From: Escherichia phage ECCR664 | Length of the DNA stretch: 64,000 bases | Strand: one strand, 5' to 3' | Sequence record: OL631257.1 | Shown here: piece by piece, positions 1 through 64,000 of the stretch | Position numbering within the stretch: the stretch's first letter is position 1 | How the letters are laid out: every line of letters begins with the position of its first letter | Made by a program: the position numbers and the translations under genes | The notes under the pieces: model-generated | What the model was told of the DNA's origin: nothing | The model's input: the letters and a program-made list of their open reading frames with translations, nothing else | Databases searched by the model: none

Positions 1-127
1 ATCTATCGAGGATGTAAACTGTTTTATGAAAATATTTTTGATTTGAGAGGGGCACAAGGAGATAGTGAAGTGAAGATTCTAATGGATTATATTAGAAATA
101 GGATAAAGAAGACCAGGCGGCACCTGG

Positions 128-445
128 TCAATCTTCTATGATATCAGAGTCGTATCCTAATGAAATCAAGGACTTTTTAAACTCTGCAATATTCTTTTGT
201 TTCTTATCATTTAAAAATATGACAGGATAACGAATATTAAGTGAAGTGAATCCTGCACGTTTAGCAAGAGATACGATTAAAGGACGGTCATATTCAATCT
301 TACCATTATTAGTGAGGACTTTATAAAATGTATAAGGAGCATTGAGCTCCTTTAAAAGTTTTGTAACAGTATAACATCCTGGACAACGTCCAACTTCTTC
401 AGGGATGCCATAGATTTCAATCTTGTTCTTTAAGTTCGAGTTTTG
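128..445 (-). CDS. nrdH: NrdH-like glutaredoxin/redoxin (CPGC motif); start codon uncertain, possible frameshift-fusion with upstream ORF
   Basis: ORF 128..580 C-terminal ~100 aa 'KIEIYGIPEEVGRCPGCY...' is redoxin-like and sits where T4 has nrdH, downstream of nrdG; no in-frame ATG at the expected start. Confidence 0.5.
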   Translation of the reverse strand, partial: QNSNLKNKIEIYGIPEEVGRCPGCYTVTKLLKELNAPYTFYKVLTNNGKIEYDRPLIVSLAKRAGFTSLNIRYPVIFLNDKKQKNIAEFKKSLISLGYDSDIIED

Positions 446-752
446 TTCCACGAGAAATAATTCCTTGGTAAGCCCAATAAGGAGGATTAACAGAATCCTC
501 ACCAGAGTTTTCTTCAGGAAAATAAACCTGGATAACAAATCCAGATGCATCAAATGTAAAATAAACTGTAGGCAGTTCACCTAACAATTCGGCACGAGCA
601 TTAATTTCTTCAAGATCTCGTTCACGTCCAGCCCAAAAACTAGGATTTAGACTACATTCATAGAAATAATAGTCATTACCGAACATATCAAAACCCTTCC
701 AACTCTCTACCACGTACCGCTCAAAACTAATCATAATTAAGCCTTTTATCAA
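417..752 (-). CDS. hypothetical protein (overlaps nrdH-like ORF in another frame)
   Basis: 111-aa ORF, minus strand, in the early-gene block. Confidence 0.4.
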   Translation of the reverse strand: MIKGLIMISFERYVVESWKGFDMFGNDYYFYECSLNPSFWAGRERDLEEINARAELLGELPTVYFTFDASGFVIQVYFPEENSGEDSVNPPYWAYQGIISRGTKLELKEQD

Positions 753-958
753 GAACAGAATTCAGTTTGTTAGTAATTTTATCCAGACGCTCATTGAACT
801 CACTAGAAGATAAGCCCTTTTCTGGAGAAATTAAACTAATCACGAAAAATACACCAGTAAAAGGAATAAGAAAAATAGCTCCAACTGCCATAAACAAAAG
901 AACGTTACAGTTGTAAGAAAATCAGCTAAACCTTTACGAAATTTATACATATTTACCC

Positions 959-1530
959 TTAATTAATTAACCAAGCATTGATAAGCAAACCATATTGCGA
1001 ATAAAATTCTGGACCAAAACGAAAAATCATATCATTTATAGTATCCATAATGTAGTTCAATTTAATCATGTTTCCACACCCCATCGGTATTTGACCAAAG
1101 TCGCTGATTATCTGATCCTCGCCACAGCTTTTTGGTCGGAAGATTTTCTCATACTTCCCATCAATAATAACATCAACATATTTAAGCATTTCTAGTTGTT
1201 TAATATCTTCAAACTTGTATCCTGTCCACAACCAAATGCTTTTATTGGGATAAAGATTTTTGCTGTTTGAACAATGCAATGAATAACATCTCGGTTGTCA
1301 GGATAGAGAGGGTCTCCTCCGGTTATAGTCAATCCTTCTATATAATCATTATTCAAGCATTCAATTAATTGTTCTAGTGTTTCACCGGTGAATGGAATAC
1401 CATTTCTAGCGTTCCATGTTGATTTATTATAACACCCTTCGCATTTATGCAAACAACCTGTAACGAAAAGAACGACCCTGCAACCAGGGCCATTCACAAA
1501 ATCGCAAGGATAAAATCTATCATAATTCAT
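959..1530 (-). CDS. nrdG: anaerobic ribonucleotide reductase activating protein NrdG (radical SAM), frameshifted
   Basis: N-terminus 'MNYDRFYPCDFVNGPGCRVVLFVTGCLHKCEGC' has the radical-SAM CxxxCxxC motif; C-terminal 'WLWTGYKFEDIKQLEMLKYVDVIIDGKYEK' continues in another frame (ORFs 1192..1530 and 959..1279). Confidence 0.85.
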
Positions 1531-3343
1531 TGGTGTTTAACCCTATGCATGATTTCTTTATTTTTACCGAGATTAAATCCGCGTTCGTTCGGATTTCCAA
1601 GATAACCGCATGTTCTTCTTATAGTGTTCATCTTTTTAGGATCAGTTTCTCCACAAACTGAACAAACAAATCCGTTTTCAGTAGGAGTCATTTCATGAGT
1701 ACTTCCGCATGTAAAACATTTATCCACTGGCATATTAACACCAAAATAATCTAAATGTTGTGCAGCATAATCCCAGACAGCCTCAAGACCCTTTAAGTTA
1801 TTTTTCATATCAGGAAGTTCAACATAAGAAATGTGACCACCTGTCGCAATGAAATGATATGGCGCTTCACGAGAAATCTTTTCAAACGGAGTAATATTTT
1901 CTTCTACTGAAACGTGGAAACTATTAGTGTACCAGCCTTTATCGGTAACATCTTTTACGCTTCCATATTTTTCTGTATCAAGTTTACAGAAGCGATAACA
2001 AAGGTTTTCAGCAGGAGTAGAATATAAACTAAAAGCAAATCCAGTTCTTTCAGTCCACTGTTTAAGATGAGCATTCATTTTAGTTAAAATTTCTTGCCCA
2101 ATATCACGACCAACAAGAATATTCAATTCATGAATACCAATGTATCCTAAAGACACTGAACTTCTACCGTTTTTAAATAACTCAATTATATCGTCGTCAG
2201 GTTTAAGACGAACCCCGAATGCACCTTCTTGGTAAAGAATAGGAGCAACAGTCGCTTTAACTCCTTTTAAGGAACTAATTCTACACATCAAAGCTTCAAA
2301 ACATAAATCCATTCGTTCATTGAACAATTCGATAAATTTCTGTTCATTGAATTGTGTTCCAATATAAGAATCTAATGCGATACGAGGAAGATTCAGTGTT
2401 ACAACACCGAGATTATTACGTCCATCAAGAATTTCATTACCGGTTGAATCTTTCCATACGCTCAAGAAACTACGACAACCCATTGGAGAAACAGGAATAG
2501 ATGAGCCAGTGATAGCTTTATTGTTCTTAGCTGAAATAATATCAGGATACATTCTTTTGCTTGCACACTCTAGAGCGAGTTGCTTAATATCATAGTTCGG
2601 ATCATCTTTATAAAGATTAACACCTTCTTCAACAAACATAACAAGTTTAGGAAAAATAGGAGTTATCCCATCACGTCCAAGACCTTTAATGCGGTTTTTA
2701 AGAATTGCCTTCTGAATCATTCGTTCAGTCCAATCAGTTCCTGTTCCAAATGTTATAGTAACAAAAGGAGTTTGTCCGTTTGAACTAAAAAGAGTATTTA
2801 CTTCATATTCATAAGCTTGGAATGCATCGTATACGTCTTTTTCTGTTTTAGATTGAGCATAATTCAACGCATCAGCGATTTGCCATTTTCTGCATCTTCA
2901 ACATGTTTAGCGTATGTACGTTTAACATAAGGAGAAAGAACTTTATCGACATTTGCAAATGTAGTTCCGCCATACTGATGTGAAGCAACTTGTGCAGTAA
3001 TTTGTGCCATAATTGCAGTAGCAACACCAATCGATTTAGGCGTTTCGATTTGAGCATTGCCTAATTTAAATCCATTCTCAAGCATCCCCTTTAAATCGAC
3101 TAAACAGCAATTAGTAAACGGAAGAGCAGGAGAATAATCAATATCATGCATGTGGATAATTCCACTTTCATGCGCATTCATAATAAAAGACGGGACCATA
3201 TTTTTGGCAATGTGCTTAGACACAATACCAGCCATAAGGTCCCGTTGAGTTGGAAAAACACGAGAATCTTTATTAGCATTCTCGTTCAAAAGATCTTTAT
3301 TAGTTTTATAAATTAATCCTTCAATTTCTTTTTCAATTTTCAT
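1527..3343 (-). CDS. nrdD: anaerobic ribonucleoside-triphosphate reductase NrdD (glycyl radical enzyme), intron-less, one frameshift near 2864-2890
   Basis: ORFs 2864..3343 and 1527..2867 together match T4 NrdD end to end; glycyl-radical motif 'RRTCGYLG' and C-terminal Zn ribbon present; the break falls at a T4 run around 2886-2889. Confidence 0.95.
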
Positions 3344-3344
3344 T

Positions 3345-3812
3345 TTAAACTCTTTCTAAGCTGCTTTTGAATGAAGCTATTAATTGTGTTTTAGTATCAG
3401 ATTCATTATATTCAAATCCTCTTTGAAGCATCTCAGTCATCATTTCCTCTTTACCTAGTCTTGAGAACTCTTTAGTTTTGTCTGGAACAAAATTAGGATG
3501 GATATTATTATCAGAATAATCTTGTTTCAAATAAGCAAGAAGAGCTTCAAGCCATTCGAGGTAATCAACGTTTTGACCTTTAAGACCAGAACGGTTGAAC
3601 TTATGCTTCATTTGACCTTCTGCTGCATTGCACAGGTTACATAGTAAACCACGAACCTTACCAGCTTTTGGCCCGTTTAATTCATGGTCGTGGTCAAGAT
3701 GGTTACCTTGAACATCAGGGTCTAATTCACGGTGGCAAATAGGACACTTACCGTTCTGTGCATCATAAAATTTTTGTTTTTCTTCTTTATATTTTGCGCC
3801 TGATAATAACAT
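3345..3812 (-). CDS. 49: endonuclease VII (Holliday junction resolvase) gp49
   Basis: 155 aa 'MLLSGAKYKEEKQKFYDAQNGKC...HLDHDHELNGPKAGKVRGLLCNLCN' is near-identical to T4 gp49. Confidence 0.95.
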   Translation of the reverse strand: MLLSGAKYKEEKQKFYDAQNGKCPICHRELDPDVQGNHLDHDHELNGPKAGKVRGLLCNLCNAAEGQMKHKFNRSGLKGQNVDYLEWLEALLAYLKQDYSDNNIHPNFVPDKTKEFSRLGKEEMMTEMLQRGFEYNESDTKTQLIASFKSSLERV

Positions 3813-3841
3813 GATAAACCCTTACCTTAAATAGATAAGGG

Positions 3842-3849
3842 TATTTATA
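3842..3849 (-). promoter_or_regulatory. T4-type late promoter (TATAAATA on minus strand) upstream of gene 49
   Basis: Plus strand 'tatttata' is the reverse complement of TATAAATA, about 30 nt upstream of the gene 49 start. Confidence 0.4.
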
Positions 3850-3851
3850 AT

Positions 3852-3944
3852 TTAGTAAACGTTATAAAAGTCACGATGAAAACGTTTATATTGACGAATC
3901 ATTTTCTTAGTAGGACGTGTTACTGAAATAATTGAAGTCCTCAT
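3852..3944 (-). CDS. small basic protein (30 aa), copy 1 of a duplicated ORF
   Basis: 'MRTSIISVTRPTKKMIRQYKRFHRDFYNVY'; paralogous to the peptide encoded at 4455..4590 ('...TVRPTKRQLRKAKRSHRNFYREY'). Confidence 0.3.
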   Translation of the reverse strand: MRTSIISVTRPTKKMIRQYKRFHRDFYNVY

Positions 3945-4039
3945 ATTTGGATTGTTTGGGGCCCCAATCATAATAAATTTCCAGGATTTTTGCCCATTTT
4001 TCTTTCACCATAAAATAATTCAGTTTTCATAATAAACCT

Positions 4040-4453
4040 TTAACTTAAACGTCTTTCTAAATATTCAATGTATTCCGCTGCGGCTTGCATCAGATTACCT
4101 TCATAACCGTCATTATTTTCTTGGGCGGCTAATTTAGCTAAAGCATAAGAAATACGTTCACCTTCGAATTTGCCAAGTTCACTGTCACAAACTACTTGGT
4201 CAATTTCTTCGAGTTCATCTATTGAATGGGATTCCCAGAAGCACCAAAGACAAGTATCACGGTCATAGATGCAAAGTTTCTCACCTGTGTTCAACATCAC
4301 TTCGATAATGCCATGGTCGCCATAACCATCTTCGGTAGTAGTACCAATTACCTTGATGATTGTTCCTTTCTTTAATTCAGGAAACTTGACTTGTAGTTCT
4401 TCATCTTCTTTAACAATCTTGAACCATTTACCGCGAGTTTCAGAAATATTCAT
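4040..4453 (-). CDS. hypothetical protein (about 138 aa, start at 'MNISETRGKWFK')
   Basis: ORF 4040..4570; internal ATG at 4451-4453 is the likely start; sits in the T4 '49/pin' neighbourhood. Confidence 0.5.
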   Translation of the reverse strand: MNISETRGKWFKIVKEDEELQVKFPELKKGTIIKVIGTTTEDGYGDHGIIEVMLNTGEKLCIYDRDTCLWCFWESHSIDELEEIDQVVCDSELGKFEGERISYALAKLAAQENNDGYEGNLMQAAAEYIEYLERRLS

Positions 4454-4454
4454 A

Positions 4455-4590
4455 TCAATATTCTCTATAAAAGTTACGATGAGAACGTTTAGCTTTGCGA
4501 AGCTGACGTTTAGTAGGACGAACTGTAAATGGTTGCCCAGAGAAAAATTCGGATCGGTTTTAATAAGCAAATACCAATCGTGCTTGCCAT
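4455..4590 (-). CDS. small basic protein, copy 2 of duplicated ORF (frameshift suspected)
   Basis: Frame encodes '...GQPFTVRPTKRQLRKAKRSHRNFYREY*'; upstream ATG 'MASTIGICLLKPIRIF' is in another frame across a T-run. Confidence 0.25.
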
Positions 4591-4611
4591 TTTTAATAAA
4601 CGGTACAATAA

Positions 4612-5108
4612 TTTAACTTGCATAATAATCTCTTCCCATCTCCATATCAATTAATTCATTTATTGAAGGTTCATCATAACATGTTTCTTCGTCGTTGTAA
4701 ACTGTTTCGACGTCTGGCTCGACAGTCTCCCATCGAGCAGAATACCACGGTTTAACCCCGGAGTTTATTGAGCTCTTCATAATCAATCCAGGATTCTAGC
4801 CCTGACGGCAGGTCACATTCAATGTTCCACAGAAGCTCTTCAATGGCTTGCAGGCGATTATATTCTTCAACGGTAATGGTAACCATTGGTGCAACCGGTT
4901 CTGCCTTTTTAACCATCATATCGTTCATCAGGACGTAAAGGTCATCACGAACGACAGTGTCGTTCCAACCCCATGATTTGGCTTCGTAAGCTAATGATGA
5001 AGGGAGCACATTTAAAACTTCAATAATAGTTGGAGCATCAGGACCAAGTTCATTGGCACAAACTTCGTATACATCTTGGAAATCTTTAAGATTTAATGAA
5101 TATGTCAT
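4612..5108 (-). CDS. hypothetical protein (possible 3' frameshift; ORF 4752..5108 plus continuation)
   Basis: 118-aa ORF 4752..5108; a further coding frame continues to about 4612. Confidence 0.45.
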
Positions 5109-5367
5109 TTAAAATATTCTCGTAGTTGGTCAAAGCCACCGATCGAAGTTCCATCAGGAGCAAACACTTGAGGCATAGTCAATCCGACTTGTGATTCACG
5201 TCCAAGCTTAACAAGAAGCTCAGCAATTTTCTCATCATCGAACACACCTTTTCTGGCATAACATTAATGAATTCAAATGGCTGTTTCTTAACAGTCAGCA
5301 GTCGTTTCGCATTGTCGCAATAAATGCATTTATGAATAGTAGAGTCGTACCCGTACACTTTAAACAT
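5105..5367 (-). CDS. nrdC: thioredoxin/glutaredoxin NrdC, frameshifted
   Basis: 'MFKVYGYDSTIHKCIYCDNAKRLLTVKKQPFEFINVMPEK' matches T4 NrdC; the C-terminal 'GVFDDEKIAELL...GGFDQLREYFK' is in the -1 frame after a T4 run at 5249-5252. Confidence 0.9.
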
Positions 5368-5773
5368 TATTTTTCCTTTCATCGATTAAATATGCAACGC
5401 CAAATACAATACATGTAATAAAACCTGTGATACAGATAGAAACCAACAACACTGTACCAAAGAACCAAATCAAGTTATCTTTAGTAGTTTGTTTGATATC
5501 CATCTCACGAATTTCTATAGCTATCGTATCACCTTTATTCAGAAGCGTATAAAACGACGGTGATACATGCCTGTCAAAAACTCGACCTTGTTCATCTTTA
5601 TAGACTGCAATAAATTCTAATTTAGAATATTTTCCTGTAGATTGACCTGAAATTAATTCCACTACCTCCACAGGAATTACTTTAGTTTCCATGTAAGTAT
5701 TCTGGCTGTTCCAAATGAACGGAATAATGGCAAAAACTAAAGCTGCGATAAAACAACGAAGGCTATATCTCAT
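5360..5773 (-). CDS. predicted membrane protein (2 TM)
   Basis: 137-aa ORF with hydrophobic segments 'CFIAALVFAIIPFIW' and 'IWFFGTVLLVSICITGFITCIVFGVAYLI'. Confidence 0.5.
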   Translation of the reverse strand: MRYSLRCFIAALVFAIIPFIWNSQNTYMETKVIPVEVVELISGQSTGKYSKLEFIAVYKDEQGRVFDRHVSPSFYTLLNKGDTIAIEIREMDIKQTTKDNLIWFFGTVLLVSICITGFITCIVFGVAYLIDERKNNV

Positions 5774-6078
5774 TATAATGTTCTCTCAAATTTGTGGAAG
5801 CATTTACGGCATTTCAATTTCAAGTTATCAGTGGTCCAGTTAACCAGTTGGACTTGGATAGTTCCACATTCTGGACATGGATGTTTTGCTGCCGATTTGG
5901 CAGCATTTTCACGTCGTTCAACCATTTTCATTATTTCGTTCCATGCCGGAGGAACGAACTCTTCTTCACCGTGGATTTTATCTCGCTGAACAAATTCAAT
6001 CTTTGAACTATCGTCAATAAACTTAACCAAGCCATGATTAGTGCTCATATCAATATCCTCTAGAAGACGTAGTTTCAT
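5773..6078 (-). CDS. zinc-ribbon protein
   Basis: 101 aa with 'CPECG...CRKC' Cys4 pattern. Confidence 0.5.
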   Translation of the reverse strand: MKLRLLEDIDMSTNHGLVKFIDDSSKIEFVQRDKIHGEEEFVPPAWNEIMKMVERRENAAKSAAKHPCPECGTIQVQLVNWTTDNLKLKCRKCFHKFERTL

Positions 6079-7027
6079 TATAACACCTCAATGGCATTTC
6101 GTAAACCATCCGCTTTCGCATTCAGAACTTTTAACGATTTAGTTTGTTCTGCAATCTGGGCTTCGACTTCTTTCAGACGAGATTTGAGGTACTCACGTTC
6201 TTCTCTTAAATTATCAACTTTTTCTACTTTAGGTTCTTTAATAGGCTTAAGTTTATACATATTAGGGTTCTTCAGTTTAATTTGAATTCGAGAACTGAAT
6301 AACATTGAACCGTTATCTTCAGTTTCGCTGAACATTTCAACAACATCCATAGTCTGTAACATCATACGAAGTTTATAAGACAGCGAACGAACGGTTTTGT
6401 TGTGCTTATTAATTTCTTCAGCTTTCATGGTACCGAGATTACGTGAGTAGTAATAAGGAACCTGGATATCAATTGATAATGATGCGTTACCATTACCGGT
6501 TGGTTTGAATACTGCAGTAACCCAATCTTTAACATGAACTTTATTTGTACGACCATCACCGCCAGTGAATAATTTACGAGAATGTTTAAAAAGCATATTC
6601 ACTTGGTTATTGAATTCACAAGCAAATTTATCAGCAAATTTAGTTTCAGGAATTGTAGATAACCAATCAGCTAAATGAGTCTTTTAACATCGTTAATAAT
6701 AGTAAATTCAACCAAATCGGTTTTAGATGTCACAGATTTAATAAAGCTCGGTTTCATAAAGTTTTTAATGTTATCGCGAGCTACAGTAGAAGATAATAAA
6801 CGAGAACGTTTGAACCATTGAAGCAGCGTCCCTAATGAATGAGAATATGCATTTTGAGTATCTTTACAGATATGATTTTCTTGGCCGGTATATGTACCAA
6901 AATCGCGAAGAATACCACTTACTACATCTCGGTGTGGAACATCAAATCCTAATGAACCAGAAGCACGTTGGGCATGAACATTAGCGATAAGACCTGCAAA
7001 ATAATCAATGTAATGTGAACGTGTCAT
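6078..7027 (-). CDS. hypothetical protein (about 316 aa, frameshift about 6600-6690), coiled-coil C-terminus
   Basis: ORFs 6671..7027 and 6078..6602 are adjacent on the minus strand with coding continuity across frames. Confidence 0.45.
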
Positions 7028-7055
7028 AATATTTTCCTCTCGTTAAGATAGATTC

Positions 7056-7085
7056 ATTATACTCTAACCATCCTTGGTTGTAAAC
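7056..7085 (-). promoter_or_regulatory. T4-type early promoter
   Basis: Minus strand GTTTAC, 18 nt, TATAAT immediately upstream of 6078..7027. Confidence 0.55.
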
Positions 7086-7089
7086 TGAT

Positions 7090-8047
7090 TTATGATTTTA
7101 ATGCATTCATTGCGTTAAAAAGTTTAGAGTACTGCAACTGGAGATTGGTAACTACTTGTTGAGCATCACGAAGCTTAGCTTGTGCTTTGTCAAGTTCAAC
7201 AGACAGTTGGTCCATAGTGGCCTTGATTTGATTGTAATGGTAATCTTCGGCCGGAAGAAGGTCATTAGAAACATTTAGTTTTACTGCAGACAGTTTGCAC
7301 ACATTTGGCAAACCTTTAAACATTGATTTACCCGAAGTAGAATAAGCACTTAAGACTTCGGCCTGTTCAATTGGGGTCCCAGTAAGCGATGCTTCAAACA
7401 ATGCATTTTCCTTTTAAGATTTTGATAGTATTCAGAGTCTTTGTGCCACCATGGCGCAGGAACCTTTTACCAATAGATACACGAGCCTGGATAGCGATAT
7501 GGCCCTTATTCTTAATAGGGTTGATAATATTAAGCTCACGAGAATAAATCGCTTTAATCTGGTGGATATTATCACCTAAAACTTCCAACGCTTGGTGGAA
7601 TACACGAGCAACGTTATCATTCTTAGGTTTATACGTAAGAGTGAACTCATTCTCACTGATAACCATGATTTCTAACTTATCGTAAGTATATTTCAAATGT
7701 TTCATGTTAATTGCTTGAGGACGAATACGAGAAGCAATGGCCATCAGATTGTTAAGGTTATTTCGGAACTGTTTAGCGAAATATTGTCCTTCACCGCCGA
7801 TACAAAAATTACGAAGTTTCTGTTTGGCTAATAAACGGCTGAACTCACCATTTTTAATGAACTCTTTAACGGGTGTGTTAGTAACGCATTCAAATTGAGT
7901 AAACTTACGAGAAGTAATCCCATAATATGAACAGATTTCCTCAATCTCTTCAGGAGTCTTTACAGGCATACGGATAGGATTAGGTCCTGGAGTATATGCG
8001 TTCGAGGTAAATTCTTTGATAAGTTCTCTACGTGTAATAAAAGCCAT
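7090..8047 (-). CDS. hypothetical protein (about 319 aa, frameshift about 7394-7401)
   Basis: ORFs 7394..8047 and 7090..7401 overlap by 8 nt in different frames. Confidence 0.45.
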
Positions 8048-8073
8048 TTTATATTCCTCATGTTGAAAAATTT

Positions 8074-8102
8074 ATTATACTCCAACCATCCTTGGTTGTA
8101 CA
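8074..8102 (-). promoter_or_regulatory. T4-type early promoter
   Basis: Minus strand TGTACA, 17 nt, TATAAT upstream of 7090..8047. Confidence 0.5.
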
Positions 8103-9098
8103 TCATTCCTTAAGAAGTTTTACTACTTGAATAAGATTAGCTCGTTCTGTTTTATTTTTACCATTTAAGCCTGCTAATCGTGAGATTTCATCGTCAGTCT
8201 GTTGAATAGTTACATTAAGTTCGTTAATCAAAGCTTCAAAGTATTTGATTTGCTCAGCATGTTTTGATTCAAATTTCTGAACCGGAATAACGTCTTGGTT
8301 TAGTTCGTCAATAAGGTCTTTAAGAGCATCTTCTTGGTTGATATCGTATTCAACTTCTTTTATTTCTTCAACTAGCTCGTCTTTATATCTAACGTCTTTT
8401 AGTCCTGGTGCTGGTCCTGAAATCTCTTCTTTAAGAGTACAAACATACCCAATACGGTATCCAGTGTCGTCTCGCTTGATATCAACTTCGTCGATAAATC
8501 CACAATGTTTGAGACCAGAGCCGATTAGGTCAAAATATCCTTGACGACGTCCTTCAAACGTTACACGAACTACTAAGACAGTTTTGCCTGCAATCTTTTG
8601 AAGCTCACATTTATAAAAGTCAGTTGAACCTGAATAACGTGGATGAGTTTTAAAGTTCATCTGTCGATCTAGGCCCATTTGTAAACGTGCTGTTACGGCC
8701 ATAAAACGTGTTTGGTTCTCGTTAAGATGAGCAACAATCCATTTCAAAGGCATTTTACACTGTTCACGACCGAACAAATCAGTACGTCCTAGATTACGCA
8801 GGATGTTGTTAGAGTTAATCATCGACAGAACGTTAAGTTTATTCAGCGCGCTGAAGATTCCATCAGCCATTGATTTTCCGTAGCCTTTACACGCTTTAAT
8901 AAGCGCTCGCGGTAGATTAGTATAGATTTCAGACGGCATATGAAAATCAAATTTACTAACCAGTAATTGATGAACTTGGATAGCAATTCGTTCATAATTA
9001 AGCGCTCTGCGATCATTATGGTCTTTAAACCACACTTTAATCTGTGAAGCACATAAACCGTTAATTTCATGTTTTATCGCATCAGATGTAATGCTCAT
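8103..9098 (-). CDS. hypothetical protein (331 aa), C-terminal coiled coil
   Basis: Intact 331-aa ORF; no recognisable catalytic motif. Confidence 0.55.
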   Translation of the reverse strand: MSITSDAIKHEINGLCASQIKVWFKDHNDRRALNYERIAIQVHQLLVSKFDFHMPSEIYTNLPRALIKACKGYGKSMADGIFSALNKLNVLSMINSNNILRNLGRTDLFGREQCKMPLKWIVAHLNENQTRFMAVTARLQMGLDRQMNFKTHPRYSGSTDFYKCELQKIAGKTVLVVRVTFEGRRQGYFDLIGSGLKHCGFIDEVDIKRDDTGYRIGYVCTLKEEISGPAPGLKDVRYKDELVEEIKEVEYDINQEDALKDLIDELNQDVIPVQKFESKHAEQIKYFEALINELNVTIQQTDDEISRLAGLNGKNKTERANLIQVVKLLKE

Positions 9099-9160
9099 AA
9101 CTATTTCCTCAGATTGAATTGGAACTCAAAACCATTATAACCCGTCCTTGGGTAAAGCGT

Positions 9161-9373
9161 TTATGCGTGAACCGTCTTTAAACGTTCTTCAAATTTCCGA
9201 AGAGTACTAATACGTTCTGCTTTCTGTTTTGTATAGTTTGCAATACGTTCTGAAGTGAGAGCGTATCGTTCGTTTACTGTTTCTTTCATGAAGTCAGGGA
9301 TTTCACGAGAAGCTTTAATTTCATCAAACTTATCGAGTACTGCCTGGTCTTCAGCGATTAAATTTTCGTACAT
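9161..9373 (-). CDS. hypothetical protein (70 aa)
   Basis: ORF in early block. Confidence 0.4.
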   Translation of the reverse strand: MYENLIAEDQAVLDKFDEIKASREIPDFMKETVNERYALTSERIANYTKQKAERISTLRKFEERLKTVHA

Positions 9374-9434
9374 CTCGATATCTTTCTTAATGAAGTCGAT
9401 ATCTTCCTGTGTTACTTTGGATAAACGAGATGCT

Positions 9435-9686
9435 TTATCCTTTTGTACTGCTCGTTAGTTTCACGAGACCAGAATAATGTACGTTTTTGTTAGTGTTTTT
9501 GTAGACTTCCACAATTCCAACTGAATCGATGATAACAATCCAATTCCAGCGAGATTTGAAAATCTGACCTCCATCCACGGTAATCTCATTACCATAAGCA
9601 ACGTCATTAAAGAACTTGCTTTGTGCTTCAGATTTAAATTTACCGTCGTTATAATTTACCAGGTTGAAAATATCTTTAGCGTTCAT
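9435..9686 (-). CDS. hypothetical protein (83 aa)
   Basis: ORF with RBS and early promoter upstream. Confidence 0.4.
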   Translation of the reverse strand: MNAKDIFNLVNYNDGKFKSEAQSKFFNDVAYGNEITVDGGQIFKSRWNWIVIIDSVGIVEVYKNTNKNVHYSGLVKLTSSTKG

Positions 9687-9713
9687 GTTTTACCTCCAGT
9701 AGTTGATAGGTCT

Positions 9714-9742
9714 ATAATAACATAATCATAGACCTTGTAAAC
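9714..9742 (-). promoter_or_regulatory. T4-type early promoter
   Basis: Minus strand GTTTAC, 17 nt, TATTAT. Confidence 0.5.
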
Positions 9743-9744
9743 AA

Positions 9745-10056
9745 CTAAAAGAAACTTTTTCGGTATTTTTCCACTGAACCAAACCGACTTCGGGATTTTT
9801 GTAATTTTTCAGATTTAAGTTTCTCTTCCTGTTCTTTCTTATATACACCCTTGTCGTACTGGAGCATCTCTATGGCATTCTTTTGCAAACGATCTAAGGT
9901 AATTAAGGCTTTAGTTTTTCCTTTCAAGGAAGAGTCCTGGCGAACCTCCTCGCTATATTGCATTGTAGAACTAACCATACGATGAGCATAGAGTTCGACT
10001 GCTGCTTTGATTTTTGCATAAAATCCATAACATATCCTCTTTGATTTGTACATCAT
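9745..10056 (-). CDS. hypothetical protein (103 aa, Lys-rich C-terminus)
   Basis: ORF. Confidence 0.4.
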   Translation of the reverse strand: MMYKSKRICYGFYAKIKAAVELYAHRMVSSTMQYSEEVRQDSSLKGKTKALITLDRLQKNAIEMLQYDKGVYKKEQEEKLKSEKLQKSRSRFGSVEKYRKSFF

Positions 10057-10166
10057 TATTTTTAAATATTTCTATGCCCTCAGTAGGTTCCTGGTGTCCT
10101 TCTTTGAGGTAAGCCATATGATTATTCATCTTTATGGCTTTTGTTACCTCAGAACTTCCTATAAGC

Positions 10167-11153
10167 TTATTTCAGTAAAGTTACTTCGGAGATTTCCTCC
10201 CAACCATCTTTATCAGTTGAAATAAAATCTGCTACATAAAGAGCCGTACGTAATGATACATTGCGAAGACGAGATACGTTAGCCTTCATCCAGGACAATG
10301 CTTTGTACGTTTCAGCATCAGTCAGACCACGTTTCTGCATCATGTCAGTAGATAATATTACATCTTCAACTCGAACCATAATCTCTTCATTAGAGTGTAC
10401 TCCAAGGTCGAGATACACTGAACGAGATACTAAAGCTTGAAGGTGTGGAGCAAGTTTCGAACCACGTTCTAACTCTTTATCGATATCAACGTTTGTAATG
10501 AAAACGATAGTACCTTCAAACTCAAATTCTTTATCAATACCCTTATCATCAAGATAAGATGACGCAGTGCTCCAACAAACTTTGCGTTTATCTCCGGTAT
10601 CTAATGCTGCTTTAAGAAGGTTCAAGATATCCATATCAGAGAATACATCAACATCGTCGATTAAGAGAACGCTGTCTGCATCACGGTTGAGCCAAAGTTG
10701 TTCGTAAAGGCCAATACCAGAGATTTTACCATTAATGCTTTTGTATTTGATGAAGCCATTATCATTAGCACTATTAAGTGCTTTATCCAGAGAATACGTC
10801 TTACCAATACCGGCTGCACCTGAAATAATGAGTGAACGAATTTTGCCATCGATAATGCCATTCGTCATCATGTTCATTACTTTAAAGCGTTTGTTGATGC
10901 GAGTTTTCATATCTTCAGTGCTTTCAACAACTGCAACTGGTGATGTCTCAACTCCTTCCATTACGATGTCTGATTTGAAGACCCATACTCCACGTTCAGA
11001 ACCATCAATCATAACGAAAATTTTACCATCACCTAAGTGGGAACATTCAGGATTAAGCTTTGCTGGGAACCAGGTCTTTGTGGCGACATAAGAACCAGAG
11101 ATTTCGTTATTACGATAGATACCTTTTGATTTGAACGTTGAACATTTTATTCT
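10167..11153 (-). CDS. P-loop NTPase (Walker A 'GAAGIGKT', Walker B 'LLIDDVD'), N-terminal frameshift near 11010-11040
   Basis: ORF 10167..11012 plus an upstream coding frame that starts 'MFNVQIK' at about 11153. Confidence 0.55.
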   Translation of the reverse strand, partial: RIKCSTFKSKGIYRNNEISGSYVATKTWFPAKLNPECSHLGDGKIFVMIDGSERGVWVFKSDIVMEGVETSPVAVVESTEDMKTRINKRFKVMNMMTNGIIDGKIRSLIISGAAGIGKTYSLDKALNSANDNGFIKYKSINGKISGIGLYEQLWLNRDADSVLLIDDVDVFSDMDILNLLKAALDTGDKRKVCWSTASSYLDDKGIDKEFEFEGTIVFITNVDIDKELERGSKLAPHLQALVSRSVYLDLGVHSNEEIMVRVEDVILSTDMMQKRGLTDAETYKALSWMKANVSRLRNVSLRTALYVADFISTDKDGWEEISEVTLLK

Positions 11154-11183
11154 CCAATTTACTCATTTCGTTTCGATAGGTCT

Positions 11184-11212
11184 ATAATAACATATCCTAA
11201 AAGCATGTACAC
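11184..11212 (-). promoter_or_regulatory. T4-type early promoter
   Basis: Minus strand GTGTAC, 17 nt, TATTAT upstream of the P-loop gene. Confidence 0.5.
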
Positions 11213-11223
11213 TACTTTTTAAA

Positions 11224-11247
11224 AATATTTTAACCCCTAAAGGGACC
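11224..11247 (-). terminator. hairpin terminator (UUCG tetraloop), family A copy 1
   Basis: 'gggacc cgaa ggtccc' stem-loop just downstream of 11263..11544; near-identical copy at 29648..29672. Confidence 0.45.
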
Positions 11248-11262
11248 CGAAGGTCCCCACAT

Positions 11263-11544
11263 TTACTTATCGCACTTAGCAACATAATTAGGCATATCAC
11301 AGAATACGGAGCGAGTAACTACTCGACCCTTTGACCATGCTTCAGTTGCTTGTCCGGCAGTGCTATTAATATAGCTTGATTTGATATTCTCAATACCCTG
11401 AGAATGTGATGCATTTACCGAACCGTTGGAAGGCCCAGAAGACTGGTTACCACCAGCTCCTGCACTACCGCTGGCTGCACCCGTGGTAGCACCAACAGAG
11501 AACGCCATCATTACTGCGAATAAACCAATTACTAATTTTTTCAT
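11263..11544 (-). CDS. secreted Gly/Ser-rich protein with N-terminal signal peptide
   Basis: 'MKKLVIGLFAVMMAFSVGA' signal-like N-terminus, then a low-complexity G/S/A region; 93 aa. Confidence 0.55.
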   Translation of the reverse strand: MKKLVIGLFAVMMAFSVGATTGAASGSAGAGGNQSSGPSNGSVNASHSQGIENIKSSYINSTAGQATEAWSKGRVVTRSVFCDMPNYVAKCDK

Positions 11545-11639
11545 ATTTACCTCAAGTGAATGGTTATTTATCTATTTATAGTAAGAATTATGATTTTCGA
11601 GATAGACTTGCTCAAGGAAATCATCCCAGAAACTCATAT

Positions 11640-12560
11640 CTACTTTTGTTGCATACCGTTCTTAGCGGCTTGTTCTGATGCTTGTTCAACTTGGTCAACG
11701 ATATCTTCTAGGAATTCTTGTACAGTTTTAAACGTATGTTTACCAAGCTTAACATCAAGAATAAATGGAGCATCCTGAAGCGGGTAAACCAGGTCACCGG
11801 TTTTGTAAATTTCCAATAATTGAAGTCCACCACGACATGCATGACTCAATGCTTTCCAGTCAATACCTTCGTTGGCTTCCGCCTTACGAGCACGTTCACC
11901 ATAGTTCTCTTCCAGTTTAACCAGGATGGCATTGAACTCTTTATTGGTTAACGTGTCTTGGAATTTACGGTCTAATAGATTATAGAATGTTTGCTTACCT
12001 GTTTTCTCGTTTTCGGTTTCAACCCATGAAGCAAATTCACCTACAGGCAGAACATTCTTCATATGTGATAAACGAATTACCGCACCATTATCAAAGTATT
12101 GTCCCCATTCATTAGAACGTTTAAGGGCTTGACGAAGAACAGCCAGTCGAGAACCCTTGACACCATATTTAGAAGCTTGCTTACGGACATACCCTAAATA
12201 AGATTTCATGTTAGTGGTATAGAAACGAGACCTGTTATCTTGAATATACTTCCATACATCAGGCAAATCAGATTTAACTACTAGACTTGGTGGGGTGTGA
12301 AGCATATCTAATGCGACGGTTTCACCATCTGCAGCTAGTTTAAAGAAATATTTGAGACTATACAACTCGTGGTCCACGTCGTCTTTTGTGTTCTTAGAAG
12401 CAGTGTTGTTAGTGTTCTTGCTCATGTGTTCTTTAACGTTACCGGTCAAGATATCACGAGCATGAGGGACATAAATTTCTTTAAAATCGACGTCAGATTC
12501 AGGAGTAGACGTTCCATAAAGGTGGCTACCAAAGTAGCCTTTCATAATTGTTTTCATCAT
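11640..12560 (-). CDS. Pol-beta-superfamily nucleotidyltransferase-fold protein
   Basis: 'FGSHLYGTSTPESDVDF' fits the hG[GS]x9-13 DxD NTase signature; a third acidic strand 'ETVALDMLH' follows; 306 aa. Confidence 0.5.
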   Translation of the reverse strand: MMKTIMKGYFGSHLYGTSTPESDVDFKEIYVPHARDILTGNVKEHMSKNTNNTASKNTKDDVDHELYSLKYFFKLAADGETVALDMLHTPPSLVVKSDLPDVWKYIQDNRSRFYTTNMKSYLGYVRKQASKYGVKGSRLAVLRQALKRSNEWGQYFDNGAVIRLSHMKNVLPVGEFASWVETENEKTGKQTFYNLLDRKFQDTLTNKEFNAILVKLEENYGERARKAEANEGIDWKALSHACRGGLQLLEIYKTGDLVYPLQDAPFILDVKLGKHTFKTVQEFLEDIVDQVEQASEQAAKNGMQQK

Positions 12561-13030
12561 TTAGCCTTATATTCAAGAGTAGGACAGACTTTTTCTTTAC
12601 GAGCTTTAAGGTATTCACCTATTAATGATTTCTTACGTTCAATAGGCTCAAGTCCATTTTTAATTCGTTCTTGGTTTTGTGCAATGAGCTCAATTTCTTT
12701 ATAATATTTTCTGTCGTTATATTTGTCTAATAACCAAGATGGACCAATTACCGCCCCGACAGCAATAAGAACCATTACTGATATTGTTAAAATGCCTATA
12801 CCAATTGAAGCAGGAACTAATGTCCATAAACTACTAAAGACAAAGAATTTAGTTAAAATTTCTTGGCCAATGATTGCGGCACCTGCTAAAGTTGCAAATC
12901 CAACAATTGAAACAGCCAATACCGGAATAAACGTTTTCCAAAAATAAGCACATAATGTTTTCGGACGATTCCACGTACTATTGAACGTGGCATAAATTTT
13001 AAAGTGCCAAGAGTTTTCATTGATAATCAT
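12557..13030 (-). CDS. membrane protein (2-3 TM) with basic cytoplasmic tail; translationally coupled to the downstream NTase gene
   Basis: Hydrophobic segments 'FIPVLAVSIVGFATLAGAAIIG' and 'LVPASIGIGILTISVMVLIAVGAVIG'; stop overlaps the NTase start (ATGA). Confidence 0.5.
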   Translation of the reverse strand: MIINENSWHFKIYATFNSTWNRPKTLCAYFWKTFIPVLAVSIVGFATLAGAAIIGQEILTKFFVFSSLWTLVPASIGIGILTISVMVLIAVGAVIGPSWLLDKYNDRKYYKEIELIAQNQERIKNGLEPIERKKSLIGEYLKARKEKVCPTLEYKAK

Positions 13031-13049
13031 AATAATTCCTTATTTCAAA

Positions 13050-13581
13050 GTCGGGATAATAGAATCGAGATAAGCTTTAAGAGCAACTGCTTCATCTTTG
13101 TCTAATGTAATGATATGTTGACGAAGGTCATCAATTTGGCGAATAACTACAACATCACCGTCTTCATAAGAAGGATTAACGCTCAGGACTGTTGTATAGT
13201 CAGGGTTGTCCTGATTTGTAATAAAAGCATTACGACATTTAGCCCATTGAAGTTTGGCCTTTTGGCTGTTTCAGATTCCATGAATTCTTTCACTTTAGCG
13301 ACGAATGTTTTCCAATTATTAATAGAAAAACATTCGTCTTCTGTTTCGATATTAACCCCACTATAAAGTCCGTGATAAAAACGAACTTGAAGGTCTTCAT
13401 CAATGTTAATTACAGATGCATGGCCTGGTGGATTGAGTTTCAAAATCTTGTCCAGTTCCATAGGAAGAATAGTAACAGCATCATCTTCTTGCGTCAGAAC
13501 GTAAGCATAACCGCGTTTTTCAATACATAAATCACCGAACAACTCTGTTGTTTCAATTACAGTTTTCATATTATTCACCAA
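13050..13581 (-). CDS. hypothetical protein (frameshift about 13260)
   Basis: ORF 13183..13581 plus a continuing frame to about 13050. Confidence 0.4.
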
Positions 13582-13756
13582 TTAAAGTTTCAACAAAATT
13601 CACCAAAGCATTCTGGCAAGCGTCAACCTGATTTTCATAAAAGTCTACGTTATCATTTACCGCATGATAAGCTACATCATTCAAATCTGAATCGGCTTCA
13701 CGTAAGTCATGGATAAGGTCCATCAATTTATTAGCTTGTTCACGGGTCATTTTACC
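13577..13756 (-). CDS. small hypothetical protein (59 aa, acidic)
   Basis: 'MTREQANKLMDLIHDLREADSDLNDVAYHAVNDNVDFYENQVDACQNALVNFVETLIGE'. Confidence 0.35.
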
Positions 13757-13885
13757 ATACTCGTTTCAATAAGATTCACTATGCCGTTTACCATGTTATA
13801 AGTAAACATCGGATAATTGTATTGTACTACAACATAAGCGATAAGCAAAAGTTTCATTTTGTTCTCCGTTCGTTTTGATAGGACT

Positions 13886-13915
13886 ACTATAACATAGTCC
13901 TATCAAGTTGTAAAC
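13886..13915 (-). promoter_or_regulatory. T4-type early promoter
   Basis: Minus strand GTTTAC, 17-18 nt, TATAGT inside the conserved 'gataggactactataacatagtcctatc' element. Confidence 0.5.
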
Positions 13916-14151
13916 TACCGATTGTGTTTTAAATGTTGATAAAGTTCTTCAACTTGTTTAGGGTCCAAAACAATTAAGTCATTTTCTTGACGAAGATAAA
14001 TCCATCCCTTATCCCCAGGGCCATTTTTACAAAACATCACCGTCGTCATATCGTCATCTTCAGCGCTTTCAGGTAAAAGTTCAAGTACACCGTCTTCAGA
14101 TTTTCCAGTATAATCGTAAAGCATAATATCCTCACATAATCTCGTTAACAT
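13915..14151 (-). CDS. hypothetical protein (78 aa)
   Basis: ORF. Confidence 0.4.
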   Translation of the reverse strand: MLTRLCEDIMLYDYTGKSEDGVLELLPESAEDDDMTTVMFCKNGPGDKGWIYLRQENDLIVLDPKQVEELYQHLKHNR

Positions 14152-14389
14152 ACATTTGCAATTCGGTGTGCGTATCAGCCATCTTTTTCATAGCTCTGTT
14201 AATGTCGATGTCTCCATCTTCGCAACCATGAGCATTTTCCCAATCAGATACCGCATTAGCGTACTCTTCAATCAAAAACATTAACTTAGAAATTTTTTCT
14301 TTACGTGTCATAATGTTCTCCTCTAGTAAGTAAAGACTACTATAACACAACCTGAGGAAAAGTAAACTGCTAAATGCCAAAAGCCCCAA
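14132..14389 (-). CDS. hypothetical protein (85 aa; true start possibly internal)
   Basis: ORF. Confidence 0.4.
   Translation of the reverse strand: MGLLAFSSLLFLRLCYSSLYLLEENIMTRKEKISKLMFLIEEYANAVSDWENAHGCEDGDIDINRAMKKMADTHTELQMYVNEIM
14339..14367 (-). promoter_or_regulatory. T4-type early promoter
   Basis: Minus strand GTTTAC, 17 nt, TATAGT. Confidence 0.5.
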
Positions 14390-14405
14390 CCTTTCGGAAG
14401 GGGCT
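14376..14405 (-). terminator. rho-independent terminator, family B copy 1
   Basis: 'agcccc aacctttcggaa ggggct' hairpin followed by a U-run on the minus strand, downstream of rI; identical copy at 30340..30366. Confidence 0.55.
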
Positions 14406-14411
14406 ATTAAA

Positions 14412-14713
14412 TTAGATAGATGTAGGCTCTAATTTTATTTTCATGAACTCAGCAAATTGTCTGGCGGTTTTTATGCCTTGTTCATGACATTCAAATGCAT
14501 CATCACAGGGACTATTTTTGTAATGCTTTGCCATATACTTATAGAATTTTTCAGAATTCTCGACATTTTGAATTTCAAACAAAGTATATACGTTTTTAAT
14601 CCCTGATTCCATAAAGTTATCAAAATATGGGTCGATATGTGCAGTACCAACGATAGGAGTTGTTGCTGCAAAAACCCCAGCATCGCTATGACAGCTATCG
14701 CTCTTAAGGCCAT
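14412..14713 (-). CDS. rI: lysis inhibition regulator RI (membrane/periplasmic antiholin-type), frameshifted
   Basis: 'MALRAIAVIAMLGF' then frame change into 'AATTPIVGTAHIDPYFDNFMESGIKNVYTLFEIQN...KIKLEPTSI'; matches T4 RI. Confidence 0.85.
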
Positions 14714-14725
14714 ATAGGCCTCCTG

Positions 14726-14938
14726 TTAATTTTGGCCAGTATTTATTTTTCGCCTTTGGACGGCCTTAACATCTGTGAGGTATTTTTCCAGCTTGCGCTT
14801 GCGTGTATAATCAGCTTTAGAACCAGTTTGACGGATATCCTCATTTAAATGAGAAATAGAATGTCCTAATTCTCTTCGGATTTCATCCAATTGGGTTACA
14901 GTAAGATTACGAAGTTGTCTTTCGTTTAATTGCTGCAT
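14726..14938 (-). CDS. hypothetical protein (70 aa), rI.1 position
   Basis: ORF between rI and tk. Confidence 0.45.
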
Positions 14939-14965
14939 ATATACCTCTTGGTTAGATATTAGTAT

Positions 14966-15545
14966 TTATAACAACCCTGTCAAATCATTCCAATGCTTCC
15001 GGCATAATGACACGTATCTATCAGTATCACCAATTTCAATTTGACTGCCATCTGTAATTGGAAGTCCGTCTTCCGTGACTCTAGCTACCATTGTGGCCTT
15101 TTACCACAATGACAGACACCTTTAAGTTCAACAAGCTTATCGGCAATAGCCATTAATGCTTGAGAACCTTCAAATAGATTACCTTTAAAATCTGTTCGTA
15201 GTCCATATGCCATTACTGGCACATTGTATACGTCAACAATACGACTAAGTTGATACACCTTTTCAGTAGTTAAGAACTGAGCTTCGTCAACAAATACACA
15301 ATGAATATCCTTTGTGCTGCAGCCCATTTATAGAATTCAAAGATGTCCATGTCTTTTGTAATTATATTGGCATCCTGACGAATACCAATACGAGAGACTA
15401 TTTCACCTTTTGAATCACGAGTATCAATAGCCGGTTTAAGAACTAATACACCCATGCCACGTTCTTTATAGTTATGTGCGGCAGTAAGTAATGAAGCAGA
15501 CTTACCAGCATTCATAGCGGCATATGTAAAAATTAAACTAGCCAT
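14966..15545 (-). CDS. tk: thymidine kinase, frameshifted (at least 2 indels)
   Basis: P-loop '[22 protein letters not shown]', 'VFVDEAQFL', C-terminal 'CHCGKK..' Zn motif across ORFs 15270..15545 and 15085..15327 and a third frame. Confidence 0.9.
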
Positions 15546-15554
15546 AAGAGTCCC

Positions 15555-15737
15555 TTATAGTGAATTCACGTAGTCAATGAGTTCTTGTTCTTTCCTGTCA
15601 AATGATTCCATCAATGCGTGATATTCTTCGTCCGTCAAAGGAGCATATTCATCGTACGCATTGGTGGCTGCTTGTTCATCCAATAGGTCATGGATAAGTT
15701 CGAACAGTTTAGCTTTCTCTTCTTTAGTCAATTTCAT
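15555..15737 (-). CDS. hypothetical protein (60 aa)
   Basis: ORF. Confidence 0.4.
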   Translation of the reverse strand: MKLTKEEKAKLFELIHDLLDEQAATNAYDEYAPLTDEEYHALMESFDRKEQELIDYVNSL

Positions 15738-15946
15738 TTAGGTTCACCTTCTTTAACGAAATCTGGGTAAGGGTAAAATCCTGAGTAAAACCCTTCACCT
15801 TTATGATTACTACAACCTTTGTTCGAACAGTAACACCAATAATCAAAATCACAAGCCATTTCGTCATTGCATAAAGCAAAAACTACAGGCCATTCGCATT
15901 TTTCGCATTTAGCGCCTGTAAGAATTTTTGTTTGGCTCATAACCAT
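15734..15946 (-). CDS. small Cys-rich protein (70 aa, 8 Cys)
   Basis: 'CEKCEW...CNDEMACDFDYWCYCSNKGC'. Confidence 0.4.
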   Translation of the reverse strand: MVMSQTKILTGAKCEKCEWPVVFALCNDEMACDFDYWCYCSNKGCSNHKGEGFYSGFYPYPDFVKEGEPK

Positions 15947-16164
15947 GTCACCTTTAAGCAGTATTCTTCTACATGCTGTTTACGACCTTTCTTATCAATA
16001 AAGGTATATTCAACGAATGTTCCAATGTAGTCTTTATCTACATCATGTGGACTATTAATTGGACATTTAGTACGACAAATGCGTTCCCATTGACGAATAA
16101 TTACTGCCTTATTCTTTGGGTCGTATGGATGTGGATAATGTATATTCATAATAATGGTTCCCAA
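15937..16164 (-). CDS. hypothetical protein (75 aa)
   Basis: ORF. Confidence 0.4.
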   Translation of the reverse strand: MGTIIMNIHYPHPYDPKNKAVIIRQWERICRTKCPINSPHDVDKDYIGTFVEYTFIDKKGRKQHVEEYCLKVTWL

Positions 16165-16643
16165 TCAACAATCACAATTTCTAGTTTAGTGGAATACGTA
16201 TCTAAAATCTCTTCGATGATATCCCAGTTTCCGCCACCGATACCAGCACCAATTCTTGGCATATAAATTAAAGGCTTTGTTATCTTATTCTTTCCGAATT
16301 TATTTAATTCTATTATACAATTCATTAAAGCAGAGTACTCAAAATTAGGTCCAGGCTCAAACTGTGTATAAAGATTAAAGCAATAAGCTTTATGGGTCTT
16401 AAAATATTTTTCATAAACCGAATAAGTCCCGAGTTTAGATTCGTCTCCGAATTCGGTTTGAAGTTTATCGGCTTCCAGAATTTTTGGATAAGCCTTTGCT
16501 AATTGACCTGCTACACCAGCGCCCATTGTATGAAAACAATTGCACCCATGAGCAATATTATTACCTTTAGAAAACAGGGCGACAATATCGCCCTTGATAT
16601 AGTTTTTAATCACTTGCTGCAAGTCCTCTAGTATAAGAGTCAA
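16146..16643 (-). CDS. macrodomain-like protein (putative ADP-ribose binding/processing)
   Basis: 'IAHGCNCFHTMGAGVAGQLAKAYP' resembles the macro 'NAANxxLxxGGGVxxAI' motif; 'PRIGAGIGGGNWD' resembles the distal GxGxxG phosphate loop; 165 aa. Confidence 0.5.
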   Translation of the reverse strand: MTLILEDLQQVIKNYIKGDIVALFSKGNNIAHGCNCFHTMGAGVAGQLAKAYPKILEADKLQTEFGDESKLGTYSVYEKYFKTHKAYCFNLYTQFEPGPNFEYSALMNCIIELNKFGKNKITKPLIYMPRIGAGIGGGNWDIIEEILDTYSTKLEIVIVDWEPLL

Positions 16644-16953
16644 CTAGACGGTCCACCATAGAATTGCATGCTGCCTTATCTTTAGGTTCCGCCACCGAGC
16701 ATTCTAATATTTGCCATTTTTTATAGTATCTTTTAATTAAGGTAGACGCCTTGAACCTACTAGACGCCCCATCTTTTTCTCCGTCTTTATACGCATATAA
16801 CAATTTTTGTGAAAAATCTACTTTACACTCTTGACTTTTACCACAATAATCAGACGCCGTTCTGTTTGTATACTCCGTTACATCAGTATATGTAGTATTA
16901 GCAAGAGCGTTAAATGAAACCAAGCCAACTATTAAAGCTAACATTTTGGTCAT
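16606..16953 (-). CDS. predicted periplasmic protein with signal peptide (115 aa)
   Basis: 'MTKMLALIVGLVSFNALA' signal-like N-terminus. Confidence 0.45.
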   Translation of the reverse strand: MTKMLALIVGLVSFNALANTTYTDVTEYTNRTASDYCGKSQECKVDFSQKLLYAYKDGEKDGASSRFKASTLIKRYYKKWQILECSVAEPKDKAACNSMVDRLVDSYTRGLAASD

Positions 16954-17492
16954 TCTTTTATTTCCAGTAGTTTATTTGATTTAAGGTAATTAGCCTTTTC
17001 TAGGACTTCAGAAGCATATTTACTTCCAGCACTTGTCTTCCATCCCGCATTATATGAGGATATAGCTTTTCTTATATCCCCGTTATGTATATTTAACCAA
17101 TAAGAAAATTCGATATAAGCCCATCTGGCTGAATTAGACCGCTTAGATAGCATTTTCTTAATTTGGGCATCAGTCATATTATAACCAAGCTGGTTAATTC
17201 TTGCCCTCATTGTTGGTAGATAGTTTTGGAACATTCCATACGCATGGTGACCTTTCTTATCTTTAAGATTAATACCTGCGGATGATTCTTGCCATAGTAT
17301 TGCGGCCATTATGTATCCAAGTCCTTTCTTATGCATATTTTCATGCGTTTTAAATTTTCCGTCCTTAGAAAACTGTTCCCCAAACTGATAAGCATAATTC
17401 AAGTTATCGAGTTGGACATTACTAAAAGTATGCTCGGAGCTATGTGCTGATAACGAAAGAGCAAATAGACCAGCGAGTAGTGCTTTTCTCAT
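16950..17492 (-). CDS. secreted lytic transglycosylase-like protein (SLT-like)
   Basis: Signal peptide 'MRKALLAGLFALSLSA'; 'WQESSAG...YGMFQ' resembles the SLT catalytic 'ES...GLMQ' motif. Confidence 0.45.
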   Translation of the reverse strand: MRKALLAGLFALSLSAHSSEHTFSNVQLDNLNYAYQFGEQFSKDGKFKTHENMHKKGLGYIMAAILWQESSAGINLKDKKGHHAYGMFQNYLPTMRARINQLGYNMTDAQIKKMLSKRSNSARWAYIEFSYWLNIHNGDIRKAISSYNAGWKTSAGSKYASEVLEKANYLKSNKLLEIKE

Positions 17493-17500
17493 GTTTACCT

Positions 17501-17957
17501 CTAGATTTTAATCACTGCTTTAGAAGCTTTTCCTGGTAGTCGTTTACTGTTAATAATAGCCATTCTGCATTGAAGAGTCTTCATTTTGAATGCTGGATTT
17601 TCGCGACAGACTGTAAGTCCTAACCAAAGATTTCCGTCAGTTATTTCTAAACGGCCTGGGCGATATTCGACACCTTCGACAAAATCTTCATCAACATCTG
17701 GACGTGCCGGCATTGATAAAAATTCTGCAACTTCTTTAACATGATTTTTACTTTATGAAATAATTCAAAACGTAATTCTCATCTATTTCTCTCTGGATGG
17801 CACGATCTAAGAGATGTTGAGAATACTTGATATGAAAGCCTGGTAGTCCAAGAGACTTTGCAGCATCTTTTATACCGGCATTTATTTTGCGGAACTCCGT
17901 TTCAAAGATTCGACGGAGTTTATTACGGCGGATAAAAACGTCAGAATTGATAGTCAT
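17501..17957 (-). CDS. regB: endoribonuclease RegB, frameshifted
   Basis: ORFs 17748..17957 ('MTINSDVFIRRNKLRR...HLLDRAIQREIDE') and 17501..17713 ('...GVEYRPGRLEITDGNLW...CRMAIINSKRLPGKASKAVIK') match T4 RegB. Confidence 0.85.
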
Positions 17958-17986
17958 TTTTGATTTCTCCTCTAGTTGACAGGTCT

Positions 17987-18015
17987 ATAGTAACACATCT
18001 AGAGGAGAAGTAAAC
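17987..18015 (-). promoter_or_regulatory. T4-type early promoter
   Basis: Minus strand GTTTAC, 17 nt, TACTAT upstream of regB. Confidence 0.5.
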
Positions 18016-18019
18016 TACT

Positions 18020-18235
18020 TTATTGATAAAATGGAGTTAAAGCCCAAGATTCTTTAGATACCATATTGGCGAAATGCCTCATCTCTTCGATTTGGCGACG
18101 ACGCTGGTCAGCATAGTCTTCTTCACCTTCTTCCTTACAATCTTCAAGGTCTTCTTCAAGATACTTTAAGTATTCACTACAAATTTTGTTGACCTTTTCT
18201 TGAAAGTCCAATAACCCGGTAATAGTAGAAGCCAT
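18020..18235 (-). CDS. hypothetical protein (71 aa, acidic)
   Basis: ORF. Confidence 0.4.
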   Translation of the reverse strand: MASTITGLLDFQEKVNKICSEYLKYLEEDLEDCKEEGEEDYADQRRRQIEEMRHFANMVSKESWALTPFYQ

Positions 18236-18501
18236 TAGTATTTTTCCTCAGGTCGAAATACTGCACGACATGCCCACATACTGGCTTCTTTTAGATGTTG
18301 CTTAGCATACTTAAGAGCCTGCACTGCATCCATATCTTCTTTGGTTTGTTGCTCTGATTCATTTTCTTTCAAGATATATGCTTCTTCAATCAGAGCATCA
18401 AACATCAATCCAAGACGGACTTCGGCGTCTTTAATAGCGTTCACTTTACTGATTTTATCATCGGTATGCGGCTTGTAGCCTTTGATGTCTTCAATCGACA
18501 T
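18235..18501 (-). CDS. hypothetical protein (about 88 aa; start at 'MSIEDIKG')
   Basis: ORF 18235..18669, probable internal start overlapping the upstream stop. Confidence 0.4.
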   Translation of the reverse strand: MSIEDIKGYKPHTDDKISKVNAIKDAEVRLGLMFDALIEEAYILKENESEQQTKEDMDAVQALKYAKQHLKEASMWACRAVFRPEEKY

Positions 18502-18715
18502 AAGGAATTTCCTCATCGGTGGCAAGGTCATATTCGACCAATTGGATAGGCTCATTAATACCATATCCACGTACAGTGATATCGGTTGACGGATATTTTC
18601 CAGTAATATCACCCGTTCTAAATGCTTCAATGAATGATTGCTCGCCTGAGCAACTAAACCAGGCGGCAAAACATTTTAAAACATCTTCAGACCCTTCTAT
18701 AATCAATTTAGCCAT
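18491..18715 (-). CDS. hypothetical protein (74 aa)
   Basis: ORF. Confidence 0.4.
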   Translation of the reverse strand: MAKLIIEGSEDVLKCFAAWFSCSGEQSFIEAFRTGDITGKYPSTDITVRGYGINEPIQLVEYDLATDEEIPYVD

Positions 18716-19077
18716 TATAAACTCTCAGTAAAGGTACGAGCGATAACGTCGCGCTGCTGTTCCGGAGTCAGAGAGTTAAAGCGAACTGCATAACCGGATA
18801 CACGAATGGTCAGCTGTGGATATTTTTCCGGATGCTTAACTGCATCTTCCAGAGTTTCACGACGCAGAACGTTAACGTTCAGGTGCTGACCACCTTCAAT
18901 TTTAACTTTAGGTTGATGTTCAATTTCAATTTCACGAGCATTCAAACCGTAGAAAATTTCTGGGTCTACAATAGCGTCTTCTTTAAAAGTCTTAGAGACA
19001 ATAATCCGGGCTTGAGTACCGTCTTCAAAATAAATAGTGCCTTTATGTTCACCTTCAAGAATTTGATATGCTTTCAT
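18715..19077 (-). CDS. grcA: autonomous glycyl radical cofactor GrcA/YfiD-like protein
   Basis: C-terminus '[55 protein letters not shown]' carries the glycyl-radical motif RVSGY and closely resembles E. coli GrcA. Confidence 0.85.
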
Positions 19078-19100
19078 ATAACCTCAATTAGAAAATAAAT

Positions 19101-19391
19101 TTATCCAAGATTTTCTTTAATCAAAAATGGGTCGGAATTAAACGCCATTAAACTTTGAGTGATTAATCCCTTAAATGGCCCATCAATAAATTCCATTTTG
19201 AAATGCGGAATACTAGTCATCAACCGTGCATTAGGAGCAGTACAAAGAACCTGCTGACCTGCGAACGGACCTTTAGTCAAACGATATCGTTTAGGTTTAA
19301 AATGGTAGATCTCGTAATTTTCTACAAGAGCCCTTTTATTGCATACTGGACTGTTATAACAATACTCAAAAACTTCAATAGTGGTCATCAT
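19101..19391 (-). CDS. hypothetical protein (96 aa)
   Basis: ORF. Confidence 0.45.
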   Translation of the reverse strand: MMTTIEVFEYCYNSPVCNKRALVENYEIYHFKPKRYRLTKGPFAGQQVLCTAPNARLMTSIPHFKMEFIDGPFKGLITQSLMAFNSDPFLIKENLG

Positions 19392-19401
19392 TGCATTCCA
19401 A

Positions 19402-19925
19402 TCACAAAAATTGAGGACGAGCAGTACCGCCTATGCAATATTTGCTTTTGCAGCAGTGCTGTACTGATTTAATATGGACATTGTAAATCTTATCCATATC
19501 AGGAGCTTTAATAGGCTCGTCAATTATGTATAGAATACGAGAAAGCGTTAATCCACGGAATTTAGAACCTTCATTGCCAATAAAACTACGGACAGAATCA
19601 GTAAATAAACGGAATCGAATATCATCGCTAGAATAACGAGAAAATTCTTTTTAATGTTGCCAGCAGAAATTTTAGCATAAGCTGAAGTATTAGAAAGAAC
19701 AATAACTGTTCCATCGTCGTGCAGCCAATTAGCAGCAAAATTAGTTACTGCAGTGGATTTACCTGATTGTCTGCCACCGTCTAAACGAAGTGTACAGTAC
19801 TGCTTGAGTATGTCTTCAAATGGTGGGACATAACCATTCTTACAAATTTCTTCTACTCTAGCATCAGAATGGTGTGTAAAAGCATTCATCAGGGATAGAT
19901 AAGGTCCAGTTAAAAATGTTTTCAT
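19402..19925 (-). CDS. P-loop NTPase-like protein (Walker A 'GGRQSGKST'), frameshifted
   Basis: ORF 19548..19973 plus a continuing frame ending at 19402. Confidence 0.4.
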
Positions 19926-20162
19926 TTTGTTCTCTCTAAGTTTGGGCCATTCCATGGCACATGAATTGTCCATTTCTGTATTTACCCATTACCGCACTTG
20001 GGCTCGACCTTATTACAGGTTGGCGGGAATCCCTCATAGAATCATGAGGTCCAGCTTGTTCCCATGTTATTTGAATGTAAATATTTTTGCCTTAATACTT
20101 ATACCAGTGTGGCTTCATTAAAATTTTTTCATCGAGTCATTTTACCTCTCCAAGTAATTATG

Positions 20163-20195
20163 ATTATACTATCACAATTCTAGGAGAAAGTAAAC
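20163..20195 (-). promoter_or_regulatory. T4-type early promoter
   Basis: Minus strand GTTTAC followed by a TATAAT-like box. Confidence 0.4.
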
Positions 20196-20197
20196 TG

Positions 20198-20500
20198 TTA
20201 TTTACCTTTAATTACTTTAGCTGCTTCGATAGCCGCTTGCTGAAGGTCATCCATAGACATACCGAATTTAGAAGCAAAGTTATCAATTTTCTTTTCAACA
20301 GCATTCAAAGGCTTGGCCTGTTTACCTTCATTAGCGCCAGGAAGAGCGAGAATACGCTCTTTGTCAATATAAAGGCTTACAAGTTTCTTACGGTCTTTAT
20401 CGGACAAATCGTGAAATGAATGGGCCTTTTTATTTATAGCGGCTTCTAATTTACCTGCACTCACTCGCGCTTCAGTAATAAATTCTTGATATGTTTTCAT
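20198..20500 (-). CDS. ipII: internal protein II (capsid-packaged, N-terminal capsid targeting sequence)
   Basis: 'MKTYQEFITEARV...' N-terminal targeting sequence; 100 aa; matches T4 IPII. Confidence 0.85.
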   Translation of the reverse strand: MKTYQEFITEARVSAGKLEAAINKKAHSFHDLSDKDRKKLVSLYIDKERILALPGANEGKQAKPLNAVEKKIDNFASKFGMSMDDLQQAAIEAAKVIKGK

Positions 20501-20530
20501 TTTTGTTTCCTTGTTTGTTTTGATAGAGTA

Positions 20531-20560
20531 ATTATACCATATTAATACTTAAGCGTAAAC
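20531..20560 (-). promoter_or_regulatory. T4-type early promoter
   Basis: Minus strand GTTTAC, 18 nt, TATAAT upstream of ipII. Confidence 0.55.
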
Positions 20561-20581
20561 TGTTTAAGCTTTACCATCGCA

Positions 20582-21004
20582 ACCTTTTTCCTTAGTAAAT
20601 TGATTTACCATAGTATTTGTACCAAGTAGGACGTTGAGCAATTTTTTCATCTAAACGAGCTTGACTTATCGCAATGGACGCTTCGGTCGGGACATAATTA
20701 TTACGAAATTCGGCAGGGATGTCGGAAATATCTTGGACAGTCGTGTCCTTGATTTTGAAACCACGTTTCAAGCATTCAGCGATTAGCTCGATTTGACGTA
20801 AACGTAAAAATTCGAGTTTGTCGTAAAGAATGTTACATGACCTGTGCCTAAGATAAATGTCGGGGAGATTTTAAAATCCTTTACACGTTTACCGTTTTGA
20901 ACATGTTTACGGACTGCACCAAATATGCGTGGTAATTCACGATACTCAGCCATAAGATGTTGGTCGGTCAGTTCAGAAACAAGTGTTAAATTGATACGAG
21001 TCAT
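20582..21004 (-). CDS. denV: endonuclease V (pyrimidine dimer DNA glycosylase), frameshifted
   Basis: '[60 protein letters not shown]' then C-terminus '...[10 protein letters not shown]' in another frame. Confidence 0.9.
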
Positions 21005-21031
21005 AATTTCCTCCAAGTAGTTGATGAATGT

Positions 21032-21061
21032 ATAGTATCAAAACCCTTGGAGGAAGTAAAC
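21032..21061 (-). promoter_or_regulatory. T4-type early promoter
   Basis: Minus strand GTTTAC, 17-18 nt, TACTAT upstream of denV. Confidence 0.45.
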
Positions 21062-21062
21062 A

Positions 21063-21344
21063 CTATTTTTCTGAAGCGCCTGAAATATATTTTTCAAGAC
21101 GTTGTTTCATCAGCGAGCCGTTCTTAGCGATTTCTTCCGGTTTATCACACATACGCAACAAGGCTTCAAGCTTAACGATATCACTGGTGCGCTCAAATTT
21201 GCGAGTATCTATCTTACTAGCAAGTTCAGAAATACGTGCTAATAGACTTTCAGCTTCAACCAAAGCTGCACCTAGCTTAGTTGCAAATGTGTCAGTAGCT
21301 TCGTTAAGAATAGATTCTGATAAAAATTCACTATATGTTTTCAT
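21063..21344 (-). CDS. internal-protein-like protein with capsid targeting sequence (IPIII-like)
   Basis: Starts '[10 protein letters not shown]'; start overlaps the stop of e (ATGA). Confidence 0.55.
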
Positions 21345-21829
21345 ATATACGCTTTCCAAGTTCCTGTTTTAAATGTTGAGATTACGCGTTTCGCGCGATT
21401 AGGTGTCTGACGATACCATTTAGATTGGGCTAGATTTACTGCCGCTTCATCCCAACGTTTCTGTTGAAGCATACGAAGAGAATTAGTAAAACCGGCGACG
21501 CCTGCTACTCCCATTTGGAAGACCATATTGACCAATGCACATCGACGAACCGCGTCTAAAGAATCATACACCGGTTTAAGTTTAGCATTACCCAAGATTC
21601 CGCGAACGGCTTTATCAACATCTTCATTAAATAGCTTTTCAGCCTCATCAAGGGTAATTGTACCGTTACATTTACGGCCGACCATTCTGTCAAGTTCAGC
21701 TTTAGCTACGGCTAAAGACGGGTTCTTTGTTACCAAATGGCCTATGCCAATAGTCCAAAAGCCTTCGGTGTCTTTGTATAAAGACAGTCTAAGACCTTCG
21801 TCATTACGAAGCATTTCAAATATATTCAT
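21341..21829 (-). CDS. e: endolysin (T4 lysozyme, gene e)
   Basis: '[32 protein letters not shown]' matches T4 lysozyme including catalytic Glu11, Asp20 and Thr26; GGAGG ribosome-binding site upstream. Confidence 0.95.
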
Positions 21830-21863
21830 AATACCTCCCACGTTTATAGGAGGTATTTATTAC

Positions 21864-22322
21864 TTATAGGAGGGTAGTGAGCACCTTATATAATGATTTG
21901 CCCATTACATATTCCCATTGAGAAGGTTTAATTAAAGCGAATGCATCAAATTCAGGAATCTGACGTCCGTCTGGGAATGTATGATAGGAATTACAAACAC
22001 TGTTTCTGAATTGCTCGTGCTCTACAGGGATGGTATATAGGAACAGATGAATATTCTTATTGTCTGAGTAATGATGTTCACCTAGGTCTTTCAGGAAGGC
22101 AGGGTCATATTGTGTAAACCCAGTTTCTTCTTCGCATTCACGAATAGCGGCTTCAATAGGAGATTCGCCAGGTTCGACACGGCCTTTAGGAATATCCCAC
22201 CGATGAGCTAAAGAACCTTTAGGACGAGAACCAGTTACACGTCCCATGAATAATTCTTTATCTTTTGTCATGAAGATAATACCGGCTGATAGTTCTTTCA
22301 CTTTATTTTTCTTACTCATCAT
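21864..22322 (-). CDS. nudE: Nudix hydrolase NudE
   Basis: Nudix box 'GRVEPGESPIEAAIRECEEETG'. Confidence 0.9.
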   Translation of the reverse strand: MMSKKNKVKELSAGIIFMTKDKELFMGRVTGSRPKGSLAHRWDIPKGRVEPGESPIEAAIRECEEETGFTQYDPAFLKDLGEHHYSDNKNIHLFLYTIPVEHEQFRNSVCNSYHTFPDGRQIPEFDAFALIKPSQWEYVMGKSLYKVLTTLL

Positions 22323-22324
22323 CT

Positions 22325-22562
22325 CGGTCCCATGATTTGGCCATTAATTCGGACATAAATTCTTCAATACGCGTTTCTTTAGATGGACTTTCACTATTAG
22401 AGACCGCGAGTTTGTAATCTGCAATAGGACGGAACAAATCAAGGTCCATATTAAGATCGTCTTTGATTTTTCTTCTGACACATCTTTATCATATGTGTAC
22501 AGATAACTATCACACGATTCTGATTTAATGTAAATTGCTATACTCATCTCAAATTCCTGCAT
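22325..22562 (-). CDS. small acidic hypothetical protein (frameshift suspected)
   Basis: ORF 22344..22562 plus an alternative frame. Confidence 0.3.
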
Positions 22563-23035
22563 TCAGTTATAAAACGTTCAACTTCATTATTCTTGGCCTT
22601 TATCTTGTCTTTACGTTCCTGTAAACTACTTTTAACAAGATTAATAATGATGGCGGCGGTACCGCCGCCAATGATGCCACCAACAACACTTATGATACTA
22701 GATGCTAATAAGATAGCAATAATATCAACAAAACCGAAAGAACTAACCTTAGTACTAAAAAACCATACCGACGGTACAAATATAATCCATCCTGTTATCC
22801 ATTGGCACTTATTGAAAAACTTTTCAAGCTCAGCTTGAGTTGTTCGTATTACTTCATCGATAGGTTGATATCCATTAATGTATCTGTTCACGATAATACC
22901 TGCTGGCTGGTCGATTTTAAATTCTTGACAAATACGTTTCACTAAGTAGGATGGACATCCTGTCCAATCCACTGAATAGTACGAAATACCTTCATTGTCA
23001 TCGTCAATATTAGACCAATATGTTTTGTTAATCAT
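22544..23035 (-). CDS. membrane protein (Gly-zipper TM segment)
   Basis: 'ILLASSIISVVGGIIGGGTAAIIINLV' hydrophobic segment. Confidence 0.45.
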   Translation of the reverse strand: MINKTYWSNIDDDNEGISYYSVDWTGCPSYLVKRICQEFKIDQPAGIIVNRYINGYQPIDEVIRTTQAELEKFFNKCQWITGWIIFVPSVWFFSTKVSSFGFVDIIAILLASSIISVVGGIIGGGTAAIIINLVKSSLQERKDKIKAKNNEVERFITECRNLR

Positions 23036-23720
23036 TACCAGCCTTCCATAGGGAATTCCAGATAAACTTGGGCATTGACACGAATTTCATTGGTAATCTT
23101 TTTAACTCGGTCTGTATTACGAGATACACGTCCGAACCAACGCCATCCATTACTAATTGCACGAGAACCAGTGTGCCATGTTTGCCAATCGAACTGAAGA
23201 AGAGTACGGTCTGGAGCTTCCCATTTCTCTAGTTCACCTTTTTCAATTTTTCGAGGACTTCTTTGTGCCATTGGCGATAGATAAGTTCGCCATCAGGAAT
23301 CTGGCTGAACTCTGCAGTTCCTGTTGCAAAATGAGTAGGACACACATCAGCGTTAACAAGGCCAAGAATATGTTCAGACAAATAGCGAGGATTGTCATAG
23401 TCGGGTTGTCCTGCAGTAATAAAGTGTTGACCAACCGGAATATCCGGGCGTGGTACATCGTCATGGTGATAACCTGGGATAGCAGGGTACCAACCAGGCA
23501 TCAGCATGTGGACTCGTGAATCAAATACAACCTGGTCGGTGTTCCAATCATCTGGCAAGTTCATAATGAAGCTGCGAGTAATAGGACCGCCGTTATTATA
23601 AGCAAATTCTAAACTACAGTTGAAGAACATAGGCTCGTTCTTGATTTTATCATTAGAAATACCGCCGGCAAAACCACCTACTGCACGAGCTTGACTATTA
23701 AACACTTTAGAACTATTCAT
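23035..23720 (-). CDS. 2OG-Fe(II) oxygenase-like protein, frameshifted about 23229-23271
   Basis: 'YHHDD' (HxD) and a distal 'WHTG...RWFGRVS' (His ... RxS) pattern typical of 2-oxoglutarate oxygenases, across ORFs 23229..23720 and 23035..23271. Confidence 0.4.
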
Positions 23721-23767
23721 ATTATTTTCCTCGACATTCTTTAATGAAATTTTCTAGATTGGTAGAT

Positions 23768-24027
23768 TCAATAGCTTTTTACGAGCTTCTGAGTGTTCTT
23801 CTTCTGACAATTTACGTTTATAATTGACCCAGACATTATGGTCGAAACCAGTCGTGGCATATAATAACAATGCTCCAACGAATAGCAAAAACGGCGATAA
23901 GAATACAAAACCAGGAACACCATCCATATCGTAAGCCTTTTGTAATACTGCAACAGAAAGAGTTACGTAAAAGGTGATGCAAGTATTGTTAAAAGACCAA
24001 TTCGGTTGGTTTCTGTTAATTTCATAA
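23768..24027 (-). CDS. small membrane protein (frameshift suspected)
   Basis: ORF 23768..23953 with a hydrophobic N-terminus. Confidence 0.3.
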
Positions 24028-24052
24028 TATTCTCCTCATGTTTTAATAGGAC

Positions 24053-24083
24053 TACTATAATATAGCCCTATCAGTTTGTACAC
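24053..24083 (-). promoter_or_regulatory. T4-type early promoter
   Basis: Minus strand GTGTAC, 17 nt, TATAGT in the 'aataggactactataatatagccctatc' element. Confidence 0.45.
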
Positions 24084-24302
24084 TTATTTTGACATTTCTT
24101 CGATGTCACGACGATACCCATCACGAACTTCACGAAGAGCTTCAAGGCCACACATAGGCTCGATACCAGTAATGTGAACTTGATTAATCTGATACTCTAC
24201 ATCTTCTAACTGAGCGAAAACATAACGACGTTCTGCTGCACAACCAGGTTTAGCTTTACCGAAACGTTTATTCAAAGTAGTCATTTTTATATCTCCATTC
24301 AC
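24084..24302 (-). CDS. hypothetical protein (72 aa)
   Basis: ORF. Confidence 0.4.
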   Translation of the reverse strand: MNGDIKMTTLNKRFGKAKPGCAAERRYVFAQLEDVEYQINQVHITGIEPMCGLEALREVRDGYRRDIEEMSK

Positions 24303-24318
24303 TCATTTGTTTTGATAG

Positions 24319-24352
24319 GTCTATAGTATCAACAACTACAGACCTTGTAAAC
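24319..24352 (-). promoter_or_regulatory. T4-type early promoter
   Basis: Minus strand GTTTAC, 17 nt, ATACTA/TACTAT. Confidence 0.45.
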
Positions 24353-24364
24353 AGTTTTGTGAAA

Positions 24365-24901
24365 TTATTTGAAAGGTTTTACCATATGGAAATTTTGTTT
24401 GAAACGTTTTACGTAATCGTCATGTCCTAAGCTTTGGTACATACTTACTACTTTGCTGTAGTTTTCCCAGGCGTATTCACGGAACCAACCGGAGGTGATG
24501 CTTGTGCAGACTTTTTCTAATGCCATCATGAAACTGGCTTCAGGGTTAATTTCAAAGTTATTAGGAATCTGAGAACGTTCTAATGCTAGTACACATGATT
24601 CTTCGTATACACCGGCCAATTTGACCATTTCTGGTAATGATTCGAACTTCTCGCGTGAGGTCATGACTTCAGAACCATCTTTCATGTAAAACGTATAAGC
24701 AGGGCGGTCTGTTAGTGCAATGGCTTCGTGAATAGTATCATGGTCATATGTATAGATGTCATCTTTAAAGAATGCGCTTTTAGAAGTGTCAAGAACCGGG
24801 TGAGCATAGTTCAAGGTTTCTTTCTGGCGTTTCAGCATAATTTCAGTAAGTTCATCGTTCAGTGTAACACCTTTACCACGAAGATACTGAATATGGTTCA
24901 T
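24365..24901 (-). CDS. hypothetical protein (178 aa)
   Basis: ORF; 5 nt downstream of 24907..25320 on the same strand. Confidence 0.45.
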   Translation of the reverse strand: MNHIQYLRGKGVTLNDELTEIMLKRQKETLNYAHPVLDTSKSAFFKDDIYTYDHDTIHEAIALTDRPAYTFYMKDGSEVMTSREKFESLPEMVKLAGVYEESCVLALERSQIPNNFEINPEASFMMALEKVCTSITSGWFREYAWENYSKVVSMYQSLGHDDYVKRFKQNFHMVKPFK

Positions 24902-24906
24902 AGTCT

Positions 24907-25320
24907 TTAAAAGAATGGATTATTTTTCTTGAAACGATGGGACATCTTAATTGCAAGACACATCTCAGGAGTTGCCCAGTAAAACCCGTTCAAACGGTCT
25001 TTAGTCAAATTTTTCTTGGCATATTTTAAAAGGTCATAAGAAGACGTGAAATCTTCAGGAGTGAGTTCACCGACTAATTCACGGACATTAGTGATTGCCG
25101 GAACAATATATGCTTCAAAATGAGTTTCGCGTCCATTATGGAAGCATTTGAAAACTTGGACATCAGGGTTATCTTGGTGGACATATACACCCATCATTTG
25201 ATTTTTGAATGCATTCCAAGAACCTTGGTCTGCAATAAAGTCCCAGTCACTATTTTTGATAGCGTTAGAATCAATAAGTCCGTGATAGTGAAGTGCACGA
25301 GAACCAATAACTAACATCAT
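24907..25320 (-). CDS. hypothetical protein (137 aa) with weak NTase-like N-terminus 'VIGSRALHYHG...SDWDF'
   Basis: ORF; the motif match is weak. Confidence 0.4.
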   Translation of the reverse strand: MMLVIGSRALHYHGLIDSNAIKNSDWDFIADQGSWNAFKNQMMGVYVHQDNPDVQVFKCFHNGRETHFEAYIVPAITNVRELVGELTPEDFTSSYDLLKYAKKNLTKDRLNGFYWATPEMCLAIKMSHRFKKNNPFF

Positions 25321-25343
25321 AATATTTTCCTCGGATTAATTAA

Positions 25344-25605
25344 CTTAAATTTCGCGACATGCGATATTATATTCATCCCAGAGGTCGTCATGTGAAGCCT
25401 CTACCAATGGAACGATTGTACCGTTTATGTCTTCATTATAAGGACAAATTGTACAGTGCGCATCTTCGAATCGGATGCCTTTGTGTTCAGATTTTTATAA
25501 CGCATATCGAATATCTTTGCAAACTTTTCACGAGTAATGGTTTTAGCAACCACTTTAGTTCCGATACTTTCGTAATAAATCATTGTGGACTCCATTTAAT
25601 TTGAT
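25344..25605 (-). CDS. small Cys-containing hypothetical protein, frameshifted
   Basis: 'MESTMIYYESIGTKVVAKTITREKFAKIFDMRYKNLNTK' then '...FEDAHCTICPYNEDINGTIVPLVEASHDDLWDEYNIACREI' in another frame. Confidence 0.35.
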
Positions 25606-25611
25606 AGGACT

Positions 25612-25641
25612 ACTATAACATAGCCCTATCTTGTTGTAAAC
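25612..25641 (-). promoter_or_regulatory. T4-type early promoter
   Basis: Minus strand GTTTAC, 17-18 nt, TATAGT. Confidence 0.5.
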
Positions 25642-25645
25642 TGTT

Positions 25646-25843
25646 TTAGCAAGAATAACTAGATGATACCCAGCCTTGAACAGTAATACTATTATTTGAT
25701 ACCGAGATTGCGTTCTGGAGATTCAGACCTGCGTTATCTTCAATCCATAATGTAACTTCTTCGCGTTCTTCTGTTGCAATTTGGAACAGGTTTTCCAGGG
25801 CAGCTACTGCCGTACGTACAGCACAATCTAATTCACGAGACAT
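25646..25843 (-). CDS. small protein, tandem paralog family member 3 (C-terminal 'GWVSSSYSC')
   Basis: 65 aa; shares its C-terminal motif with 25853..26124 and 26134..26439. Confidence 0.5.
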   Translation of the reverse strand: MSRELDCAVRTAVAALENLFQIATEEREEVTLWIEDNAGLNLQNAISVSNNSITVQGWVSSSYSC

Positions 25844-25852
25844 ATGATTTCC

Positions 25853-26124
25853 TTAGCAAGTGTGAGAAGATGCAACCCAACCACCAGTTTCGAGGCTCAG
25901 GTTATAGTCGTATTGGTAAACGTCGGCCCATTCAGCATAGCCGTTTTTGTACAACGTTCAAGATCGGCTTTAAGATGTCCTGGCGAATGATAGGTTCCAC
26001 CCATACCATAAGCTGGATACAAGTCGAATGTTGTGTTTTGTTTATCAGCAATTTCTTTGGCAGCCTCAATAGCTGCATAGATTTTTGCTACGGCTTCAGC
26101 CAGTTCGGTTTGTTCTTTAGACAT
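25853..26124 (-). CDS. small protein, tandem paralog family member 2 (C-terminal 'GGWVASSHTC'), frameshifted
   Basis: ORF 25897..26124 'MSKEQTELAEAVAKIYAAIEAAKEIADKQ...GGTYHSPG' plus a shifted C-terminus. Confidence 0.45.
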
Positions 26125-26133
26125 AATGATTCC

Positions 26134-26439
26134 TTAGCACAACGCAGAAGACGAAACCCAAGCACCTTCAGTAATAACGTAACCATTACCTTCACGCTTA
26201 ACATCGCCACCATTATTTTCAATTTCATTTTTCATCCATTGGGATACGATTTCACCCTTAGGATAATAAGTACGACCGCTACCATAATCACCTACAGAAA
26301 ATGATACGGCATATTGGTCTGCGATCTTTGTTGCTTCTTCTTCGATACGTTCAGCTTGATTCAGAAGTTTATAAATTGCATCTGAAGCGGATTTGGCATC
26401 ATTAAACTCTGGTACTTTAATTTCAATAATCTTACTCAT
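26134..26439 (-). CDS. small protein, tandem paralog family member 1 (C-terminal 'GAWVSSSALC')
   Basis: 101 aa 'MSKIIEIKVPEFNDAKSASDAIYKLLNQAERIEEEATKIADQ...GRTYYPKG'. Confidence 0.5.
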   Translation of the reverse strand: MSKIIEIKVPEFNDAKSASDAIYKLLNQAERIEEEATKIADQYAVSFSVGDYGSGRTYYPKGEIVSQWMKNEIENNGGDVKREGNGYVITEGAWVSSSALC

Positions 26440-26795
26440 TTTCTACATTCCTTAATAAAGTTTTCTATTGTTTCATTTTCACGTCTAGCTAGGAGTTCAT
26501 TATAACTAATCATTTGAGAAGCGTAAACCTTTTTATTTTTCTTGTTATGGTTTATAAAATCGTAGTAAAAATAGACTACAGTACAAAAGGATGCGATGGA
26601 TGCAAAGGCTTGGGTGTACCGTAAGTCCTGCCATTGGTCTGTGAATCCACCGGTGTTCCCTATAAATCCTAACACAACCCCGTCAATAAGAAATCCAACT
26701 AATCCAAAGGCAAATCCCATGCCAATACTCATAATAAAAATTAGAATGTTCTCACCAAGAGACGGCCATACGGTTAAGAGTTGAGGCTTTTGCAT
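26436..26795 (-). CDS. membrane protein
   Basis: 'ILIFIMSIGMGFAFGLVGFLIDGVVLGFIG' hydrophobic segment. Confidence 0.5.
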   Translation of the reverse strand: MQKPQLLTVWPSLGENILIFIMSIGMGFAFGLVGFLIDGVVLGFIGNTGGFTDQWQDLRYTQAFASIASFCTVVYFYYDFINHNKKNKKVYASQMISYNELLARRENETIENFIKECRK

Positions 26796-27199
26796 CTTAT
26801 TTCCTTAACGAATTCCATAGCTTCTTCATATTCATACTTTTTAACAGCTTCGTCATACTGAGCTTGGGCTTTTGCGCACTGAACTTTCCACTCACGAACT
26901 CGAGCTCTGTGATGACGTCCTTGGTACCAATATCCCACCCAGTTAATAGGCATTAATAAAAACGGTACAATAAGTGGTGCGACGAACATTAATGAAAATG
27001 CTGCATCAGACGATATAACTTCACTAGAATCTAAAACAGCTCCTATAATCATAAAGATTAAAAATGCTAAAGCCAAAATAGGGCCAAATAGTACTTCGTT
27101 TGGGATTAATTTACGTTTGTATTCGTATGCCCAGGGCTTACTCGGCATGTATAGGGTTGGCTTTGACATATTCTCTACATTCCATAATAAATTGCTCAA
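26774..27199 (-). CDS. membrane protein (2 TM)
   Basis: 'LFGPILALAFLIFMIIGAVL' and 'FSLMFVAPLIVPFLLMPINWVGYW'. Confidence 0.5.
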   Translation of the reverse strand: MSNLLWNVENMSKPTLYMPSKPWAYEYKRKLIPNEVLFGPILALAFLIFMIIGAVLDSSEVISSDAAFSLMFVAPLIVPFLLMPINWVGYWYQGRHHRARVREWKVQCAKAQAQYDEAVKKYEYEEAMEFVKEIRCKSLNS

Positions 27200-27322
27200 G
27201 GATTAAATTGTTAGTGAAATTAGGACTAACAACCATAGTTTCATAAAGCGCATCAATAGCACTTAAAGCATCAACTCTTTTAAGCAAAGGCTTGCCTTCA
27301 TACATAGTTTCAGAATCGACGA

Positions 27323-27760
27323 TTAACGTAAAGTAATATTTTTATTATCGACTAGAACTTCTGTGTCAATATAAAACATATTAGACCTCAGAAGCTTATC
27401 TCTAAAACCGTAATAATCTTCTGAACGTTCACTGATATATTCCCATTCAGTGTTTAAACAACAAACAGACCACGTAGGAGCAACGAAATCAGTGAATCTA
27501 ATATCATGGTCTGCAACTAGTTTAGCAATAGCTCCGATATCATGAATCATAATACCTGGGGCTAATAAAGATTTTCTGCTATGGCTAGCCGTTTTCTCGG
27601 TGGTCTCATAAGAAGACGACCAGTACCATTTACGTCCAGTTGCAACATATCGTAATGAATCAACTAAAGACGTAGGTGGATTTACCTTATCTCGGAACTC
27701 TTCGAACATTGAGTCAATATCATTATTTTGGTTTCGCATGTTAACTCCTTTATTATCCAA
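27323..27760 (-). CDS. hypothetical protein (145 aa)
   Basis: ORF. Confidence 0.45.
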   Translation of the reverse strand: MDNKGVNMRNQNNDIDSMFEEFRDKVNPPTSLVDSLRYVATGRKWYWSSSYETTEKTASHSRKSLLAPGIMIHDIGAIAKLVADHDIRFTDFVAPTWSVCCLNTEWEYISERSEDYYGFRDKLLRSNMFYIDTEVLVDNKNITLR

Positions 27761-27788
27761 AAGGAGGACCGGAGTCCTCCGTATTATT

Positions 27789-28382
27789 TTATTTCAAAGA
27801 GTTAATATATTCTTGTACATCGGCAGAAGTGGTTTCGACACCGGCTGGAGTACCATTGAACGTTTCAACACGAGTCAGAGTGTCTTCGATATCAACCTTA
27901 GTCAGTGCAGCAATTTCAATCACATCATCAGCCGTAGAGATACCAAGGGCATTGGCTGCTCGAGTTTCACGAATGTATTCGAGTTTGATTGCCAGATTCT
28001 GACGAGCATCATCAAGTTCAACCACCTTACGAGCAATTTCAATTCGCATAGCGGCATACCCGTCAGCTTTTGTATTAAGTTGTTCGGCAGTTCGACGATA
28101 CAAAAGACCAAGCTTAGCATGCATGGTAACATCTTGTCCTTCAGCCAGGAGCTTACGAATTTCACGTTCCTTAGAAGCGGCTTGCTTATTCTTTTCAATA
28201 ACAAGTTCGCGAATACGTTTTTCTTCATTAATAGATTTAACAGAAGCCGTTTTTAGTTCTTTGATTTGGGTAATCAACTTATCTGCAGCTGCGTTATACT
28301 GTTCTTCGACAGTCAGATTTTTAGCCATAGCAGTACCCAGTTTAGTGCGGATGAATTCAACAAGTTTCTTCAGTGTGTTCAT
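27789..28382 (-). CDS. PspA/IM30-like coiled-coil protein (putative membrane-stress protein)
   Basis: About 197 aa, strongly helical and charged, with PspA-like size and heptad organisation; assignment is by pattern only. Confidence 0.4.
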
Positions 28383-28423
28383 ATTATTACCTTTCAATTG
28401 GTGGTTTATTATCCAACGAGAGT

Positions 28424-28452
28424 ATTATACTCTGCTCTAAAGAGTTTGTACA
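28424..28452 (-). promoter_or_regulatory. T4-type early promoter
   Basis: Minus strand GTGTAC, 17 nt, TATAAT upstream of the PspA-like gene. Confidence 0.5.
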
Positions 28453-28453
28453 C

Positions 28454-28701
28454 TTATTTGTACGAATTAATAATCTCTTCCATTTTATCCAGAACATGGA
28501 TATCGATTATACGAGGAAGTGCCGAAAGATTAGAACCGTCGAAAGATTTAAGGTCTTCCAAAATAATATTTTCAATGGCCTTTAAAGCTTCCGCAGATTC
28601 TGACGCAGAATTAAATTCAGGAATTTCTCCAAAAGACGTAAGAATGAACCAAAGTATTCTGCGGCGATTTCTTTAGCTTGTTCGATATCAGACTTAAACA
28701 T
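28454..28701 (-). CDS. hypothetical protein (about 82 aa, frameshifted)
   Basis: 'MFKSDIEQAKEIAAEYFGSF' then a shifted frame '...IENIILEDLKSFDGSNLSALPRIIDIHVLDKMEEIINSYK'. Confidence 0.35.
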
Positions 28702-28730
28702 TTTGTTTTCCTCATTTGTTGGTGGAGTAA

Positions 28731-28985
28731 TCATATCACCATCCTTGGCGTTTGTACATTATTTTTAATCAAGTTGACATAAAATTCTGCATCTTCAGGG
28801 TGCATGCCTTCACAGTATTCTTCAACCATGAACTTCTTAACAGCTTCATAAGGACCACTCAGATTAAGCTCAGTTGTCCAGAACTTGGAATCTTGGACCG
28901 AATCGATACGAACGTCAGGGTGACGGTTGCGAATAACTTCTTCGGTGTATTCATAATCAACGACATCAATACTAACTGTAGCCAT
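28731..28985 (-). CDS. hypothetical protein (84 aa)
   Basis: ORF. Confidence 0.45.
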   Translation of the reverse strand: MATVSIDVVDYEYTEEVIRNRHPDVRIDSVQDSKFWTTELNLSGPYEAVKKFMVEEYCEGMHPEDAEFYVNLIKNNVQTPRMVI

Positions 28986-29031
28986 TTTGTTTTCCTCTTG
29001 ATTTGATGTGATTACTATAACATAAACTTAC

Positions 29032-29196
29032 TTAGATGTAAATTATTTCAACGTCACCTTTAGCGGCTTTATAACCTTCAGCCCAAGATACAACAGAGTT
29101 TTTATCTGAGGATTCAAATTCAGGCATTGGACTTTCACCAATATTCACACAGTATGTTTCTTCATTTTCATCGAACCAAATAATTAAAGTAGTCAT
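29032..29196 (-). CDS. small hypothetical protein (about 54 aa)
   Basis: 'MTTLIIWFDENEETYCVNIGESPMPEFESSDKNSVVSWAEGYKAAKGDVEIIYI'. Confidence 0.3.
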   Translation of the reverse strand: MTTLIIWFDENEETYCVNIGESPMPEFESSDKNSVVSWAEGYKAAKGDVEIIYI

Positions 29197-29277
29197 TTTG
29201 TTTACTCCTTTGTAGTTGATAAGTCTATAGTATCACCATCCTTGGTGCTTGTACATCATTATTTTAATTTTTCCAAC

Positions 29278-29505
29278 TTAACAACTTGTAGTATCCTTCA
29301 TTCGTACGTGGTTTATCCCAAAAATACTAATATATGATTCGCTGTCAATAGAAGTCGCCGGGTTTTTCTCTACCGTAAGACCTTCACTTTCCAGCCATTC
29401 AATAGTATTTGCGCATAAATCAGAAGAACACCTCATCGGGAACCGGCAAGATTTTTCACCTTTAGCTGCAGTGTTATACATCTTTTCTAAAATACGCTTT
29501 TGCAC
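29278..29505 (-). CDS. hypothetical protein (75 aa)
   Basis: ORF. Confidence 0.4.
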   Translation of the reverse strand: MQKRILEKMYNTAAKGEKSCRFPMRCSSDLCANTIEWLESEGLTVEKNPATSIDSESYISIFGINHVRMKDTTSC

Positions 29506-29595
29506 GTTTTTAAAAATAGTTTCAGCAGATTCTTCAGATTTTTATTCAGTTCAGTGTAAAGACTCATACTATTCTCCTCATGTTTTAATAGGACT

Positions 29596-29624
29596 ATAGT
29601 AACACATCCAGGGAAGAAGTAAAC
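29596..29624 (-). promoter_or_regulatory. T4-type early promoter
   Basis: Minus strand GTTTAC, 17 nt, TACTAT. Confidence 0.5.
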
Positions 29625-29647
29625 AACTTTTTCAGTAAGTTATAGAC

Positions 29648-29672
29648 CCCTAAAGGGGCCCGAAGGTCCCCA
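29648..29672 (-). terminator. hairpin terminator (UUCG tetraloop), family A copy 2
   Basis: 'ggggcc cgaa ggtcccc' downstream of 29677..30295. Confidence 0.45.
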
Positions 29673-29676
29673 TTCT

Positions 29677-30295
29677 TTACTTACGAGTTTTTGCATACTG
29701 AGCAGCGTCAGCAGCCAAACGACCTGCCTGACGAAGTTTTTCTTTAATCGCATCGTGAAGTGGTTGAGTATACTTCAAACCTTCGATAGTCAAATAAAGA
29801 CGATAAAGGTCTGGGGTATCAAGGTTGTTGATATGTTGGCCATTACGAAGACTGTTGAATTCACGAACGAGTGAAGATGTATCGGATTCAATATCACGAA
29901 CAAGCGAAGATAGTTGTTTATATTTTTTTCCAGGCTAGAAGTATCAAACTTAAGAGCAGGAGCTTTAGGAGTTGCTTTTACTTCCGGCTTAGGCTCAGGT
30001 TTTGCTTTAGGGGCCGCAGGTTTAGGAACGGTAGGAGCAGGTTTTACTTTAGGCGAACCCGATTTAGCAGAAACACCACCACTAACAATATCTTTGAATG
30101 CTTTAGAAGCTCTGTAATATTCTTTTGGGTGGAAGTGTCGATACCGTACATGGCTTGAACGTTTTTGAAAAACTCTGTACTAGTTTTTGTACCAGAAATA
30201 GCATCGTAAGCAGCTTGCCATTTCTCTTTTGTCATACGTACACCGGCTTCGGTGATTACTTCCGTTTCGGCTAAAAATTCATTAAAAGTATACAT
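29677..30295 (-). CDS. internal-protein-like protein with capsid targeting sequence and Pro/Ala/Lys-rich linker, frameshifted
   Basis: Starts 'MYTFNEFLAETEV' (compare IPI/IPII 'MKTY(K/Q)EFI..E'); a 'PKPAAPKAKPEPKPEVK' segment follows; ends '...AAQYAKTRK'. Minus-strand TATAAATA at 30331..30338. Confidence 0.45.
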
Positions 30296-30330
30296 TGATG
30301 GTCCTTAGAAAGTGGGTTTATTGTTTACTA

Positions 30331-30338
30331 TATTTATA
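30331..30338 (-). promoter_or_regulatory. T4-type late promoter (TATAAATA, minus strand)
   Basis: Plus strand 'tatttata', 36 nt upstream of the 30295 start. Confidence 0.4.
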
Positions 30339-30339
30339 C

Positions 30340-30366
30340 AAAAAGCCCCAACCTTTCGGAAGGGGC
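30340..30366 (-). terminator. rho-independent terminator, family B copy 2
   Basis: Hairpin identical to 14376..14405 ('gcccc aacctttcggaa ggggc') plus a U5 run; lies 3' of the tRNA/stable-RNA cluster. Confidence 0.55.
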
Positions 30367-30409
30367 TATATACCTTGTCGGGGTTTCCACCTACTAAGGC
30401 AAGTGTTTG

Positions 30410-30566
30410 TACGAAACGCCGGGATTCGAACCCGGTTATTAAGCAGTTGACGCTACTCAATATTTTTAAAGGCCATATCTCGACCATATCCGAACGTTCC
30501 GTCAAAAACGCTACTCGGCTTACGGCAAAGATATTTCCTCGAATCGATAATTCTGTGCGCCGTTTC
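30410..30566 (-). ncRNA. tRNA-like small stable RNA (candidate T4 species 1/2-type RNA) or degenerate tRNA
   Basis: Canonical T-arm 'CCGGGTTCGAATCCCGG' and acceptor-like 3' end, but about 155 nt long with no clean cloverleaf. Confidence 0.3.
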
Positions 30567-30669
30567 TGCTGTGATGTAAGGGGATATTAACGAATCATAA
30601 AGATTTATTAAGACCAGTCCTTACTCAGGGAACATCAGTCCGACGACTTGCCGGTAGCGACCCGGCTTC

Positions 30670-31014
30670 TTATTTTGACATATCATCAATTTGTTCTCTA
30701 CGTCTACGCCATAGATTAATTACTTCATCAACACATTCGGCGTTTGATATATGACGGCAATAATATAATGATTCGCGTTTCTGGAACCGATGTTGCAATG
30801 GGATTTCGTTTAAAAGGTCTTTACGGTCAAAGTATTCAAAACTAGTTAACCCAGAACGGTTTTTAAGGAACTTCCAATGACCAAATTCATTTTGAACATA
30901 GACGTAATCGGCATGCTGATACAGCGAATTAATTAACCTATCGGAAATAACTGTTTCACGTTCGTTAAAATAAAACGTTAAATCATGAACTACCAGATAA
31001 ACATTGCCTTTCAT
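30670..31014 (-). CDS. hypothetical protein (about 114 aa)
   Basis: ORF 30670..31062 with probable start at 'MKGNVYLVVHDL'. Confidence 0.4.
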   Translation of the reverse strand: MKGNVYLVVHDLTFYFNERETVISDRLINSLYQHADYVYVQNEFGHWKFLKNRSGLTSFEYFDRKDLLNEIPLQHRFQKRESLYYCRHISNAECVDEVINLWRRRREQIDDMSK

Positions 31015-31032
31015 ATTTTCCTCACTTAAAGT

Positions 31033-31110
<78 letters not shown>

Positions 31111-31116
31111 ATATAT

Positions 31117-31189
31117 GACCCAGACCAGATTCGAACTGGTAACCTTTCCCTTATGAGGGGACTGCTGCTAACCATTGAGCTACAGGGCC
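31117..31189 (-). tRNA. tRNA-Ile (anticodon CAU; Met-type anticodon as in T4 tRNA-Ile)
   Basis: Cloverleaf with acceptor GGCCCTG, D-arm GCTCAATGGTTAG, anticodon loop CTCATAA, T-arm CCAGTTCGAATCTGG. Confidence 0.8.
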
Positions 31190-31267
31190 TAAATAACTTT
31201 CTATTATGAAAGGCACTTTAGAGCACCTTTGGTAATAGAGGATATGAATTAATAATAACACATAATT

Positions 31268-31783
31268 CTTAAAGCAAATCAACCATTTTAACGGTCGGCA
31301 AAACGATTTCTTCTTCAATATAAGCAAATTCGACACGTTCAACTACACGCAAGAAATCGTAATCGTAGTATTCAGAAGCGTAGCCAAGAATATCAATAAG
31401 ACCTTGAGATATCTCATCGCCTTTCACAAAGAACAGGTCGAATACACGTGATTCATCTTCTTCAGATTTATTACCGAGGTCGACTTCGATACCAAAGACC
31501 TTTTAATGAATTCCGGATAAAGCTGGTCTGAGAACAGTCCTTCAACCAAGTATTCATAGATTAAAAGCGAGCAATCACTGAATGGTGTATTACCACAATA
31601 ACGTTCGGCTTTGGTGCTAGAATGACGGCTCTTAAATTTCTTCAAGAGATATTTAAACTGTTGGAGCTCATGCTCTTCCACTTCAAACAATGTTTTGGTT
31701 TTATAGTTGTCACCATCATTTTCATAGGTAGTGACATCAATTACGTAACCCTTAGGAATTGTACTGCCTAAACAAATATTCAT
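31268..31783 (-). CDS. hypothetical protein (frameshift about 31500)
   Basis: ORF 31424..31783 plus a shifted continuation ending '...LPTVKMVDLL'. Confidence 0.4.
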
Positions 31784-31787
31784 TTAC

Positions 31788-32078
31788 TCACCGTACCATA
31801 TTAATGTAATTATATTCAATGCAACGTAATTTCAAAGGATTCTTGAAAATATCATATTCAAGAGGACCTTTTTCTGTTTCAATAAAGAAATCAAAGTTCA
31901 CACTATTAAATTTGCGGTCTTCCCAAAGTAATTTAACCTGTGAAGATGAACGGTCGATGTAAACCTTTTCAACTTCAAAGTGGGTCAAAATACCATAGTA
32001 ATCGACTAGTGCTTTAGCTGCAGCTCGGTCGCTTTCATATCCATTCTCAACGGATTTTACCTTAGCATAAAGAATCAT
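31788..32078 (-). CDS. hypothetical protein (96 aa)
   Basis: ORF. Confidence 0.45.
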   Translation of the reverse strand: MILYAKVKSVENGYESDRAAAKALVDYYGILTHFEVEKVYIDRSSSQVKLLWEDRKFNSVNFDFFIETEKGPLEYDIFKNPLKLRCIEYNYINMVR

Positions 32079-32437
32079 GAATGTTCCACCATTTCAAAGG
32101 TATGAGCATCAACAATATGATACCAGTCAAAATTTTCTTCTGCGTTTTTATAAATTTCGCGAAGAGCCTCAACAGTTTTTCCTGTAGCAACAAGGTCGTC
32201 AATACCACCAAGAGGATAACAGTCATAACCAGCAAACAGAAGGAAATTAATAGTTTCTGTAGGTTCTGGATGCAGAACTCCGTTATCGTCTACCACTTCA
32301 AAGAAAGTGTAAGAAGGAGTACAAGTTTTAATCCAGGCCCATGCTTGAGCTGCTGAATCAAACGGATTACGGAATAAACGACAATCCGGGTCTTTAGAAG
32401 GATTTGCTTCAAAATCAGCATATACATGATATTTCAT
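32075..32437 (-). CDS. hypothetical protein (about 120 aa)
   Basis: ORF 32075..32455, start likely at 'MKYHVYADF'. Confidence 0.45.
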   Translation of the reverse strand: MKYHVYADFEANPSKDPDCRLFRNPFDSAAQAWAWIKTCTPSYTFFEVVDDNGVLHPEPTETINFLLFAGYDCYPLGGIDDLVATGKTVEALREIYKNAEENFDWYHIVDAHTFEMVEHS

Positions 32438-32438
32438 T

Positions 32439-32645
32439 TTACTCACCTTTTGCAATTTTATCCATAACGATAGCGATTAAGCCGATTAGAAATGCTACTA
32501 CCAATGAGATAGAATTTTCTGTTGTTGTCAGTAGTCCACAAATGAATCCTACAAACATCGAAAAACTAAAAGCCATTGAAGCAATTACTACAGCAACATT
32601 ACGAATCAGTTCAGCGCGTTTCATTTTATTTCTCCATTTACTCAT
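32439..32645 (-). CDS. small membrane protein (68 aa)
   Basis: 'LIRNVAVVIASMAFSFSMFVGFICGLL' hydrophobic segment. Confidence 0.45.
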   Translation of the reverse strand: MSKWRNKMKRAELIRNVAVVIASMAFSFSMFVGFICGLLTTTENSISLVVAFLIGLIAIVMDKIAKGE

Positions 32646-32661
32646 TTGATTTGATAGGACT

Positions 32662-32691
32662 ACTATAACATAGTCCTATCAGCATGTAAAC
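32662..32691 (-). promoter_or_regulatory. T4-type early promoter
   Basis: Minus strand GTTTAC, 18 nt, TATAGT in the 'gataggactactataacatagtcctatc' element. Confidence 0.5.
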
Positions 32692-32694
32692 TAC

Positions 32695-32982
32695 TTATAG
32701 AAGAGTTTTTGCAATAATTTTAAGCTGAGCTACAGAAATATGCTTAGCTTTAAACAGTGCAGTCTCTTCAGCCGGAGAGATAACAATAGTAGCGCCATCT
32801 TTCTTAGCAGACCATCCATCCCCTAAGTAAACAGTACCTTTTACTTCTTCACCATCAACCAGACTAATCATTGGTTTACCCTCACGTCCTTTATTTGTTT
32901 TAATAACTTCAGAAGTAAGGGATGCTTCGGTCAGAGTAGAAACGTTAGCAACAGGTGATATAAATTCTTTATAGGTTTTCAT
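32695..32982 (-). CDS. ipI: internal protein I (capsid-packaged; IPI* is an anti-GmrSD restriction factor in T4)
   Basis: 'MKTYKEFISPVANVSTLTEASLT...GREGKPMISLVDGEEVKGTVYLGDGWSAKKDGATIVISPAEETALFKAKHI' closely matches T4 IPI. Confidence 0.9.
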   Translation of the reverse strand: MKTYKEFISPVANVSTLTEASLTSEVIKTNKGREGKPMISLVDGEEVKGTVYLGDGWSAKKDGATIVISPAEETALFKAKHISVAQLKIIAKTLL

Positions 32983-33016
32983 TTTATTTCCTTGAGGCTG
33001 TTTATTTGATAGGATG

Positions 33017-33046
33017 ATAGTAACACACCATCATCCTTATGTAAAC
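33017..33046 (-). promoter_or_regulatory. T4-type early promoter
   Basis: Minus strand GTTTAC, 18 nt, TACTAT upstream of ipI. Confidence 0.5.
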
Positions 33047-33059
33047 TGTTTTGTGAAAA

Positions 33060-33745
<686 letters not shown>

Positions 33746-33749
33746 TTTA

Positions 33750-34481
33750 TTACCTTAAGATTGTTTCAATTTTAGAATAAAGCTCTTCTAAAGAGCCGTC
33801 GTTTGTAATAACTAAATCGCCTTCTTCAATAGGCAACCCAGCTTCTGTAATATGTTTATCGGTGGATTCCGTACCAGAGCGAACCACATGAATAACTGTA
33901 GCACCCATCGCTCTAGCGGTTTCCATTTCATGGACTTGACGTGTATCGGTTACGACATAGTAATCGAAATCACTTCCAATATAATCCATATAGTTTAATG
34001 CAAAAGTTTAACCCAATACATACGGTCAAATAAATTAACGACAACATCCGTACCGAGGGCTTGCATAAGACGGCGGATTGACCATGTGTCGTTGATATTA
34101 TTTATAGCTTCACGCAGGGCTTCATATAGTTTAATATCTAGATACGAATATCCACCTTCTAACGATGATAATACTTTAACATTATTAATTGGTAAATATT
34201 GACTTTGCAAATAAATTAGCGCTTCTTCCAATAATTCAATAACATCCAACTTATTGAGATTTAATGGTGTTTCACGGTCGTATCCAATGCCTTCAAAGTA
34301 TTCGTATTTCAACTCTGTGAATACATCAGGATTTTCAGCATGTCTACGTCCCCAGGCTATTGCTAGAGCGTCTTTAATCGGATATGCCAATTGGTATTTT
34401 ACGGATTTAAAGTTTGAATTGATGTAATCAGCGGTGGTGTCTTTACCACTACGTTTGATGCCGCTTAAAGATTAGCTCCAT
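33750..34481 (-). CDS. 1: deoxynucleoside monophosphate kinase gp1, frameshifted (at least 2 indels)
   Basis: 'MELIF' start then a shifted P-loop region; ORFs 33995..34390 and 33750..33989 match T4 gp1 ('...DTRQVHEMETARAMGATVIHVVR...'). Confidence 0.9.
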
Positions 34482-34534
34482 AAGTTTTCCTCATATAATT
34501 TATGAGTGATTATAACATATGGAGCTAGAAGCGA

Positions 34535-35124
34535 TTAACGCAAGGAAGGGTGTCTAGAAATGGATTTAGATTCGACGGCTTGACGTGGTTGTTGAGATAC
34601 AATGACTTCGCCATCTTTTTCTATCGTCATATACGCGTAGTGAATAGTTGCTACGCACGTAACGGCAGGGTCAGAGTCTTCAGTGTAACTAAATTCAATT
34701 TCACTCAAATCAGAAATCCATGGTTTATAGAAATTTGCTGTCAAAACTACTTCTGTCTTATTGTTGTTTAAAATGTGCAAAGTAACAAACTCAGGACCAT
34801 CGGCATGGGCTGTATTATGACCTGTTATATAGTTATTAGTGCTGAGCATCCATTTATACATGTTCATCCAGGACGTCATGTCTTCATCAACTATAAATCG
34901 TACAATAAAGGGTCATATTCAAATGTAGTGCCTGCGCGCATTGCACGTCCTAACCCCATTGTGCCTGTCACAGTTTCAACAACAGGAATTCTCACACCTG
35001 GCAGTGGTGCCGTTTGGGCATTGAGCACAAAACCTGAAGTTCGTGCACTATCCGGGATATCCACAACAAAGTTTGTTATATTTGTTTGGTTAAAAATCTG
35101 TCTCGCTGGACGAGTCATAAGCAC
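34535..35124 (-). CDS. 3: tail completion/sheath stabilizer gp3, frameshifted
   Basis: ORFs 34891..35124 and 34535..34879 at the T4 gene 3 position, upstream of 1 and downstream of 2. Confidence 0.75.
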
Positions 35125-35220
35125 CTCAAAAACGCTTTAATAAAAATGCAGTATAATGGTTTTAGGTCTCTTCCATTAATCCGGTTCAACAGAATATCAG
35201 AAGAACGGAAGAGAATAGAA

Positions 35221-36042
35221 TTAAGATTTCCAAACAGTATTCGCAGAGAAACGTTTTCCTTTTGACATAAATTGCTGAGTAGGTAACATGATTATGTTAG
35301 CCCAGTCTTTAGGAGCTATTTCTGTTATTGTTCCTCTAATGTGGCCTGGCAGGTATGCTTTAATCATTTTGTCAGCACCTTGAAATCCTTTCACCTTGCT
35401 CCAGTCTATCTTCAACTTTGTGTTATTAGTAATAGTAGTTGTGCTAGCATATTGCTTCAGCAATTCTTCAAGAAACTGTTGACGTGCTTTAGGTGGGATA
35501 TAGTGCAAGTTTAACCCATACATCAAATTATGTTTACCTAATCCTAAATAAATAATCAAAGGATATCTGTCCCAGTATGGCAGAGTATCTTTATGTTTAG
35601 CATCATACACGTAAGTATAAATTTTGCCTGGCGTAGGCTTGACTACTTTATGACCTTTTACACTTTTCTTAATTGTTTCAACAAACCACTTAGATGATTT
35701 ATTGTTTACTGCTGCGCCTTCATTTCTAATCTTTTCTCGTATTGAACTGCGAAACGAGTTTATCATCAGAAGTTGACGTTCTTGCTTATTAAGTTTATTT
35801 TTAGGTTTAGATTCAAGCGTTTCAATTTTCTGTGCAGTCTTAATAGATGATGCATATCTAGACATTGCAGATGTAAACGACGAGTATTTTATTCCTTTTG
35901 ATTCTGCAAATGCTTTTGCAGTGATTCCTTTCTCTTTAGCTTTCTTGTATTCTAATCCTATCTCAATCCATTTTCTTTCATTCATAGACTGAGCAATCTT
36001 AGGGGCTTGTACGCCTTCAGATATAATTTGGAATATGCTCAT
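35221..36042 (-). CDS. 2: DNA end protector protein gp2
   Basis: 273 aa at the gene 2 position; size and context match T4 gp2. Confidence 0.85.
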
Positions 36043-36044
36043 AA

Positions 36045-36472
36045 TTACCCCTTGTATCCGAGTTTCCTAAGTCCGTCTTCGGTTAGAACTCGAAATTTTA
36101 TATTTCTCTTTTCAGCAACAGCTGAGGCAGCTTTCCATTTGTCACAGTTCACAGACCAGGTGTATATTTCATTCATATAACGTTTCTTTGCCGCGGTCGT
36201 AAGATTTGCAGGCTTAATAGGTGGTTGAGTTTCTTTCTTTGGTTTTATTTCTACAAAAACTCTTGACCTGATGCATCTTTCATCCATATGTCCATATAGT
36301 ATCGACGTTTCTTACCTTCTGCGTTACAGAAATATGGAATTACTGCTGTTTCACTACCCCATGCAATAATTTCTGGATTTTTATCTAACCATTCGAAAAG
36401 AATTTTTCCCAGTTTGAACGATACGTTATTTTGGTATGGTCTCCACGGTATTTTTAAATTTTCGGGACCCAT
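36045..36472 (-). CDS. 4: head completion protein gp4, frameshifted
   Basis: ORFs 36251..36472 and 36045..36287 overlap in different frames; T4 gene 4 position. Confidence 0.8.
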
Positions 36473-36500
36473 TTACCAGAGTAGGCCATGTTGTCCTCCT

Positions 36501-36508
36501 TATAAATA
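36501..36508 (+). promoter_or_regulatory. T4 late promoter (TATAAATA) for gene 53
   Basis: Exact TATAAATA about 43 nt upstream of the gp53 start. Confidence 0.6.
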
Positions 36509-36515
36509 GTATTAT

Positions 36516-36523
36516 TATTTATA
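36516..36523 (-). promoter_or_regulatory. T4 late promoter (TATAAATA, minus strand) for genes 4-2
   Basis: Plus strand 'tatttata'; divergent from the gene 53 promoter. Confidence 0.55.
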
Positions 36524-36550
36524 CCAATTTCATATTGGAAGGAGACTATC

Positions 36551-37126
36551 TTGTTATTTACATTCTTCGACCCAATAGGATATAGTGCTAAAACAGTTGA
36601 TAAGAATGCACCTACTATTCCTATGACAGACATATTTCGTAACTATAAAGAGTACTTTAAGCGTGTGGCTGCCAATTATAGATTACGTTCTTATTACATT
36701 AAAGGCTCTCCACGTCCTGAAGAACTAGCAAACATAATTTATGGCAACCCGCAATTATACTGGGTTCTTTTGATGTGCAACGATAACTACGACCCGTATT
36801 ATGGTTGGATTACATCTCAGGAAGCAGCGTATCAAGCGTCTATTCAGAAATATGCAAATGCTGGTGGAGACCAAATTCTTTACCATATTAACGAGAACCG
36901 TGAGAAATTTTACAATTTAGTTTCATATCCGGATGAGCCTTTAGTGTGGTATGATAAAGGTGATGAAGCTCGTAAGTATCCACAATATAAAGGACCTTTA
37001 GCTGCAGTAGATACTTATGAAGCGGCAGTATTAGATAATGAAAAACTTCGTAAAATAAAAATTGTTGCAAAAGAAGATATAAACTCGTTTATTACTGATT
37101 TGATTCGTGAGATGGAGATTGCATAA
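36551..37126 (+). CDS. 53: baseplate wedge subunit gp53
   Basis: 'MLFTFFDPIGYSAKTVDKNAPTIPMTDIFRNY' matches T4 gp53 (TTG start as drawn by the ORF track). Confidence 0.9.
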   Translation: MLFTFFDPIGYSAKTVDKNAPTIPMTDIFRNYKEYFKRVAANYRLRSYYIKGSPRPEELANIIYGNPQLYWVLLMCNDNYDPYYGWITSQEAAYQASIQKYANAGGDQILYHINENREKFYNLVSYPDEPLVWYDKGDEARKYPQYKGPLAAVDTYEAAVLDNEKLRKIKIVAKEDINSFITDLIREMEIA

Positions 37127-38857
37127 TGGAAATGATTAGCAGTAGCCTTAATTGGTTCGTGGGTGTTGTCGAGGACAGAATGGACCCATTAAAACAAGGA
37201 CGAGTTCGAGTTCGAGTCGTTGGTCTTCATCCGGCACAGAGAGCACAAGGTGATGTACAAGGTATTCCTACAGAAAAACTTCCATGGATGACTGTTATTC
37301 AACCTATTACGTCTGCGTCAATGTCAGGTATTGGTGGTTCTGTTACAGGTCCTGTTGAAGGAACTCGAGTATATGGTCATTTCTTAGACAAATGGAAAAC
37401 AAACGGGATTGTACTTGGTACATACGGCGGGATTGTACGTGAAAAGCCTAATAGACTTGAAGGTTTTTCTGACCCTACAGGTCAATATCCACGACGTTTA
37501 GGTAATGATACGAACGTATTAAACCAAGGTGGTGAAGCTGGTTATTATTCAAACTCTAACGTAATTCAAGATAACAACTTGGATTATGGTATAAACCCAG
37601 ATGATACAGATTTAGCAAATATTCCAGAAGATGACGACCCTAATTTTACAATAACAGAAATGTTACGTCGTGACGAAGGTCTTCGTGATAAAGTGTATTG
37701 GGACCATCTCGGGTATCCTACAGTAGGTATTGGACACCTTATCATAATGGAAAAGACCCGAGATATGTCTCGAATTAATAAATTGTTATCCGATCAAGTA
37801 GGGCGTGAAGTAACAGGAAATCCAGGGACTATTACATTAGAAGAAGCAACAGCGTTATTTGAGAAAGACCTTGCTAAGATGCAGAAAGACATTCGTTCTA
37901 ATTCTAAAGTAGGTCCTGTTTATGCTAAAATGAACAGGTCTCGCCAAATGGCATTAGAAAACATGTGTTTCCAAATGGGCGTTGGTGGTGTAGCAAAATT
38001 CAATACTATGCTTAAAGCAATGGCCACAGGTGATTGGAAAACAGCATACAAATCTGGGCGTGATTCATTATGGTTCCAACAGACTAAAGGTCGTGCTTCA
38101 CGCGTAACAACAATTATTTTAACTGGTAACATGGAATCGTACGGTGTTCCTGTTAAAACACCACCTTCACCAGGAGTCGGTGCCGATTTAGTTACTAGAA
38201 ATACCGATTCAGAAGACCCGGCCGGTCCTCCTGTTCCATTAGATTCACGTATCCTTTTAAAGAACCGGAATCAAGTTATCGCGGTGAGTATCCATACGTT
38301 CATGCTATGGAAACAGAAAGTGGTCATATCCAAGAATTTGACGATACTCCAGGTAATGAACGTTATCGATTAGTTCATCCAACAGGGACATATGAGGAAG
38401 TTTCTCCGTCTGGGCGTCGTACTCGTAAAACTGTAGAAGACCTTTTGACATCACTAATGGTGATGGGAACTTCTTGATTTCTGGCGATAAGCTTGTTAAC
38501 GTTGGTGCTAATGAAATATATTATAACATGGCAGACCGCCTCCATCAAATAGACGGCAATGACACAATCTTTATTCGTGGTAACCAAACTAAAACTGTTG
38601 AAGGCGATGGAACTCTTTACGTTAAGGGTAATATCAAAATAGTTGTTGACGGAAATGCAGATATTCTTGTTAAAGGTGATGCTAAAACTCAAGTCGAAGG
38701 GAATCATGATTACACCGTCAACGGAAACGTTAAATGGACTGTTAATGGTAATGTTGATATGACTGTTGCCGGGGATTGGGCAGAAACAATGTCTACAATG
38801 AGCTCAGTAGCTTCAGGGCAATACACTGTTGACGGATCTCGTATTGATATTGGGTAA
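37126..38857 (+). CDS. 5: baseplate hub subunit and tail lysozyme gp5 (cell-puncturing device), frameshifted (about 2 indels)
   Basis: N-terminal OB domain, lysozyme domain 'LRRDEGLRDKVYWDHLGYPTVGIGHL', C-terminal beta-helix repeats 'VKGNIKIVVDGN..' in ORF 38474..38857. Confidence 0.95.
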
Positions 38858-38860
38858 TAT

Positions 38861-39315
38861 ATGGCACAAATACTTCCTTTAAATACCGACTTAGGAGAAG
38901 ACATGGAAGGGGCGTCTATTGACGTCCTTTTACTCCGCAGTTAGAAACAACCGAAACTTTAGTGTCAATAAATATAACAGATTATGAACCGACACAAGGC
39001 ATTACGGTAGATGGTAATCGTTTATATGGAACATATGAAAGTGTGTTTAGCTTTTCTTCGGACGCATTGAAATACCGATTAAATGATGATTTTGAAACCG
39101 CATCTTCATGGGATGATTTACCAAAAGATGAGTCCACACAGTTATATTTGTGGAGAGCTCCTCAGAATCTTCGTAAAGTGTTTAGTTATACGGTTGAAAT
39201 GATTTATAACTACCAAGAAGAAAGTTCATCAGGCGGCACAGGAAGTGACTCTGGTACAGAACCTCCACCGGCTCCAGTACAAAAACTCTTACTAAGGTTT
39301 ATACAAAAACTATAG
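38861..39315 (+). CDS. 5.1: gp5.1-like hypothetical protein, frameshifted
   Basis: ATG at 38861 then a frame change into ORF 38962..39315. Confidence 0.55.
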
Positions 39316-39376
39316 TAGGAAATTGGAGCAAATGGGCACAACAATTACGAAACTATGTTTATATGAGGCCATAAAA

Positions 39377-39669
39377 ATGTCTGGCTTAAGTTACGACAAG
39401 TGCGTTACAACAGGTCATGAAGCATGGCCTCCTACTGTAATAAATGCGTCCCAATCTAAAGTGTTCACCGGCGGTATTCCTGTTCTTGTAGCAGGAGACC
39501 AAATAACACCTCATACAGAAATTAAAAAACCATACGAGACTCATGGAGGTGTTACTGAACCTCGTACATCTAAAGTATACGTCACCGGTAAAAGGCCGTT
39601 CAAATGGCTGACCCAATTTCATGCGGGGATACTGTTTCTCAGGCCTCGTCAAAAGTCTTTATAAAATAG
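39377..39669 (+). CDS. 5.4: PAAR-repeat spike tip protein gp5.4, frameshifted at an A-run 39590-39593
   Basis: '[72 protein letters not shown]' matches T4 gp5.4; C-terminus is restored in the +1 frame. Confidence 0.85.
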
Positions 39670-39677
39670 GAATTAAA

Positions 39678-41651
39678 ATGGCAAACACTCCTGTAAATTA
39701 TCAATTAACCCGAACAGCGAATGCTATTCCCGAGATTTTTATCGGGGGCACATTTGCCGAAATCAAACAAAACATTATCGAATGGCTCCACGGGCAGAAT
39801 GAATTTCTTGATTATGATTTTGAAGGTTCACGCTTAAACGTATTGTGCGACCTTTTAGCATATAACACTCTTTACATCCAACAGTTCAGTAATAGTGCAG
39901 TGTATGAAAGTTTTATGCGTACTGCAAACTTGCGTAGTTCTGTTGTACAAGCGGCTCAAGATAACGGATATCTGCCTTCATCTAAATCAGCAGCACAAAC
40001 AGAAATTATGCTCACATGTACGGATGCGTTAAATAGAAACTATATCACCATTCCACGTGGCACTCGTTTCTTAGCATATGCTAAAGATACTTCTGTTAAC
40101 CCATATAACTTTGTTTCTACTGAAGATGTCATTGTAGTTAAAGACAAAAATAACCAATATTTCCCACGTCTTAGATTAGCTCAGGGACGTATTGTTCGTA
40201 CTGAATTAACATTTGATAAATTAAAACCTATCATTATTCGTGATAAGAACATTGACCGTAATTTAGTTAAGTTGTACGTTGATGGAGCAGAATGGATTAA
40301 CTGGACTCGTAAGTCGATGGTTCACGCTGGTTCTACGTCAACAATCTATTATATGCGTGAAACAGTTGATGGGAACACCGAATTTTATTTTGGTGAAGGC
40401 GAAATCTCTATTAACACATCAGAAGGCGCGTTAACATCCAACTATATTGGTGGCCTTAAACCTGTTCAGGGTTCTAAAATCGTAATTGAGTATATTTCTA
40501 CTAATGGCGCAGATGCTAACGGTGCTGTAGGATTTTCTTATGCAGATACATTAGCTAATATCACGGTAATCGATATTAACGAGAACCCTAGCAATAACCC
40601 AGACTTTGTCGGGGCCGACGGTGGTGGTGACCCTGAAGATATTGAACGTATCCGCGAATTAGGCACAATTAAACGCGAAACTCAACAACGTTGTGTAACC
40701 GCTTCCGACTATGACACATTCGTCTCTGAGCGGTTTGGTTCTATTATTCAAGCTGTTCAAACATTCACAGATTCATCTAAACCAGGGTACGCATATATTG
40801 CTGCTAAGCCTAAATCTGGATTGTATTTGACTTCTGTCCAACGTGATGATATCAAAAATTATTTGAATGATTATAACTTAGGGACTATTACACCTGTTGT
40901 TATTTCGCCTGATTATTTGTTTATCAAAATGAATATCAAAGTTACATACGCGTTGAATAAACTCCAAGAATCAGAACAATATCTTGAAGGGCAAATTATT
41001 AATAAAATTGACCGATATTATATTGAAGATGTAGAAATTTTTAACTCATCGTTTGCAAAATCTAAAATGCTAACTTATGTCGATGATGCAGATATTTCTA
41101 TTATTGGTTCTTCAGCTACTATTCAAATGGTTCGCGAAGTACAGAACTTTTATAAAACGCCTGAGGCCGGTATTAAATACAATAATCAGATTAAAGATAG
41201 ATCGATGGAATCTAATATATTCTCGTTTGATTCGCACAGACCTAATCCAGAAAATGCAAACGAAACTATTAAATACGGTGTTCGCATAGTATCTTCTGAC
41301 CGTAATGACCGTGGCATAGGTCAAGTTATTATCGGTCCATTTGCCGACGGTGATGTTGTTGAAAACGAAAATATACAACCTTATACAGGTAATGATTTTA
41401 ATAAACTTGCTGTTACTGACGGACGAAACAAATACTATTCAATTGGTGAAGTGAATTATCCTGCCGATTCGATTTATTGGAACATTGCTAAAATTGACCT
41501 CACTTCAGACCGTTTTGAAGTTCAAACAATTGAACTTTATTCCGACCCTGCAGATGATATTATTTTTACAAAGGATGGTTCTTTAATCGTATTCGAAAAT
41601 GACTTACGTCCTCAGTACTTAACTATAGATTTGGAGCCTATTTCACAATGA
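39678..41651 (+). CDS. 6: baseplate wedge subunit gp6
   Basis: 'MANTPVNYQLTRTANAIPEIFIGG...' about 657 aa; T4 gp6 is about 660 aa. Confidence 0.9.
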   Translation: MANTPVNYQLTRTANAIPEIFIGGTFAEIKQNIIEWLHGQNEFLDYDFEGSRLNVLCDLLAYNTLYIQQFSNSAVYESFMRTANLRSSVVQAAQDNGYLPSSKSAAQTEIMLTCTDALNRNYITIPRGTRFLAYAKDTSVNPYNFVSTEDVIVVKDKNNQYFPRLRLAQGRIVRTELTFDKLKPIIIRDKNIDRNLVKLYVDGAEWINWTRKSMVHAGSTSTIYYMRETVDGNTEFYFGEGEISINTSEGALTSNYIGGLKPVQGSKIVIEYISTNGADANGAVGFSYADTLANITVIDINENPSNNPDFVGADGGGDPEDIERIRELGTIKRETQQRCVTASDYDTFVSERFGSIIQAVQTFTDSSKPGYAYIAAKPKSGLYLTSVQRDDIKNYLNDYNLGTITPVVISPDYLFIKMNIKVTYALNKLQESEQYLEGQIINKIDRYYIEDVEIFNSSFAKSKMLTYVDDADISIIGSSATIQMVREVQNFYKTPEAGIKYNNQIKDRSMESNIFSFDSHRPNPENANETIKYGVRIVSSDRNDRGIGQVIIGPFADGDVVENENIQPYTGNDFNKLAVTDGRNKYYSIGEVNYPADSIYWNIAKIDLTSDRFEVQTIELYSDPADDIIFTKDGSLIVFENDLRPQYLTIDLEPISQ

Positions 41652-44600
41652 CAGTAAAAGCGCCAGCAGTCACAAGTCTCAGAATATCCAAGTTGTCCGC
41701 TAACCAAGTTCAAATACGCTGGGATGACGTTGGTGCTAATTTCTACTATTTCGTAGAAATCGCTGAGACTAAAACGGCAGACGGGGAAATAATTCCTCCT
41801 GCCAGCTACAGATGGATAAATTTAGGATATACTCCTAATAGCAACTGGTTCGAAAGTAGCTTAGACCCATTAACTTCTTATATTATTCGTGTATCAACTG
41901 CCGCTGAAGGCTTCGAGAGATCTGATTGGGTATACACCGAAATATTTGAATCATTTCAGACTAACGCGTATACATTTCAACATATGATTGAAATGCAATT
42001 GGCTAACACTTTTATTAGAGAAAAATTTACAAATAACAACATGGCTTATGTCGATTTTAATAACGACACTATAATGGCAGCTCTAATGAATGAATCGTTC
42101 CAATTTAGCCCTGCTTATGCGGATATTTCATCTATTAAAAATTTCATTATTGGCGAAAATGAGTATCATGAAATTCAAGGTTCGATTCAACAGGTGTGTC
42201 ATGATATAAACCGTGTTTATTTGATGGAATCTGAAGGAATTCTTTATTTGTTTGAACGGTATCAGCCTGTGGTTAAAGTCTCTAATGATAAGGGACAAAC
42301 CTGGAAATCGGTTAAATTGTTTAATGACCGTGTAGGGTACCCTGTATCAAGAACAGTGTATTACCAGACAGGTTATACCACGTATGTTCTTGGGTATGAT
42401 AAATTATTTTACGGCCGTAAATCAACTGACGTTCGTTGGTCTGCTGATGATGTGAGATTTAGTTCTCAAGATATAACATTTGCTAAAATTGGTGACCAGT
42501 TAAATTTAGGATTTGATGTAGAAATATTTGGTAACTACGCATCATTACCTGCTAACGTATCACGTATTGCAGAAGCTATCGTTTGCAACGACGATTATGT
42601 ATACGTTGCTGCTCGAGATAAAGTTCGTTTTATTAAAACTAGTAATGCCCCTATTGATTCAGACCCGTTATCTCCGACATATTCCGAACGTTTGTTTGAA
42701 CAAGAAACATTTAACATCACAGGTAACCCTAAGGCAGTTTGCTATAAAATGGATTCTGTTGGCGGTAAAATATTTGCACTGATTATCGGCGAAGTTGTTA
42801 ATCTTAATGACGACCCGAGGACCACTCCTATTGTTGATTCTGCTGATAAGGGCGTTTACGTTCTAGACCATGATGCTGGCACATTTAAACGTGTGTTTGG
42901 TAATACTGAAGAAGAACGCCGTCGTATTGAACCTGGGTACACCAGTATGTCTACTGATGGTGTTGAGTTATCTATTTCATCTAGTAATTTTAAATTTCTA
43001 GAATCGGATATTGTTGATGACCCAAAAACACAAATCAAGTACGGTTTAATCGGTGCTGTTAAATATGAGTATCCTCGCGAATGGTTGGCTGATAAACATT
43101 ATCATATGATGGCATTTATTTCAACTGAAGACTCTCAATGGGAATCGTTCACTCCTCAACCGATGGAATACTATGCTGAGCCATTCTTTAGTTATTCTAG
43201 AAAGTCTGGTACTCGTTGTTGGATTAATAACTCAGACAAGGCCGTTGTAATTTATTCTGATTTACTTTACACTAAGGTTATTGAGAATCATCCACTTAGT
43301 TCTTCAGACCGTGAAGTTCATGAATATTGGAAGGACGGTGACTGTACAATAGTGATGCCTAACGTAGATTTCACCGGATTTAAAAATATGCATCCGGCAT
43401 GATTTTCTATAAATCATCAGGTGAGATTATTTCTTATTATGATTTTAGTTATCGTGTTAGAGATAATGTTTCTATAATTTGGAAGCCTACTAATATATTC
43501 TTAACAGCATCGTTACAAAACCAAGAAAAAGATACCACATGGACTCCTGTAGAAGAGAACGGCATTGCGGACCCAGATTTACGACCATTGCTCACTACAA
43601 TGATGCCGGAGTCTTATCTTTTAGATAATACAAACTTCGAAGCATTCTGCGAGGCTTATATTCAGTATCTTTCTGACGGTTATGGGACCCATTATAACAA
43701 CCTTTTGAATCTTATTAAAAATCAATATCCGCGAGAAGAACATGCGTGGGAATATTTATGGTCTGAGATTTATAAACGAAACATTTACTTAAACGCCGAA
43801 AAACGCGATTTAGTGTCTCGTTTCTTTGAATCAAGAAGTTATGACTTCTATTCAACTAAAGGAACTGAAGCGTCATATAAATTCTTGTTTAAAGTGCTTT
43901 ATAACGAAGATGTTGAAATTGAAATTGAATCTAGTTCCGGGACCGAATATGATATCATCATTGAATCTGATTCGTTGACAGAAGATTTGGTCGGACAAAC
44001 CATATACACCGCTACAGGACGTTGTAATGTGACGTATATCGAGAGAAGTTACTCTAAAGGTAAATTACAATGGACTGTAACAATTCACAACCTCTTAGGT
44101 CGTTTAATCCAAGGACAGGAAGTTAAAGCTGAAAGACTCCCGGGTTTTGAAGGTGAAATTGTTCGTGGTATTAAAGGTAAAGAGCTTTCTCAGAACAACA
44201 TCGATTACATAAATCGTGGTAGAGCATACTACGTAATGAAGATTAAATCTAAACTTCCATCATCTCGTTGGAAATCAGACGTATTACGTTTTGTTCATCC
44301 GGTTGGATTTGGATTTATCGCAATTACCCTTCTCACAATGTTTATTAACACCGGATTAACACTTAAACATGTTGAAACCATTATTAATAAATACAAAAAC
44401 TATAAGTGGGATTCTGGATTACCGACTAAATATGCAGACCGAGTGGCTAAATTAGACCCACAAGGAAATGTTGAGTTTGACCCTATTACAGGTAAAGCGA
44501 TATATGAAATAGGCCCTATGGCTGGTCAAGATTATCCATTGCCTGAAGATTATAACGCTGAAAACAATAACTCCATATTTCAAGGTCAACTTCCATCGGA

Positions 44601-44745
44601 ACGACGTAAACTGATGAGCCCATTATTTGATGCGTCCGGAACAACATTCTCTAGATTTAGAGATTTGGTTGAACAACGGTTAATCGATAATGTAGGAAAT
44701 CCAAGAGACCCCGTGAATCCACCACAGGTTAAATTAGATGAATGA
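41648..44745 (+). CDS. 7: baseplate wedge initiator gp7, frameshifted near 43390-43405
   Basis: ORFs of 584 and 448 aa sum to 1032 aa, the T4 gp7 length. Confidence 0.9.
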
Positions 44746-45742
44746 TTCAAGTGTTATCTATCGTGCAATAGTTACATCAAAATTTAGAACAGAGAAAATG
44801 CTGAATTTTTATAATTCAGTTGGGGATGGAGATGATAAGAACTCCATTTATATTACGTTTGGACGTTCAGAGCCTTGGGCGTCAAATGAAAATGAGGTGG
44901 GCTTCGCCCCACCTTATCCTACAGATTCTGTTCTTGGTGTTACTGATATGTGGACCCATATGATGGGTACCGTTAAAGTTTTACCTTCAATGTTAGATTC
45001 TGTTATTCCTAGACGTGATTGGGGAGATGTGCGATATCCAGACCCTTACACGTTTAGAATTAACGATATAGTCGCATGTAATACTGCTCCGTACAACGCG
45101 ACAGAAGTTGGAGCCGGTTGGTTAATTTACCGTTGTTTAGATGTCCCTGACGTAGGGCTCTGTTCAATAGAATCTTTAGATAATAAAGATGAATGTCTTA
45201 AATTGGGTGGTAAATGGACCCCGTCTGTTCGTTCTATGTCTCCTCCTGAAGGTAGAGGCGATGCTAATGGGGTTATCGAAACCGGTGATGGATACATTTG
45301 GGAATATCTTTATGAGATTCCTGCCGATGTGTCAATTAACCGTTGCACTAATGAATATCTTGTAGTTCCATGGCCGGAAGAAATTAAAGAAGACCCCACC
45401 CGTTGGGGATATGAAAATAACTTAACTTGGCAACAAGATGACTACGGTTTGATTTACCGTGTTAAAGCCAATACGATGCGGTTTAAAGCATATTTTGATT
45501 CTGTTTATTTCCCTGAGGCAGCTTTGCCTGGTAACAAGGGTTTTAGACAGATATCAATTATCGCAAACCCATTAGAAGCTAAGAAAAATCCAAATGACCC
45601 TAATGTTAAAGCAGAAAAGGATTATTACGACCCTAGAGACCTGCAACGTCATTCAGGTGAAATGATTTATATGGAAAACCGACCACCTGTTATTATGGCA
45701 ATGGACCAAACAGAAGAAATTAACATTTTGTTTATGTTTTAA
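44738..45742 (+). CDS. 8: baseplate wedge subunit gp8
   Basis: 334 aa, same as T4 gp8. Confidence 0.9.
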   Translation: MNDSSVIYRAIVTSKFRTEKMLNFYNSVGDGDDKNSIYITFGRSEPWASNENEVGFAPPYPTDSVLGVTDMWTHMMGTVKVLPSMLDSVIPRRDWGDVRYPDPYTFRINDIVACNTAPYNATEVGAGWLIYRCLDVPDVGLCSIESLDNKDECLKLGGKWTPSVRSMSPPEGRGDANGVIETGDGYIWEYLYEIPADVSINRCTNEYLVVPWPEEIKEDPTRWGYENNLTWQQDDYGLIYRVKANTMRFKAYFDSVYFPEAALPGNKGFRQISIIANPLEAKKNPNDPNVKAEKDYYDPRDLQRHSGEMIYMENRPPVIMAMDQTEEINILFMF

Positions 45743-45760
45743 TTAGGGAGCCTTCGGGCT
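45736..45760 (+). terminator. rho-independent terminator after gene 8
   Basis: 'gggagcc ttcg ggctccc' followed by 'atttttg'. Confidence 0.6.
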
Positions 45761-45764
45761 CCCA

Positions 45765-45772
45765 TTTTTGTA
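45765..45772 (+). promoter_or_regulatory. T4 late promoter (TATAAATA) for gene 9
   Basis: Exact TATAAATA 43 nt upstream of the gp9 ATG. Confidence 0.6.
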
Positions 45773-45814
45773 TCTATAAATAGAATATAATATCGGACAA
45801 CAAAAGGCAGAATT

Positions 45815-46684
45815 ATGGCATTTTTAAGCAAACTCCTAAACAATTAATCGATACCGGCGAAATTGGTAATGCCTCAACAGGTGATATCTTATTCGACGGT
45901 GGTAATAAAATAAATGACGATATCAACGCTATTTACAATGCATTTGGCGATCAACGTAAAATGGCCGTAGCAGATGGAACCGGACCTACAGGTCAAACTA
46001 TTCATGCCACAGGTTATTATCAAAAGGAAAGGCGGCCGATTATCAAACTCCTATTAAACCAGGCACTATGCATGATATTGATGCTTCTGATGGTGGTGTG
46101 ATTGTTATTATTGACCGTCCTGAATTAGGTGACTCTGTAGAATTCATAAATTCTAATGGGTCTATTTCTGTTAACAATCCTTTAAGTATCCAAGTAACCG
46201 ATGGTTCGATTAAAGGTGTTCTTAATAATCTTGTTATTTCCACCCCTTATACCCATGTTGTTCTTCGTTGTGTTGAACTTAATGGGCCAACTTCAGTATG
46301 GAATTATTCTACTGATAGCATGTTTGGGCAGAAAGAATCTCCTGTCGATGGGACTTGAGTCTTACAGGAAACACAGTTTCTATTCCTCTGTTTTATCGCA
46401 CCGATTATAATATGGCTAAATTGCTTGTTACATGCCAATCCGCAGACGGTAGAAAAATAAAAACATGCGAAATAAATATTCTAATAGATACAATTAACTC
46501 AGAAGTTCTTTCTACTGAATTTGCAGTAATGCGAGTTGGTAATGTAGATGAAACTGACGAGATTGCTAATATTAGCTTTAGTATTATTAACAACTTTGCT
46601 ACTATGACGATTACATCCGATATTATTGGATTGCGTTCAGCAGTTAAAATTATCTCAACACAGAAAATTGGGGTCGCTCAATAA
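45815..46684 (+). CDS. 9: baseplate wedge/long tail fiber socket gp9, frameshifted (at least 3 indels)
   Basis: Pieces in three frames match T4 gp9 ('KLIDTGEIGNASTGDILFDGGNKIN', 'NMAKLLVTCQSADGRKIKTCEINILIDT', '...ISTQKIGVAQ'). Confidence 0.9.
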
Positions 46685-48487
46685 TGAAACAAAATATTAA
46701 AATTGGTAACGTCGTTGATGACGGACAAGGCGATTACCTTCGTCGAGGTGGTGAAAAATAAATGAGAACTTTGACGAAATCTATTATGAATTAGGTGATG
46801 GTGAAGTTCCTTATGCCGCTGGCGCATGGAAGACTTATGATGCGGCTGATGGTCTTAATCTTAATGCTGCTTGGGGTAAATCTTATGCAATTAATACTAC
46901 TTCTGGACGAGTTTCAGTAAATCTTCCTAAAGGGACAATTGCAGACTATAATAAAGTTATTCGTGCTCGTGACGTATTTGCAACTTGGAACATTAACCCT
47001 GTTACTTTAATTCCGGCAAACGGAGACACGATTAAAGGTTCTTCATCTCCGGTAGAAATTAACGTCCAGTTCTCTGATTTAGAATTAGTTTATTGTGCTC
47101 CTGGACGTTGGGAATACATCAAGAACAAACAAATTGATAAAATAGTTAGCTCTGACATTAGTAATGTTGCTCGTAGAGAATATCTGGTTGAAACCCAAGG
47201 TCAGACCGATTTCATGGATGTTTTTAACGGGACATCTTATAACGTTAACAACATTCGCGTAAAACATCGTGGCAACGAATTGTATTATGGCGATGTATTC
47301 AGTGATAATAGTGATTTTGGTTCACCAGGCGATAATCCTGGTGAACTGGTTGCACTTGATGGATTTAATATTAGATTACGCCAACCATGTAACGTTGGGG
47401 ATACTGTACAAATTGAGACATTCCTAGATGGTGTTTCTCAGTGGCGTAGTTCATATACTCGTCGCCAAGTTCGCATTTTAGATAGTAAATTGACCGCTAA
47501 AAGTCTATTGACGGAAGTATTTACGTCACTGATTTGAGTACGTTCAGGTCTATTCCATTTACAGCATTTGGTATTAACCCTACAGAACCACCTAACCCGA
47601 ATTCATTAGAAGTTCGCTTCAATGGTATTCTCCAAGAATTAGCTGGTACTGTTGGAACTCCTATTTTCCGTTGTGAAGGTGTGGATGCTGATTCTGAAGA
47701 GTCATGCACTAATCTCGGTGGGACGTGGACTCAATCGTATACAGATTATGCGATTGAATATACTGATAATATCCCTAGCGCAATTCTATTTGACCGTCAA
47801 TTTGAAGACCAAGACATTATTACCATCACATGGTTTAATAACGATTTAGGAACTCTTCTTGAAATGGAAGAAATCCTTGATGTCGCTGATGAGAAATATG
47901 TTTCTCAAGGGTCTAACATTGAAATTACTGGTGACGTTGCATTAACTGATTTCGATAAAATTGGATGGCCTAATGTAGAACCTGTTCCTAAGTATGAACG
48001 TGAATTCTCGACTATCTCAGCAATATTTGATACAATTTATCCTGTCGGGACTATTTACGAAAATGCGGTTAACCCTAATAATCCGGCCACTTATTTAGGT
48101 TTTGGTTCGTGGAAAATTTGGGGACAAGGCAAAGTATTAGCCGGTTGGAATGATGACGCATCGGATCCTAATTTTGCATTAAATAATAATGACCTTGACA
48201 TCAATGGTAACCCTACTCATACCGCAGGTGGTACCGTTGGTGTAACAACTATCACATTAGAAAATGCTGATTTACCAGCTACACAAACCGATGAAAAGGT
48301 TCTTATTTCTGATGATAATGGTACAGTAATTATAGGCGGTTGTCAATATGACCCAGATGCAGAAGGTCCTATTTACACTAAATATCGTGAAGACCATGCA
48401 AAGACTAATGGATCTCATGTTCCAGCACGTTCTATAACTAATATTCAGCCATCTATAACTGTATACCGTTGGGTAAGGATTGCATAA
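46684..48487 (+). CDS. 10: baseplate wedge/short tail fiber attachment gp10, frameshifted (at least 3 indels)
   Basis: '[23 protein letters not shown]' start; ORFs 47214..47537 and 47534..48487; total length fits T4 gp10 (602 aa). Confidence 0.9.
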
Positions 48488-49143
48488 TGACTGTACTTAA
48501 TACAAAGGCGGGAGTTATTTCCCGTCATGCTGATTTTGAATTACAGAAAAATCCAGCTCAAATCGATGTTTTAAACAACCAAGCTGTAGGTTCCGTGACT
48601 ATTTCTCAGTTAGCTCGCGGTTTTTATGATGCTAACGTAGAATCTGCAATAAATGATGTCCATAATATGGCACGAGCTGATATTGGTACTGTTGTCACAA
48701 ACACTTCAGGCGTATCGCCTGAAGGTGCAGCACAAGTTGATTATTGGACTTTTTCCGGTGATGTTCTCGACGATACTTTGGACACTGGAACGCCAGTCGT
48801 TATTAACGTATTTGGACTTGCCGTTAAAGCAACAATCGGTATGACTGATAACGAATTAACGGCACAAGTTCGTATAGCTTTACAAGAGGCCATTGCTAAT
48901 CAAATCGCTATTTCTTCTTATAAAGACCATCCAACTGAAGGTAATAAACTTCAGGTGACATATTTAGATAACCAACGTCATGTGTTGCCAACATATGCTT
49001 CGTTTGGTGTAACAATTTCGCAAGAAATTTTGTCTGAAGCAAAATCCGGATACGGAACATGGAATTTATTGGGTGCCCAAACGGTTACTCTTGATAACCA
49101 TGATACTCCTACCGTTTTCTACCACTTTGTGAGAGCCTCATGA
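48487..49143 (+). CDS. 11: baseplate wedge subunit gp11
   Basis: '[13 protein letters not shown]...[27 protein letters not shown]' matches T4 gp11; 218 aa. Confidence 0.9.
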
Positions 49144-50723
49144 GTAATAACAATACATACCAACACGTTTCAAACGAATCCATTTACGTTGAATTCGACC
49201 CTACGGGGACGAATTTTCCAGATACAGTCACTAATGTCCAAGCCGCATTAGCTGCTATTTCTCCTTCAGGTGTTAATGGTGTACCGGAAGCAACAACTAC
49301 TACACCAGGAATTATTCAAATAGCTACTCCACAAGAAGTTATTGATGGATTAGATAATAATAAAGCTGTTACTCCAGCATCACTGAATGCTCGTCTACAA
49401 TATCCTAATGCAACCGAAACTCAATATGGCTTAACTCGTTATGCTACTGAAGATGAAGCAGTAACCGGAACTATTGACGATGCATCAATTACTCCGCTTA
49501 AATTGAATCAAAAAATAGACAATGTATTTCAGACAAAAGTGTCAACAGAAGCAACAAATGGTGTAATTAAAATTTCAACTTCTGCTGCCGCATTAGCTGG
49601 TTCTGATGATACAACGGCAATGACTCCGTTAAAAACGCAACAATTAGCAATTAAACTTATTTCACAAATTGCTCCAAATAATAGTGACGCCACCGAATCT
49701 ATTACAGGTGTTGTTCGTTTGGCTACAGTTGCTCAAGCACAACAAGGCACCCTGCGTGAAGGCTATGCAATTTCGCCTTATACCTTTATGAATTCAGTAG
49801 CATCAGAAACTAATAAAGGCGTCGTTAAACTAGGGACACAGACTGAAGTAAATAGTAACAACTCTTCAGTTGTAGTGACCGGCGCAACATTAAACGGGCG
49901 TGGGGCTACAACTTCTTTACGTGGAGTTGTTCGTTTAACTACACAAGCGGGTAGCCAATCAGGTGGTGATGGTTCTTCTGCTCTTGCTTGGAATGCTGAT
50001 GTTATCCACCAACGAGGCGGACAAACTATTAATGGCACACTTCGCATTAATAATACGTTGACGGTTGGTTCTGGCGGCGCTAATATAACTGGTAATGTCA
50101 ATATGACAGGTGGTTATATTCAAGGCAATCGTATTGTGACTCAAAATGAATTAGACCGAATTCTTCCAGTTGGCGCTATTACAATGTGGGCTGCAGATAG
50201 TTTACCGAGTTCCGACTGGCGCTTCTGTCACGGTGGGACTGTTTCTGCTTCAGAATGTCCAGTATATGCTTCCAGAATTGGGACACGATATGGTGGTAGT
50301 TCTTCTAACCCAGGCTTGCCTGATATGCGTGGATTATTTGTTCGTGGCTCAGGTCGTGGCTCTCACTTAACAAATCCAAATGTTAATGGTAATGACCAGT
50401 TTGGTAAGCCTAGATTAGGTGTAGGTTGTACTGGTGGATATGTTGGTGAAGTACAGAAACAACAGATGTCTTATCATAAACACGCTGGCGGATTTGGTGA
50501 GCATGATGATTCTGGAGCATTCGGTAATACCCGTAGATCAAATTTTGTTGGTACACGTAAAGGACTTGACTGGGATAACCGTTCATACTTCACCAATGAC
50601 GGATATGAAATTGACCCGGCATCACAACGAAATTCCAAATATACATTAAATCGTCCTGAATTAATTGGAAATGAAACACGCCCATGGAACATTTCTTTAA
50701 ACTATATCATTAAGGTAAAATAA
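49140..50723 (+). CDS. 12: short tail fiber gp12
   Basis: 527 aa, identical in length to T4 gp12; repetitive fibrous N-terminal half. Confidence 0.9.
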
Positions 50724-52171
50724 TGGCTGATATATCTCTGGTAGATTTACCATATGTTGACGGCCCGCCAGACGCGGGTCAGAGTCGTATTGAATGGATT
50801 AAAAACGATGAAGAAATAACAGGTGCCGACACAAAATACGGTTCTGAAGGTGTAATGAACCGTCCTATTGTTGAAGTTCAACGTAACGTAGAAGCGTTAG
50901 ATGTTAATATTAAAACTATAGCATCTTCTTTGAATACGGCCAATGAAGATATCAAAGTTATTCAAGGTATTTTAGATGTTTCTGGGGATGTTGATGCTCT
51001 TGCACAGATAGGCCAGAACACCCAAGATATCGATGTCATTAAAGTCACAGTTCAAACTCATGCCAGTGAATTGAATGATTTGAATGAACATATTGATGCG
51101 AATACTGATGATATTGGTGTTTATAATCAGGAAACAGATTCAGTTTATAGAACGGTTCGTAATGACCTGCTTTGGATTAAAAATGAATTAGGACAATATA
51201 CTGGTCAAGATATTAATGGGGTTCCTACTCCAGGAAATGATAGCACTGGTATGAAACGCCGTATTATGACTAATAGCTCCGTAATTGTTGACCACGGCGT
51301 TCGATTAACTGATTTAGAAACTAAATTTGCTGATTCTGACGTCGGCTCTTTAACTATTGAAGTCGAACGCTTACGCGAAGAAATGGGACCTCGTACTTCT
51401 TTCACTACTCCAGTGTTTAGTCGTCTTTCCGGTATTGATTTAACCTTGTCGCGTCAAAATGCTGACTTGGACGGCATTAAACAGTCTATTGGATATCCTA
51501 ATACGACTTCTATTATTACTACCACTAATGCAAATAGTTCAGCAATAAATGACATTAATCTTGAGCTCAATCAATCAGGTGGTATTAAACCTCGTTTGAC
51601 TACAGTAGAAACTGCCATTGGCGCTGATGATTTGCCTACTACAATCCAAGGTCGTATTAAACTCAATACTGATGCTATCGGAGCATTGAACACTGTTGTC
51701 GGCTCTGATTCTTCGTCAGGATTGCGTTTTAATGTGTCATGGTTAAATAACGTAGTTGGTGTTGACGCTTCAGGTGGGAAACCGGAACCAGCCGACTCTT
51801 TGCTTTATCGTACTCGAGAGCTTGAAGGAACTATCAGTGGGATGAGTAATGACATTCAGAACATTCAAACTGATGTTGGGACTACTACCACAGGAATTAA
51901 GGGTTCTGTAAACACATTAAATACTCTTATAAATGGCACCAACCCAAATGGTTCGACTGTTGAAGAACGCGGTATATTGCCTACAGTTAAAAGTCATGAT
52001 ACGACAATTAATAGTTTAACTTCTAGAATTGCTACTCTTGAAACTGATTTGGCCGCTGCAGAAGCTGAAATCCAAACTCTTAAGGAAGCTGGATATATTG
52101 AAGATGCTCCTTCAGACGGTAAATTCTATGTTCGCAAAGATGGTGCATGGGTTGAACTTCCTACAGCTTAA
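50723..52171 (+). CDS. wac: fibritin (whisker antigen control, wac)
   Basis: 482 aa coiled-coil protein ending with a foldon-like 'GYIEDAPSDGKFYVRKDGAWVELPTA'. Confidence 0.9.
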   Translation: MADISLVDLPYVDGPPDAGQSRIEWIKNDEEITGADTKYGSEGVMNRPIVEVQRNVEALDVNIKTIASSLNTANEDIKVIQGILDVSGDVDALAQIGQNTQDIDVIKVTVQTHASELNDLNEHIDANTDDIGVYNQETDSVYRTVRNDLLWIKNELGQYTGQDINGVPTPGNDSTGMKRRIMTNSSVIVDHGVRLTDLETKFADSDVGSLTIEVERLREEMGPRTSFTTPVFSRLSGIDLTLSRQNADLDGIKQSIGYPNTTSIITTTNANSSAINDINLELNQSGGIKPRLTTVETAIGADDLPTTIQGRIKLNTDAIGALNTVVGSDSSSGLRFNVSWLNNVVGVDASGGKPEPADSLLYRTRELEGTISGMSNDIQNIQTDVGTTTTGIKGSVNTLNTLINGTNPNGSTVEERGILPTVKSHDTTINSLTSRIATLETDLAAAEAEIQTLKEAGYIEDAPSDGKFYVRKDGAWVELPTA

Positions 52172-52177
52172 TGAAAA

Positions 52178-52191
52178 GGGCCTTCGGGCCC
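52178..52191 (+). terminator. hairpin after wac (UUCG loop), weak terminator
   Basis: 'gggcc ttcg ggccc'. Confidence 0.4.
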
Positions 52192-52194
52192 TAA

Positions 52195-53129
<935 letters not shown>

Positions 53130-53130
53130 T

Positions 53131-53895
53131 ATGGCAACTTATGATAAAAATCTTTTCGCCAAACTAGAAAATCGTGGTGGGTATTCTCAGACAAATGAAA
53201 CCGAAATCCTCAACCCATTTGTCAATTTTAATAACTATGAGAATAGTCAGACATTAGCTGATGTTCTAGTGGCAGAAAGCATACAGATGCGCGGTATTGA
53301 ATGTTTTTATGTTCCACGTGAATATGTCGCCGTGGACCTTATCTTTGGTGAGGACCTTAAAAATAAATTTACTAAAGCATGGAAATTTGCTGCATATCTG
53401 AACTCTTTTGAAGGTTATGAAGGAGCGAAATCCTTCTTCAGCAACTTCGGAATGCAAGTTCAAGACGAAGTTACATTATCTATTAACCCGGGTCTTTTCA
53501 AACACCAGGTCAACAATCAGGAGCCCAAGGAAGGTGATTTAATATACTTCCCAATGGATAACAGTTTGTTTGAGATTAACTGGGTTGAACCATATGACCC
53601 ATTCTATCAAGTAGGTAAAAATGCGATTCGTAAAATTACTGCAGGCAAGTTTATTTACTCAGGTGAAGAAATCAATCCGGTGCTTCAGAAAAATGAAGGT
53701 ATCAATATACCTGAATTTAGTGACTTGGAACTTAACCCTGTTAGAAATCTTGACGGTATCCATGACATTAATATCGATGAATATTCTGAAGTTGAGCAAA
53801 TCAATTCAGAGGCAAGTGAATACGTTGAACCATACGTAGTAGTTAACAACCGTGGTAGACAAAATTCACCATTTGACGATGGGTTTATGAATTAA
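53131..53895 (+). CDS. 14: neck protein gp14
   Basis: 254 aa at the gene 14 position. Confidence 0.85.
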
Positions 53896-53944
53896 TAAAT
53901 AGATAAGATAAAGCAAACACCGGTCGAAAGGCCGGTTAGGAGAA

Positions 53945-54769
53945 ATGATGTTTGGCTATTTTTACAACTCGTCGTTCAGGCGATATATCACAATGATGGG
54001 CGATTTGTTTTCAAATATCCAAGTTAACCGTCAATTGTCTACAGGCAATAAATTAATTAGAGTTCCTATTACGTATGCATCTAAAGAGCACTTTATGATG
54101 AAACTTAATAAATGGACCTCTATAAACTCACAAGAAGATGTGGCTAAAGTCGAAACTATTCTACCACGTATAAATCTCCAAATGGTAGATTTCGTTTATA
54201 ACCCAACGTTTAAAACGAATATATTGAATAACTCTCTTTTGAGTAAATCGACTAAGGATATTGTAGACCAATACAACCCATCACCAATTAAAATGATTTT
54301 TGAACTGAGCATCTTTACTCGTTATGAAGATGATATGTTCCAAATCGTTGAGCAAATTATTCCATATTTTCAGCCGCATTTTAATACGACTATGATTGAG
54401 CAATATGGACAGGATATTCCATTTGAAAGGGATATTAAAGTCGTATGGATGGCAGCAGCAATGGATGAACAAATAGACGGTGATAATTTATCCCGTCGAC
54501 GTTTAGAGTGGTCATTAACATTTGAAGTAAATGGATGGATGTATCCTCCGGTAGGCGCAGCTGAAGGCCTTATTAAAACAACTTATCTTGATTTTCATGC
54601 TAATGAACGAGACCTTCAAACAGCCGCCAGTGTTTTTGAATCAGTTGATACAGAAATTAAACCGAGAGACGTTGAAGCACAAGATTGGAATGGCGAAGTT
54701 GAACAAACTTATACTCATGATATTCCAATCCCGACTCCACCAACCCCTCCTGGTCCTAGAAAACAATAA
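53945..54769 (+). CDS. 15: tail sheath stabilizer/tail completion gp15
   Basis: 274 aa at the gene 15 position. Confidence 0.85.
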   Translation: MMFGYFYNSSFRRYITMMGDLFSNIQVNRQLSTGNKLIRVPITYASKEHFMMKLNKWTSINSQEDVAKVETILPRINLQMVDFVYNPTFKTNILNNSLLSKSTKDIVDQYNPSPIKMIFELSIFTRYEDDMFQIVEQIIPYFQPHFNTTMIEQYGQDIPFERDIKVVWMAAAMDEQIDGDNLSRRRLEWSLTFEVNGWMYPPVGAAEGLIKTTYLDFHANERDLQTAASVFESVDTEIKPRDVEAQDWNGEVEQTYTHDIPIPTPPTPPGPRKQ

Positions 54770-57093
<2,324 letters not shown>

Positions 57094-57120
57094 AAATAAA
57101 GCAAATTAAGAGGAATTAAA

Positions 57121-59102
57121 ATGGCACTTCTCTCTCCGGGCGTTGAGCTCAAAGAAACTACCGTACAGAGTACTGTAGTTAATAACTCCACTGGTACTGC
57201 TGCCCTGGCTGGAAAATTCCAATGGGGACCTGCATTCCAGATTAAACAAATCACTGATGAAGTTGCATTAGTTGATATGTTTGGTACTCCTAATACGGAT
57301 ACAGCAGATTATTTCATGTCTGCTATGAACTTCCTTCAATACGGTAATGACCTTCGTGTTGTACGCGCAGTTGATCGTGATACTGCTAAGAACTCATCTC
57401 CTGTAGCAGGCAATATTGAATTCACAATCTCTGCCGCTGGTAGTAACTATGCGGTTGGTGATAAAATTATCGTTAAGTATTTGACCGAAACTGTTGAAGC
57501 AGATGGTTATGTCACTTCAGTTGATGTCGATGGTAAAATTCTTAACATTTATATCCCAACCGGTAAAATTATTGCTCGTGCAAAAGAAATTAATGAATAT
57601 CCGGCATTGGGTTCTAACTGGACCGCCGAAGTTGCCAGTTCTTCTTCTGGACTCTCTGGCGTTATTACAATTGGTTCTATCGTAACCGATTCAGGTATTC
57701 TGTTGACTGAAGTTGAAACTTCAGAAGAAGCTATTACTTCTCTAACTTTCCAAGAATCTATTAAAAATATGGTGTCCCAGGCGTAGTTGCTCTTTATCCT
57801 GGTGAACTTGGCGACCAGCTCGAAATTGAAATCGTATCTAAAGCAGACTATGACAAAGGTGCTTCAGCCCAGTTAAAAATTTATCCTGATGGCGGTACTC
57901 GTGCATCTACTGCTAAAGCAATCTTTGGATATGGCCCACAAACTGATGACCAATATGCAATTATCGTTCGTCGTAACGATGCTGTAGTCCAGAGCGTAGT
58001 TCTTTCTACTAAACGTGGTGAACGAGATATTTATGGTAGTAATATCTTTATTGATGATTTCTTTGCTAAAGGCGCAAGCAATTATATTTTCGCTACTGCA
58101 CAAGGTTGGCCAAAAGGTTTCTCTGGCGTAATCAAACTGAGTGGTGGCTTATCATCTAATGAAACGGTCGACGCTGGTGATTTAATGGAAGCTTGGGATT
58201 TGTTTGCTGACCGCGAATCTGTTAATGCGCAGTTGTTTATTGCCGGTTCTTGTGCAGGTGAATCTTTAGAAGTTGCTTCTACAGTTCAGAAACATGTTGT
58301 AGCAATTGGTGATTCTCGCCAAGATTGCTTGGTTCTTTGCTCACCACCACGTTCAACTATAGTCGGTATTCCTGTTAATCGTGCAGTTGATAATCTTGTT
58401 GATTGGCGTACTGCATCAGGAACTTACACTGATAATAACTTTAATGTAAGTTCTACTTATGCTGCTATTGACGGTAACTATAAATATCAATATGACAAAT
58501 ATAATGATGTGAATCGTTGGGTTCCATTAGCTGCTGATATCGCTGGTCTTTGTGCTCGTACAGACAATATTTCTCAGCCTTGGATGTCTCCGGCTGGTTA
58601 TAACCGTGGACAAATTCTTAACGTTATTAAGCTTGCAATTGAAACTCGTCAACCACAACGTGATCGTTTGTATCAGGAAGCTATTAACCCTGTTACTGGT
58701 ACCGGTGGTGATGGATATGTTCTGTATGGTGATAAAACTGCCACTTCTGTTCCTTCACCATTTGACCGTATTAACGTTCGTCGTTTGTTCAATATGGTTA
58801 AAACGAACATTGGTTCAGCATCTAAATATCGCCTGTTTGAATTGAACAACGCATTTACCCGTTCTTCTTTCCGTACAGAGACTTCTCAATATCTACAGGG
58901 TATTAAAGCTCTCGGTGGTGTATATAACTTTAAAGTTGTTTGTGATACTACCAATAACACCCCAGCAGTTATCGACCGTAATGAATTTGTAGCTACTTTC
59001 TACTTACAACCTGCCCGCTCGATAAATTATATTACGTTGAACTTTGTAGCAACAGCAACTGGTGCCGATTTCGACGAACTGATTGGTGCTGTAGGTGGTT
59101 AA
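57121..59102 (+). CDS. 18: tail sheath protein gp18, frameshifted (about 2 indels)
   Basis: 'MALLSPGVELKETTVQSTVVNNSTGTAALAGKFQWGPAFQI' start; the span equals 659 codons as in T4 gp18. Confidence 0.9.
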
Positions 59103-59115
59103 TAAGACGCCTGAT

Positions 59116-59133
59116 GGGCTATTTCGGTAGCCC
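59116..59133 (+). terminator. hairpin after gene 18
   Basis: 'gggctatttcggtagccc'. Confidence 0.45.
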
Positions 59134-59134
59134 A

Positions 59135-59142
59135 TATAAATA
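59135..59142 (+). promoter_or_regulatory. T4 late promoter (TATAAATA) for gene 19
   Basis: Exact TATAAATA. Confidence 0.6.
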
Positions 59143-59214
59143 TACTATATCGTTTAAAAATTAATTCTATGGGCATCCGGTTAATCCTAAGCCCATATTA
59201 CTACAGAGGCTAAT

Positions 59215-59706
59215 ATGTTTGTAGATGACGTAACTCGTGCCTTCGAATCTGGTGATTTCGCTCGCCCTAACCTGTTCGAAGTAGAAATCTCTTATCTTGG
59301 GCAAAACTTTAGCTTCCAGTGTCGTGCTACGGCTCTTCCTGCTGCGATCGTTGAAAAGGTTCCTGTTTCTTATATGAACCGTAAAATTAACGTGGCAGGT
59401 GACCGTACATTTGACGATTGGACTATTACAGTAATGAATGACGATGCTCATAGTATTCGTCAGAAATTTGTTGATTGGCAAGGTATTGCAGCAGGACAAG
59501 GTAATGAAATTACCGGTGGTAAACCTGCTGAATATAAAAGACTGCTATCGTTCGTCAATTTGCTCGTGATGCTAAAACGGTCACTAAAGAAGTTGAAATT
59601 GTTGGCTTGTGGCCTACTAACGTCGGCGAAGTATCTCTTGACTGGGATTCGAATAACGAGATTGAAACGTTCGAAGTAACTCTTGCTCTTGATTGGTGGG
59701 AATAAT
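59215..59706 (+). CDS. 19: tail tube protein gp19, frameshifted about 59540
   Basis: 'MFVDDVTRAFESGDFARPNLFEVEISYLGQNF'; C-terminal '...TFEVTLALDWWE' in a shifted frame. Confidence 0.9.
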
Positions 59707-59753
59707 CTGGTTGGGGAGAAATCCCCAGCTTCCCGTGATGACGGAGAAGTCCA

Positions 59754-59761
59754 TATAAATA
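59754..59761 (+). promoter_or_regulatory. T4 late promoter (TATAAATA) for gene 20
   Basis: Exact TATAAATA 29 nt upstream of the ATG. Confidence 0.6.
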
Positions 59762-59789
59762 TAACTATAATTCCCATTCGGAGAATACA

Positions 59790-61383
59790 ATGAAATTTAA
59801 TATCTTAAGTTTGTTTGCTCCATGGGCAAAAATGGACGAACGTGATTACAAAGACCAAGAAAAGAAAATTTAGAATCGATCACCACACCAAAATTAGACG
59901 ACGGCGCTAAAGAATACGAAGTATCTGAAAATGAAGCACAGCAAACATATAATGCTATGTTTCAGAGAATGTTCGGTAGCCAAGAACCAGGGCTCAAATC
60001 AACGCGTGAATTAATCGATACGTATCGAAATTTGATGACGAACTATGAAGTGGATAATGCAGTCTCTGAAATAGTTTCCGATGCTATCGTATATGAAGAT
60101 GATACAGAAGTCGTTTCTATAAATTTAGACAACACAAAATTTAGTCCAAATATCAAATCAATGATGTTGGATGAATTTAACGAAGTGTTAAATCATTTAT
60201 CTTTCCAACGTAAAGGTTCAGACCATTTTAGACGTTGGTACGTAGATTCTCGAATTTTCTTCCATAAAATTATTGACCCTAAACGCCCTAAAGAAGGTAT
60301 TAAAGAGCTTCGTCGTTTAGACCCACGTCAAGTTCAATATGTCCGTGAAGTTATTACAACCACTGAAGCTGGTGTTAAAATAGTCAAGGGTTATAAAGAA
60401 TATTTCATTTATGACACATCACACGAATCTTATGCTTGTGATGGTCGCATATATGAAGCTGGCACAAAAATAAAAATCCCTAAAGCCGCGATTGTTTATG
60501 CCCATTCTGGTTTAGTTGATTGTTGTGGTAAAAATATCATTGGTTATTTGCATCGGGCTATTAAGCCGGCGAACCAATTAAAACTTCTTGAAGATGCCGT
60601 CGTAATTTATCGTATTACTCGTGCTCCAGATCGTCGTGTATGGTACGTTGATACAGGTAATATGCCTTCAAGAAAAGCAGCAGAACATATGCAACATGTT
60701 ATGAATACGATGAAAAACCGTATTGCATATGATGCCACTACAGGCAAGATTAAAACCAACAGCATATTATGTCGATGACCGAAGATTATTGGTTACAACG
60801 ACGTGATGGTAAAGCAGTAACAGAAGTTGATACATTACCGGGTGCAGATAATACTGGAAATATGGAAGATGTACGTTGGTTCCGTAATGCGCTTTATATG
60901 GCTTTACGTATTCCTATTACCCGTATTCCAAGCGACCAAGGTGGTATACAGTTTGATGCTGGTACTTCTATTACACGAGATGAATTGTCATTTGGTAAAT
61001 TTATTCGTGAGCTGCAACATAAATTTGAAGAGATATTCCTAGACCCGCTTAAAACTAATTTAATTCTTAAAGGAATTATTACAGAAGATGAGTGGAATGA
61101 TGAAATAAATAATATTAAGATAAAATTTCATCGGGATAGTTATTTCTCGGAATTAAAGGATGCTGAGATTCTGGAGCGTCGCATTAATATGCTTCAGATG
61201 GCCGAACCATTTATTGGTAAATATATTTCTCACAGAACAGCTATGAAAGATATTCTTCAGATGTCTGACGAGGAAATTGAACAAGAGGCTAAGCAAATTG
61301 AAGAAGAGTCGAAAGAGGCTCGTTTCAAGACCCCGACCAAGAACAAGAGGATTTTTAATGGACGATTTAATTCAAGCTATTAA
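59790..61383 (+). CDS. 20: portal vertex protein gp20, frameshifted (at least 2 indels); 3' end uncertain (61357 or 61383)
   Basis: '[26 protein letters not shown]' start then ORFs 59957..60778 and 60769..61383. Confidence 0.9.
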
Positions 61384-61593
61384 ATCAAACGACCTCGTTG
61401 CTACTCGAAAGTTTTTGAAAGTGCAATGGCAGAAAAAACGGTTCGTTTGATTGAAGCACGCAAAGCAGAAATCGCTTCTCAATTTTTGATTGAAGGCGAA
61501 GAACCTGAAGAAGAAAAGAAAGCTAAAGCTTCGGAAGACGACGCTGATGAAGGCGATGACGACGAAGACGAAGATGATGAGGACGATGAATAA
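61358..61593 (+). CDS. 67: prohead core protein gp67, frameshifted at a T-run 61412-61416
   Basis: '[18 protein letters not shown]' start; acidic C-terminus '[11 protein letters not shown]'. Confidence 0.75.
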
Positions 61594-62016
61594 TGTATCT
61601 TATCCCTGAATCTTATGAATTGGTACTCGAAAATGTCGAAGCACTTATTCCTGAAGCACAGGGCCGAATCGATGCATTGTCTTCTGCTCTCGATATTGAC
61701 GATATAAATACTATTATCGAGAACATGCTTGAAACTGAAACGGATTTAGCTGTTGCAATGGCTTCCATTATTAATGAAGAACAGTTAAATGAGTTTATCG
61801 TTAAACATGTTTCTTCTCGTGGTGAAGTCACCCGCACTAAAGACCGTAAAACTCGTGAACGTAACGCGTTCCAAACAACCGGTCTTTCTAAAGCAAAACG
61901 TAGACAAATCGCTCGTAAGGTCGTTAAAGCTAAAAAGCTAACCCTTCAGGCCAAGTTAAAGGCATGCGTAAGCGTAAAAAGCTCTTAAACGTCGTAAAGC
62001 ATTAGGATTAAGCTAA
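61593..62016 (+). CDS. 68: prohead core protein gp68 (3' frameshift)
   Basis: ORF 61593..61988 plus a basic C-terminal tail in a shifted frame. Confidence 0.7.
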
Positions 62017-62657
62017 TGAATAAACCCGAGTTACTTATTGAAACTTGGGGTCAACCCGGTGAGATTATTGATGGCGTTCCAATGTTGGAATCTCATGATG
62101 GAAAAGATTCTGGCTTAAAACCAGGGCTTTATATAGAAGGTATTTTTCTTCAGGCAGAGGTTGTTAACCGAAATAAACGTTTATATCCTAAACGCGTTTT
62201 GGAAAAAGCAGTAAGTGACTATATTAAAGAACAAGTCGCAACCAAACAAGCCCTTGGAGAATTAAACCATCCACCTCGCGCAAATGTTGACCCTATGCAA
62301 GCCGCTATCATTATTGAAGATATGTGGTGGAAAGGAAACGATGTATATGGACGCGCTAGAATTATTGAAGGTGACCATGGTCCCGGTGATAAATTAGCTG
62401 CTAATATACGAGCTGGTTGGATTCCAGGTGTTTCCTCTCGTGGTCTTGGTTCTTTAACCGACACCAATAAAGGGTACCGTATCGTGAACGAAGGATTTAA
62501 ATTAACCGTCGGTGTAGATGCCGTATGGGGACCTTCTGCTCCAGATGCTTGGGTTACTCCTAAACAAATATCAGAATCAGAAAATTCGGTGGAAATCACC
62601 AAAAACAGTGCTGATGAAGCATTTAAAGCTCTCGCAGAGAGTTTAAAAGCATTATAA
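62016..62657 (+). CDS. 21: prohead core scaffold protein and protease gp21
   Basis: 213 aa (T4 gp21 is 212 aa) at the gene 21 position. Confidence 0.9.
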   Translation: MNKPELLIETWGQPGEIIDGVPMLESHDGKDSGLKPGLYIEGIFLQAEVVNRNKRLYPKRVLEKAVSDYIKEQVATKQALGELNHPPRANVDPMQAAIIIEDMWWKGNDVYGRARIIEGDHGPGDKLAANIRAGWIPGVSSRGLGSLTDTNKGYRIVNEGFKLTVGVDAVWGPSAPDAWVTPKQISESENSVEITKNSADEAFKALAESLKAL

Positions 62658-62660
62658 ATA
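62653..62660 (+). promoter_or_regulatory. T4 late promoter (TATAAATA) for gene 22
   Basis: Exact TATAAATA overlapping the gene 21 stop. Confidence 0.55.
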
Positions 62661-62690
62661 ATAATGTAATCTAAACCACAGGACACTAAA

Positions 62691-63502
62691 ATGATCAAAG
62701 AACAACTTTTGAAAGAAGCTCAGAACATCGAGACTTCAGTTGCTCTTAATAGTGTTTTCGAATCAGTAGAACTGTCTCCGGACGTTAAAGCTAATTTCAG
62801 CACTGTATTCGAAGCCACCGTTAAGCAGGAAGCAGTCAAACTGGCTGAATCTCATATCAAAGCCATCGCCGAAAAGGCTGAAGAAGAAGTTGAAAAGGCC
62901 AAAGAAGATGCTGAAGAGAAAGCTGATAAAAATTGGCTGAACAAGCTTCTAAATTCCTAGACCATCTTGCAAAAGAATGGCTCACAGAAAACCAAATCGC
63001 AGTTGATAAAGGCATTAAAGCTGATTTGTTTGAATCCATGCTTGGTGGTCTGAAAGAACTGTTTGTTGAACATAACGTTGTTGTTCCAGAAGAATCTGTA
63101 GATGTTGTAGCAGAAATGGAAGAAGAGCTGGCCGAACATAAAGAAGAAACCGCTCGTTTGTTCGAAGAAGTTACCAAACGTGATGCATATATCAATTACG
63201 TTCAGCGTGAAACCGCTATTAATGAAAGCGTAAAAGACCTGACTGAATCTCAGAAAGAAAAAGTTATTGGCCTGGTTGAAGGTATGGATTATTCTGACGC
63301 ATTTGGTACTAAGTTAACTGCTATTGTAGAAATGGTTAAAGGTTCTACTAAAGAAGAAGCCGCTATTACCGAAAGTATAAATACAGTTGACAATGACGCT
63401 GCCGGTCTTAATTTTGTTGCCGAAGCAGTTGACACTACCACAACTCAGGTAGAACAGAATTCTAATGTAAGTTTATATGCGAAAGTCGCATCTCGTTTCT
63501 AA
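62691..63502 (+). CDS. 22: prohead core scaffold protein gp22, frameshifted about 62940
   Basis: ORFs 62691..62960 and 62933..63502; the span equals 269 codons as in T4 gp22. Confidence 0.9.
63376..63383 (+). promoter_or_regulatory. candidate late promoter (TATAAATA) for gene 23 inside the 3' end of gene 22
   Basis: Exact TATAAATA 137 nt upstream of the gp23 ATG. Confidence 0.4.
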
Positions 63503-63519
63503 TTTAAAGGTTAACACAA

Positions 63520-64000
63520 ATGACTACTATCAAAACTAAAGCTCAGCTCGTAGACAAATGGAAAGAACTGCTGGAAGGTGAAGGCCTGCCGGAAATCGCT
63601 AATAGCAAGCAGGCTATTATCGCTAAAATCTTCGAAAACCAGGAAAAAGATTTCGAAGTATCCCCTGAATATAAAGACGAGAAAATCGCTCAGGCATTTG
63701 GTTCTTTCTTGACCGAAGCTGAAATTGGTGGTGACCACGGTTATAATGCTCAGAACATCGCAGCAGGTCAAACCTCTGGTGCAGTAACCCAAATTGGGCC
63801 GGCAGTTATGGGTATGGTTCGTCGTGCTATTCCTAATCTGATCGCTTTTGATATTTGTGGTGTTCAGCCTATGAACAGCCCGACCGGTCAGGTATTTGCT
63901 CTCCGTGCAGTATATGGTAAAGACCCTATCGCTGCTGGCGCTAAAGAAGCTTTCCATCCGATGTATGCCCCAGACGCGATGTTCTCTGGTCAGGGTGCTG
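63520..64000 (+). CDS. 23: major capsid protein gp23 precursor (5' part; truncated by the window end)
   Basis: 'MTTIKTKAQLVDKWKELLEGEGLPEIANSKQAIIAKIFENQEKDFEVSPEYKDEKIAQAFGSFLTEAEIGGDHGYNAQNIAAGQTSGAVTQIGP' matches T4 gp23. Confidence 0.95.
   Translation, partial: MTTIKTKAQLVDKWKELLEGEGLPEIANSKQAIIAKIFENQEKDFEVSPEYKDEKIAQAFGSFLTEAEIGGDHGYNAQNIAAGQTSGAVTQIGPAVMGMVRRAIPNLIAFDICGVQPMNSPTGQVFALRAVYGKDPIAAGAKEAFHPMYAPDAMFSGQGA

Follow-up and report, generated by a model that had tools for sequence, protein, structure and literature searches.

Two overlapping open reading frames (ORFs) on the minus strand of Escherichia phage ECCR664 raise the question of whether they are the parts of one broken gene, and whether that gene encodes an Fe(II)/2-oxoglutarate (2OG) oxygenase. 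They lie in a window of 64,000 nucleotides (sequence record OL631257.1), by which we mean the whole stretch of DNA that was analyzed. A first-pass annotation had proposed that the two ORF pieces together encode about 228 aa, that they are one gene split by a frameshift, and that the product contains the motifs YHHDD and WHTG...RWFGRVS. Its coordinates matched the ORF list exactly, and both motifs were read in the sequence. The gene, its pieces, and the residues discussed below are located as follows.

23035..23720, minus strand: whole gene, 686 nt, homologue of RB69ORF132c and JS09_050, PHROG 1843
23229..23720, minus strand: N-terminal ORF piece, 163 aa, of which residues 1-158 are true and are followed by five out-of-frame codons (LKKVN*)
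23035..23271, minus strand: C-terminal ORF piece, 78 aa, containing true residues ~158-228
23247..23251, minus strand: frameshift site, an A5 run (T5 on the plus strand) that is A6 in relatives; 1-base deletion
23460..23468, minus strand: codons of H85-H86-D87 (H85, 23466-23468; D87, 23460-23462), the proposed HxD pair of Fe(II) ligands
23173..23175, minus strand: codon of H183, the proposed distal Fe(II) ligand, in predicted strand 182-185
23122..23142, minus strand: codons of R194-W-F-G-R198-V-S200 (R194, 23140-23142; R198, 23128-23130; S200, 23122-23124), the proposed site for the 2OG C5 carboxylate, in predicted strand 192-201

When the two pieces were joined, a protein of 228 aa was obtained, equal to the intact annotated gene in relatives. 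The coding sequence of these relatives (SA79RD and JS09) is unbroken and comprises 687 nt, that is, 228 codons plus the stop codon. The single ORF of the relatives and the alignment with them thus bore out the proposal of one gene split by a frameshift. In the window, the N-terminal piece has H85-x-D87 but neither the distal His nor the Arg residues; the C-terminal piece holds H183, R194, R198, and S200. The ATG and the first seven residues (MAQRSPR) of the C-terminal piece are spurious, and its true frame begins at about K158/I159. In the joined protein, GYHHDD occupies residues 83-88, and WQTWHTGSRAISNGWRWFGRVS, which carries the motif WQTWHTG...GWRWFGRVS, occupies residues 179-200.

Megablast assigned the region to Mosigvirus (RB69/JS09-like, T4-type), with matches in 239 phage records, the best of which was 97.6% identical. 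The surrounding genes are given below.

21341-21841, minus strand: e lysozyme, same-strand neighbor
21864-22322, minus strand: nudE, same-strand neighbor
22544..23035, minus strand: e.2-like membrane protein, downstream neighbor, whose start codon overlaps the stop codon of the oxygenase gene (TAATG)
23722..24025, minus strand: homologue of RB69ORF133c, upstream neighbor, a small membrane protein of 101 aa in relatives

The oxygenase gene is placed between the ORF133c and e.2 homologues, as in JS09 and SA79RD, where it is annotated as hypothetical and similar to RB69ORF132c. The RB69ORF133c homologue is itself broken twice in the window, at ~23776 and ~23969 (T5 to T4 and A6 to A5), and is represented by three overlapping ORF fragments. 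In T4, e.2 directly abuts e.3, so that no oxygenase gene stands between these two genes, in keeping with the expectation of the first-pass annotation. Compared to T4, Mosigvirus has an insert of about eight genes (ORF132c to ORF139c) between e.2 and e.3, at ~23035-26500 of the window on the minus strand; the oxygenase gene is the first gene of this insert, on its e.2 side.

The joined protein matched PHROG 1843 ("unknown function") over its full length (residues 1-228, E 5e-96). A search of a large protein collection yielded 1290 homologues at E <= 1e-3, and the best of them, from phage vB_EcoM-172859UKE1, was 99% identical. The best 120 of the 1290 homologues showed at least 69% identity and came from T4-type phages of Escherichia, Aeromonas, Klebsiella, Citrobacter, Erwinia, and Serratia. 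An exhaustive HMMER scan resolved 622 clusters at the 50% identity level. Among the homologues listed, one UniRef cluster was automatically named "Phytanoyl-CoA dioxygenase family protein", and the others were hypothetical or unnamed. The longer homologues, of 260-444 aa, showed no informative fusion domains.

Conservation of the putative catalytic residues was analyzed in a motif alignment of 116 homologues whose identity to the reference protein was 30-81%. H85 and R194 were present in all 116, H183 and R198 in 115 each, and D87 in 113, with Glu in one more. Position 200 was Ser or Thr in 111 of the 116, and H86 varied freely. The family signature can be written as W-H85-x-D87 ... H183-x10-R194-x-F-x-R198-x-S/T200, and such conservation of the motif residues is more than chance. 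The pattern HxD...H...RxS, which had been singled out in the first-pass annotation, showed the strongest conservation within the family, and its His, Asp, His, and Arg residues are co-linear in the single corrected chain of 228 aa, as they are in the 1290 intact homologues. In the AlphaFold2 model, H183 (strand 182-185) and R194, R198, and S200 (strand 192-201) fell on consecutive predicted strands. Because R194, R198, and S200 are at alternating strand positions, they would face one side. Judging from sequence position and strand topology, H85, D87, and H183 would likewise meet at one site. A 2-His-1-carboxylate triad together with a site for the 2OG C5 carboxylate is the arrangement known in the Fe(II)/2OG oxygenase superfamily, and the arginine 11 residues after the distal His presumably corresponds to that of human phytanoyl-CoA hydroxylase (H264/R275).

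The AlphaFold2 model, built on a 71-sequence alignment, had a pLDDT of 90.2 and a pTM of 0.87. Its strands follow a jelly-roll pattern; the double-stranded beta-helix core for which the first-pass annotation had advised a structure prediction was predicted, with a pLDDT of 90. Residues 91-110, after the HxD motif, formed an unusually long loop of low model confidence. The top matches of the model in a Foldseek search against the PDB were Fe/2OG oxygenases only, namely, ColD, HygX, proline hydroxylase H11, SptF, MysH, and SnoK, with E values of ~3e-4 and TM-scores of 0.3-0.47. Among the viral models in BFVD, members of the same family ranked first and were followed by uncharacterized viral proteins and a few annotated as PhyH-like. 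At the level of fold and motif, these results supported the earlier reading of a 2OG-Fe(II) oxygenase-like protein.

A jelly-roll (cupin/DSBH) protein that is not a 2OG enzyme, being instead another metal-dependent enzyme or a ligand-binding protein, could have the same core. Indeed, no 2OG-oxygenase sequence model detected the protein. The Pfam search with the joined protein and 116 diverse homologues gave no 2OG family above threshold; the gathering threshold of PhyH (PF05721) was not reached, and only one of the 116 homologues matched it (E 0.068). A search of the NCBIfam models likewise gave no match. In sequence and profile searches of the PDB, the only near-threshold matches were BesD-type Fe/2OG halogenases; these cover the segment with the distal His and Arg, and their E value of ~0.7 is not significant alone. 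Furthermore, two homologues weakly matched the cupin-type AraC_binding family (E 0.003), the non-oxygenase cupin-like protein YjgK appeared at Foldseek rank 48, and the structural scores are modest. On the other side, the likeness of the predicted structure to the 2OG superfamily is distant but one-directional, with no competing superfamily, and we regard a jelly roll of non-2OG type as improbable.

The break in the gene was then considered at the level of single bases. In a three-way alignment, the window reads CTCGAAAAATTG, whereas both SA79RD and JS09 read CTCGAAAAAATTG. The corresponding span measured 1003 nt in 29 of the 30 closest phage records found by megablast, compared to 1001 nt in the query. 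In IMG/VR, no A5 form of the frameshift site was found, and the A6 form was found only twice, which is a small sample.

Indels were compared over the part of the window that can be aligned to JS09 (47.6 kb; window 1-48000). We observed 106 indel events, of which 93 were single-base. Deletions of 1-2 nt in JS09 runs of at least four numbered 68, compared to two insertions that extended a run. These homopolymer deletions affected 35 annotated genes, including NrdD, NrdG, endonuclease VII (gp49), tk, regB, and the dNMP kinase gp1, as well as gp3, gp4, the hub/lysozyme gp5, gp7, gp9, and gp10. A/T runs of six were counted 7 times in the window and 36 times in JS09, that is, ~80% of them were shortened; counts of runs of three to five were about equal in the two. 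A phage with frameshifted gp1, gp3, gp4, gp5, gp7, gp9, and gp10 could not propagate, indicating that the pattern is systematic homopolymer under-calling and that the oxygenase split is one instance of it. Under-calling of homopolymers is typical of nanopore-only or pyrosequencing-type assemblies. No viable phage could carry 68 deletions of this kind, which would break essential genes; the frameshift therefore arose in sequencing or assembly and is an artefact, not biology, and error is the default explanation for any single homopolymer site in the window. The missing A is the type of error found window-wide; the phage itself therefore almost certainly carries an intact oxygenase gene.

If the frameshift were real, the locus would be an oxygenase pseudogene, or only the 163-aa N-terminal fragment would be made; this product keeps HxD, loses the distal His (H183) and both arginines, including those proposed to bind 2OG, and would therefore be inactive. 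Such a loss could be expected of an accessory gene that is missing from T4 at the same position, and homopolymer runs are natural mutation hotspots too. Truncated or split versions are also present in other deposited genomes: phage EP32a has a 177-aa version, Aeromonas phage 65 (NC_015251, 182773-183458) gave three tblastn pieces, with ORFs of 143 aa and 86 aa, and PHROG 23363, of 73 residues, consists of C-terminal fragments (residues 156-228). However, the recurrence of the same deletion type across the 47.6 kb, essential genes included, the shortening of most A/T 6-runs in the window, and the lack of an A5 variant of the site in IMG/VR argue against a true lesion, which we consider very unlikely. 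A programmed −1 ribosomal frameshift on G AAA AAG (23236-23244 region), before the TAG, that would yield the full-length enzyme is so implausible that it was rejected, because close relatives all have one unbroken ORF, in whose frame AAA AAG does not occur: although the C-terminal piece is in the −1 frame, the AAA AAG lysine tandem is two codons ahead of the stop of the first ORF, and A AAA AAG is the classic dnaX slippery site of E. coli (slippage on A AAG being known as well), the heptamer here is G AAA AAG and not the canonical X XXY YYZ, the two-frame architecture is not kept in relatives, and the window-wide artefact fully accounts for the split, leaving this mechanism formally possible but unnecessary.

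We therefore propose, with a probability of roughly 0.85, that the locus is a single 228-aa gene for a phage-family Fe(II)/2OG oxygenase with predicted activity, split in the record by a missing-A artefact. The family is phage-restricted, stands outside Pfam and NCBIfam, and is placed in the Fe(II)/2OG oxygenase superfamily, where it is structurally closest to PhyH-like enzymes. The gene is formally undescribed, but it is a member of a known superfamily and not a new kind. From the above, we infer metal binding, 2OG binding, and catalysis by the protein. In the proposed mechanism, H85, D87, and H183 would hold Fe(II) as a 2-His-1-carboxylate facial triad inside the double-stranded beta-helix, and R194, R198, and S200 would bind the C5 carboxylate of 2OG. 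O2 and 2OG would then be converted to succinate, CO2, and a ferryl species, and the latter would oxidize the substrate, most likely by hydroxylation.

The family was detected by tblastn in 472 of 50,697 phage records. Homologues at 75-100% identity were found in Mosigvirus, Dhakavirus-type phages, and T4-likes of Aeromonas, Klebsiella, Enterobacter, Erwinia, and Serratia; a 49.8-kb Stenotrophomonas phage carries one at 69% identity, and phages of Mycobacterium, Gordonia, Bacillus, Acinetobacter, Pectobacterium, and Cronobacter carry homologues at ~30% identity. The genomes of 185,579 bacterial and archaeal species contained only 24 loci, whose neighbors included DnaB, T7-type primase-helicase, SSB, ERF, YopX, replication protein O, DNA methylases, and phage lysozyme. 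Because of these replication-type and phage neighbors, the 24 cellular loci represent prophage or phage DNA, and the family is essentially phage-restricted and located in early/replication modules.

The accessory gene is unusually conserved, with ~80% identity between Escherichia Mosigviruses and Aeromonas jumbo T4-likes. Such high conservation points to strong constraint, to recent horizontal transfer, or to a combination of the two.

Neighboring genes were clustered for 30 divergent viral locus groups and 18 "cellular" loci. Recurrent neighbors in the 30 viral groups were DNA polymerase A (7 groups) and T7-type primase-helicase (5 groups), followed by HNH endonuclease, NAMPT, RNA ligase, and DNA ligase (3 groups each). 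No dedicated partner gene emerged from either set, in which the neighbors were of generic replication or early type, DnaB and SSB among them; thus, they do not permit inference of a substrate. An RtcB-like RNA ligase gene was seen one to five genes upstream of the homologue in Mycobacterium phage Auspice (65-4181) and Gordonia phage Lozinak (1827-4166), and an Rnl-type RNA ligase is a neighbor in three other divergent viral groups. The RtcB association was weak and did not generalize beyond the two actinophages, and the proximity of RtcB, RNA ligase, and NAMPT may be chance within early-gene modules.

For the substrate, a nucleic-acid or nucleotide-related candidate is slightly favored, because the gene is in early/replication modules of very different phages. 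By analogy to the closest structural neighbors, a free amino acid or another small metabolite is about equally possible as a candidate. A further-reaching and rather doubtful proposal is that the family forms a phage-specific Fe(II)/2OG branch with a reaction new for phages, acting on a nucleic-acid base or nucleotide, on a translation factor or tRNA, or on a host-defense small molecule. This would fit the identity retained between the Escherichia and Aeromonas phages, the spread of the family among unrelated phages that infect Actinobacteria, Firmicutes, and Proteobacteria, and the constant place in early/replication modules. As a member of the Fe(II)/2OG superfamily, the protein can be regarded as one more uncharacterized oxygenase beside the many known in phages, which poses no new question without a substrate. 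The predicted catalytic residues named here nevertheless supply a structural and functional hypothesis for a widespread family that is nearly always recorded as "hypothetical protein".

The protein was compared to a set of PhyH-like enzymes, namely, EasH (4nao), ColD (8xpf), EctD (4nmi), EvdO2 (4xac), proline hydroxylase H11 (7dzz), and human PAHX (2a1x). It is only 9-14% identical to them and is shorter (228 aa compared to ~250-290 aa). Unlike these enzymes, it is extended behind the HxD motif by a long conserved insertion (residues 89-115) and carries a second near-invariant Arg (R198) with Ser or Thr at position 200. Furthermore, the phage family is found in replication modules and not in biosynthetic clusters.

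Among oxygenases of phages, those of T4-like cyanophages offer the nearest comparison. Their 2OG-Fe(II) oxygenase and PhyH genes are accessory and lie in hyperplastic regions, and their substrates are not known (PMC3037559). The present gene is likewise an accessory Fe/2OG gene of a T4-type myovirus, and PhyH-like proteins are among its weaker BFVD matches. However, the cyanophage family is PHROG 61 (PMC12774648), a different sequence family from PHROG 1843, to which the window protein belongs with no Pfam match. The hosts also differ, being enterobacteria, Aeromonas, and others in one case and cyanobacteria in the other, and the 2OG/NtcA link to nitrogen signaling proposed for the cyanophage oxygenases has no counterpart for the window protein. 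Fe/2OG oxygenases and PhyH-domain proteins of this kind are among the phage proteins most often structurally matched to human prolyl hydroxylase (PMC12774648).

Two families that act on nucleic acids were considered and rejected. For the AlkB family, neither the window protein nor any of the 116 homologues matched 2OG-FeII_Oxy_2 in Pfam, and the AlkB homologues ALKBH2, ALKBH3, and ALKBH5 ranked below PhyH-like enzymes as matches to the phage protein. An hhalign comparison of the family profile with E. coli AlkB gave a probability of 0.3% in an off-by-one register and was uninformative. The TET/JBP 5-methylpyrimidine dioxygenases are a different family and were absent from the structural matches. 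Oxidation of DNA bases is the demonstrated function of phage TET-like 5mC dioxygenases and T-dioxygenases (PMC8256090, PMC13229309); besides these, our literature search found no other phage Fe/2OG dioxygenase with a demonstrated function, and it found nothing on RB69ORF132c or a Mosigvirus dioxygenase.

The homopolymer pattern also bears on other features of the window. The sequence is unreliable at homopolymer runs, so that any frameshift, pseudogene, or odd tRNA call needs to be checked against relatives first. ARAGORN called a 94-nt "tRNA-Stop (anticodon tta)" at 30409-30502 on the minus strand, which has the look of a suppressor tRNA. The Rfam tRNA model did not match this element, and its JS09 counterpart, in which no tRNA was called, is identical save for a T4 run compared to T3 at ~30468. 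It is the homopolymer artefact that gives rise to the tRNA-Stop call; the underlying element is tRNA-like, has a good T-arm, and may correspond to rnaC/rnaD, the small stable RNAs of T4. Elsewhere, at 11463-11482, the window has a net insertion of 15 nt compared to JS09 (GCAC...GGCTGCACCC), which is not of homopolymer type and, by coordinate, lies at or near the JS09_085 homologue.

Follow-up and report, generated by a model that had tools for sequence, protein, structure and literature searches.

The window analysed here is a 64,000-nt stretch of Escherichia phage ECCR664 (OL631257.1). Between e.3 and a homologue of RB69ORF135c, it carries an array of three small minus-strand genes, hereafter A, B, and C, each found at the position given by the first-pass annotation. 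The gene for a larger enzyme begins approximately 0.3 kb downstream of C. The features of the locus, all on the minus strand, are as follows:

26134..26439, minus strand: paralogue A, 101 aa; RB69ORF139c plus RB69ORF138c; phrog_899
26125..26136, minus strand: A/B junction, TAA within TAAGGA (Shine-Dalgarno), 9-nt spacer, ATG of B
25853..26124, minus strand: paralogue B, 90 aa when intact; RB69ORF137c; phrog_899; broken near 25944
25844..25855, minus strand: B/C junction, TAA within TAAGGA, 9-nt spacer, ATG of C
25646..25843, minus strand: paralogue C, 65 aa; RB69ORF136c; phrog_4882
25603..25640, minus strand: promoter-like site TTTACA-17-TATAGT, with TG, directly after C
25345..25595, minus strand: RB69ORF135c homologue, 83 aa when intact, 56 aa here (undercall at 25492)
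24365..25320, minus strand: enzyme RB69ORF134c, DUF7277 plus DUF7275, 318 aa when intact

The start codon of A overlaps the stop codon of e.3 (ATGA). Within the array, the junctions read TAA-GGAATCATT-ATG and TAA-GGAAATCAT-ATG, with 9 nt from stop to start, and the proposal that each stop codon doubles as part of the ribosome-binding site of the next gene is borne out at both of them. The same 9-nt spacing is found in phage VR7, and the junction sequences support translational coupling along the array. Paralogue A consists of an N-terminal helix, a DYGSGRTYYP hairpin, and the tail GAWVSSSALC-COOH. Paralogue B carries AYGMGGTYH and ends in GGWVASSHTC. Paralogue C, a shortened family member, has no YGxGG loop and ends in QGWVSSSYSC. 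An AF2 model of A has a pLDDT of 91.5, with low confidence at the final residue only, and places the W-V-S-S-S segment as a β-strand inside the fold, leaving no free tail.

The window belongs to a T-even phage of the RB69 type (Mosigvirus); over the 1.5 kb around the array, it is 97–98% identical to FL18, PhAPEC2, RB69, and upwards of 130 further records. Compared with JS09 in an alignment over about 48 kb, the window has about 90 single-base deletions (for example at 2886, 9441, 24909, 25492, 25944, 36396, 43382, and 48547). Nearly all of these lie in A/T homopolymers of at least 5 nt, with the window always the shorter sequence, and they also strike the essential baseplate genes gp5, gp6, and gp7. 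The deletions represent systematic homopolymer undercalling, and as a result many ORFs in the window are artificially broken.

Gene B is one of these. In the window it is divided between two ORFs of 75 and 33 aa in different frames, whereas RB69, FL18, and JS09 all have an unbroken gene of 90 aa. Near position 25944, the window has five A residues where those three phages have six, and a three-way DNA alignment with RB69 and FL18 identified this A6-to-A5 change as the sole cause of the split. Because this undercall is one of about 90 across the window and the relatives are intact, the frameshift is a sequencing artefact, which rules out B as a pseudogene or a site of programmed frameshifting. 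Both genes next downstream are broken by the same type of error, at 25492 and 24909; the latter divides the enzyme gene into segments at 24907-25320 and 24365-24901. A break of another kind is seen in the RB69 reference (AY303349, 3737-4043 of the stretch examined), where an extra T divides A into RB69ORF138c and ORF139c. Paralogue A is a single 101-aa gene in all other Mosigvirus records examined, and the extra T probably stems from an early sequencing error or from a mutation of that strain.

The first-pass annotation had proposed that the three genes are paralogues sharing a C-terminal motif. When we ran the regular expression W.[SAP]SS..C$ over 1725 stop-to-stop segments of the window, it matched A, B, and C only, against a chance expectation of 8.6e-4. 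BLASTP gave E-values of 2e-4 for A-B, 2e-4 for B-C, and 0.012 for A-C. Using subfamily profiles built from related loci, hhalign aligned A with B at 98.9% probability (E 3e-17, 71 columns) and B with C over the full length at 90.7% (E 1e-6, 61 columns), and aligned A with C in the tail only (66.5%); comparing a fourth subfamily, D, with A or B gave 96–98%. Both A (1.8e-22) and B (3.5e-19) match phrog_899, and C matches phrog_4882 (1.6e-36). Our own family HMM detects A (6e-23), the two fragments of B (2e-18 and 1e-4), and C (2e-8). The common tail is thus present in all three genes with statistical support, and the G(R/G)TY(Y/H) motif and 'MSK...A..IA' helix ascribed to the first two are present in A and B. 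Judged by these comparisons, A, B, and C are true paralogues.

A profile built from A, B, C, and a few homologues was then searched against 1.84 billion proteins, yielding at least 611 clusters with E ≤1e-3 (clusters being represented at 50% identity). Family members are nearly all 65–140 aa long, and the match extends to the last residue. The terminal residue is exactly Cys in 135 of 145 representatives, and these Cys-ending proteins have W at -7 (135/135), S at -4 (135/135), S at -3 (132/135), and S, A, or P at -5. Within the 145-representative set, 90 have no other Cys, the median net charge is -8, marking an acidic family, and 28 carry extra W-x-S-S repeats. The family is restricted to phages, and besides the tail its members have an amphipathic helix at the N-terminus and a small β-sheet. 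Members of one subfamily, E, have a second, internal W-x-x-S-S-C tail motif fused to the YG loop (..DWLNSSC-YGEEAGRTF..) in addition to a terminal ..W-x-P/S-S-S-C, as in VR7 (4027-4251) and 44RR2.8t (3287-3505; both in the stretches examined). This arrangement suggests proximity of the C-terminal Cys to the YG loop, either in space or between subunits.

Searches for a known relative of the small proteins gave no informative sequence match in PDB, NCBIfam, PADLOC, or Pfam and no fold relative in PDB or BFVD. Pfam matches of A to Peptidase_S78_2 (E 0.0036) and E217_Gp32 (E 0.009) were rejected as noise, since they fall under the curated cut-offs and are absent for B and C. The top profile match, P0142 (2289 aa, in 17 stretches), is a cadherin-like repeat adhesin, and we consider it spurious because the match covers its 'DDGSGNTYQ' repeat only. 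We found no paper on the small proteins or on the DUF7277/DUF7275 enzyme.

The array had also been described as fast-diversifying, a description that the substitution data contradict. Among FL18, JS09, and RB69, pN/pS is 0.0–0.14 for A, B, and C, compared with 0.05–0.07 for the adjacent enzyme and 0.13–0.51 for e.3 and e.4. Orthologues of the small genes are likewise recognizable across genera: those of A are 60–63% identical in the JS98/VR7 group and 35–45% in Aeromonas phages, and those of C are 54–67% identical in other genera. We distinguish five subfamilies (A–E), each with orthologues in several genera. On these comparisons, A, B, and C are under purifying selection, and the duplications that produced the array are old, with the paralogues held under constraint. 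Variation in copy number among T4-like genomes, which the first-pass annotation had suggested looking for, does exist, at 1–6 copies per locus. The array is A-B-C in Mosigvirus; A, B-like, C, D, and E in JS98/VR7-like phages; A-B-E-D-C in Klebsiella and Enterobacter phages; and A-E in Aeromonas phages.

In T4 (NC_000866, 67652-68319), e.2 and e.3 abut, and the whole block of approximately 3.4 kb from ORF132c to ORF139c (about 23000-26440 of the window) is missing. This block comprises the small-protein array, ORF135c, the enzyme, ORF133c, and ORF132c, and it is an indel of a hyperplastic region. The promoter-like site directly after C is σ70-like and overlaps an 11-bp hairpin (dG -16 kcal/mol, z -4.1). 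T4-type phages have similar promoter/stem-loop cassettes, termed PeSL, whose promoter consensus is TTTACW-N17-TAYWAT (PMC4122927) and which have been proposed to drive modular shuffling in these phages (PMC2839356, PMC4122927). The gene that separates array and enzyme, the RB69ORF135c homologue, is outside the small-protein family.

The downstream enzyme has the Pol-β nucleotidyltransferase fold with motifs I–III. Its catalytic residues (IGS...DWDF...E69) lie in DUF7277, the Pol-β nucleotidyltransferase domain. In fold comparisons, MenT and ANT proteins, not MNT, score highest, with Lnu also among the best. We therefore assign it as a Pol-β nucleotidyltransferase of the MenT/AbiEii/ANT type with intact catalytic motifs. 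The C-terminal domain, DUF7275, is helical, approximately 170 aa long, and very highly conserved, with the motifs YDHDSIHE, GVYEExCVLALER, and KVCTSITSGWFRE; it gave no convincing structural match. Against Pfam (E≤1), the enzyme matched DUF7275 and DUF7277 only, with no DUF1814/AbiEii; there was no match in PADLOC, and a profile search against PDB sequences did not return MenT.

Array and enzyme are linked well beyond this phage, a connection that the first-pass annotation did not mention. We sampled 80 IMG/VR viral loci centred on the enzyme and, separately, 25 loci seeded on a small gene. Small genes are present in 69 of the 80 enzyme-centred loci by HMM (E<1e-3) and in 74–75 by the tail regular expression. 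They number 1–6 per locus, all on the strand of the enzyme, and nearly all copies lie within 2.5 kb upstream of it. Conversely, the enzyme is downstream in 23 of the 25 loci seeded on a small gene, and in the other two the contig ends first. Clustering of the neighbouring ORFs across the 80 loci revealed no other co-conserved family near the enzyme.

The array is followed by the RB69ORF134c homologue in VR7, Klebsiella phage VAC36, and Aeromonas phage 44RR2.8t, and the module adjoins e.3 in RB69 and nrdD in 44RR2.8t. It is also present, with four small-gene copies, in the non-T4-like Pseudomonas phage phiK7A1, as well as in Acinetobacter phages and phage-like MAG contigs. From bacterial genomes, we obtained 5 enzyme matches in 185,579 species, all on phage-like MAG contigs; the module is essentially absent from bacterial genomes. 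The link between array and enzyme is therefore near-obligate across phage groups and genomic contexts. The exceptions run in one direction. An intact enzyme without nearby small genes occurs in a few Gram-negative phages and in the Gram-positive phage homologues, and in a few phage contigs no recognizable small gene lies within 6 kb upstream of an enzyme whose catalytic motifs are present; small genes lacking the enzyme were never seen among the loci examined. The enzyme can stand alone and the small proteins apparently cannot, as would be expected if the small proteins are accessory to it.

Distant DUF7275 homologues offer a view of the enzyme in other surroundings. Those of Streptomyces phage TunaTartare (2162-3636) and DSS3_PM1 (265-3891; both in the stretches examined) adjoin an RNA ligase gene, the DSS3_PM1 locus also having a metallophosphoesterase, and that of Gordonia phage Aphelion (2809-5918 of the stretch examined) lies beside a tRNA gene cluster. 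None of the three loci has small Cys-tailed genes, and enzyme homologues of this kind retain all catalytic and C-terminal-domain motifs. The gene neighbourhoods hint at a role in RNA-end repair or modification. Because these distant homologues adjoin RNA ligase genes or a tRNA cluster, we infer that the substrate is RNA, and their placement suggests RNA 3′ ends as the true target of the enzyme.

From the linkage data, the small proteins most likely serve the enzyme as partners, whether regulators or substrates, and are probably not rapidly evolving host-range genes. Strict orientation, adjacency, and one-way dependence all argue for an accessory partner. We tentatively favour, at somewhat less than an even chance, a form of this reading in which they are dedicated regulatory or pseudo-substrate subunits. 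The N-terminal amphipathic helix of a small protein would bind the enzyme, with the acidic body and the Ser-Ser...Cys-COOH tail filling the substrate groove or active site, and the small proteins would thereby time, restrain, or redirect the enzyme during infection, its core activity probably being nucleotide addition to RNA (tRNA) 3′ ends. Both the physical interaction and the docking of the tail are inferred. Against the regulator model, up to six paralogous regulators per enzyme would be unusual for toxin-antitoxin pairs, a need to restrain a toxin in a lytic phage is not evident, and the repeated W-x-S-S motifs in 28 of the 145 representatives look more like modification sites than a docking element.

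The closest described arrangement is MenA1-MenT1, in which a small partner gene likewise lies upstream of a nucleotidyltransferase gene. MenA1 is a 7.4-kDa antitoxin, encoded upstream of MenT1, that binds the toxin through an N-terminal helix (PMC11375011) and induces autophosphorylation of a motif-I Thr or Ser of MenT1 (PMC11375011, PMC10435456). Because no antitoxin residue enters the active site in MenAT1 (PMC11375011), docking of the tail would have no direct precedent there. The phage module differs from MenAT/AbiE in several further respects: the enzyme lacks a Pfam DUF1814/AbiEii match and has the extra DUF7275 domain of approximately 170 aa, the small proteins end in a Cys-terminated tail and occur in arrays of 1–6, and the module occurs almost exclusively in large lytic phages rather than in the chromosomes of bacteria. 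In sequence and in fold, the small proteins resemble neither MenA1 nor AbiEi nor any other known antitoxin, and the upstream partner is not homologous to MenA, AbiEi, or COG5340. Since the sequence hallmarks of MenAT/AbiE are lacking, we describe the module as working like such a system rather than as a member of it. In that family, the nucleotidyltransferase extends tRNA 3′ ends and thereby inhibits growth, an effect that its partner neutralizes.

A second possibility, which we hold to be on the doubtful side, is that the small proteins are substrates of the enzyme, with the invariant tail Ser (or Cys) nucleotidylated to make or switch effectors. The Ser-Ser pair and terminal Cys are highly conserved, and only the last residue of the AF2 model is of low confidence. 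Having 1–6 paralogues per enzyme suits one enzyme acting on many substrates, and this reading also draws on the W-x-S-S repeats in 28 of 145 members and on the internal W-x-x-S-S-C of subfamily E; the multiple paralogues and the repeats fit this reading better than the regulator reading. ANT and Lnu, both among the best fold matches, nucleotidylate hydroxyl groups, and the HEPN/MNT systems supply a precedent for a nucleotidyltransferase that modifies a neighbouring protein (PMC7641770). On the other hand, motif-complete enzymes found beside RNA ligase genes and without small genes suggest an RNA substrate, and the W-V-S-S-S segment is a β-strand within the AF2 model, not a free tail. A broader version, in which a MenT-like enzyme nucleotidylates, or primes on, the tails of small acidic effectors as an undescribed phage modification system, seems to us unlikely.

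The HEPN/MNT comparison has limits of its own. In HepT-MntA, a Pol-β nucleotidyltransferase oligo-AMPylates the protein encoded alongside it (PMC7641770), and the phage module shares this two-part layout of a Pol-β nucleotidyltransferase and a neighbouring protein. Unlike in that system, the phage enzyme is far larger than a minimal MNT. Moreover, A, B, and C contain no Rx4-6H motif, A has no His, and no HEPN fold match was obtained. With ANT(2'') and LnuA, the enzyme shares no sequence similarity and no antibiotic link, and it differs from them in its additional conserved domain and putative protein partners. RlaP, described as a jumbo-phage Pol-β nucleotidyltransferase that accompanies RNA ligases (PMC7824862), is similar in that distant homologues of the phage enzyme adjoin RNA ligase genes or a tRNA cluster; the T4-like enzyme differs in adjoining the small-protein array instead.

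It is also rather improbable, in our estimation, that the small proteins act autonomously in host takeover or anti-defence (for example as nucleic-acid mimics or as inhibitors of host nucleotidyltransferase-type defence proteins), their linkage to the enzyme reflecting mere co-regulation or co-inheritance. This comes near to the first-pass annotation, which took such arrays as typical of host-range or anti-defence loci. Consistent with such a role, they are small and strongly acidic and are encoded in an early-gene accessory block that is missing from T4 (e.2/e.3), and in this phage the promoter-like element parts C from the enzyme operon. However, the linkage holds across distant phages while all other neighbours change, the small genes keep a strict orientation, sharing the enzyme's strand and almost always preceding it, they match no PADLOC or anti-defence family, and they are not diversifying.

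The tail also invites comparison with modified peptides. The AviCys rings of epidermin-type lanthipeptides are formed at the C-terminus with S-x-x-C spacing. The S(-3)-x-x-C(0)-COOH spacing of the small proteins equals that of these rings, with S(-3) in 132 of 135, so that activation of the Ser by the nucleotidyltransferase could in principle lead to a thioether or AviCys-type ring of the kind found in RiPPs. Because no decarboxylase (LanD/HFCD) or dehydratase is co-conserved across the 80 loci, because the prediction is of folded domains of 65–110 aa with no leader/core layout, and because Pfam gave no RiPP-related match, we judge this very improbable. Finally, although the middle ORF is broken in the window, the idea that the motif is a chance or non-coding artefact, with B decaying or subject to programmed frameshifting, is refuted by the chance expectation of 8.6e-4, the 611 clusters, pN/pS ≤0.14, the unbroken B of relatives, and the approximately 90 undercalls of the same kind across the window, and is given practically no weight.

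The array together with its MenT-like nucleotidyltransferase is an undescribed but widespread phage module. From the RB69 genome (2003) onwards, its genes have been annotated as unrelated 'hypothetical proteins'; they can now be read as one conserved two-part module. Its small proteins make up at least 611 clusters and its enzymes more than 2,200, and it is distributed among T4-like, rV5-like, and further large lytic phages that infect many hosts. MenT/AbiEii proteins are toxins that modify tRNA, and the anti-phage defence system to which they belong is among the most abundant; a MenT-like module carried by phages could be a host-translation takeover device. It could also be a protein-controlled RNA-repair or counter-defence enzyme, or a new protein-nucleotidylation system; if the tails are nucleotidylated, large lytic phages would gain nucleotide-tagged proteins for conflict with their hosts. 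The terminal Cys and Ser-Ser are immediate handles for mutagenesis and mass spectrometry, and phages of the RB69 group are genetically tractable and present in phage therapy collections.

We note that existing labels near these genes can mislead. The 'sulfurtransferase' label under a phage F27 match belongs to an e.4 homologue, outside the array. In Klebsiella phage VAC36, the labels 'tail completion protein' and 'major capsid protein' are supported by none of our family searches, nor are 'Ig-like domain-containing protein' and 'prohead assembly scaffold protein'; the genes so labelled (3803-6381 of the stretch examined) are homologues of the small proteins and of the enzyme.

Follow-up and report, generated by a model that had tools for sequence, protein, structure and literature searches.

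A candidate internal head protein with a capsid-targeting-like N-terminus encoded beside the tRNA and rnaC genes of Escherichia phage ECCR664

Does the broken open reading frame beside the tRNA genes of Escherichia phage ECCR664 encode an additional internal head protein, and what might such a protein do? The question arises within a stretch of 64,000 nucleotides of this phage (sequence record OL631257.1), which is hereafter called the window. On its minus strand, an open reading frame begins with an ATG at 30295, changes frame twice (near 30126 and near 29929) and ends with a TAA at 29679-29677, and its protein starts MYTFNEFLAETE / MYTFNEFLAETEVITEAG / MYTFNEFLAETEVITEAGVRMTKEKW. The region is 97-98% identical in DNA to Mosigvirus genomes of the RB69/JS09 group (LF82-1, JS09 and HX01). 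Locally, the genes run in the order gene 1, 57A, 57B, ipI, tRNA.4-tRNA.2, tRNA-Met, tRNA-Arg, an ORF150c homologue, the candidate gene and an ORF146c homologue, continuing to e.6, which places the candidate at neither of the two classical ip loci.

As given, the sequence carries two frameshifts within the candidate gene, which would fit a real pseudogene, in which both shifts are genuine and the gene is decaying and yields no functional product. Alignment with JS09 assigned each shift to the loss of a single nucleotide, as follows.

29677..30295, minus strand: the candidate gene from its ATG through its stop codon; 619 nt as given, 206 aa after repair
About 30126: first single-base loss against JS09, within a Cn/An run, shifting frame 0 to frame 2
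About 29929: second single-base loss against JS09, an A8 run read as A7, causing the second frameshift

Restoring one base at each of these sites yields a protein of 206 aa, and this repair, which the preliminary description of the DNA had proposed as a check, leaves the CTS-like start in place. The same type of loss is found beyond the candidate gene. Relative to JS09, single bases are missing at 18 places in approximately 9 kb (25094-34597), mostly in A/T homopolymer runs, which corresponds to approximately 2 per kb, and two of these losses (34005 and 34469) lie in the stretch aligned to gene 1. Gene 1 encodes the dNMP kinase and is essential. Because one-nucleotide homopolymer losses recur across the approximately 9 kb aligned to JS09, including two within the stretch aligned to this essential gene, both frameshifts in the candidate gene are, on the alignment, sequencing-type errors that carry no biology. 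Intact orthologues exist in JS09 (JS09_035 / YP_009037358, 208 aa) and in ESCO47 (206 aa, 98.1% identity), and the candidate is 95% identical to copies of the JS09/HX01 type and 98% identical to that of ESCO47. Compared with JS09, its linker lacks 6 nt without loss of frame, and, to judge from its length of 206 aa, the ESCO47 copy may have this shorter linker too. A pseudogene could also be argued from Shigella phage TB004 and phage CEV1, which likewise match in two pieces, and from the RB69 reference, in which the family member is divided between ORF149c and ORF148c. However, outside the two shifts the gene matches intact copies at 98% identity and shows no further lesions, and both shifts are of the type that recurs in the surrounding DNA. 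We therefore rejected a true pseudogene on the homopolymer error pattern and regard it as highly improbable. The gene had been described as frameshifted at 29677..30295, and an open reading frame with two frame changes is indeed present there, but the JS09 alignment and the intact orthologues indicate that the shifts are artefactual. Many genes within 25094-34597 will appear frameshifted for technical reasons, and apparent frameshifts in the window are not to be taken as biology.

The start of the repaired protein resembles the capsid targeting sequence (CTS) of T4, which reads MKTYQEFIAE (PMC8442874). In T4, ten CTS residues suffice for the packaging of foreign proteins (PMC9026906, PMC8442874). 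Mutagenesis by Mullaney and Black attributed targeting mainly to residues 4 and 7 and processing to residues 8 and 10 (reviewed in PMC9026906), and the head protease gp21 cuts after L/I-X-E (PMC9026906). The corresponding elements of the candidate are listed below.

30266..30295, minus strand: CTS-like propeptide MYTFNEFLAE, codons 1-10, with a first L-x-E site (L8-A-E10) followed by T
30248..30265, minus strand: TEVITE, codons 11-16, with a second L/I/V-x-E site (I14-T-E16) followed by A; an alternative or redundant cleavage site

In register, MYTFNEFLAE and MKTYQEFIAE share six of ten residues, and at the critical positions the candidate has F4 (aromatic), F7, L8 and E10, which match T4 in residue class. 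The candidate departs from the MKTY start at position 2, which is Y rather than K, and at position 4, which is F rather than Y; the alleles of JS98 and RB69 do have Y at position 4. We scored the first ten residues of 798 Met-initiated open reading frames of at least 30 aa, drawn from all six frames of the window, against MKTYQEFIAE. The highest identity counts belonged to IPII (9), IPI (7), the gene at the ipIII position (7) and the candidate (6), while the remainder comprised one frame with a count of 5 and 793 frames with counts of at most 4. The candidate is thus fourth among 798 frames, which upholds the original observation that its start closely mimics the T4 CTS, and by this scoring the resemblance exceeds chance. 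An open reading frame of 120 aa at 19077 on the minus strand has a start with 5/10 identities to the CTS and no E-F core, which is probably a chance match.

The window contains three other CTS-bearing genes, which had been reported as IPI (32695..32982), IPII (20198..20500) and an IPIII-like gene (21063..21344). All three are present at those positions, two of them starting MKTYKEFISP and MKTYQEFITE, and each of the three belongs to a PHROG with an internal virion or head protein annotation (4363, 7857 and 3499). The gene at 21063-21344, on the minus strand, is IPIII-like by position but not by family, as it belongs to phrog_3499 ("internal head protein") rather than to phrog_5341, which is that of T4 IPIII. 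The propeptide of this ipIII-position gene carries two L-x-E sites in succession (LSE before S, and LNE before A), as in the family of the candidate. Across the four CTS genes of the window, neither the 5' DNA nor the upstream regions are homologous to one another, which suggests selection on the peptide rather than a recently copied cassette. A recent DNA cassette common to the ip genes was accordingly rejected, as these genes have unrelated upstream regions and differ in their codons.

We also asked how widely the tag is kept among relatives of the candidate, which is a full-length member of phrog_2280, a family of "unknown function" (E = 8.5e-58, residues 1-201 of 206). Searches with tblastn placed the family in 188 phage records, comprising Mosigvirus, JS98-type coliphages, Serratia phages, Yersinia/Tegunavirus, Enterobacter/Karamvirus/Kanagawavirus, Klebsiella/Raoultella Jiaodavirus and others, and in every tblastn match listed the annotation is "hypothetical protein" or absent. 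Members of phrog_2280 include JS98 gp135, JS09_035, RB69 ORF149c/148c, fHe-Yen9-01 gp154 and VMC04_131. A profile search against 1.84 billion cluster representatives recovered only 14 clusters, which suggests that the family is small and restricted to phages. We tabulated the N-termini of 20 family members from metagenomes and at least seven genera, among them Mosigvirus, the JS98 group, Tegunavirus, Karamvirus, Kanagawavirus and Jiaodavirus. All 20 begin with M-x(0-2)-[FY]-x-[EDQ]-[FI], followed by at least one L/I/V-x-E within 19 residues, and 14 of the 20 have such sites in tandem. The residue after the cleavage-site glutamate is mostly A or S and occasionally T, G, E or V, and the glutamate aligned with E16 of the candidate forms an invariant column of the family alignment. 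The tag persists where the N-domain has been replaced (P0027 and P0029) and where the C-domain has been replaced (P0024, P0026, W14-4, CIP9 and VMC04_131), and the JS98-type N-terminus, MKTYNEFLNESILSEAG, nearly equals that of the ipIII-position internal protein of the window. One metagenomic member, P0021 (278 aa), has its called start 60 residues upstream of a CTS-type methionine (MINFNEFLAESEE); since every other member begins at the tag, this start is probably mis-called. The candidate had been described as an extra, divergent internal protein, and the retention of the tag in 20 of 20 family members agrees with that description, although the protein is not unique, given that phrog_2280 occurs in 188 records.

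Within Mosigvirus, the locus carries two allelic types, a JS09 type and an RB69 ORF149c type, which both belong to phrog_2280. RB69 ORF149c starts MKTYAEFLTE and matches phrog_2280 with E = 6e-37. In the RB69 record (NC_004928, 7429-7991, minus strand), ORF149c overlaps ORF148c, and the two appear to be a single phrog_2280 gene that a frameshift in the reference sequence has divided; together they represent a diverged second allele of this locus, closest to members of the P0023 type. No phrog_2280 member is present in T4, where e.8 and e.7 occupy the equivalent place and lack the tag. The polymorphism of the locus and the independent swaps of N- and C-domains would fit a gene engaged in an arms race.

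The position of the family gene is constant, directly downstream of the tRNA/rnaC cluster, with a terminator hairpin and a late-promoter motif preceding it. Around the candidate, the predicted expression signals are as follows.

30340..30367, minus strand: predicted intrinsic terminator, a GC hairpin with U5; -16 kcal/mol, z = -4.4, with 0 of 200 shuffles as stable
30331..30338, minus strand: predicted T4-type late promoter TATAAATA, 35 nt from its end to the ATG
30302..30306, minus strand: Shine-Dalgarno sequence AAGGA, 6 nt upstream of the ATG
29643..29671, minus strand: GC-rich hairpin 3' of the stop codon, a putative terminator, weak in the window (z = -0.3) and blurred by indels

The late-promoter motif that the preliminary description had marked at 30331..30338 is thus present there. 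The TATAAATA motif is enriched approximately twofold in the window (16 occurrences against 8.0 +/- 2.7 expected), and by itself it is weak evidence; what counts in these comparisons is its conserved position. The exact motif occurs at the equivalent place in JS09, Yersinia phage fHe-Yen9-01, Enterobacter phage AS6 and Klebsiella phage W14-4, with near-matches there in Clarke_MM3 and CIP9, and a hairpin occupies the same place as 30340..30367 in other genera. At the hairpin beyond the stop codon, JS09 reads GGGGACTTCGGTCCCC followed by TTT. Upstream of the candidate, the non-coding DNA at 30339-30660 on the minus strand contains homologues of rnaD and rnaC (species 2 and 1) that are approximately 95% identical to those of T4, and the terminator at 30340..30367 would end this tRNA/rnaD/rnaC unit and insulate the predicted late gene. 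A suppressor tRNA called by ARAGORN at 30409-30502 (tRNA-Stop, anticodon tta) was rejected, as the call lies inside the rnaC homologue, has no support from the Rfam tRNA model and is not made in JS09. The succession of hairpin, TATAAATA, AAGGA and ATG suggests that the candidate is a free-standing late gene. Elsewhere in the window, TATAAATA also occurs inside the ipII coding sequence (20431-20438, minus strand, within 20198-20500), and a TATAAT-type -10 element is found instead within the 60 nt that precede ipII, which suggests that the promoter arrangement of other ip genes is unlike that of the candidate.

We examined the architecture of the protein in an AlphaFold2 model of an orthologue that is 98% identical to the candidate (P0001; 17-sequence alignment, mean pLDDT 71). 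The segments of this model, together with the linker as it lies in the DNA, are given below.

Residues 1-18: propeptide region, modelled with low confidence; residues 4-10 form a short helix
Residues 23-73: N-domain, three helices
Residues 74-112: Pro/Ala/Lys linker, disordered (pLDDT < 50), with no secondary structure through residue 121
Residues 122-206: C-domain, three helices
About 29953..30072, minus strand: Pro/Ala/Lys-rich linker SAKSGSPKVKPAPTVPKPAAPKAKPEPKPEVKATPKAPAL, residues ~76-115 (~40 aa), net charge approximately +7

The Pro/Ala/Lys-rich linker and helical C-terminal domain that had been anticipated from the translation are thus both found, the latter as predicted in the P0001 model. 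Removal of the propeptide is predicted to leave a mature form of 190-196 aa and 21.0-21.6 kDa with a pI of 9.7-9.8, and additional [LIV]-x-E motifs occur at positions 144-146 and 184-186. Searches with the candidate against Pfam, NCBIfam, PADLOC and the PDB, by sequence and by profile, returned nothing significant, and the mature domains matched no known inhibitor in sequence or fold.

How does this protein compare with the internal proteins already described? T-even phages encode many diverse proteins that share only a CTS, with at least ten Ips according to Repoila (1994) as relayed by PMC12373910 (see PMC3012670), and an NMR structure of IPI is described in the latter review (PMC3012670). 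In T4, each of Ip1, Ip2 and Ip3 blocks its own GmrSD type IV restriction enzyme, and these proteins shape host range (PMC12373910, PMC9391042). The candidate resembles T4-type internal proteins in having an N-terminal CTS like MKTYQEFIAE with a gp21 L/I-X-E site after it, a predicted late promoter, a small basic mature protein and the character of a non-essential, polymorphic accessory gene. Its mature product would be basic, as T4 internal proteins are, and about the size of IPIII. It differs from them in that a long Pro/Ala/Lys linker connects its two domains, it adjoins the rnaC/tRNA cluster rather than the ipI or ipII/ipIII loci, and T4 lacks the gene. In addition, Ip1, Ip2 and Ip3 belong to other PHROGs (4363, 7857, 3499 and 5341) than the candidate (2280), Ip1 and Ip2 being compared by PHROG only. 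With T4 IPIII, pairwise BLASTP aligned residues 1-26 only (E = 0.001), and hhalign with the phrog_2280 profile aligned only the N-terminal 23 columns, at a probability of 7.7%. Homology to T4 IPIII beyond the tag was rejected, since both alignments are confined to residues 1-26. To our knowledge, most Ips beyond these three have no known target. It is unlikely that the candidate is one of the already named Ip4-10, because the family is absent from the T4 reference and no Tequatrovirus is among the matches listed. The T4 prohead core proteins gp22, gp67, gp68 and Alt also share features with the candidate, namely targeting to the prohead interior and L/I-X-E sites; however, they are conserved (Alt aside), lack an MKTY-type tag and have other sequences, and no homology to the candidate was detected.

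Based on the CTS match, the conservation of the tag, the predicted late promoter and terminator, the basic product and the presence in the same phage of three tagged proteins with internal-protein PHROG annotations, we consider that the candidate is probably an internal head protein that is targeted to the prohead and processed there. By extension from T4 biology (PMC9026906, PMC8442874, PMC3012670), the tag would dock the precursor onto the scaffolding core during prohead assembly. The protease gp21 would then cut after E10, after E16 or after both, and the resulting basic protein of approximately 21-21.6 kDa and pI ~9.7 would stay with the packaged DNA and be ejected with it. The lysine-rich linker would, by analogy, hold the protein on DNA or keep it extended.

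For packaging itself, we looked for virion proteomes. Our literature search found none for a Mosigvirus or a JS98-type phage. A dataset was available for the Jiaodavirus ValerieMcCarty04, whose CsCl-purified virions were analysed by LC-MS/MS with a six-frame translation search (PMC13119998, Supplementary Data S2). The family member of this phage, VMC04_131 / WKM80661 (MKFKDFLTEEELFEAAPGRMTKSKW), is encoded directly downstream of the tRNA cluster. Among the rows covered from that supplement, WKM80661 has no peptide entry, with 0 of its 6 predicted tryptic peptides present, while the neighbours WKM80658, 80662 and 80663 have rows (PMC13119998). The same rows record 26 spectra for the IPII homologue WKM80648 and 66 for the ipIII-position internal protein WKM80649, which starts MKTYQEFLNES (PMC13119998). 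This absence is a real but limited negative, and it argues against abundant packaging of that homologue. The ipI-locus CTS protein of ValerieMcCarty04, WKM80674 / VMC04_161 (MKSYQEFLMETE), is represented in the supplement by one spurious row only (E = 3.5; PMC13119998), which suggests that not every CTS protein is seen in this dataset; its gene lies at 17897-18280 on the minus strand of OR271596. The negative for WKM80661 is weakened by this second miss and by the distance of the homologue from the candidate: the two are approximately 35% identical, their C-domains differ, and the tag of the homologue, MKFKDFLTE, is shorter by one residue.

The proteome result bears on two other explanations. 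The first is that the candidate is a late protein that stays in the cytoplasm, unpackaged, its CTS-like N-terminus being vestigial or used for something else. This explanation gains from the one negative proteome, as far as the supplement of PMC13119998 reports it, with virion evidence at hand for no member of the family, and from residues 2 and 4 of the window copy, which depart from canonical MKTY. However, a vestigial tag would be expected to decay, and here the tag is the most persistently retained part of the protein, kept together with its cleavage motif through approximately 65% divergence and through swaps of either domain. Moreover, the ten CTS residues that package foreign proteins in T4 lead one to expect that a late product with such an N-terminus would be found in proheads, irrespective of its role. 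We consider a cytoplasmic role quite unlikely.

The second explanation is that the candidate acts as an accessory of the prohead core, in head assembly or in DNA condensation, and is then degraded or expelled in the manner of gp22, gp67 and gp68, or is present in low copy, without any role against host defences. Degradation or low copy number would account for the undetected Jiaodavirus homologue, and the [LIV]-x-E motifs at 144-146 and 184-186 could permit internal cleavage. The Lys/Pro-rich linker and the pI of 9.7 suit binding to DNA or to the core, and T4 IPIII itself affects head morphogenesis (PMC9026906). In contrast, assembly factors are usually conserved core genes, whereas the candidate gene is absent from T4, and its allelic variation within Mosigvirus and the shuffling of its domains between phages form a pattern typical of accessory genes for host interaction. 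A purely structural role of this kind therefore appears unlikely to us.

If the candidate is indeed an injected internal protein, its mature form might act in the host on an early host defence, by analogy with T4 Ip1, Ip2 and Ip3 (PMC12373910, PMC9391042), and the two helical domains, swapped independently among phages, might serve as specificity modules. We put this anti-defence role forward tentatively, as a possibility that is, overall, rather less likely than not. A broader and more doubtful proposal is that the slot downstream of tRNA/rnaC constitutes a second, hitherto unrecognised polymorphic internal-protein locus of most non-T4 Tevenvirinae. Such a locus would supply modular two-domain injected effectors whose N- and C-modules are independently swapped and whose Lys/Pro tether rides on the DNA, and these effectors would counter host defences different from the targets of Ip1-3, such as enzymes directed at the arabinosyl-hmC DNA that Mosigviruses carry.

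Taken together, these comparisons suggest that phrog_2280, which is called an internal protein in none of the records seen, has the sequence-level features of one, and that the family occupies a third, distinct locus with an unusual architecture of two domains and a linker. The annotation "hypothetical protein" can be replaced with "putative internal head protein (CTS-bearing)". Internal proteins are the first responders of a phage. If the proposed identity is true, a candidate determinant of host range would be added to approximately 190 sequenced phages of the therapeutic type, which infect E. coli, Shigella, Klebsiella, Enterobacter, Yersinia and Serratia, there would likewise be a candidate for phages whose hmC modifications are non-glucosyl, and the family would offer a natural two-domain CTS cargo as an example for T4-style engineering of protein delivery.
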